A DNA stretch of 63,585 nt, the filler included, from Collodictyon triciliatum (lineage: Eukaryota), in NCBI GenBank assembly GCA_043381765.1. It is 6 parts of 6 records of this genome, joined end to end, with 100 filler letters (N's around TTAATTAATTAA, not from the genome) between each part and the next. Parts side by side here need not be neighbours in the genome. Positions count along the whole stretch, not along the records: positions 40,933 to 54,468 come from JBHJMP010001971.1; 5 more parts are not named here. One strand, given 5' to 3'. The notes beneath the pieces are model-generated. The model had not been told where the DNA came from. It was given only the letters and a program-made list of their open reading frames with translations, and ran no database searches. Below, in pieces: positions 1 through 63,585 of this stretch. The translations under genes were made by a program, and so were the position numbers. Positions within the stretch are counted from its first letter, which is position 1; every line of letters starts with the position of its first letter.

Positions 1-97
1 TTTTCTTTTCTTTTCTTTTCTTTTCTTTTCTTTTCTTTTCTTTTCTTTTCTTTTCTTTTCTTTTCTTTTCTTTTCTTTTCTTTTCTTTTCTTTTCTT
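1..97. repeat. (TTTTC)n microsatellite
   Basis: Perfect TTTTC pentamer array from the window start. Confidence 0.97.
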
Positions 98-405
98 GTT
101 CTCTTTCTGAACGTTTTGATCATTCCCATCATTTTGATCAATCTTGATGGAGTTCGGTTGTGTTTGATTAAATATAAATGTGGAAAATATAATGTGTAGG
201 ATTCCTTAAAATAAAATGCTGGCAAAAGAGTCAAAATGAAGTGCGCCGCAACAGTTTCAAATATAAATAGATAGCAATATAACTTAGCAATCATAAAGTT
301 ACAACCAACTGTCTACAATCTGTACACTCACCAGTTGCGCACTTTTCACACGACAGATGTGTAGTTCTTGCCTTTGTGGAAATTACACCTTTTAGTCCCA
401 GGCAG

Positions 406-430
406 ATTCCCGAATGTGCTAGAAGCTTTC
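406..430 (+). promoter_or_regulatory. Putative heat-shock element upstream of STI1
   Basis: In-register pentamers aTTCc-cGAAt-gTGCt-aGAAg-cTTTc (alternating nTTCn/nGAAn, two imperfect) about 220 nt upstream of the ATG of a heat-inducible co-chaperone gene. Confidence 0.45.
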
Positions 431-647
431 TCGCAGCTTCTGTGGTGCACCAAAGATAAAAACAACAACATATATGCGCCCCAGAACCCCGAAATTTTCT
501 CCATAGTCTCTAGAATCGATCAAACAACGCACCCGGAGGTTCGAATCCCGGACGACGCAGCGGCGCCAACTTCTCACACACAAACACCCAACAGATCAGC
601 CCCACAGAAGACCCCCCACCAACCACCCCGAGAGAAGAGAACAAAGC

Positions 648-3600
648 ATGTCTTCCGATCAGGTTCTTTCTTACTTCGCTTCAAGCTCCCCATTCTTTTC
701 TGCTCTATACGCGCAACTCTGTCGTTGCCGATAGTGCCTTCCAAAGACTTTGGAATACCCAGAGACCCTGAATCCTGTACACTCACGCCTCCAAACGGAC
801 AGCAGTCGCGAATGGCAAAACAAAACAGCAAAGCGAAGCAAAACGAAACAAAACATAACCGAACAAAACAAACCTCAGTTGAAAGCCCTGGGAAATGCCG
901 CCTTCAGCGAAGGAAAGTTCCAGGAAGCAGCCGACCTCTTTACAAAGGCCATAGCCGTCGATCCTCAAAACCACGGTATGTCGAAACGCCATACTATTCA
1001 CTCCTCGACCAACTTACTCTTCAACTTCTCGCTACCAACAGTGGTTCCGGAGTCCAAACTCCTTTACTCACTCTGCCTTTGCCATAGTCCTTTACAGTAA
1101 TCGGTCTGGTGCGTACGCTTCTCTCAAGCAGTTCGCCAAGGCGCTTGAGGATGCCAACAAAACTGTCTCTCTTAAATCTGACTGGCCGAAGGTAATGTCC
1201 TCGTTGTACCATCATCCTGTACCCCTCTCCTGCCCGTAGTTACTTATCCAGTCTACTCTCAACGATCGCTTATTTCTTTCACAGCCACCATATCGTGCCG
1301 AATTCAAATCAAATTACTATCTCAAGCCTTTCATACTCTCTCCACTGCCATTCACTCACATATCCTCTCTCTCCCCAGGGCTATTCTCGCAAAGCCACTG
1401 CTCTCCAGGGACTTGGAAAGCTGGAAGAAGCCACTGAAGCTCTCAAGGAAGGTATTTAATAGCATATACAAATCCTATAGCAAACATAAAATCATTCCTT
1501 CGTTCATTTTCCAACCATTTCTCTCCACCCATACGCATATACGTGAGCCTAAGTTGCGACATAAGGAAAATGCCTGAGTTCTTTACAAACATAAATCAGG
1601 CCTCAAGGTCGATCCATCCAATCAGTCCATGAAAGAATCCCTGAGCGAAATTGAAGCTGAAATGAACAGAGCAGCAGGTATCACATCTTTTCTCCCATCT
1701 ATGCTCTCTGGGTCATCATCTCACCTCCTCAAGACTGGAGCGCACCAGTGTTAGGTGTAATAATTTTTTTTTTCACGACACCGTTCACCAACAGCAAATC
1801 CCTTTGGCAAAATCTTTGGGCCGGACATGTGGGCTAAGTTGGCCTCAAATCCCAAAACCAAGGCATATCTATCCCAGCCTGACTTCGTTCAGAAACTAAA
1901 CGCAATCCAGGCAAATCCTCAACTCATGAACTCGTACGTTAATCTATCGAACCTTTCTGTGTCGCTACCACTAAACCTATCATCACTGCCCCTTCAAGTA
2001 GACATACAAGCTGAATACTCATTTTCAACTATCCTTTATGCAAAGATTCCTCCAAGACCCGAGAATCATGGAAACCTTTGGTGTTTTACTGGGTGTCAAT
2101 ATGTCCGGCTCTAGCGGATATGATGATGATGATGATGTTGTACCCAAAGCTGGTGAATCTGCTCCAGCCTCGAAATCTGCTGAACCTGCAAAGTCTGAGC
2201 CTAAGACTGAGTCCAAGCCCAAGCCCGAACTGGTTCCAGAGCCAGAAGAAGACGAGGAGATGGATGAAGAGGAAGCTGAACGAAAGAAAAAGAAGGTACA
2301 GAACTTAGAAAAAGGCCAACAGATCTGTACACTGCACTATTAATGCTCCTAACTATCAATCCCCTCATGCCAAGCCTTCTTATTAATCACATCATATTCG
2401 CATTCTTTTGAAACAATCCAGACTCTTGCTGTTGAAGCCAAGCAAAAGGGTAACGATTTCTACAAGAAGCGTCAGTTCACTGAGGCCATTGAACAATATA
2501 CGGTCGCAGTTGAGAACGACCCCACAGAAATCACATACTTTACCAACCGCGCAGGTGAAGCTCTCTCCTTTTTTTTTTTTTTATCGAAAAAAATCGAGAT
2601 GCATGACCCATACAAAATCAAAATCCTGGAGAACCCAAGTGCTAACTGTAAATATTTCCATCATCCATTTTTGTGATTACTTACTATTTTTCTTTCTTTC
2701 CTCTATGGCCTAATTTCCCCCCGGTTTTCATGGCGCAGCCGTCTACTTTGAAACAAAGGAATACGAAAAATGTATCGCCGATTGCGAAAAAGGCATCGAA
2801 GTCGGGCGCTCTGCTCGTGCCGACTACTCTCTGATCGCAAAGTGTGCATCCTACATATGCCCTCTTCTCTATTTTTCTTTTCCCTTCCCTCTCTTTGTCT
2901 TCCCAATTAACCATGCACATATTCATTTATACAGTACCTTCAATCTAGACGTTATTAACATATCATCCATCCCAATCTGAAGGGCCTATACTCGCATTGG
3001 AAACGCTTATGTTCAACTGGAGCAACTTGGAGAAGCCATCAAATTCTTTAACAAGTCCCTCTCTGAAAACCGCTCCCCTGATGTTCTTAAGCGCCTAAAG
3101 GAGGTAAAATCACCGCATAAGCTCTGAAACAAGACCCTTTTCAAACATCCACTCAATTCCAGCCTATATGACTCAGAAGCACATACTTATTTTCCCAAAT
3201 AGGTCGAAAAGCTGAAGGAGCAGAAAGAACGTGATGCATACATCGACCCCGTCAAATCACAAGAGGAGAAGCAGAAAGGAAATGACTTCTTCAAGCAAGG
3301 AAAGAACCCAGAGGCTGTCGCGCACTACTCAGAAGCCATCAAGAGAAACCCCAAGGACCATGTTCTCTACAGCAACCGGTACGGTAAATTCCCTCGACCT
3401 CCAGCCTTTCTCTGAGGGTGTCGCGCTCTATCCCATCAGAACCTCTCGCATGAACCCTAATACCACCAGAGCTTTCATCCTAATACGTAAACAAAAACTT
3501 ACTGTGGCGCGGTGTTCCAACATTTAGCGCTGCTGCATACACAAAGCTCGGTGAGTACCGCCTGGGACTGCAGGATGCCGAAGAGTGCATCAAGATGGAG

Positions 3601-4651
3601 CCAACCTTTAGTAAGAAACACACACGCAATGATTCTCCATGTTCATCCCCCCTTCTGCTTCTTTTATCGACATCCCACAGACATCACCATCCTATCCATT
3701 CGCCCCATTTTTTTCTTTACGAACTCGCGCATATGCTTAATTACAAACTACGTTTTTAATATCTGGAGGCTCCTTTATCCCATCATCTTTCCCGTCTAAG
3801 CCAAGCTACCCTAAGCAAAGCAAGCCAAACGCCAAACATCACAACCCAACTACAAAATCTAAAAACGGAGCAAAATAAATATAAACCAGACAAGGCCTGG
3901 ATTCGCAAGGCACACTGCCTGTACTTCCTGAAGGACTACCAGAAGGCCCTGGAAGCATACGACCACGTCCTCAAGACAGACCCCAACAACGAGGAGGTTG
4001 TCTCTGGAGTCCAGCGCACTCTGGATGCCATGAATGCACCTGCTGCTGGTGGGGACTCTGAGGAGGAGGTCATGAAGCGCGCATCCCGCGACCCCGAAGT
4101 TCAGGTGCGGGTCACACAACGCCTCATTAAAAGAAAAAAGAAAAAAGAAGAAAAAATATTGATATGAAATGTTTTTTTTTTTTAATATCGCATCCAACTC
4201 ACCGATCTTGAAAGCCCGACAACGACACACGCATGGCCATGTATCTTGCCCTTACCAGACTATTTTACTTTCTTGAATACCAACCCAATCACAGGCCATC
4301 CTGTCAGACCCCAGCTTCCGCATCATTCTGCAGCAGATTCAGGAGAACCCGCGCGGCAGCCAAGAGTATGTTTCTTTTTTCCTTTCTCATCAATCCTGTC
4401 GGATTCTTCCCCTTTCCATTTCATCACACAACCCGGCTCCAAGAGAAAAAAAAAACAGTAAAGAAAAGGGGAATCACCGCGTATTGCCCTTCCACTCGAC
4501 TCTGTCAAACCAACATACAAACTCCTTGTGTCCGACAAAGAACTCACGCCAGCCACACCCATAACAACACACACACAGGTATCTGCGTGACCCGGAAATC
4601 GCCCGCAAGATTCAGAAGCTGATTTCTGTCGGCATCATCAAGACAAAGTAA
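648..4651 (+). CDS. STI1: Hsp70/Hsp90 organizing protein STI1/HOP (TPR1-DP1-TPR2A-TPR2B-DP2), multi-exon
   Basis: Exon 1 (648-662, MSSDQ) splices via GT..AG (663-878) to [32 protein letters not shown]. Later exons give [23 protein letters not shown]1 [51 protein letters not shown] and DP2 DPEVQAILSDP...[13 protein letters not shown]. Confidence 0.96.
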
Positions 4652-4979
4652 AAGCCCCTGCATGCCTCAAACCCTGCCCAGTGTCCCCGCAGACTCCTCC
4701 GCCCTCTGCTCGCGCTCTCTTCCCATCTTCATCACTGTTACCTCTCGTCCCCCACCTTTCCCTGCGTCCCGACTTCTCGCTTTGAAAGTGTTCAGCGTAC
4801 CACAGCCCTGTCCATGAGGGTTTTTTTTTTTACCTTCCTCGTTCCCTGCGACAACGCTGCGAATCGCACGATGGCCGAACATGAATAAAAAATGAAAAAT
4901 AGAAAACGCAAGAACCTCGAAGATGGATTCAGGTTTGTGGTTATTTTTTTTATCCCCACTGCGGTTGGGATCCAGAAGC

Positions 4980-5051
4980 GGCTCTATGGTGTAACGGTTA
5001 GCACTCTGGACTTTGAATCCAGCAATCGCAGTTCAAATCTGCGTAGGGTCA
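4980..5051 (+). tRNA. tRNA-Gln(TTG)
   Basis: Acceptor stem GGCTCTA/TAGGGTC, D arm GGTGTAACGGTTAGCACT, anticodon arm CTGGA-CTTTGAA-TCCAG, T arm CGCAG-TTCAAAT-CTGCG, followed by an oligo-T Pol III terminator. Confidence 0.96.
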
Positions 5052-5053
5052 GA

Positions 5054-5063
5054 TTTTTTTTTT
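5054..5063 (+). terminator. RNA Pol III oligo-T terminator of tRNA-Gln
   Basis: Run of 10 T beginning 3 nt after the tRNA discriminator base. Confidence 0.8.
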
Positions 5064-5608
5064 GCAATATTTTCTGTTTTCCAGACTTGGAACTCCCCTT
5101 TTCCCTAATTCTGGGTTGGATCCAATCTGGATGATCTAATCAGCGGCGGATAAGAAGGCTTGCGGTGTGGCTTCCGCGCGTGTTGGCGCTTGATGCGAGG
5201 ACACCTTTTTCTTTTCTTTTCTTTCTTTCCCTCACCATTATACCGTGGTCTCAAAGTAGATTTCGCAGATGTTTGGAACAAAGAACGCCCGCGCTTCCTC
5301 GTCCGGATACAGCCCGCCAAATGGTTTTCTTTTTCCCTCTCAAGGATCACATACACTAACGATTTCCACCGCCCTGTGGGCTTCGCATTTGCGTGTGTTT
5401 TCATCGTCCTTCTTTCCTCTCTTTTTCTTGCTCCGTTGCATGGGCGGCCTATTCTGGCAAGCTTTCTTTTTCCAAGGAATCAGACAAACCATAGACCATC
5501 CCAACCTCTTGTATAATTTTTCTCTTTTCTTTTCTTTCCTTTATTTTTCTCTTGTATAATTTTTCTCTTTTCTTTTCTTTTCTTTTCTTTTCAATAACCA
5601 ATTGAAGT

Positions 5609-13097
<7,489 letters not shown>

Positions 13098-13409
13098 CAC
13101 ACTCCAGAAATAGACGGCTTAGACGAATGTTCAAAATAGTCTGGATTCGAGCAACCCACCCAGATCAACCACCAATAAACCAGCCGGGTAGCGGATTCAC
13201 ACTCGTCTCTCTGGTTTGCAAGCACACGGGTTTTGGCCGTTCTGATGTATTTTCGCAGGGAGCAACAAACAATCATTTCTTTCCTTCGCCCGACCCTGCT
13301 TGGCCGGGCCTCTCTAACGCTTTGCAGCCACTCGAGCTGCGATCATTCAGAAAACAGAATATTTGCTAGCACTTAAGTCTTTTCCTTTCCGGCGATCCTT
13401 GGCTAACCT

Positions 13410-13737
13410 AAAAAAACAAAAAACAAATAACAAAAAACAAATAACAAATAACAAAAAACAAAAAACAAAAAACAAAAAACAAAAAACAAAAAACAAAAAA
13501 CAAAAAACAAAAAACAAAAAACAAAAAACAAAAAACAAAAAACAAAAANNNNNNNNNNNNNNNNNNNNNNNNNNNNNNNNNNNNNNNNNNNNTTAATTAA
13601 TTAANNNNNNNNNNNNNNNNNNNNNNNNNNNNNNNNNNNNNNNNNNNNTTTTTGTTTTTTGTTTTTTGTTTTTTGTTTTTTGTTTTTTGTTTTTTGTTTT
13701 TTGTTTTTTGTTTTTTGTTTTTTGTTTTTTTGTTTTT
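13410..13737. repeat. (AAAAAAC)n and (GTTTTTT)n arrays flanking an assembly gap
   Basis: Heptamer arrays in opposite orientation on each side of the N/linker block 13549-13648. Confidence 0.88.
13593..13604. other. Artificial contig-joining linker TTAATTAATTAA (also at 27236, 40877, 54513, 61071)
   Basis: Identical palindromic 12-mer with stops in all six frames, each centred in a 100-nt N block. Confidence 0.92.
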
Positions 13738-14105
13738 CTTTTTTTACTTCTGCTCAACGATTCGTTGAAGAAAAAATCGCTAGTATTACATTTGTGGAAT
13801 TTAAGATATATGTCTTAAAACAGTGTCAATCTGTATTCGAGCTTTATGCAAATATGAAATTCTAGTAATGCACTGAACCGCAAATATGACAACATCATGG
13901 TAATGCCCCTTAACACCCACTCTCCGAAAATCCCGCAATACATGACAAGCAAACACGCCGTGGGGTTGTATTTAAATGTCTTGATAATCAATCGACGCCA
14001 TTCATTATTTCGCCTGGCGCCAGCACGACGTCTCACAGGGGAAGCTGATCTGAGAATGGTGCAGTGTGATCTCACGCAAGAACCAAATAGTTGCAAAGAT
14101 CAGAG

Positions 14106-16635
14106 ATGTGCATTCTGTGCCAGCTGAAGCAGCACCTTGCAGCCGCCGCCACAGACGCCTACGGCTACCCAGAGGATGAGGATCAAGGTTTCGAGTCGGC
14201 AGCCGAAGACACATATTTCTACATGCTCGCTCAGACAGAGAGCGGCGAAAAGCGGCTCGTGAAAGTGCGACAGTCTCTCGAGTCACACATGCAAAGGGCA
14301 ATCTCGACCGACCAGTCATCAAGCGGAATGGGCTCTGGCATACGCAACGAAGGAAATACTTGCTACGCAAACAGGTTTCCCTCAAGATCGACAACATTCA
14401 TTCACTCTTCACGCGCATTTTTCCCCGCCCTATCATTATGATGATTTTTTTTGTAACTCCCTATCCAAGATACAAAATAACCATTCTAAACTCTGAGAGA
14501 ATGGTTCAATCCGAATCGTTTTTATTTGGCGCTGTATAAAATAAATATCTTGTCTATGCTCTTTTTTTTTTTAAATGTCCCTTGTATATTTTGTGTTTCT
14601 TCTTCACGCAGCTACTTGCAAGTTCTCTCGCACACAAGAAATTTTGCAGATGCTATTATTTCTGAGAGGTTTGAGGCCAGTGCAGGTAGGTCCCAATAGC
14701 TATCCATTTTGAATGGTTTATTCAAGTTAACCCATTTTCTTGCATAGATTTCCCCCATTTCCGTTAGTTATAAATGCCAAGCGATTAAGCTTCATGTACA
14801 TAATAGCTTCTTCGTTCCGGGTTATCTCTCATTTAGGAATGATATTGAGAAGAATGTCTGAAAATCAAGCTGTTCACTCAACCATGGATTTAAGAAGGGT
14901 GATAACATTTATTTTCTCGCACACTCGCCCGAGAATTTATTTTAGCTATCAAAACTTTTAACTTTACTCAAACTGAAATACTCATCATGCTCCCAGTCCA
15001 TCAGCGAAAGCTTTTGTCGGGGCGAGCAAATGGATGCACACGAATTTGCCATGTGAGAGATTGATTTTTTTTTTTTTTTTGCGCATATATGCCAGATTAA
15101 TTGATATCCGACCCACTCCAGCTTTTATTACAGCTTCCTATCTTGATATGACATGTGTTACTATCTTCCAAGAAATTCAAAAGTTTACGCATAATTTCGG
15201 AAAATTAGGCAGATGCTTAATTGCATTCAAGAGGAAGCCACTAAGGCAGGTGTTTGGCAAAAGTACAGGAATTTGTTTCATTTTTCTATGAAGTTGTCCA
15301 AGCAATGTTTTGGATGCTTTCAGACAAGAAGCCAAACAGTAAGTAGACCCAATTTTTAACCAATGATAACGCCATCGAACACATCCTTTTCCTCTGCGTG
15401 TTTATAATGATAGTTATGTCTATGATTATAGATGAATTGTAGTGATATCACCATCGGTCCTGTGACAAGAGACGGTACATAAAACTCTAGTGAAGTGTCA
15501 AAACAAAAAAATAGGTCATTAATTTGAAAGTGTAAATAAAACCAACCTTACATTTAGGACAAACGGTGAGAGAGTTGATTGAAAATATGATTGAAGGGAG
15601 AAGATTAGAGGGCGGCCACCGATTGCCTTGTGACACTTGTAAGGATAAAAAGATTGGCCAAGAGGTGGGTATACTCATTTTCAAATCACTTTTGAATTAA
15701 CTTCGCTAAAAATTATGGACAATTTATGCGTAACCACTCCTCTTTTTATCCACATTCCACTCCGTCAATCTCATTTTCTTTGGTGACACGCGCACAAACG
15801 GTAAATCATTTTATTACAGTTTATCAAATTCATGGAAACGCCGGAGTATCTGCAAGTTCTTGTTCACAGACTATCACCAGACCCAGTTAGCGGCTCGGTT
15901 GTCATGACGAACCGTAAATTATCGATCAACCATCACATCAGCATCCGTTCTGAAAGTGCTGAGCGCGAAACTATTAGTTTGTTTTCAATCACCACTCTAA
16001 TCGACATTAATGTTAATCTGAGATACACCAGCACAATTTCTTTCGATAGTTACATTAACCCAAAATCCCACAAAAAACAGCCACGGTCTACACTCTGTAC
16101 GCAGTTATTGTTCGTCGTGGTATAAACCTTCAGTTTGGCCATTATATCACCTTCGCCCGAAACAGTTTCTTCGACCCTGAGCGAGGCGTTGATGTCCGAT
16201 TGAATGTAGAAGATGCTAGAAGAATATTGGAGAATGAGCAAAGTAAAATTCATCCTTTCCTTTCCTTTCCTTTCTGTTCTATTTTCTTTTCATATCTTGT
16301 CCATTCAACGTCAAATCTAAGGAGTGGTCGAGTTTTACTCACTCATAATGAATGCAACTATGAGAAATCCACGCTTTTACTCCTAGACATTATACGGAGT
16401 GCAATATTCACATTGTCGTGGCGACCATTAGTCATTGAAGCATATTCGAAACACGCTAGATTCTGTCTGGAACTATCTCGATGACACAGACATTGGTCAG
16501 GTGCGATGGTACCAGCTGCAAAATATGCTTGACAAGCAGTCTGAGATCTTCCCGTTCATGCTCTTCTACAAAAAGCGAACCTACCAGCGTAAGGGAACCG
16601 CAACACACCCCAGCGATAGTCACACATATCGATAA
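14106..16635 (+). CDS. Ubiquitin-specific protease (USP / peptidase C19), multi-exon
   Basis: Cys box GIRNEGNTCYANS-YLQVL (~14338-14620), QMDAHEF, finger CDTC, His box YTLYAVIVRRGINLQFGHYITFAR (~16090-16160), WNYLDD and PFMLFYKKR. Confidence 0.88.
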
Positions 16636-17037
16636 CGATAGAGGGCTACTAGCATTATGTGCATACCTTTTTACACGCTTATTTACCTCCTTATTACCGC
16701 ACTAATTTTTCTAGCGGTGGACGCTCAGTGAGCCAGCATGGTGCCAGCCCATCCCCGAATAAACCTAAGCCAAGCCACTCGGCCAACACGTGCGCTTTGT
16801 CTCGCCAAGGCTGCTGCCCCATTCCGCCCTGAGTCACCCCATCGAAAGATTCCGAGAAAAACAAAGCATGTGGAATTTATCTACACCCGGTGCGCCGAAT
16901 TTCTTGGATATCGCTCTGATTGGGCCAACCACCGATCGAAACGAGTCAGCAGGCGCGCGACTCTTTTTTTTTTTTTTTTTCTCTACTCCGCCCAAAAGTC
17001 ACCGCCGTTACCAAACCACCCAAGGTCTCGCTTCCCC

Positions 17038-20000
17038 ATGGCCAGAAGAGAAACGTTCGTGCAAAGACTAGTCCCGTGTATTGCGCTGTGTATCTCGGTG
17101 CTTCTGTTGGCGCTGCCAGCAACGGGTATGTGATGTTTCTTTTTTCTGCTCCGTTTTATTTTCTGTCTCATGGATCCAGGTTGCAAATAATCGCTTGCTC
17201 GGCATTGAAATTAATGTGTGTATGTATATGTCATGTAGAGGCCCAACACGCTTGTGTGAAATACACCGGTGATGTCTGTCGTGGGCTGTTTTCGACAGAT
17301 GTCAGCATCCCAGCAGGTTCTTCGACCTTGTCTAATTCCTTTTATCAGTCCTATGTACATTCGCGCTGCTGCTTTGCTTGATAGTTTAGCTCTGCGCCAT
17401 TCAACGATTTTAGGGAAGACGCTCAGTATGTTGGAAAACTCGCTCTTTATTTACAGAAAAAGAGCTCTGGCCGTTTCATTCATGTATCCAGACTGTTATC
17501 AGGTGTGGCAAAATCAACCATACCGAGCATTTTCCTTTCTCACCTCTGATGCATTTGACCTACTATTTACTTGCGCCTTATAGTCTATGCTGGCCTTTCT
17601 GTGCACATTCACTTTTTCTCCTTGCTCGAATGACACGTTGGTTCCACTGCCCACGCCACCATGCAAGTGAGAAAAATCTCTCTCTTTTTTTTTAACTTCT
17701 GAAGAGGATTCTCTGACTAAAAAGTGATGATTAACTTTTGAACAGTTCCATGTGTACCGATGTCGAGCGCATTTGCCCCAGCTTCATTGCCGAAGAGCTT
17801 GGATTGACATGTGATATATTTCCTAACGAGATGACAACCTATCCCGTACCCATGGCTTGTTCTGTTCAGAATGCGGCTATGATATGTATTTTTTTTGTTT
17901 AAATAATGTCTACTTTAGACAGAAATTACATGGTGGATTTTTTTCTGCCAACAATAATCAGCCTCGTATCACCTCTTCATTTTGATGCGACTGCTTTATG
18001 ACTTGCGCACTTGTCCGGTTGACCCAATTGAACAATTTTTTCAGCATTGGGCCCATGTCCTGATGAGGACAAACTGGACCGCCACCCTGATACTCATGTT
18101 TGCACACTGAAATGTGATTATGACTATTACACACCATCCCAAGCAAGTCCACAAATAATATTTCAAATTTAATAGTTCCACCTCCTCCGATAGCGCCAAA
18201 ATATCAATTATTATTATTCTATAGCCACAACATAAATTTTTTGATTAAAGGAACTCTGAGACCCATAAAAAAGATGGAGGATCACCTTGATTTTTTCTAA
18301 TTTGTTTGTCTTAATTAAGGATTCCACCCTTTACACATTCAGCATAAGCGCATCCTTTATTTCGCTTTTTTCTTCATTTATTGTCTTCATAACCTGGACG
18401 ATATTCCCATTTAAGTACACGCACCCATCAAACATGGTGAGGGATCAATTACTTCAGCATTCCTCGCAACCCCGATTTTTTCTCTTTGAAATTTAATTTA
18501 ACACATAAGGTAATGAACATATCGATTGGTTCGATTGGATTGGGAGTAGCTCTTGTCATGAACCTCGCTCCGACAAATTCAATTCACTGTGTCGATTCGA
18601 TTACACCTGGTAAATAGCTTCGTTATTATTCTTTTGTGAGTACAAATTTTTCATGAAACGAGGGAAGTACAAAAAAAAAAAAAAAAGATTACTTGTCATA
18701 TTCCTAATTTTTACCAAAATTAGCGGACACTGACGTACCTGGATGTGGGATCCAAGGTGCGTAAACAGTCCAAAACTAAGAGAGATTTGGAGCATTATAT
18801 CTTCAGATTTTTAAAAAATCAAAATTTTCTTGCGTTTAAATCTCTAAAAGAATTCTCTGAAAAAAAATCATGAAAAGGTGCCCTCATTCATTTCTTTTCT
18901 CTTTCAATGGCCTGTTGGTGGTTATGTGTTGCTTTCAACCTTCATCAAATGATTGTCCGAAGGAACACTTCGTAAGGAACATACATTTCGGATTATTTTT
19001 TTTTTTTTGTGAATTTAAGGAGTCTTACATATGCACTGATTCTAATGAAAACATATTATGCAATAGGACTGTAAGGTTTCAAAAATACTACCACATATTT
19101 TCATGGGGGCTTCCAGCCTTGATGTGTATAATTGCCTTGTCGATTGACGCATACCAATATTCATCCACATCGTTCAAAGTGTATGCTTACATTCATATGA
19201 CGAGTTTTATTCTCGAAAGTCAGAGTATTTGCCTAATTTCAGATTGCTATGATTCTCAACAGGTGCTTCTTCAAGACATATCCACAAACAGATGGACTCT
19301 TTCTTGTTTGGTTTCTGATTTTTGGATTATGCGGAACTGCGTTGATATTCCACGTCTCTTATGAACTTTACCGAGTAAATTACCCAAAAATTCAGAAAAT
19401 TTTAATTCAATTTGGGCAGTAATATTTTTTGACGCTGCGTAATAATATCGATAAGTGTTTGTGTGGAGGCTCTTGATTTTTTTTTTTTAGATTACTAAAT
19501 GCACACCGCATCCTTCGTCTCGTTAGGCTCACGTTAAAATGCGTGGCGTGTCAAGTGTTGGGCACAATGTCTTCCGAGCGCAGGTGGCTATTGGGTGATA
19601 TATACACGTTCTTATAATAATTAAATATCCAGCGCAATTAACTCCAACGAAATGCCACTTCCATAATTATTTCGTCAGATACGCTCTTACATTTTCCTTG
19701 CGTACTACAATTGGATTGTCATATCTCTTGTGGCATTTTTGTACTATGTCAGAACGGTATATGTAAGTTAGCTATTTTTGAATATATCAATGCAAAGTGC
19801 ACACCACTAACTCTTTTTTTTTCTCACAAAACCCCTCAAAATGTCATCGCCACGAATAATGAGATACACCTAAATCTGATGCAATCTGGCATTTTTCATC
19901 GATTTCGCTGAAAAGCTAATACTCGAATATCAACCCTTCCTCATCACAGGAAGAAGGTGAGGACAGCCTCCTAATGTACTTCGAATGTGTGTATAGAAAT

Positions 20001-20693
20001 ACTGGGTCAGGCACTTTGCAATGCTCGTATACTCCTGCGGTTTCCTTCAAACTACTAACCTACACAGTTGTTGTCGTGTTTGGTCAGGTTTCCTTTTCTC
20101 CTTTTTTTCTTTTTCTTTTTCTTTTCTTTTTCCTTTCCTTTTTCCTTTCCTTTTTTCCTTTTCTCCTTTTTCTCCTTTTTCTCCTTTTTCTCCTTTTTCT
20201 CAGCATTCATATCGTATTGGCAGAAAAGCTGATTTTCAAAATATCGGCACCATCTAAACACGGCACCAATCAGGGTCTTCTGCTTTTCCTTACTTTCATG
20301 ACTACCAAAGATTCTATCATGTGTTGGAAATGCCTAATATTAGAAGGTCGCTTTGATTATGACCCTCGTTCAGCTCGCAAGTCCTTGAGGTTCGTGAACA
20401 CTCCGTATCCCTTACATTTTTGTTGCATTATTATGTTTCTGCCTTTTGTTTCCACTGTCCTCTACCGTTAGTTCAGCTACCGAATCCAACGAATAGTTTT
20501 AAATGGGAATATTCTTTTCATCAGTACAAATCGGTAATCAAATTTAAATGGACTTTGAAGTTCGTCTGATATCCGAAAGAGTACATCCAAGGGCGACAGA
20601 GATCTGAGGACTTCCACAACCAGGGAAGTAGATATGTCTGCAGCCCAGTTCGCAACATCGGAGGCCAAAGCATCTCTTGGGGTAGACGACTAA
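17038..20693 (+). CDS. Frizzled/Smoothened-like receptor 1 (signal peptide, Frizzled-type CRD, 7TM), multi-exon
   Basis: Signal peptide ALCISVLLLALPA; CRD with C..YTG.VC, DCYQSMLAFLCTFTFSPC, PTPPC.SMCTDVERICP; TM1 ..FIVFITWTIFPFKYTHPS; TM4 KYYHIFSWGLPAL; TM7 FGQGLLLFLTFMTTKDSIMCWK; ends ...SLGVDD*. Confidence 0.82.
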
Positions 20694-21415
20694 GACAGCA
20701 TATAATTGCATCGGCTCTGCTTTCAACAGTTTGATACAGCATTAGCCTCAGTGTGGCTTTCCCTCCATCAAATTTCCTAGCCCTTCATAGCAACCATAAT
20801 GGGAATCAGTATATCTGTGCGTTTTTTCCCCAACTTTGCGACTTTACTGTGTGGCCTATAATGGCAGTGATTTTAGACCCTCGTTGATATATGAGAACGA
20901 CCCTAACCCAAACTTCATCAATTCTTGTAGCGCCGTGGATACTATTTTATATTACAACAAAAAAAAAAAACAACCAAACAAGCAAATAAACAAAACATAT
21001 TACAAATCTTTGCGAACAATGTGATTCATACAAGGGTTTTCAGAAAATTGTTCTCCTCCGAATTAAAAAAAATATTATCCACATCTGTGTAAATTGCATG
21101 ATTCGATATCACTGCCTCATAGAGAACCAGTTGGATTCTGGCGCTAGAGATATTTGAAGTTTTTTTTTTTGACAGCTTTTCTTCACAAATTATTCCTTTC
21201 TGTCGAGGATAAAAGGGGAGCTTCTTGGCGAACAAACCACATCAGTTCATTCAGCTCAGCACACGGAGCACTCCCTTGTCGATCTCAATATGCTGTTTCA
21301 ACCGATGTGTGCCATTCTCCTCATTCCTACGGCTGCCATCCAAAGCTGTTCGTTTAAACCCTCCTTTCCTTGTTACCCACCAGGCAGCTTTTTCCTTTCT
21401 TTTTTGAAGTAACCT

Positions 21416-24400
21416 ATGACCGGTGAAGCAACTCCGATGGCAGCGACCCTCTCTCGTCCGTCGCTTTTTGTAAATTACCTCTCCGTTCTGCTGGTCGTCG
21501 GATCTCTCCTGATGCAGTCTTCGGGTATTGCATTTTCTGCTTCTCTTTTACTTTTCTTATTCTTATTCTTTTTCATCCCCTTTTTCCTTTTTCCCTTTTC
21601 CTTTTCTTTTTCTTTTTTCTTTCGTATTTTCTTCCTTCTCTTCATCTTTTCTACAGCTCATCCCTCCCATCCACGTTATCCCATAAACCCTCCTCTCCAC
21701 CAACACCCTGCCATGTGTTTTCGACTCACCTCACACAAGCTGCGCTCGAGTGCGTGGACTACACAGGAGCCGTGTGCAGCAACGCTTTCAGTGCACCCGT
21801 TTCAACTGACGATAGCAGAACCATGGAGTACATGGAGGCGTATGTCTCAGCGTTTGCTAGACAGCTTACAGGGGTTTCCTTTGTCTCTCCTCAATGCTAC
21901 CAGGTTCTCTCTCTTCGTCCATGACTTACATTCTGCACACAAATCTCGTCAAGGAATGAGCTTTACTTCGACAAGATATCGTTATACGTATTATGATGGC
22001 GTTTTTCATATTCAACCGTCTATGACGAGGTGATGTGTTGTATGGCGCTGACACATTGGTACCAGGCCGCTGTGGAGTTTACATGCTTAGCGACCTTTCT
22101 GCCATGCCGGACAGTATTCAACATATCCATACCGACACCGCCATGCAAGTACGCTGCTTTTTGAATATATCATGGATGTCTTATGCATGTATCGACTGTA
22201 TGAGCCGTTTACCTATCTGTCGTTTTCTTATCAGCCGTTTTCTAATCGCTTCTCTATCTAACAAGATATATGTGTGAGTCAGCGAACATGCTGTGCGCGC
22301 CCTTCTTTGCACAAATGAACTTCACGCTACCGTGCGAGGGCCTTCCAGTCGACATATATCCCGACCCGATTCCGCGGCAGTGCTTCAACGAGTCTTTCGC
22401 CGGGATATGTGAGTATATGTATCTCTTCGTATTCAGTCTCGCCCCAACAAAGCACCCGTGCTACTACAGCTCAAGATAAATGTATACCCATAGTGATGGA
22501 GCCTTGTCCGCAATCCAATATGCTTGTACGCGAAGGAGTTGACGGAGCGTGTACACAGAGATGTCCTTCAGACTACTACTCGAGATCAGAGGTATGTTTG
22601 TGGAGTATAGGTGATGGATGCGAAGGAGCCTTTTTGTTGTATTTGTTTCTGTGTCTGTTTTTATTTTATATGTGTTGCAGAGTCATGTGCATTCGAGAAT
22701 CTTTATGAAGTGAGATAGCTCGGTGTAAAGTCATGATTGACAAGACATTCGACACATACGGATTGCATAGTATGATGCCAAATACCACAATAGGAAGACA
22801 ACTTGTACACTGCAGCAATCGTCTCATCATGGATATCTCTTGTGTGCTCGATACTTGTTCTGATAACATGGCTATTGTTTCCTTATAAAAGAACCTTCCC
22901 ATCAGTTATGGTAGCCGTGTTATTCTATCTATAATCATATCACAGATGCCATTGTTTCTTTGATTTATGTGCTGGGATTGCAAAGCTATTGTATTGGAGG
23001 GCGGCAACTTCAAAGCATACCAGCAGCATGATGCAAATATAGACCCGATTTGAATGAGATGAACGCAGTCCCACTTTTTGACCAGAGTGCTCATATGAGT
23101 AGGTGATATACATCGCATTCGGATCCATGATGATTGCAATAGGCGAGCTGATGAACATGAAAGAGTCTGCAGGGTTCCACTGCCGGAATGACTGGACAAC
23201 TGGTGAGTTTTATTTTGTTGACCTGGAAGTAAGCGAGAGAAAAGAAAATAGAAACAAAAAGAACAAAATAAAAAACAAGAAACAAAAAACAAAACAAAAC
23301 AAAAAACAGAGACATACAAAAACATACAAAAACATAAAACAAAACAACAAAAACAACAACAAAAACCATATAAAGAGAAAATATGGACAAAAATAGAGAA
23401 TACCCAAGTGCCTTTATCCAACACTTCTTCCTTTACTAGCCGACCAATCTTCGTCTAGCTCCTGCTTAATCCAAGGTAATCTATTTACACGCCATAAGTG
23501 AATACTCAGTCTCTGTCCCTATCGCCAGCAGTACATACCAAATCGAAGACATTATGCATACAAGGCGACTCTGCATATTCGAGTGCCGACACTTACATAA
23601 CCATACCCCGTAGGAATCATTCTGCACTTCTTTCCACTTTCAATAGCCGCATGGTGGCTATGCATGTCAGCCAATCTTCACCAAATGATTGTCATGAAGA
23701 ATCGATCGTAAGACTTTGTTGAAAGCAACACCGATATCATGATAGCAAGTCTCGTCTTCATCTGTATTCTATATTGCAGCGAGGATGCTGATATAGAGCG
23801 AACACAGCGTCTATGTCACGCTGTATTTTTCATGTATCTTTGATTCATGAAGCATTTTTTTCTGATATTGATATATGTGGGTGGAAGACCTGATAGTATG
23901 CTGAAATACTACCACGGATTCGCGTGGGGGCTTCCTCTTGTTCTCACGATTATCTCTCTTTCGACGGCCGGATTTGAATTCGACCCTTCTGGGTTCCGAG
24001 TGTAATGAAATCCATGATATGCATACGGCTTCATTATATTGACGGTTATCTTTTTTTTTTTTTTTTGTTGGGAAGACAGATTAAGAAAACAACCAAATGG
24101 CACTGATTACTTTGTCCTTTCATAGGTGCACATTATTCGAGCGGTCATACTTTGATGGGCTTTTCATTTCTTGGTTTATGATATTCGGAATTGTTGGTCT
24201 CGCTCTTATTTTTCACGTATGCTTCGAGCTGTACAAGGTTTGTATCATCATCAGGGATATGTTTATGATATATAGACTTTGAATCGAATAAAGGAAAAAA
24301 GTGTTTATGATATATAGAATAACAGGAATAATGAATAGCTGGTGATGGGTGCATGTATCTCACATGAGGAAATTTGAATAGGCTCAAAATGAAATGAAAT

Positions 24401-25398
24401 CTGTTCGTACATCAAACAAAAACATTTTCCGAGCACAGGTGATATTTCTTTATGTCGATATTGAGCTACGTGGGTTTTGTTGGATTCGTTTTGCACACTT
24501 TTTTCATTTGAACAATATAAATATGTTTGTTTTCGATGCTTGAGCGACTGAAATAACTCTATGTGAGGATAGATTAGGTCAATAATATTTTTGACATACT
24601 ACTACGGTGTCGTTTCTTGCCTCTTCAGCCTGACATTCATGTCACATGACAGAAGGGTATCATATACTTATCTCTCTGCTTTCTAAATACGTCAATTTGG
24701 GCTATTTGTAAGTGGTACTGGTACGCATAGGATGAAGCTGAGGACGGATTAGTTCAGTACTTCATGTGCATCTTTGGTCTTACACAAGTGCAAGACCTCA
24801 GTCGGTGCTCGTACTCTTATGTGATTGCATATAATGACGTCATGTTTTGTGTGGTTGTTGTCTTTGGACAGGTATGTATTCGTTGCATTTACGATGATGC
24901 TTTTGAGGATGATTTTGTGGATGCTTTTGTGGATGTGGAAAAGAATCCACCCTGGATTAATGTGATTGATGAGTCCGATGCGTGTTGATGACAATTGTTT
25001 ATGTTATATCCATGTGGTCTTGGCCAACGACCTTGTATGAAACATAGGGTCTTCTCTTATTTCTGACCTTCATGACCACAAACGACACAATTGGATGCTG
25101 GAAGACACTCTTTCTGTACGGAAGCACCTCGTACGACCCGAACTCATTTGAGGGCAAAATGGGAAGGTGGGCTGTGCTATGAATAAGAGCATCACTCGAG
25201 CAGCATAGAAAGCAGTCGTGATATGTTTTCTCAACAACGAACGACTCCAGGAAAACTGGAAGCAGCAACAGCCAGGGGCGTGCGTCAAAGTCATACGAGA
25301 GCGGCACTGCACGAGAGCTGGAGATGACTGCACCTTCGCAGACACTCAGTGCAGCAAACGGGGCAAATGCCACGCGCTCTGGAGCGGACGACTTATGA
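21416..25398 (+). CDS. Frizzled/Smoothened-like receptor 2 (tandem paralogue), multi-exon
   Basis: Signal peptide; CRD CVDYTGAVC, QCYQAAVEFTCLATFLPC, PTPPCK.ICESANMLCAP; TM1 VLITWLLFPYKRTFPS; TM4 KYYHGFAWGLPLV; TM7 FGQGLLLFLTFMTTNDTIGCWK; ends ...SGADDL*. Confidence 0.82.
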
Positions 25399-27030
25399 AC
25401 CCACCCAATCCCCAACTGTCGCACCTAATGTCGAGAACGGAAAACCTGAATAAAAAGAACAGGCTGAGGCTTATTCCGACGTTTCTTTTTTATAGACTTA
25501 CTGGAAAGCCCATTAAAAAGGCCTAAAAATAATAGAATTCGAGAAATCTCATGTCAATGTGTGTAATGTCGATATGCTCGATATTTCTCTTCCGTATATC
25601 CGCACCAGCTTTGCTTTTCCCTTTTCAGGTTTTTTTTTAGAAATAAATCTGTTACAAGCTCAATACTGCGTTATCGCGTCGGTATATAAGCCAGTAAGTT
25701 AAATCATCGAGAATACCAGAGATGATTTATTTTCGGCAATATTAGCGCAAGGTCATTTTTTTTTTGTGCACTGTCCCATCACCGATGTATAAGAAGGGTA
25801 CTGCAGAATGTCTTAGAGCCGGGACTTTCATCGCCATTTTTATATCGAGCCTTTTAGCTTTTTTTTCTTCGAAAATACCTCAAATAGTGTAATTATATCA
25901 AAACAAAAGCAATAGTAGGGAAGTACATATGCAAGGAACAATTGACCGGACAGATGTAGTTAAAGGTAAATTAGTAGGATATATCCTAGGGCATCTTATC
26001 AATGACTTTGTCCAATTTTTTTTTATTTAAACCACATTGCTCTGGGCGATTTCTTTTCATTTATCTTTCAATTGAAGCGAGCGATTTAATAGATGATTTG
26101 TTAATCACCTTTTTGTAAAACAGAAAAAAATATGATAGAATTATTTTTGATGAAGATAAATTATAAGTCCTCTGAAAATTTTAACTTATGAATTTATTCA
26201 TAATTCTTTAGCTTCTTGTCTGATAATAATGACAAAAATTCGGTCAGTGTCAAAGCTCTGACATCTTTTCACGCTTTACTCTCCGTTTGACGTGAATACA
26301 GTAATTATGATTCAAGCCAACGATATCAAGAAAACTGTGGAACAAAAAAATATCCAATCAATGAAATTAATAAAGTGTATGGGCTTATTGAGATAAACGA
26401 GTGATAGTTAAAAAAAAAAGGTGAAATTTGTTTATTTGGACATGCCTGGGAGAAATCGTAACGTTCTTTGAGTCATTTTCCTATTAAGATTCACATATCG
26501 AAGAAAAATTTCACATTTTCTGCAATTGAGAAGCTTAAATATAATATTTTCAGCCTTTTAGCATTAGAAACTCAAGAACTCCACGCGATACAATCTTGGG
26601 CAGTGCCTTCTAGTACTTTTAAAGTTAACGATATAAAATTCTACAACAGGTACGGATTTTATTACATTAAACATTTGCTTCATGTCAGCCATCGAGAATG
26701 ACAAAGAATCATTAGCTTTTTGATCCCAGAATTCAGAAAATAGATAGCTATATATTAAGGAAATTATTTCAGGATTGCATAAATAGATGCTATTAGATAT
26801 ATCTGTGATATTGGCGTACTTCACGGAATGAAAAGAAGGTCTAAAAGAGCCTAAGTTGTAAAGCACATTATTCAAAAGTTAAAAATGTCGGTGATAAAAA
26901 AGATAGTAGAAAAATTAGATTATCCAAACTGTCCAAGTAGAGATTAATCAAAACAGACTGAATTTGAAAAAGCTTTCAAATAAAGAATAAATTTCCATTT
27001 CAATTCTCTTTTAAAATCTCTTTTAATTAA

Positions 27031-27191
27031 ATTTTTCTTCGTTTCAATTTTGTGCAGGATGATGGGGTGCTGGCTTTGGTTCGCTAGCCATCGTTTGCAT
27101 GGACGCTACTTGGTGGCCGGGTGGCGGAGAAGTAGTCGGTAATCAGGAATTGCATCCTGCGGTTTGGCCTGTAGCCTGGGTCTTGTGCTTG
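27031..27191 (-). mobile_element. 3' end of non-LTR retrotransposon (same family as 62210-62940), cut by assembly gap
   Basis: Reverse complement matches 62775-62935 (CAAGCACAAGACCCAGGCTACAGGCCAAACCGCAGGATGCAATTCCTGATTACCGACTAC...TCCTGCACAAAATTGAA) with few substitutions, then an A-rich tail. Confidence 0.85.
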
Positions 27192-27298
27192 NNNNNNNNN
27201 NNNNNNNNNNNNNNNNNNNNNNNNNNNNNNNNNNNTTAATTAATTAANNNNNNNNNNNNNNNNNNNNNNNNNNNNNNNNNNNNNNNNNNNNTTTCTTT

Positions 27299-27302
<4 letters not shown>

Positions 27303-27378
<76 letters not shown>
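27303..27378. repeat. (CT)n dinucleotide microsatellite
   Basis: Perfect CT array next to a gap. Confidence 0.95.
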
Positions 27379-27383
<5 letters not shown>

Positions 27384-27517
27384 GTCTTTCTCATCTTTCT
27401 TTCCATTCAAGATTTTTATTTTACCACCCTTACATGCAGTATATTATATACTTACTGGTCATAAGTTTTGAAAAAAAAAGTGACCATACAACTTGGATAA
27501 TATCAGAGAAATCAGAT

Positions 27518-30500
27518 ATGCCTCCGAAAAAACAGCAAGCTGTACAATCAAAGAGACCGACAAACATAGCATCAAGAAAGGTTGCCCGAGATTTACAAAA
27601 GATTCAACCATCAAATCAGAAACAACCGTTGAAGCAAAAAAGCAACATTGCTCCCAAGAAAGAAATAGTTGCACCAGCCTCCTTGCATTCATCGCCACTA
27701 ACTCAAGCGCAATATTCTCCTGTGGAACAAAGTAAACAGCCTCGCCCGATGTCCAAGCAATCCAGCGTATGAACCTTTCCCCTCTATTATCTTGATTCTA
27801 GCTAATGTATTACAATGCCTGGTGAGGAACTTTTCGGAACGTTTGAGAATCCATAAAACAAGGTGAAAAATTATACTATTATTAGAACACTGATGGAAAA
27901 GACGAAGAAACTTCAAATTCAGAAAGACCGCCCTTATTTCCAAATATATCGAGTCGGTCATTACATGCCCACTTTGATGATAATGCGATGCCTAAACCCG
28001 GTCGCTCCCCTACGCATGCACCAATGAATCAGGAGATCCATGTGTTCCCCATATTACCAGGAATCGAGAAAAAGTTTTTATTTTAATAGGAATTGTTGTA
28101 AAATATGCCGGCTGTGTCATTCAATCACTTCAATAAAAAGTCGTCAGCTTGAAAATGACCAAGGTGGCAAATCCTAAAATGATGGGTGAATGTTTTAGGT
28201 CCCCGGCCAACTCAGATCCCATTCATTCGAATCCACTGCTAGCCAGAGAAGCAGAGGGATTTCGTATGCGTAGGGAACAAAGATTATTACTCCATCAACG
28301 TCGATTGAAGGAGGCAAACATAATGGTTTTTTTTTTAAAATAATTTTAATAATTCGATACACTTTGACGATATGAAATTAAATCAACAATCTATGTTTTG
28401 TATATTCAAAAAGTTAGGCCACATTACGCCCAACTATTTAACCCAATAATGTAATAATAATGCTAATACTAACAATAATATACAGGTAAATAATCCCACT
28501 AGTGTTGAAGATCCTCTAGCAGCTTCCAAGGTAGTGACAGTAAGACTAGAGGATATTCCAATAATACCAGAGATGGACCCAAAACAGTTCGACCAGCGAA
28601 ATAGGGCGTCAAGTGATTCGAATATGCGACGTAAAGGCTCTCTCGAAGCACCAACACCAGTAGAAAAGCCAGTTGTCGGAAGGAAAGCCCAATCAGCAGG
28701 GAGGTAATTAGATATTCCCATAATATTCATAAGCCAAACATATGGCTATTCAGTCATATTTTCCCTTTTCGAGGTTAGGCAGACACCATATTCAATTTTT
28801 GAAAAAAAAAAGGACACAGATTCCACTGCAATTAACATTCCTGTACTTCCATGCAGCAAAGCGACTCAAGAGGTAGCAAAGGTACCTACTACTAAATCTT
28901 CCGTGGTGGCTCGCCTGGTAAATATACAAATTTATATATACTTCAAAAGCCTCTGTGTCATTTTTTTTAACTTAAATTAAGTTTTCGATATTGCGTAAAC
29001 CACGATTCTGTCCAGACACCTCAAGAGTTAAGGGAAGAAAGACTGCGAAAGGAGGAGGCAAAGAAAAAGGCCGAGGAGGCCAAACTTGAAATGAGGTATT
29101 CTAATCAATCGATTGATTGTATAAAATACTCATATCTGACGTGTTGAATGCAATAAAAGAAAAAGGGAAAAGGAATTCAAAAAGCAAGTGAACACTATCG
29201 CACCTAAAGTTCATAAGAGTTATAAACCATTCCACGGTTCTCCTCGCGGTATACACATATCAATTTATTCATGCCCAAACGAACAATGATATATGTAAAT
29301 AAGCGTGTCGTTTTTTGTAACTTATATTTACAACTCCTCATCCAAACCCCTAGACGATGAAACCCCCAGAAATCAAAAGGGTACTTGAATTTAAAAAATT
29401 TATTAATAGTTCCCAGTCATTTAATTTATGATTATGATTATAGTTATTTTTACAGAAAACATCACATAATTTGTTCCCTTTATGATAAACAATTAGAATT
29501 TTATGTGGAAATCCTCTGTGATAAGATTTCTGAGAAAAGAATGAGGGATAGAGAAAATCAGGTTATTTACTTTTACAAACACGACAAAATCATTCTCCTG
29601 ATTTGAGAGTAATCAAACTGTCCCCATCTATGATGCTATGGTATGGATAGCACTATCTTTATGTATATCAAAATCTTGGTGAGTGCTAAAATGACTGCCA
29701 ACTTACCAGAATATATCGATTGAGGCAGAATCTGTAGCTTCAGAGTCTCCAGCAATAGAACCGAATGTTAATTTCCCTGTAAACTATTTTTTAATTACAT
29801 GATGCCTTAATTATCGATTGACAAATATGTAAACTAGGATACGGAAGAGGCTAGCAGCGATGCTAATCCAAGCAGGTTGAATAATCAACATCAAACTATT
29901 GAACCAAGACTTTATATGAATGTATTATGTTTTCGTTATGGATAAATTTCGATGAAAAAAGATAAGGACAAATAAGCAACACCTGATTTTTTTATTTCAC
30001 TACTGTCCACAAATTAGAGAAAGGAGACATGACAAGGATATGGAGGATGTCGTCACCCACCTAGAGGCCATAGTTTCAAATAAACAACGTTGGATTCTCC
30101 TCACCAAACTAAACATCTATAAACTTCATGCACTCTATCCAAACAAGACATCTATAAAATATGGTACAGAATGTCACGATTACAGTTACAAATACTTAAT
30201 TTATTTTTTCTTTTCTTTTATTCTTTTTCGGAAATTCTAGAGATTCCATCCCCGCTCGTTACAAAACCAACTCTGCATCCAGCAAGTTCTGAATCAGATT
30301 CTCTTGGAGTTAGAATAGAACACTTACGAGAGTAATTTAAATATACTAGATATTCTTAGATCACTGTGCTTCTCGTGAACATTTAACATTATGACGAATA
30401 CTAAATATGATTTCAAAATATTAAATATCACGCTACTGCCTTAATGTATGATTATCTTTTGGCAGAATTTGTGAGAAACAACTTGGTGATAACTTTATCA

Positions 30501-30664
30501 AGTGTTATCAATATATTCGTCGGATAACGGAAGCCTCAAACAGCCAAGACGTTCTTGACATTCCTGATTTTCTGACAGAGAAGCAGGTTTCTGCCATCCG
30601 TTATGTCAACCAGTTGATATACTGCGAGGACATGTTTTACGGACAACCCCAGCCAAAATCATGA
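27518..30664 (+). CDS. Hypothetical low-complexity/coiled-coil protein with NEK1-like C-terminal helical domain, multi-exon
   Basis: Starts MPPKKQQAVQSK; GT-AG exons such as LREERLRKEEAKKKAEEAKLEMR; last exons DSLGVRIEHLREFCEKQLGDNFIKCYQYI...VNQLIYCEDMFY resemble the C-terminal domain of NIMA-related kinases. No kinase motifs seen. Confidence 0.65.
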
Positions 30665-31719
30665 AACTGAACCTCCTTAGCCTCAAACTTTGTTCCCTAG
30701 TGTCTCATTATCGACATTATATACCAATACCCTTTTCTCTCTTTATTTTTCCTCCAACTCCTTCAACGGGTATGTAAAGTACAGGTTTCTGTCGAGATAA
30801 GAAGCTCTGCCTGTTGTGTTACCCTGGAGAATGAATATAAAGAAAAAAAATCATATCTTTAGAATCTATTGAGCCCTTGAATCTCTGTTTTTACATTTGA
30901 TTTGAATATTTGCAATTTCAAGCCAAAAAACAGGATTGGCAAGTGAGGGAGACCGGTAGGAAGGTGCCACCAACCGAGAGAACTTGGTGATTGTGCGTTG
31001 GTCAATTTGTCAGTCCTTTATTTTCATTTTGATGCAATCTCGGTTTGCTTTGGCCTCAGAATACCAACCAACGAAAGATGACCGACAAACACTTATTGAC
31101 CATTCATCAACCACTGACCATAGACGAAAATATTTCCACTTAACGACAGACAAAAATCGCATGTGATGCAGCATATTATGGAACACAGCAAATAGACTCT
31201 GTCATTGAATGTAAAGCGCCTTTCTCTTCACGCCACGACCCATGCTGTTGCACTGCAAGGCGATAGTCCGGACTAAGACATGTCATTTCGGCCAATACTC
31301 TATCAAAAAATTATCCAGTACCAAACGCGTAATCGCCAAAAGAATGAAGAACAGACATTCCAAACGTAGATGGACTCATAGACACAATAAGATATTGTCA
31401 AGCCAAAGCCACCCACTTCCCCCCCCCCCCCCCCCCCCCCCCCCTCAATTCGGTTGAACAGAAGAGTTTTTGTATATTTCTACAGTCCGGCGTAGTTGTT
31501 GTGCGTTGGTTTAGAGCAGTGGAGCGAGTCGGATTCAGGTGCAGGTCAGTTTTGTGCAGAAACTGAATTCGTGGCTCATCGCTCCGCATCCATGAAAGTC
31601 GAGGATAGTTACAACTCATAGAGAGCAGCAACTTCCAGGTGACCCGACCTGGATTCGGATATGCCATAATCCTTGGTGATGCTGCGGATCTGGAATACTT
31701 GGAAATAGTCACCGGCCTT

Positions 31720-32320
31720 CGTGACACAAGCAACTCCCAAGGCTGCACAGAAACTATTTGTCTATATTTTCGACACTTTAACCACTTTGCCACGCAGAGT
31801 CTTTCTGCTTACGCGCTGGCTCCGGCTTGATATTCCATGGAATCGATTGCCATTATTGTCTCCCAAAGTATCACGCTTGTATGGTCTCACGTTTCTAAAT
31901 ACTGACTGCAACGAAATCTCATTCCTATCACCGAAAATATTCTGATTGACACACCTCGTAAAGCTTCATGCAGGCAGGAATAGGCTTTCGCAGGCTCCTA
32001 CGAAAATACGATTATTTTTCAATTTATACAAGCGAACTCCGCATCGATCGCTACGAACTATTTTCACTGACCTTGTCAGACTGCACTTATACGGACTCGC
32101 ATACTTGAATACTGCTGAAAATCATTTATCATTACCGCCTACCGAATGTCGCATTGGACAGGTCTCAAATTCCTCTGCCTGAGTGAGAATGGAGTGTGCT
32201 GATAAATATCTTTTCACATTGAAAAATAAACGTTCCTGACAAACATTTGCAGATTAGCAAGCTACCTCCGCAAATCACTGTGTTCACGAATATCAAAAAC
32301 ATTTGAATTCAGGGCTAAAG
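31720..32320 (+). pseudogene. Degenerate leucine-rich-repeat pseudogene
   Basis: 23-aa LRR periodicity (LTTLPRRVFLLTRWLRLDIPWNR / LPLLSPKVSRLYGLTFLNTDCNE / ISFLSPKIF*LTHLVKLHAGRNR) with an in-frame TGA at 31943-31945 and later frameshifts. Confidence 0.6.
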
Positions 32321-33535
32321 GCCAACCATAAAAAGGATGCCTCGCAGTATTTAGAATCTGCGTGTTGGAGAAACAAAATAAGGAGATTTATGGCCAGTAA
32401 TCACTCTTTCGCTCGGATTCAAATTTCAAATGTATGTTGCAACATACTTAAATCTCCGCTGCAGGTTGTTTCAATCGCCAATATAGATTAGGAACAAAAT
32501 GAATCGTACATTAGGTTCAAGTCGGTTAGTTTGTGTGGATTGGGGCTAATTTGAATACCCGAGAGCATAATTACTACAACTCAATTTTCTTTTTATCTCT
32601 TGGAAGAAACAGTGTAATATCTAAAAAAAAAAAAAATAATTATTTGGAGTAGCTATACCACCATTAGTGTTTCTCCTTTGTTCTGCAATACTATCATTAG
32701 TACAGTATTTCATCGATTTTCCTGACTCTTTTTCGCCTTTCCTTTCCTTTTTTTCTTCTTCTTTTCATTTTATCACAATTCACCCGGTTTAAAGTACTTT
32801 GTGTTTGGGTTCAAAGTCAACATCGGTTTGATTTACCGATATAATCATTGGCTCGCATCTCAAAAGAAGAACTTCCACATTTTCCTGAGACCCTTTTTAT
32901 CCTCAGTTCATCGCTTGCAAATCCCACGCACAACACAACTATACTAGCGATTGATTCTTGATGAATCCGAATGTGCTCCGCTCAGCAAATAGCCTGAACT
33001 CTCTCAAAAAAAAGTTTGACAAAAATATATGCAAATCTTCCAGAAATAGGTAAACCGGTCATCCTTTTCAGGAAGATGCAAAGACATCCACATAAGGAAA
33101 ATAATTTCCAGCCCGCGAAAATAACAAAGCACAAAGCCAAAAGAGCCTTATTCGTTAAACAGGCGCGGACAGGCGAGTCAGTTGCGTGGTGCTTCATTGA
33201 CAAAGCGAATGAAACACGAACATTGAGCGAACGAGCCACAGAGAAGGGGAAATGATGCAGCGAGAACGAGTCAACAGAGCGGCCGGTTCAACAGAAGCCC
33301 TGTTAAAGAAGCTCAAAAGCTCTGGTAAAACGCAGTACTCCTGGAAAAAAAGAAAGGAAACGTGTGGCGCGGGTTGGTTACAGCAAAGTGAAAAATAAAA
33401 ATAACGAAATAAAGTCCGCTGAGCCAGAAACCAGGATACCATAGCAAGCCCAACCACCTTTACTTACAAGATTGATGATTATCCCGACAAAAGGTGTTCC
33501 CTCGAAGGAGAAAAACAAAACAGCAGTACACGAAA

Positions 33536-47400: not shown

Positions 47401-48888
47401 AAAGCCGAAAATTTTGAGAAACTAAAGCAATTATCACAAAGAGGGGAGAAAGGCGCATTCAATTTGTTGACAGAAAAAGCTGAAATAAAAAAGTTGGGAA
47501 AAATCCAACATCCCCAGGCCCTTTCTATCATCCCCGAATGTTATGAAAACGGCTGGGGCACTGAAAAGGACATGCAAAAAGCTATTCAATGGTATGGAAA
47601 AGCTGAAAACTTCAGGAAATTGAAGCAACTTGCACAACAAGGTACACAAGAAGCTTTCAAGGTTTTGAAGGATATGGGTGAAATGAAACTTTTTAACGGA
47701 AATTACATGCATATTCCGGCTATTTCTATTATTGCTGAGTGCTATGAGAATGGGTGGACTGTTGAAAAGGATATAATTCTGTCTCTCAAGTGGAGAATAT
47801 TTGGCTTCGAGGAACAATCCAATTTTGAAATACTCAAGCAAATGTGTCAACATGGAGAAAATAAATCATTTGATGTTCTGAAAGAACTGGCTGAAATGAA
47901 AACTAACGCCGGCAATTGGGATGAGAGATACACATATCCACAAGCTGCCCCGATTGTCGCTGAATGCTATGAGAATGCATGGGGTGTCGAGAAGAGCATA
48001 GAACAAGCAATGCATTGGCTTGGAAAGGCCGCAAATTTCGAAAAACTGAAGCTAATGTCACAAGGAGGCACAAAAGAAGCATTCGCAGTGTTAAAGGATG
48101 TAGCTGAAATCAAGCAAGACGCATGGAGCAGTGCATACAAATACCCAGAGGCCATTTCAATTGTTGCTGAGTGCTATGAAGATGGATGGGGCGTTGAAAA
48201 AGACATGGAGCAAGCCATATATTGGCTGGGAAAGGCTGAAAATTTTGAAAAGCTGAAGCAAATATCTCGGCAAGGGGCAAAGAAAGCATTCGAAGTTCTG
48301 AGAGAATGTGCTGAAACTAAAACAGAAGTTGGAAATGGGAACAAAGCATACAAATACCCACAGGCTGTTTCAATTGTTGCTGAATGTTATGAAGATGGAT
48401 GGGGCGTTGAAAAAGACATGGAGCAAGCCATATATTGGTTGGGAAATGCCGAAAACTTTGAAAAGCTGAAGCAAATATCTCAGCAAGGGACAAAGAAAGC
48501 ATTCGAAGTTCTGAGAGAATGTGCTGAAACTAAAACAGAAGTTGGAAAGTGGAACGAAGCATACAAGTACCCACAGGCTGTTCCAATTGTCGCTGATTGC
48601 TTTGAAAATGGATGGGGCGTTGAAAAAGACATGGAGCAAGCCATGGATTGGTTAGGAAAAGCTCAGAACTTTGAAAAGCTGAAGCAAATATCTCAGCAAG
48701 GGACAAAGAAAGCATTCGAAGTTCTGAGAGAATGTGCTGAAATTAAGACAAATGTTGGAAAGTGGAACGAAGCATACAAGTACCCACAGGCTGTTTCATT
48801 TGTCGCCGGATGCTATGAAAATGGATGGGGCGTTGAAAAGGACACCCAGAAAGCGGCTGAGTGGATACAAAAAGTGACCTCCACATAA
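41443..48888 (+). CDS. STAND/NACHT NTPase with pentapeptide repeats, WD40 repeats and C-terminal Sel1-like repeats (NLR/NWD-like); first in-frame ATG 41461, short upstream exons possible
   Basis: 2481-codon uninterrupted ORF. Walker A GDSGSGKS (43705-43728), Walker B IIFLDGYDEI, FFHKSLYEYFAA winged-helix motif, pentapeptide run (~45080-45260), 13 WD40 repeats (~45280-46995), tail GFSVMNKKLFLQEGA, 8 ECYENGWGVEKD..A..W Sel1-like units. Confidence 0.93.
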   Translation: MGHYPLMDESSVFNLRNDGVYEVRPACRGGGNASSRMARANTTAATRSPNAPVESTVDVLEILSKLNEAHQSAALNPTAGQNLPNVSFQLTQILASQLLMSPTKEEDIKLLERVVALHISAVEKQAAVQNQSLREQADIAERHASISEKQNESKQRLIQTLMDQVSRLPASEQNSRSIESLVQCICPQGIQSQTSIPIAQMQTTPEPFATHVPSPYTQTSVINQPKTPKGFETSQVAANTNLQTHNQSGLSRGLQSNDAQPSGGATSTTSAALKIEGPSKSIKSPSITGSHNPTNIQPSSILANTQGAPAFNDWECEPSEFIEIPTNASELAETIIEQRELQSSGGMEKKRALRIIKLFMKEPTAEDESLYELTALAPSGDRLISEKLITAVGDKMQSGMEKLDRLLNALNITLANTLKEDFDQTLLAKVLDILIERVGSLFASDEALCQKLLDSLISILNSLYVSGASGIPEEKYKAYRETFGQSWIEAKIETRGEEIESKMQIQYVQAKKSLFCELLKHIGDGQSPVVKNLKIAGKVGLGLFNAASAAFSFDVSSTLASLQEVASAVGEIDIKKNWFKLYQDFRIFLFINVDEARIFWNSQLSGKKDRVGETLAFLTIDTIYERFCHTNVGSERQKVYDLINYVTRHEKWLKSETTNRFVESRKKEMLQYYPKVHKLPTILFEKAGKDERTIQDIIENIREETIRNEEFNSRFNTYISGQAERIAEKGKVFDAQEYILNFVTSSKAKVLLILGDSGSGKSLLQQHIVRLLWEKFIFGKTFIPLYVALTSLEEPRENAIEELLLSETKNSFYIPDSDFRPMQIKELKKKPFIIFLDGYDEIEDNGASFYNSNKLNEWPNCKFVIGCRRQFLEKKSHYQSLFAPKINQIYSLDEIYLRPFESKQRLEYFNKFAEKNPVEGWEKGEIYETELKKIKELEELAVTPFMIFMAATTLPFLLKDRAVSKSRENSRMMRTDFLDKFSRSWFERERDKLESNVSLKQRMPENLTDLLWNKCKDISRSMINNGHIALDYERIEGKAKKNEYDEFFHPNPDHMIDGERTYSVFVLRCAPIKKSSATTYEFFHKSLYEYFAAEYIGDELNSVVVEDQESVQYSSVAKEVCASPEYANDIPKKSTSGMLPRSNFFDTVKTAMKIRVKTNALDRKLEPAILLNLSERVKKDSIYRRSLFLIIEESKTNLSKALAASNAITILNYADISFSGMDLRGIQIPNADMSQCVADGADFTGANLDGVLFYNACISDCVFDDANLKNVNFGRLPLLLGHTSYVSSVCSIRGPNGENWLASGSGDSTIRIWDVATGDDIRIFGGQADSVSQICYIEGPNGENWLASGGSKMICIWDIATGNTVKKVEGVGHVNFVCSIQGPNGEKLLAFGSGITIRIWDLATENQIKILEGHEYGVICGCGIQGPNGEIWFASGSHDRTIRIWDVAMGTQIKRINAGQIQSIRSIQGPNSENWLAFGGQDRKIHIWDLVTDTKVKAIEGHTSDVSCICNTRGPNGENWLVSGSSDKTIRIWDITSGFQVKIMEGHTSSVASVCNIQGPNGESCLGSGGFDSTIRIWDAISLNQIKTLECHTKDIIAVCSIKGPNGEDWLASGSNDTSIRIWDVATGHLIKVLEGHEFGAIFICGIKGPNGERWLVSAEYYRIVRFWDLDTGNLLHQQPKRYDNDIRGACCVQGPNGEAWFLFAGLDNILRVLDVATGNEIKKLEGHTEVIRRVCSIHGPKGEKWVASGGHDGKIIIWDLVTGDQIKKLDAKQQITDICYIRGPNGENLLAFVRNNETIRIWDFVSEKIVKMLEDDKKPVSKLYSIRGPNGELWLTSASEEKVVRIWDVASGFLIYNIHKSELTYDRNNHLIRKVKPDEIVAVFNSLGDAMNLIDTSRIMRVKTVRTIGPRTLQSENSRFKNTIGFSVMNKKLFLQEGAASFDKDFVDYCEDGRFTKFQAQKMAESYENGWNIEENLDKSIQWYGKAENFEKLKQLSQRGEKGAFNLLTEKAEIKKLGKIQHPQALSIIPECYENGWGTEKDMQKAIQWYGKAENFRKLKQLAQQGTQEAFKVLKDMGEMKLFNGNYMHIPAISIIAECYENGWTVEKDIILSLKWRIFGFEEQSNFEILKQMCQHGENKSFDVLKELAEMKTNAGNWDERYTYPQAAPIVAECYENAWGVEKSIEQAMHWLGKAANFEKLKLMSQGGTKEAFAVLKDVAEIKQDAWSSAYKYPEAISIVAECYEDGWGVEKDMEQAIYWLGKAENFEKLKQISRQGAKKAFEVLRECAETKTEVGNGNKAYKYPQAVSIVAECYEDGWGVEKDMEQAIYWLGNAENFEKLKQISQQGTKKAFEVLRECAETKTEVGKWNEAYKYPQAVPIVADCFENGWGVEKDMEQAMDWLGKAQNFEKLKQISQQGTKKAFEVLRECAEIKTNVGKWNEAYKYPQAVSFVAGCYENGWGVEKDTQKAAEWIQKVTST
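48135..48850 (+). repeat. 213-nt coding tandem repeat (71-aa Sel1-like unit), about 3.3 highly similar copies
   Basis: TACCCA unit anchors at 48142, 48355, 48568 and 48781, exactly 213 nt apart, with long identical stretches. Confidence 0.9.
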
Positions 48889-49582
48889 GGGTAAGGCCTC
48901 TAATTCTTGTTAAATTGAACCACGTACCGCACTCCAATAATACTCTCATTTGATACTGGTATTCCAGATCTTTCAGCGGGTCAGAATGATTTTCCTTGCG
49001 GGGTGCTCCATCAGGAACAGAATAAAGAACTGTGATTTTGTTGCCTCGTAATCATCCAGTGCACTTCTACTCGGAGAGTCTGTTATACTGATCTCGCCAC
49101 TTCAATTTCTTTTGAACCCATATGAGTCCTTATCTCTTTGGTAAAGTGCGTTTTTAACAACATAGATATTATAGACACTTGAAAACATATCAACGCATGA
49201 TAAATTTAAAAAATCAAATAACAGAGAAAAAACACTTAAGAAAACAAATGGAATATTCATATTTCAAGAGAAATAGGGGTGGTGGTGGATGAAACATGAG
49301 AGACGGCCGGTGAGGCATCTCCGCCACCCCACATTGTAATCTATGGATGACAGGGAGGGTCTTTAGGTTTTCATGTAGCATGGTCAAAAACAGCAGGGAG
49401 AGATACATGGATAAATTCCTTCGTATACCAGATGTAATCGGTATTTTGTTGAATATAATCACACAATTCTACTAATGAGAGAGAAATGCACACAGATTAT
49501 TTAGTGTATTTCCTTGAGTTGTTTACGAGTTTATTTCTGGTCATGAAAGAAACCATGATTGCCTATACTTTTCATCGCATCT

Positions 49583-52500
49583 TCATGGGTCATCTCTTCC
49601 TGGTGCGTTGGATGCTACCGCTCGAACGGTTTTTTCCCTGGCCTTGGCAATCTAGCAAAGCATTACTTTTAGAGAGCATAAAAACTTTGCTTTAGGTTAT
49701 TTTTGTTCACTCCTAACCATGATGCTGTGGTCAATTTTCCATTCATAAATAATCCTGAAGATAGGAAACAAAACGCACCTCATGAACTTTTTTCGCTACG
49801 TCTGGATAAAGCTGCAGCAGAGGGTCAAGGTCTTTTTTTCGAAGCTTGAAACATTATGTTTGTAATGATGAAATAGGTTTTTTTTTGAAATAATTTACTT
49901 TTATGAGTATATGTAAAAGAGTATTTTAATATATCACATGCAAAATACCAAAATGGAATTGAATTGAAAAAAAGAAAAAGAAAAAAGAAAAAGAAAAAAG
50001 AAATGAAAAAAGAAATGAAAAAAGAAATGAAAAAAGAAAAGAAAAAGAAGGATGAAAATTGACCCACAATGTATAATTCACACGATTCAACACACCGCAC
50101 CGAAGCTGTTCGTGAAGTGTCAGTGAGCAGAGCTATTTCGCCTGAAGGATTTTTTGTTTTGTTTTTGTTTGTTACAATTGTGTCATAAGGATTCTGGATT
50201 AACATATGTATTTTAAAGAAAAAAAGGAGACAGTGAAATTCAATTCGATCAAGAAAGCTACCAAAATATGCACCCTCAAAGAGTTGCGCAACTACAGTTT
50301 GATTATCTGGGGCGATGATTTCAACTGTCCCTCTGTGTATGAAGTACATCTCATTCCCGACATCCCTGGGATTGGTTCAATTATTTTTTTTTTTTAATAG
50401 CTACAAATCGATAAAAGCACTCCATCGATTCAAACAGTTCTATATTCCTACATATTATTTATCTAACCCTTCCTGAAAGACGAAGTCTCCAAGTTCGTAC
50501 AATGCGGGGTATAGCTTCGTCGATAATTCTCTGATGAATCCATCACTAGCCTCCTTGAATAGATGAAGCTACGAACACGATGCATAAATTATCAGCTATA
50601 ATTGCCAAAAGAAAAAGACTCTTATGAAAGTAGAATCGATGATTTCTTCACGAGAAGTCGATATTGAAAATAGTAATTCACTGACCTTCTGCACCAAATC
50701 CTTTCGAAGATACAGAGCCACCTCCGTACGCAAATCCTTTGGCAAGCTGGCGAGAATGGATGATTCATCAACACCTATACAATAATTTTTTAAAATATTT
50801 ATCCTATTTACATGACAAGGCTATATTGTAATATGAATTTCATTCGAAAGTGCCAAACATGTAAAGAACACAGGTTGTTTTGACACCTGAAACGATTATT
50901 TTGCTGCAGGTAGTATTACTACTATTTTACCTCGGTTGACAAGCCAAAGTTTTTGATAATGCTTCTGAATCCTCTCTTTTGTTTCCAAGGGAAGTTGTCG
51001 GTACTGGTATTTAAAAAAATGAAAGGAAATGTTAGATTGGTCAACCTCATCGCACAATCTGAAACACAATTCATACAAACATTCAAATATTCATCGACCG
51101 ACACAAGCTTGTCGATGTAACGAGTTTGACTTTGCTGCAAGCTCTCTTTAAAAATAAATTAATCGTTAGAAAAATCAGTATTGATAATTACAATCTTACA
51201 TTCAATAGCACACTAACATCAAGAGATTTGGCATACCAACGCAAAGTTTTTTTTGAATAGAAGTGATGATAAGAATAGTCATATTGACGATAGGGTGAAA
51301 AAATAATAAGAAAAAAATAGCTGTAACGGCAAAATGTAAAAAGTATTGCATGAAGAAAGTATAGTATGAGAACTAGGTATTGGTGATCAAAACCTATAGC
51401 CGAAGTCATAGAGCCAACGAACGAGCCCATTACGAAGACTCCAGACAGAGCAACTAATATGACGAGCAAAAATTCTGCATCTGTCTCTGGGCGCACGAGA
51501 GTGCCAAAGCTACATATAGCCTTGGACGACCATGCGACTCCAAATAGATACTTACTGCCAGGAGACTATTATGAATCAACAGCTATCTTTAGAGACTCGA
51601 TGCAGAGAAGCTTTCCAACTTTGTGTCGGCAGTAGTGTCAGTTACCTTTGGGACAAGCTCTGGGCCGGGAATGAATCTGTTGTCAGAAAAATCCTATTAT
51701 GGGCAATTTTTAACGATCAATTATACATATCGATGCAAGAACTCAAAAAAAAAAATGAACCTGCATCCTAGCTATGAGGATGTATAGGCAACCAACAACA
51801 TGACTCAAGAAGATAAACTGGATGGTGAGAACATAGAGCCTTTGGAAGATTGATGTTGAATTCCAAATATTCAGCTATTGGTGAAATGAGATGAATTATT
51901 TCTTCGAATGAATTACAAAGTAAATGCGAAAAGAAAAGATAATTAAAATAAGTATTAACGTATTAACGTGAGAAATCAGACGGGTGGTTTAAAGCATCCT
52001 TACTTTATCAATTGAAAACAGTTTCACAACTTGGAATAGGCGCAGAGCCACAAGATATGTCGTCCAGTTGTGCTGCCCATAAAATAAAAAATATGGGATT
52101 GCTGCTAGAACATCTGCAACCAGCCATCCTTTCAGATATGCTTTTGCGATAAGAAATGCATCTGTGATATACTGCGAATGCTGTGATTAATATAGGAAAG
52201 GATTAATGGAATTATTCTTTTAAAATCTTTAAGGGAGAAACCTCATTATACTCTGTGCGAGCAAAACGGAAGTTAATCACAACATTAGCTGCGAAACAGG
52301 TTGTACAGAAAATGTCTAGCGCTATCCAAGTATTGTTTTGTTCCATCTAATTTTTTTTGGATAGAAAGAGAGTTGTTTCTATTTCCTTAAAAACAAACAA
52401 ACAAACAAACAAACAAAAAACAAATAAACAAATAAACAAACAAACAAACAAACAAAAAAAAAACAAACAAGCAAGCAAACAAACAAACAAAAAAAATAAC

Positions 52501-53278
52501 ATAGCCTTCTATGACAATGGTCAGTGTTTTAATAAAAAAAAATATCAAATTTTCCACCAGATATAATAAATGAGTTTCATTTTTTCTCTTCTTTTAAGAA
52601 AGAAAATGTGTTGATGCCGTACCATTTTATTCATTCCTAATGAAATCAGAAATGGGATGCTCCAAACAGTATAGACAACAGCAAGGTGGATGATGTAGTT
52701 CCACACACGAAAGAAGGAAGAATGAGGGTAAATCATTGTTTTTTCATCAATGGCTTCCCAAAGTTCCTTCTGAATTAAATTAAAAGGTGTATGATGTAAG
52801 TATTTCAGCTGTTCAATCCACTACTTTGGTCAATGAAAAGAGAAAATATTGGAAACACGACATGCTCGGCACAGTGCACCATACAATTAGGAGGAAAATA
52901 TCTTATATAAGGTAATTCTATTCCTGTAGGGCCGGGTGAAATGGATTGTCACAATCTCAATTAAGAAAGAACATGAATGCAACAACTCGTATATATTACT
53001 CAACCTTGAAAATTGCTCTCCATATATGATTCAACAATGAAGGACGCTCGGTATTTGCTTCTTGGGATGCCACGGTAGGGGCTTTGACAGGCGTTCTTGG
53101 CCTGAATCCATCTGCTTCTAACTACAATGAGAACATACACTATATGAGCGCAAATGATATAAATAATGCGAAAATGAATTCGGGAGCCCAACGTGATAAT
53201 ATTAGTTTGAGTAAATCATACGGGTTGAATACGACCATCCCGTCGCAGATGAAGAGCTTCACTGATTTGTCGCAACAT
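49583..53278 (-). CDS. Cyclic-nucleotide-binding-domain ion channel (CNG/HCN/KCNH superfamily), multi-exon
   Basis: S1 IYPHSSFFRVWNYIIHLAVVY; AKAYLKGWLVADVLAAIP; pore/S6 YLFGVAWSSKAICSFGTLVRPETDAEF; C-linker LPKDLRTEVALYL; CNBD EMYFIHRGTVEI...FGEIALLTDTSRTASV; ends ...GRDDP*. Confidence 0.88.
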
Positions 53279-53396
53279 AAGTTATCCTTTTTCCTCTGCA
53301 ACCAAAGAGTCTCCTTCGTTACGCTCCTAGTCTGCCAGAGGCAGCAACAAAAAGTAAGTAATACGCACGATGGGTCGCAATCCGCATTTAATCGTG

Positions 53397-53603
53397 AGGA
53401 GAAAAGAAAAAGACAGAAAAAAAGAAAAGAAAAGAANNNNNNNNNNNNNNNNAGAAAAGAAAAGAAAAGAAAAGAAAAGAAAAGAAAAGAAAAGAAAAGA
53501 AAAAGAAAAGAAAAAGAAAAGAAAAAGAAAAGAAAAAGAAAAGAGAAAAGTTAAGAAAAAAGAAAAAGAAAAAGAAAAGATAAAATAAAATAAAAAAGAA
53601 AAA
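53397..53603. repeat. (GAAAA)n-type microsatellite
   Basis: Degenerate GAAAA/GAAAAA array containing a short N run. Confidence 0.85.
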
Positions 53604-53865
53604 AGTCCTTTTAGCCACCGAACCATCTGCGTAGAAAGTGAAATCTGTTTGTATGCGTCATGTTGCCTGTTTATGAATTACTACATGGGGAAAACCCAGT
53701 CTTTAGATTGGTAAACCTGGTGCACCAGTATCCAAAGTCTCACCATTTTTTTCACAAAGGTTGTGTAGTGGCGAAGACTACCAGGAAAGACCCGACAGCC
53801 TGTTTTTTTTTAGGGAATGATGATTTTTTTTTGAAGGATTAAAAGAACTTTCTGAGTGTATCATT

Positions 53866-54468
53866 ACCGCTGTTAAACTCCCTTGTCAAGAATACACTTT
53901 GTTTGCTTTCTGGGCGATTGAATTCTTTAAATATGAGATATCTATACATATTTTTTTTTTGGATTTTCTTTCAGTGTTACATATTCCAGTTCTTTTTCGC
54001 AGTTACAACACATCTTGGAGGTTCTAAATTCATCTACACTCACTGTTTCAAAATGTTTGGGAAGTATTTTTCGTAATCCTCTTCCGATTGTTGGCGTAAA
54101 ATGTTTCATCTGAGATTTTCTGCTCCAGTCTCCATACGCCACTACAACATCATTGCCAAATGTCTTTTCGATTCGGTACATAAATAATTCTTCACTTCTT
54201 TTTTGTATTAGCATACTGTCTCCATATCATCTTTCGAAAAGTTACTTATTCATAAAATCTGGATAATTCTATCTGGCATCTTGATTTCATGGATACACAT
54301 TCTAGAAACTTTCCATTACCGACCATGCATGAATTATTTTTACTTAGTTCTGTCTCTGAAACGATTAAAGATACTCTTGATGTCTCAAACTGCTGATTCT
54401 CTTCAAAAGACATTTGCCCAAAAGAAAAAGCACTTTGTAAATCTGTTGCCATGTATATCCCTGAAGCA
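53866..54468 (-). pseudogene. Decayed Fanzor (eukaryotic TnpB/Cas12-related RuvC nuclease), C-terminal half; 5' part lost in gap
   Basis: Pieced translation ETELSKNNS..FYE*VTFRKMIWRQYANTK(fs)RSEELFMYRIEKTFGNDVVVAYGDWSRKSQMKHFTPTIGRGLRKILPKHFETVSVDEFRTSKMCCNC...(fs)MYRYLIFKEF...VFLTREFNS shows the Fanzor FRK..W, GDWS, DEFRTSK.C..C and (N/T)RD.N motifs, with a stop and frameshifts; no introns. Confidence 0.82.
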
Positions 54469-54568
54469 NNNNNNNNNNNNNNNNNNNNNNNNNNNNNNNN
54501 NNNNNNNNNNNNTTAATTAATTAANNNNNNNNNNNNNNNNNNNNNNNNNNNNNNNNNNNNNNNNNNNN

Positions 54569-54674
54569 ATACATACATACATACATACATACATACATAC
54601 ATACATACATACATACATACATACATACATACATACATACATACATACATACATACATACATACATACATACAT
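54569..54674. repeat. (ATAC)n microsatellite
   Basis: Perfect tetramer array next to a gap. Confidence 0.95.
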
Positions 54675-54993
54675 CTTCTCTTTATTCTTCTTTCCAGAGC
54701 TTTTTCTGCACCTTTAAGTATCTTTGTATTTTGCTTACAAGCAAAAAAGGATAAGAATCAGACAGATTGACCACAAATAAAGCTACAACTATATTAATTC
54801 GAATTTTTTTTTTTACAGAAGTGCACACAACCGCCAGACGGTACATCAGAGCCCGCTTGCAGCAAACCATTATCCTATACCCTCATTTGGTTTTTATTTT
54901 ATTTTTACTATTCCTTTCAACTCACTCCCTTGGTGAAGTGTACAAATTGAGCAAACCTTTTCATTAAGACGTTCCACTCTCATTCTATTCACA

Positions 54994-57900
54994 ATGTCTC
55001 ATTTTTCCAGGATACTCCTCTTCAAGTGTGCCTGCCTTCGATCCTGGTCTGAATCAGCACCTGGCGAGGTGGGTATGATGGATAGTTAAAGCAGGATTTT
55101 TTTCAAATAAATTATGAACAAGTCGGCTGAAAACCTAAGATAAATGATGTGTTATATATTTTCACATACATACTTTTTCCTAAACTTGTCGTTCTGAAAT
55201 TTTGTTAAAGCTTGGATAGAGTATTAGCATTTATGATGTCTGTTGCATTTCCTTTTTAGGTCCCCAAACAGCTTTTCGAAGCGTCCAGTTTCGTTAGGTC
55301 TATATTCGCTGATGATGTGATGCATTTCTACTATATTAGCATAAAAGACTTTGCAAGCCCAGTTTCTGATAATCTTCTATACAATCAATCAATTTAGAAA
55401 CAACACCCGTTGCCCTGCAAAAGCAGGAATATGAGTTGTACCAAACAGGCTAGTTGAAACATAGCCACTTTATGAAATTTCCTCTCGATTTCTTTCATAC
55501 CAACCAGAAAATCAAAATGTATGTGTAAAATTGAAGACGAATTTATTACACATTCTACAGAGTCGTCAAGTGAAATGGGAAATCAGAATCATAGCTTCAC
55601 ATACGATTCACTTCGGTCACCAAAGACAGGGAGCATGGGGAGTTTCAGCCGTGATTTTCAGCGCTCAGCATATGGATGGAATGAGTCATCCGAAACCATA
55701 AATTCGCCACATCGGTCACAGTCATTTGTAGCGGTTAGGCCAAAGTAATTATGATGATTTTTTTTTATTCTTTAAATTCATCAAATCTGAGTAAAATTTT
55801 ATGTAGATCAGAAAAGCAATCTCACTATTAATAAATAGTGAATAATGTCTATGACACCTATGGTTTTTTTTTCTGGCGCTCCCAAATGAATAACTGATAT
55901 ACTACTAGGCAATATGATGGCTCCTCTTTCAATCTCTCTGATATTCGACTTCGTCGCATGTCTGTTAGTAAAAACGGTGTACACTTTTCGAATATGATGC
56001 TCGAACAATTTCCAGAACAGGTTTGCTAATGCAAATATTCTTTTGACTCTTCTTATTCTCTTTTCTTAAGCGCAATCATCTGATGTATATGAATTTTAAA
56101 ATTAAGGTTATATCAATCGGGAGTGTGGAAGAGTTGGACCTATCTGGCAATAAATTGTCCAATCTTCCTCAGAGCATCAGTGCGTTATCCAAATTGAGAA
56201 TTTTGAACCTTAGGTATTCTTCTGAAAAATACCACACATTATTTGTGGTCTCAACTTTTTTACAAATTTCTATAAAGCGATTTGTATTTTCATGAAATTG
56301 GTGCAGAGTTTGACTTTCTTCGTATACACTTAATTAATCATGTATCTGTAGTCGGAATTTGTTTTCCTTAATTCCAGAAATTGGCCTTTTGTCATCGCTG
56401 GTATCTATCAATCTTGGACATAATCGTATAATTAGGTTCCCAGTGGATATACTTCTCTTGAAAAGAATAGGTAACTACACGTTTATATTTCATAATTGAT
56501 CTTTATCCAACCCTTCGTTTCGCAGAATTTGTTTTACCGTATCATTGGCGATAAAAATTAAGTTATTCACAAACTCTGAAATGTATGATTCCGTGGTCAT
56601 CAATTTAGAGGAGGTTGATATAAACAACAACCAAATATTCGAAATTACTCCATCGTTCCTCCAGACTGTGACCAATTTGAGATGCCTCGACCTCCATGGG
56701 AATCTTATATCAACAGTACCAATTTCTTTTTTCTAAAAAAAATACATCGTTCTTTTTATGATATTTTCTTCTCCAGGGAGGGTTTATTCGTGTATGGATT
56801 ACATAGAGAATGATTACTAATTCGTCTCTATTGTTGCTTTTAGATACCCACTACAATTGAGAATATGATCCGCCTGCAGGTAGTTACGTTTTTATAATAG
56901 TATTTCCTCTGAATTGATGCTCACTTTTTTCCGGATAGTTAAACACTCATACTTATTTCATTCTAGGAGCTTAATTTAAATGATAATCAAATAATGTCAT
57001 TGCCTGAAGAAATGAAGAACCTGACAAATCTTTTAGTCCTTGAGATTAACAATAACAGAATAGCTAATATACCAGCTGTAATAGCACAAATGTCATCTTT
57101 GGTTCAGGTATTTCTCTCTGCTCAATGTTGAGCTTTTTGTTAAAAAATATTTGACCTCGGAGTGGCAATAGTCATGCAATTTTGATTTGATTTCCATTTG
57201 AAAATTCATGATTCTGTTTATAATTTTGATTGATTTTGGTTGTTTTTCATTTAAACCCAGCTAAATGCGGAGCACAATTATATCTCGATGCTTCCGAAAG
57301 AAATTGGAGCGATGAAGTCTCTATCTAAGCTGAATATTGCCGTAATTAGTCACCTAGATTCTAATCAAATAACGTCAAAGTTATCCTTTTTTTTTTTTTT
57401 AAAAAAAAAGAAAGAAACAAACAAGAACCATTTTCCTCTACCAATCCCTTGGACCAGAGTTCAAAAAAAAAAAAAAATACACTGCTGATACTTTCTTTTC
57501 TACAGGGTAACCCATTGGACCGCCAAATTGCAGATGTCAGTAAGCAAGGGACTTTTGCCCTCCTTAGGTATCTGCGTTCGTTAAATGAGACAAAGACAGA
57601 GGAGGAGAGGTAGGGTTACTATTGAAAGTGTAATAAGAGAGACAATATTCAAGGATGTACTATTTATTTGAGAAACATCATTTTTTTTCTTTTTTACATC
57701 GTAACTTTTCATTGTGACACCCGTCAATAGCCTAGAATCTCTCCGATCAAAAATTATTGAGCAGGAAAAAATTATGCGAGACTTGAAATCCAAGCACCAA
57801 ACAGAAGTCCTTGAATTGCAAGAGAGACTCAAAGAGAATGAACAAAAATACAAATCAGTAATAATACATGAATCATTACTTTTTTCATAGCAGAAAGTTA

Positions 57901-63585: not shown

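What the first reader, a model, noticed from the sequence alone, without database searches (positions are those of the whole stretch)
53866..54468. Decayed Fanzor (RNA-guided TnpB-derived nuclease) embedded in a protist genome
Seen: an intronless minus-strand fragment with FRKMIWRQY, YGDWS..QMKHFTPT.G.GLR, VDEFRTSKMCCNC and a frameshifted YRYLI..F...VFLTREFNS. It has a TAA at 54246-54248 and two frameshifts in A-runs. Known: this motif order (RuvC-II Glu plus Zn-finger CxxC, then RuvC-III RD.N) is typical of Fanzor1-type proteins in eukaryotic transposons and giant viruses. Inference: RuvC-III D is now E and the second Cys pair reads F..F, so this copy is dead. Its presence implies a Fanzor transposon family, perhaps virus-derived, possibly with intact copies and an omegaRNA elsewhere in this genome. 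Similarity stops just after RuvC-III, so the omegaRNA may be lost here.
Basis: partly seen in the sequence, partly recalled or inferred. Interest (0 to 1): 0.78.

Follow-up and report, generated by a model that had tools for sequence, protein, structure and literature searches.

The report
Dead Fanzor1 transposon gene fragment
This is the broken tail end of a Fanzor1 RNA-guided nuclease gene, one worn-out copy of a repeated jumping-gene family in a poorly sampled protist, of a kind already described in giant viruses and their hosts.

Summary
Minus strand 54467 to 53755 encodes, in three frames, the last ~235 residues of a ~650-residue Fanzor1 nuclease. tblastn with an intact metagenomic relative gives joint E 4e-61, and the solved Parasitella Fanzor1 matches at E 2e-11. 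The copy is dead. It has also lost three cysteines and carries Glu at the RuvC-III Asp.

Contigs from two coded sequencing runs hold about 100 diverged copies each. At those sites they read Gln, Cys, Cys, Cys and Asp, so the defects are private to this copy. Its private changes look neutral: 31 of 37 are non-synonymous.

Similarity does not stop after RuvC-III. It runs to the natural stop at 53752-53754, and family similarity reaches about 53695. No guide-RNA scaffold, terminal repeat or transposase is detectable here. The gene is cut by a contig end, not by biology.

The nearest wider relatives are two-gene Tc1/mariner-type transposons (DDE transposase plus Fanzor1, with conserved inverted ends), one of them confirmed to lie in a giant-virus genome. 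Elements of this kind, and host-genome fragments of them, are already in print. It is an ordinary molecular fossil of low novelty.

The parts
54201..54467 (-). Piece A (frame -2): matches residues ~411-498 of intact relatives, the region between RuvC-I and RuvC-II. It begins at the contig end.
   Evidence: tblastn P0002 q411-499, 58% identity; translation.
54246..54248 (-). In-frame TAA, private to this copy. The other copies read CAA (Gln).
   Evidence: At 54248 all 12 contigs of X2 and all 11 of X4 carry the other letter; codon mapping.
54199..54204 (-). A6 run carrying the first +1 frameshift (frame -2 to -3).
   Evidence: One base fewer in 3 contigs of X2 and 7 of X4. Fragment P0049 reads through in frame. 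Whether it is real or a homopolymer error could not be checked.
53957..54199 (-). Piece B (frame -3): the RuvC-II region. It has Gly at the canonical Glu position (YGDWS), the alternative catalytic Glu (DEFRTS) and the first Cys pair of the zinc ribbon (CCNC), all kept.
   Evidence: tblastn 66% identity to P0002; PDB hits; weak Pfam PF07282 match, E 0.013; invariant columns of A1; PMC10530073 for the alternative Glu.
53951..53960 (-). A10 run at the second frameshift (frame -3 to -1).
   Evidence: P0051 reads through this site in frame.
53755..53955 (-). Piece C (frame -1): degenerate second Cys cluster (Y..F..F where siblings have C..C..C), RuvC-III motif with Arg-Glu in place of Arg-Asp, Asn-to-Asp at a 99%-conserved column, and the C-terminal tail. 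It contains a second in-frame TAA at 53839-53841.
   Evidence: tblastn q579-633; conserved-column table; other copies restore C, C, C, D and N.
53752..53754 (-). TGA at the position of the natural stop codon.
   Evidence: Sequence. The tail aligns to the last residues of P0002, P0045 and P0001.
53695..53751 (-). Non-coding tail of the repeated unit, where relatives carry the guide-RNA scaffold and right inverted end. Neither is recognisable here.
   Evidence: Contigs of X2 and X4 cover down to 53695/53699 and none covers 53640-53695. Negative searches.
54469..54568 (.). N44-TTAATTAATTAA-N44 linker: a contig boundary that cuts the gene.
   Evidence: 7, 5 and 1 contigs of X2, X4 and X3 run on beyond the end of the stretch.
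53437..53452 (.). 16-N gap inside an (AGAAA)n array. It separates the 1,016-bp piece holding the fragment from the rest of the contig, which carries the channel gene.
   Evidence: the same repeat unit lies on both sides.

Best explanation
The stretch is a pseudogene: the 3' third of a Fanzor1 gene. Fanzor1 is the eukaryotic and viral TnpB-like, guide-RNA-directed RuvC DNA nuclease.

It is one old copy of a multi-copy, diverged transposon family in this protist or its close kin. The founding element encoded an intact nuclease: alternative RuvC-II Glu, the second Cys cluster (three Cys) and the RuvC-III Asp; the first Cys pair is read only from this copy and from protein fragments P0046 and P0051. 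By homology with its nearest wider relatives, that element was probably a Tc1/mariner/IS630-type cut-and-paste transposon with a divergent DDE transposase, ~30-nt inverted ends and a short structured guide RNA between the stop codon and the right end.

After insertion this copy drifted neutrally. It picked up two nonsense codons, two frameshifts and hits at catalytic and zinc-binding residues. It can no longer make a nuclease.

Shown: homology, breakage, the private nature of the defects, and the existence of many other copies. Inferred: the transposon type, the former guide RNA, and any link with giant viruses.
For: 1. Homology. Joint E 4e-61 to the intact relative P0002. The 94-aa piece hits solved Fanzor1 9cf0 at 2.1e-11. 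P0002 hits the Fanzor1 chains 9cer, 9cf0 and 8gkh at 2e-28 to 4e-23 over N- and C-terminal parts.

2. Breakage. Two in-frame TAA codons and two frame changes. The host reads stops normally: a 2,506-codon ORF on the same contig is open under the standard code.

3. Private defects. At the 37 coding sites listed among the 40 best supported of 190 differences, all or nearly all of the contig depth in runs X2 and X4 carries the other letter.
- These restore Gln for the first TAA, Asp at RuvC-III, three Cys, and Asn at a 99%-conserved column.
- 31 of the 37 are non-synonymous. About 80% is expected without constraint (p 0.68) and about 45% at omega 0.2 (p 1e-6).

4. A family exists.
- 92 contigs (X2) and 115 contigs (X4) lie on the stretch. 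Their identity classes (99+ / 95-99 / 90-95 / under 90) are 10/19/24/39 and 9/22/41/43.
- Four NCBI fragments (64-83% identity over 58-81 aligned residues for three of them) are themselves frame-broken. One of them, P0051, keeps the Cys cluster and RD.

5. Earlier selection. The window agrees with P0002 at 25 of 32 conserved columns against 81 of 142 variable ones (Fisher p 0.029). Intact relatives show the same pattern, 26-27 of 32. Most of its divergence therefore predates inactivation.

6. Relatives.
- In a 75-row tree the fragment joins P0001 and P0002 (SH-aLRT 100). The next clade (98) holds IMG/VR contigs L001 and L002.
- L002 carries VLTF3 (1.4e-51) and a giant-virus major capsid gene beside its Fanzor.
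- 123 of 159 fetched loci have closed ORFs of 560 aa or more.
- 73 of 159 have a DDE_3-type transposase nearby.
- 85 of 129 examined have inverted ends of at least 26 nt at 92% or better.
- A hairpin between the stop codon and the right end covaries at 4 of 4 pairs.
Against: - No read from the source assembly was available. The two A-run frameshifts may be homopolymer errors.
- Nothing transposon-like other than the gene survives in the window. There is no transposase (best tblastn E 0.69), no inverted end and no guide-RNA scaffold. 'Mariner-type' therefore rests on relatives that are only 40-47% identical.
- The closest intact relatives (P0001, P0002) come from unnamed metagenome contigs of unknown organism.
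- Runs X2 and X4 are coded organisms. At most of the listed sites none of their contigs shows the window's own letter, so they may be relatives and not the source species. Contigs also drop rare variants.
- The long terminal branch (0.96) mixes unsampled divergence with decay.
- The link to the neighbouring host gene crosses a 16-N gap.
Confidence: 0.9

Rival explanations
1. The fragment is a leftover of an integrated giant-virus genome segment (an endogenous viral element). It would have been carried in by the virus and would not have spread as a transposon in the host genome.
For: The wider clade is rich in giant-virus contigs. 140 of 260 candidate stretches in the viral collection encode relatives, and L002 has a capsid gene and VLTF3 next to its Fanzor. 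A preprint reports Fanzor1 plus Tc1/mariner elements in an integrated giant virus of Chlamydomonas, and a host-chromosome Fanzor fragment 80% identical to one of them (10.1101/2024.09.03.611062, passages).
Against: About 100 diverged contigs per run, with a broad identity spectrum, point to spread and ageing as a repeat family. The other genes examined on the same contig look cellular. The cNMP-binding coding sequence is interrupted on a reading of its translation (not tested), and the large ORF matches only WD40 and Sel1 families in the 25 of 40 Pfam matches shown. No viral hallmark appeared among the eight window ORFs scanned. This was not a systematic scan.
Confidence: 0.12
2. The gene is intact and functional. 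The frameshifts would be homopolymer sequencing errors, and TAA would be read as an amino acid or read through.
For: Both frameshifts are +1 in A-runs. Both internal stops are TAA while the terminal stop is TGA. Other copies read CAA (Gln) at the first TAA.
Against: A 2,506-codon ORF on the same contig has no TAA, TAG or TGA, so TAA is not a frequent sense codon here. The only tRNA found is an ordinary tRNA-Gln(TTG). The copy also carries private replacements of three Cys, the RuvC-III Asp and a 99%-conserved Asn, and its private changes are 84% non-synonymous.
Confidence: 0.02
3. The 1-kb piece holding the fragment is wrongly joined or is a contaminant, and is not physically next to the channel gene.
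For: The piece 53453-54468 is bounded by a 16-N gap and a contig end. The window itself looks like separate contigs strung together by linkers, with piece lengths 13,548, 13,543, 13,541 and 13,536. Near-identical short contigs occur in a freshwater and a lake metagenome.
Against: The same (AGAAA)n repeat lies on both sides of the 16-N gap, as expected for a gap inside a microsatellite. GC content is like that of the neighbouring sequence. A repeat family with about 100 contigs in two organism-labelled runs is not a stray contaminant.
Confidence: 0.1

Closest known systems
Fanzor1 RNA-guided nucleases (solved: Spizellomyces SpuFz1 8gkh, Guillardia GtFz1 9cer, Parasitella PpFz1 9cf0)
   Same: The RuvC-II to zinc-ribbon to RuvC-III order is the same. 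There is Gly in place of the canonical RuvC-II Glu, with a downstream alternative Glu in a D-E-[FY]-x-T-S context. Sequence matches are E 2.1e-11 for the fragment and 2e-28 to 4e-23 for its intact relative (PMC10530073 and PMC11423790, passages).
   Different: This copy is a truncated pseudogene with Glu at the third catalytic position and a lost Cys cluster. Its intact relatives are only distantly like the three solved proteins and much closer to giant-virus-borne copies (40-47% identity to the window fragment; E 2e-153 to the intact relative P0002).
Tc1/mariner-type transposons carrying Fanzor1 in giant viruses and their hosts (PGv-1 and relatives in PMC3627910; Fanzor families A-C of the Chlamydomonas endogenous giant virus in 10.1101/2024.09.03.611062)
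   Same: The nearest wider clade has this architecture. A divergent DDE_3 transposase sits beside Fanzor1 between ~30-nt inverted ends. Each right end examined finishes in GGTG, followed by TA in 21 of 22 right ends. A host-genome fragment of such an element has also been reported.
   Different: In the window only the gene's tail survives. No transposase, inverted end or TA duplication can be shown, so membership rests on phylogeny alone. Here the family is multi-copy and old in a cellular genome.
Prokaryotic TnpB of IS200/IS605 and IS607 (OMEGA systems)
   Same: It has the same RuvC plus zinc-ribbon core and the same logic of a guide RNA encoded at the transposon's right end (PMC10432273, passages). 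There is a weak Pfam match to the Cas12f1-like TNB domain, E 0.013.
   Different: No NCBIfam or Pfam TnpB model reaches its cut-off. The relatives are ~650 aa with long N-terminal extensions, occur in eukaryotic viruses, and pair with a DDE transposase and not with TnpA.

Membership tests
Fanzor1 | Significant sequence similarity to established Fanzor1 proteins across the RuvC/TNB region | tested here: met
   The fragment hits 9cf0 at E 2.1e-11, 9cer at 1.8e-3 and 8gkh at 2.5e-3. The intact relative P0002 hits the same three at 2e-28 to 4e-23.
Fanzor1 | Motif D-X(125,275)-[TS]-[TS]-X-X-[C4 zinc finger]-X(5,50)-RD (PMC3627910 abstract) | tested here: not met
   In this copy the RuvC-I Asp lies beyond the contig end. 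T-S and the first C-x-x-C are present. The second Cys pair is lost, and RD reads RE. In the family the second Cys cluster and RD are present: other copies and P0051 carry them. The failure is decay and not non-membership.
Fanzor1 | Rearranged RuvC-II: inert residue at the canonical Glu and a conserved alternative Glu downstream (PMC10530073) | tested here: met
   YGDWS is followed 33 residues later by DEFRTS. Both sit in invariant columns of the 13-sequence alignment A1.
Fanzor1 | Cognate guide (omega) RNA encoded at the 3' end of the element | tested here: inconclusive
   Relatives have a conserved block and a covarying hairpin, 4 of 4 pairs. In the window nhmmer finds nothing. Local alignment scores 19 against a shuffle mean of 20.9, with 430 of 500 shuffles at least as high. 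The fold z-score is -0.63 and Rfam has no hit. The comparators are only 40-47% identical in protein.
Fanzor1 | RNA-guided DNA cleavage activity | not testable with these tools
   This needs biochemistry. The ORF here is broken.
Tc1/mariner-type Fanzor1 transposon (PGv-1-like) | Adjacent DDE (Tc1/mariner/IS630-type) transposase | tested here: not met
   The best tblastn E in the window is 0.69, with four transposase queries from L001, L080 and L002. The region where it would lie is beyond the contig end. 73 of 159 related loci have one.
Tc1/mariner-type Fanzor1 transposon (PGv-1-like) | Terminal inverted repeats with TA target-site duplication | tested here: not met
   nhmmer with 45 or with 22 right-end sequences finds no hit near the fragment. 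The best matrix score, at 53706-53669, is in the 0.84% tail of the window, which is chance for 348 positions.
Tc1/mariner-type Fanzor1 transposon (PGv-1-like) | Phylogenetic placement among Fanzor1 genes of such elements | tested here: met
   A 13-row clade with SH-aLRT 98 holds the fragment together with L001, L002 and L080. All three have the transposase and the inverted ends. This was a quick search with the LG+G4 model, and the fragment sits on a long branch.

The most novel reading that the evidence does not exclude
This undersampled, probably freshwater protist may harbour a large Fanzor1 family that still has intact, guide-RNA-bearing master copies. It may exchange them with the giant viruses that infect it. 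The window copy would then be one fossil of a live host-virus transposon traffic and a pointer to new compact nucleases.
Probability: 0.25. Interest if true: 0.45.

Novelty: new member of a known kind. Interest (0 to 1): 0.2.

Why it matters
By itself it matters little. Fanzor1 genes and their remnants number in the thousands across eukaryotes and giant viruses (3,655 unique sequences in PMC10530073). Fragments of giant-virus mariner-Fanzor elements in host chromosomes are already reported.

Its modest value is as a marker. It shows that a deep-branching protist, whose GAF-phosphodiesterase finds nothing closer than 35% identity among 5.8 billion proteins, carries an old multi-copy Fanzor1 family. 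That family is sister to environmental copies and related to giant-virus copies. This adds one more data point for virus-host sharing of RNA-guided nuclease transposons, and a place to look for intact members.

Tried and rejected
- Own genome: none is held, so other copies in the source assembly could not be searched.
- Sequencing-run search: the best share of words was 0.13, and no RNA holder was listed. Runs X2 and X4 are only guessed to be RNA, so nothing is said about expression.
- Single-protein scan of the viral collection with P0002: no relative among 36 pattern matches. An alignment query then worked.
- Pfam and NCBIfam on the pieces: only sub-threshold hits. PF26935, precomputed for relatives, is not in the local Pfam copy and gave no hit at E up to 0.01. 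Its name is unknown to me.
- Transposase, inverted end and guide-RNA scaffold in the window: all negative. By eye I saw short resemblances in the tail, at 53704-53678 and around 53770-53745. I rejected them as non-significant.
- A motif resembling an inverted end in loose ends of contigs at 53826: on reading, it is the antisense of conserved codons in less decayed copies and not a transposon end. No call was made for this.
- Alternative genetic code (TAA as sense): rejected.
- Introns as an explanation for the stops or shifts: rejected, because homology is continuous across each break.
- Host identity: not obtained. The best relative of a host gene is an unnamed transcriptome protein, and Rfam found only a tRNA.
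- Earlier notes of this scan: none for this genome or sequence.
- Supplementary tables of the cited papers were not opened. They may list this family or this organism.

Full report
**What is in the sequence**

On the minus strand, from the contig end at 54468 downwards, three reading frames together spell the C-terminal part of one protein.
- Frame -2 covers 54467-54201, frame -3 covers 54199-53957, and frame -1 covers 53955-53755.
- The frame changes fall in an A6 run (54199-54204) and at an A10 run (53951-53960).
- There are in-frame TAA codons at 54246-54248 and at 53839-53841. The frame closes with TGA at 53752-53754.
- The upper boundary is not biological. Positions 54469-54568 are an N44-TTAATTAATTAA-N44 linker.

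**It is a Fanzor1 tail, well above chance**
- The 94-aa frame -3 ORF alone matches solved Fanzor1 chains: Parasitella 9cf0 at E 2.1e-11, Guillardia 9cer at 1.8e-3 and Spizellomyces 8gkh at 2.5e-3.
- A search of 5.8 billion proteins for longer relatives gave 21 hits at E up to 0.001 among 63 candidates. The best were P0001 (223 aa) and P0002 (648 aa), at 66-67% identity.
- tblastn of P0002 against the window gives three collinear pieces covering its residues 411-633, with joint E 4e-61. Nothing else in the window scores below E 7.
- P0002 in turn matches the three solved Fanzor1 proteins over both its N-terminal and RuvC parts, at 2e-28 to 4e-23.
- Pfam and NCBIfam give only sub-threshold hits: PF07282 at E 0.013.
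- The fragment keeps the features described for Fanzor nucleases in PMC10530073 (passages). There is Gly at the canonical RuvC-II position (YGDWS) and a conserved alternative Glu 33 residues downstream (DEFRTS). Both lie in invariant columns of a 13-sequence alignment of relatives.

**It is dead, and the damage is private to this copy**

The host reads stop codons normally. A 2,506-codon ORF on the same contig is open under the standard code.

The strongest evidence came from laying contigs of four coded public runs on 53640-54468 at 80% likeness or better.
- Run X2 (organism A) gave 92 contigs and run X4 (organism B) gave 115. Their identity classes (99+, 95-99, 90-95, under 90) were 10/19/24/39 and 9/22/41/43.
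- The table lists the 40 best-supported of 190 differing positions. At these, all or nearly all of the contig depth disagrees with the window.
- Mapped onto codons, the other copies read:
  - CAA (Gln) where the window has the first TAA;
  - GAC (Asp) where it has GAG (Glu) in RuvC-III;
  - TGT, TGT and TGC (Cys) where it has Tyr, Phe and Phe;
  - Asn where it has Asp at a column that is 99% conserved in 142 relatives.
- Of the 37 listed coding differences, 31 are non-synonymous. That fits the 80% expected for unconstrained change (p 0.68) and not the roughly 45% expected at omega 0.2 (p 1e-6).

A caveat applies to D-to-E alone. A natural Fanzor1 has Asn at this position, and SpuFz1 D606N is active (PMC11423790, passages). 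The verdict therefore rests on the stops and on the pattern as a whole. The two A-run shifts could still be homopolymer errors. No reads of the source assembly were available.

**It was a working lineage before that**
- The window agrees with P0002 at 25 of 32 columns that are at least 80% conserved, against 81 of 142 variable columns (Fisher p 0.029).
- Intact relatives at similar distance score almost the same, 26-27 of 32.
- Most of the 41% protein divergence from P0002 therefore accumulated under selection in an unsampled lineage. Decay came later.
- The long terminal branch in the tree (0.96, against 0.04-0.06 for P0001 and P0002) mixes both effects.

**A family exists**
- Besides the contig swarm in X2 and X4, a search for proteins of similar length found four fragments from NCBI contigs of 518-582 nt. 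P0046, P0049 and P0050 are 74%, 83% and 64% identical to the window's main frame over 81, 59 and 58 aligned residues. P0051 matches over 118 columns, partly in a shifted frame, so its 45% figure is not a like-for-like identity.
- Two of them begin in the same wrong frame as the window's out-of-frame reading and then switch frames. They are separately broken copies.
- P0051 keeps the Cys cluster and the RD motif.
- Whether these records come from the same organism as the window is unknown.
- One 249-nt contig of a freshwater metagenome (95-99% alike) and one 151-nt contig of a lake metagenome (1 difference in 118 nt) also match. The lake contig runs 33 nt beyond 54468.
- 7, 5 and 1 contigs of X2, X4 and X3 run past the end of the stretch. 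The gene therefore continues where the assembly stops.

**Extent and 3' end**
- Protein similarity continues about 50 codons past RuvC-III, to 53791 by tblastn. The last residues align down to the TGA at 53752-53754.
- Contigs of X2 and X4 cover down to 53695 and 53699, and none covers 53640-53695. I read this as the 3' edge of the repeated unit, 53-57 nt after the stop.

In relatives this interval holds the guide-RNA scaffold and the right inverted end.
- I found inverted ends of at least 26 nt at 92% or better in 85 of 129 loci examined.
- They finish in GGTG followed by TA in 21 of 22 right ends listed.
- Their outer ends lie a median 97 nt after the stop, with a range of -32 to 244.
- In front of the right end there is a conserved block and a hairpin that covaries at 4 of 4 pairs.

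None of this is detectable in the window.
- nhmmer with end models and with a scaffold model finds nothing near the fragment.
- The best local alignment to 15 relatives scores 19, against a shuffle mean of 20.9. 430 of 500 shuffles score at least as high.
- The tail folds no better than shuffles, z -0.63.
- Rfam has no hit above threshold.
- The comparators are only 40-47% identical in protein, so this absence is uninformative.

**Relatives and likely element type**
- Scans with the 13-sequence alignment found relatives in 140 of 260 candidate stretches of the viral collection (79 loci kept).
- 123 of the 159 loci have closed ORFs of 560 aa or more.
- In a 75-row tree the fragment joins P0001 and P0002 with SH-aLRT 100. 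This tree used a quick search with LG+G4. The rows were the 60 most similar plus every sixth of the remaining aligned rows, out of 145 distinct proteins, and loci proteins under 450 aa were dropped.
- The next clade (SH-aLRT 98, 13 rows) holds L001, L002, L080, L081 and P0003-P0006.
- L002 is a genuine giant-virus contig. VLTF3 (1.4e-51) and a major capsid gene flank its Fanzor.
- L001, L080 and L002 each have a divergent DDE_3 transposase immediately upstream. 73 of 159 loci have such a gene in their flanks.
- The window has none. The best E is 0.69, and the place where it would lie is beyond the contig end.

**Comparison with what is known**
- PMC3627910 (passages) described Fanzor1 in Mariner elements of giant viruses with TA duplications, and suggested that viruses spread Fanzor among eukaryotes.
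- PMC10432273 (passages) lists Fanzor1 in fungi, protists, arthropods, plants and giant viruses.
- PMC10530073 (passages) counts 3,655 unique Fanzors.
- Preprint 10.1101/2024.09.03.611062 (passages) reports Fanzor1 plus Tc1/mariner elements in an integrated giant virus of Chlamydomonas, including Fanzor-only and degraded forms. It also reports a Fanzor fragment on a host chromosome 80% identical to a viral copy.
- Earlier notes of this scan on other genomes reach the same filing.
- The present case is therefore a new member of a known kind.

**Caveats on context**
- The window appears to be separate contigs joined by linkers. The piece lengths are 13,548, 13,543, 13,541, 13,536 and 6,458, plus a cut last piece. 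Genes across a linker, such as the LRR gene at 56 kb, need not be neighbours.
- Within its own contig the fragment is separated from the cNMP-binding channel gene by a 16-N gap inside one (AGAAA)n array. The linkage is only at scaffold level.
- The host could not be named. Its GAF-phosphodiesterase finds nothing closer than 35% identity.

**Verdict**

This is an ordinary decayed member of a known transposon-borne nuclease family. The only notable point is that it marks an old multi-copy Fanzor1 family in a poorly sampled protist.

Noticed in passing
window 13549-13648, 27192-27291, 40833-40932, 54469-54568, 61027-61126: Five identical N44-TTAATTAATTAA-N44 linkers join pieces of 13,548, 13,543, 13,541, 13,536 and 6,458 nt. 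Most pieces end in microsatellites or homopolymers. The near-equal lengths suggest contigs listed by size and strung together, so order and adjacency across linkers are not evidence of synteny.
   Followed up: partly
window 41368-48888 (+): An uninterrupted 2,506-codon ORF with many WD40 repeats and Sel1 repeats, and a P-loop-like GDSGSGKS motif seen in the translation. It stands out as intronless in a contig whose other gene appears to have introns.
   Followed up: partly
window 34587-38262 (+): A GAF-domain plus PDEase_I phosphodiesterase gene. Its best relative among 5.8 billion proteins is only 35% identical and is an unnamed transcriptome protein. This indicates a very poorly sampled eukaryotic lineage.
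   Followed up: partly
window 49825-52820 (-): A gene with a cyclic-nucleotide-binding domain split by an apparent intron. It lies downstream of the Fanzor fragment on the same strand. Whether the fragment lies in its promoter or 5' UTR is unknown.
   Followed up: no
window 39665-40660 (-): A 331-codon ORF dominated by a long poly-Gln / (Q)nH(Q)nIT repeat tract.
   Followed up: no
L001:7814-7917, L080:7844-7946, L002:7798-7897 and 12 further loci (alignment A3): In giant-virus and metagenome relatives, the ~100 nt from the last codons of Fanzor1 to the right inverted end hold a conserved single-stranded block and a 4-bp hairpin with compensatory changes at all four pairs. This is probably the guide-RNA scaffold. 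By eye, a second helix pairs the start of the inverted end with an upstream segment.
   Followed up: partly
L002:5156-7898: In this capsid-gene-bearing giant-virus contig the left inverted end lies beside a short DDE_3 remnant (ORF 5130-5552), and a separate 305-aa ORF lies outside the element. This looks like a deletion derivative that kept Fanzor1 but not a whole transposase.
   Followed up: no
L080:155-1876 and L080:4110-4619: The same 10-kb metagenome contig holds a second, different TnpB/Fanzor-like ORF (573 aa, TNB domain at E 2.2e-9). It also holds an RNase H / RVT_3-like ORF next to the mariner-Fanzor1 element.
   Followed up: no
window 53799-54066: Some contigs of runs X2 and X4 skip 190-255 nt inside the gene (joints 53799>54048, 53810>54001, 53810>54066), with a few other letters in between. 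These are internally deleted members of the family.
   Followed up: no
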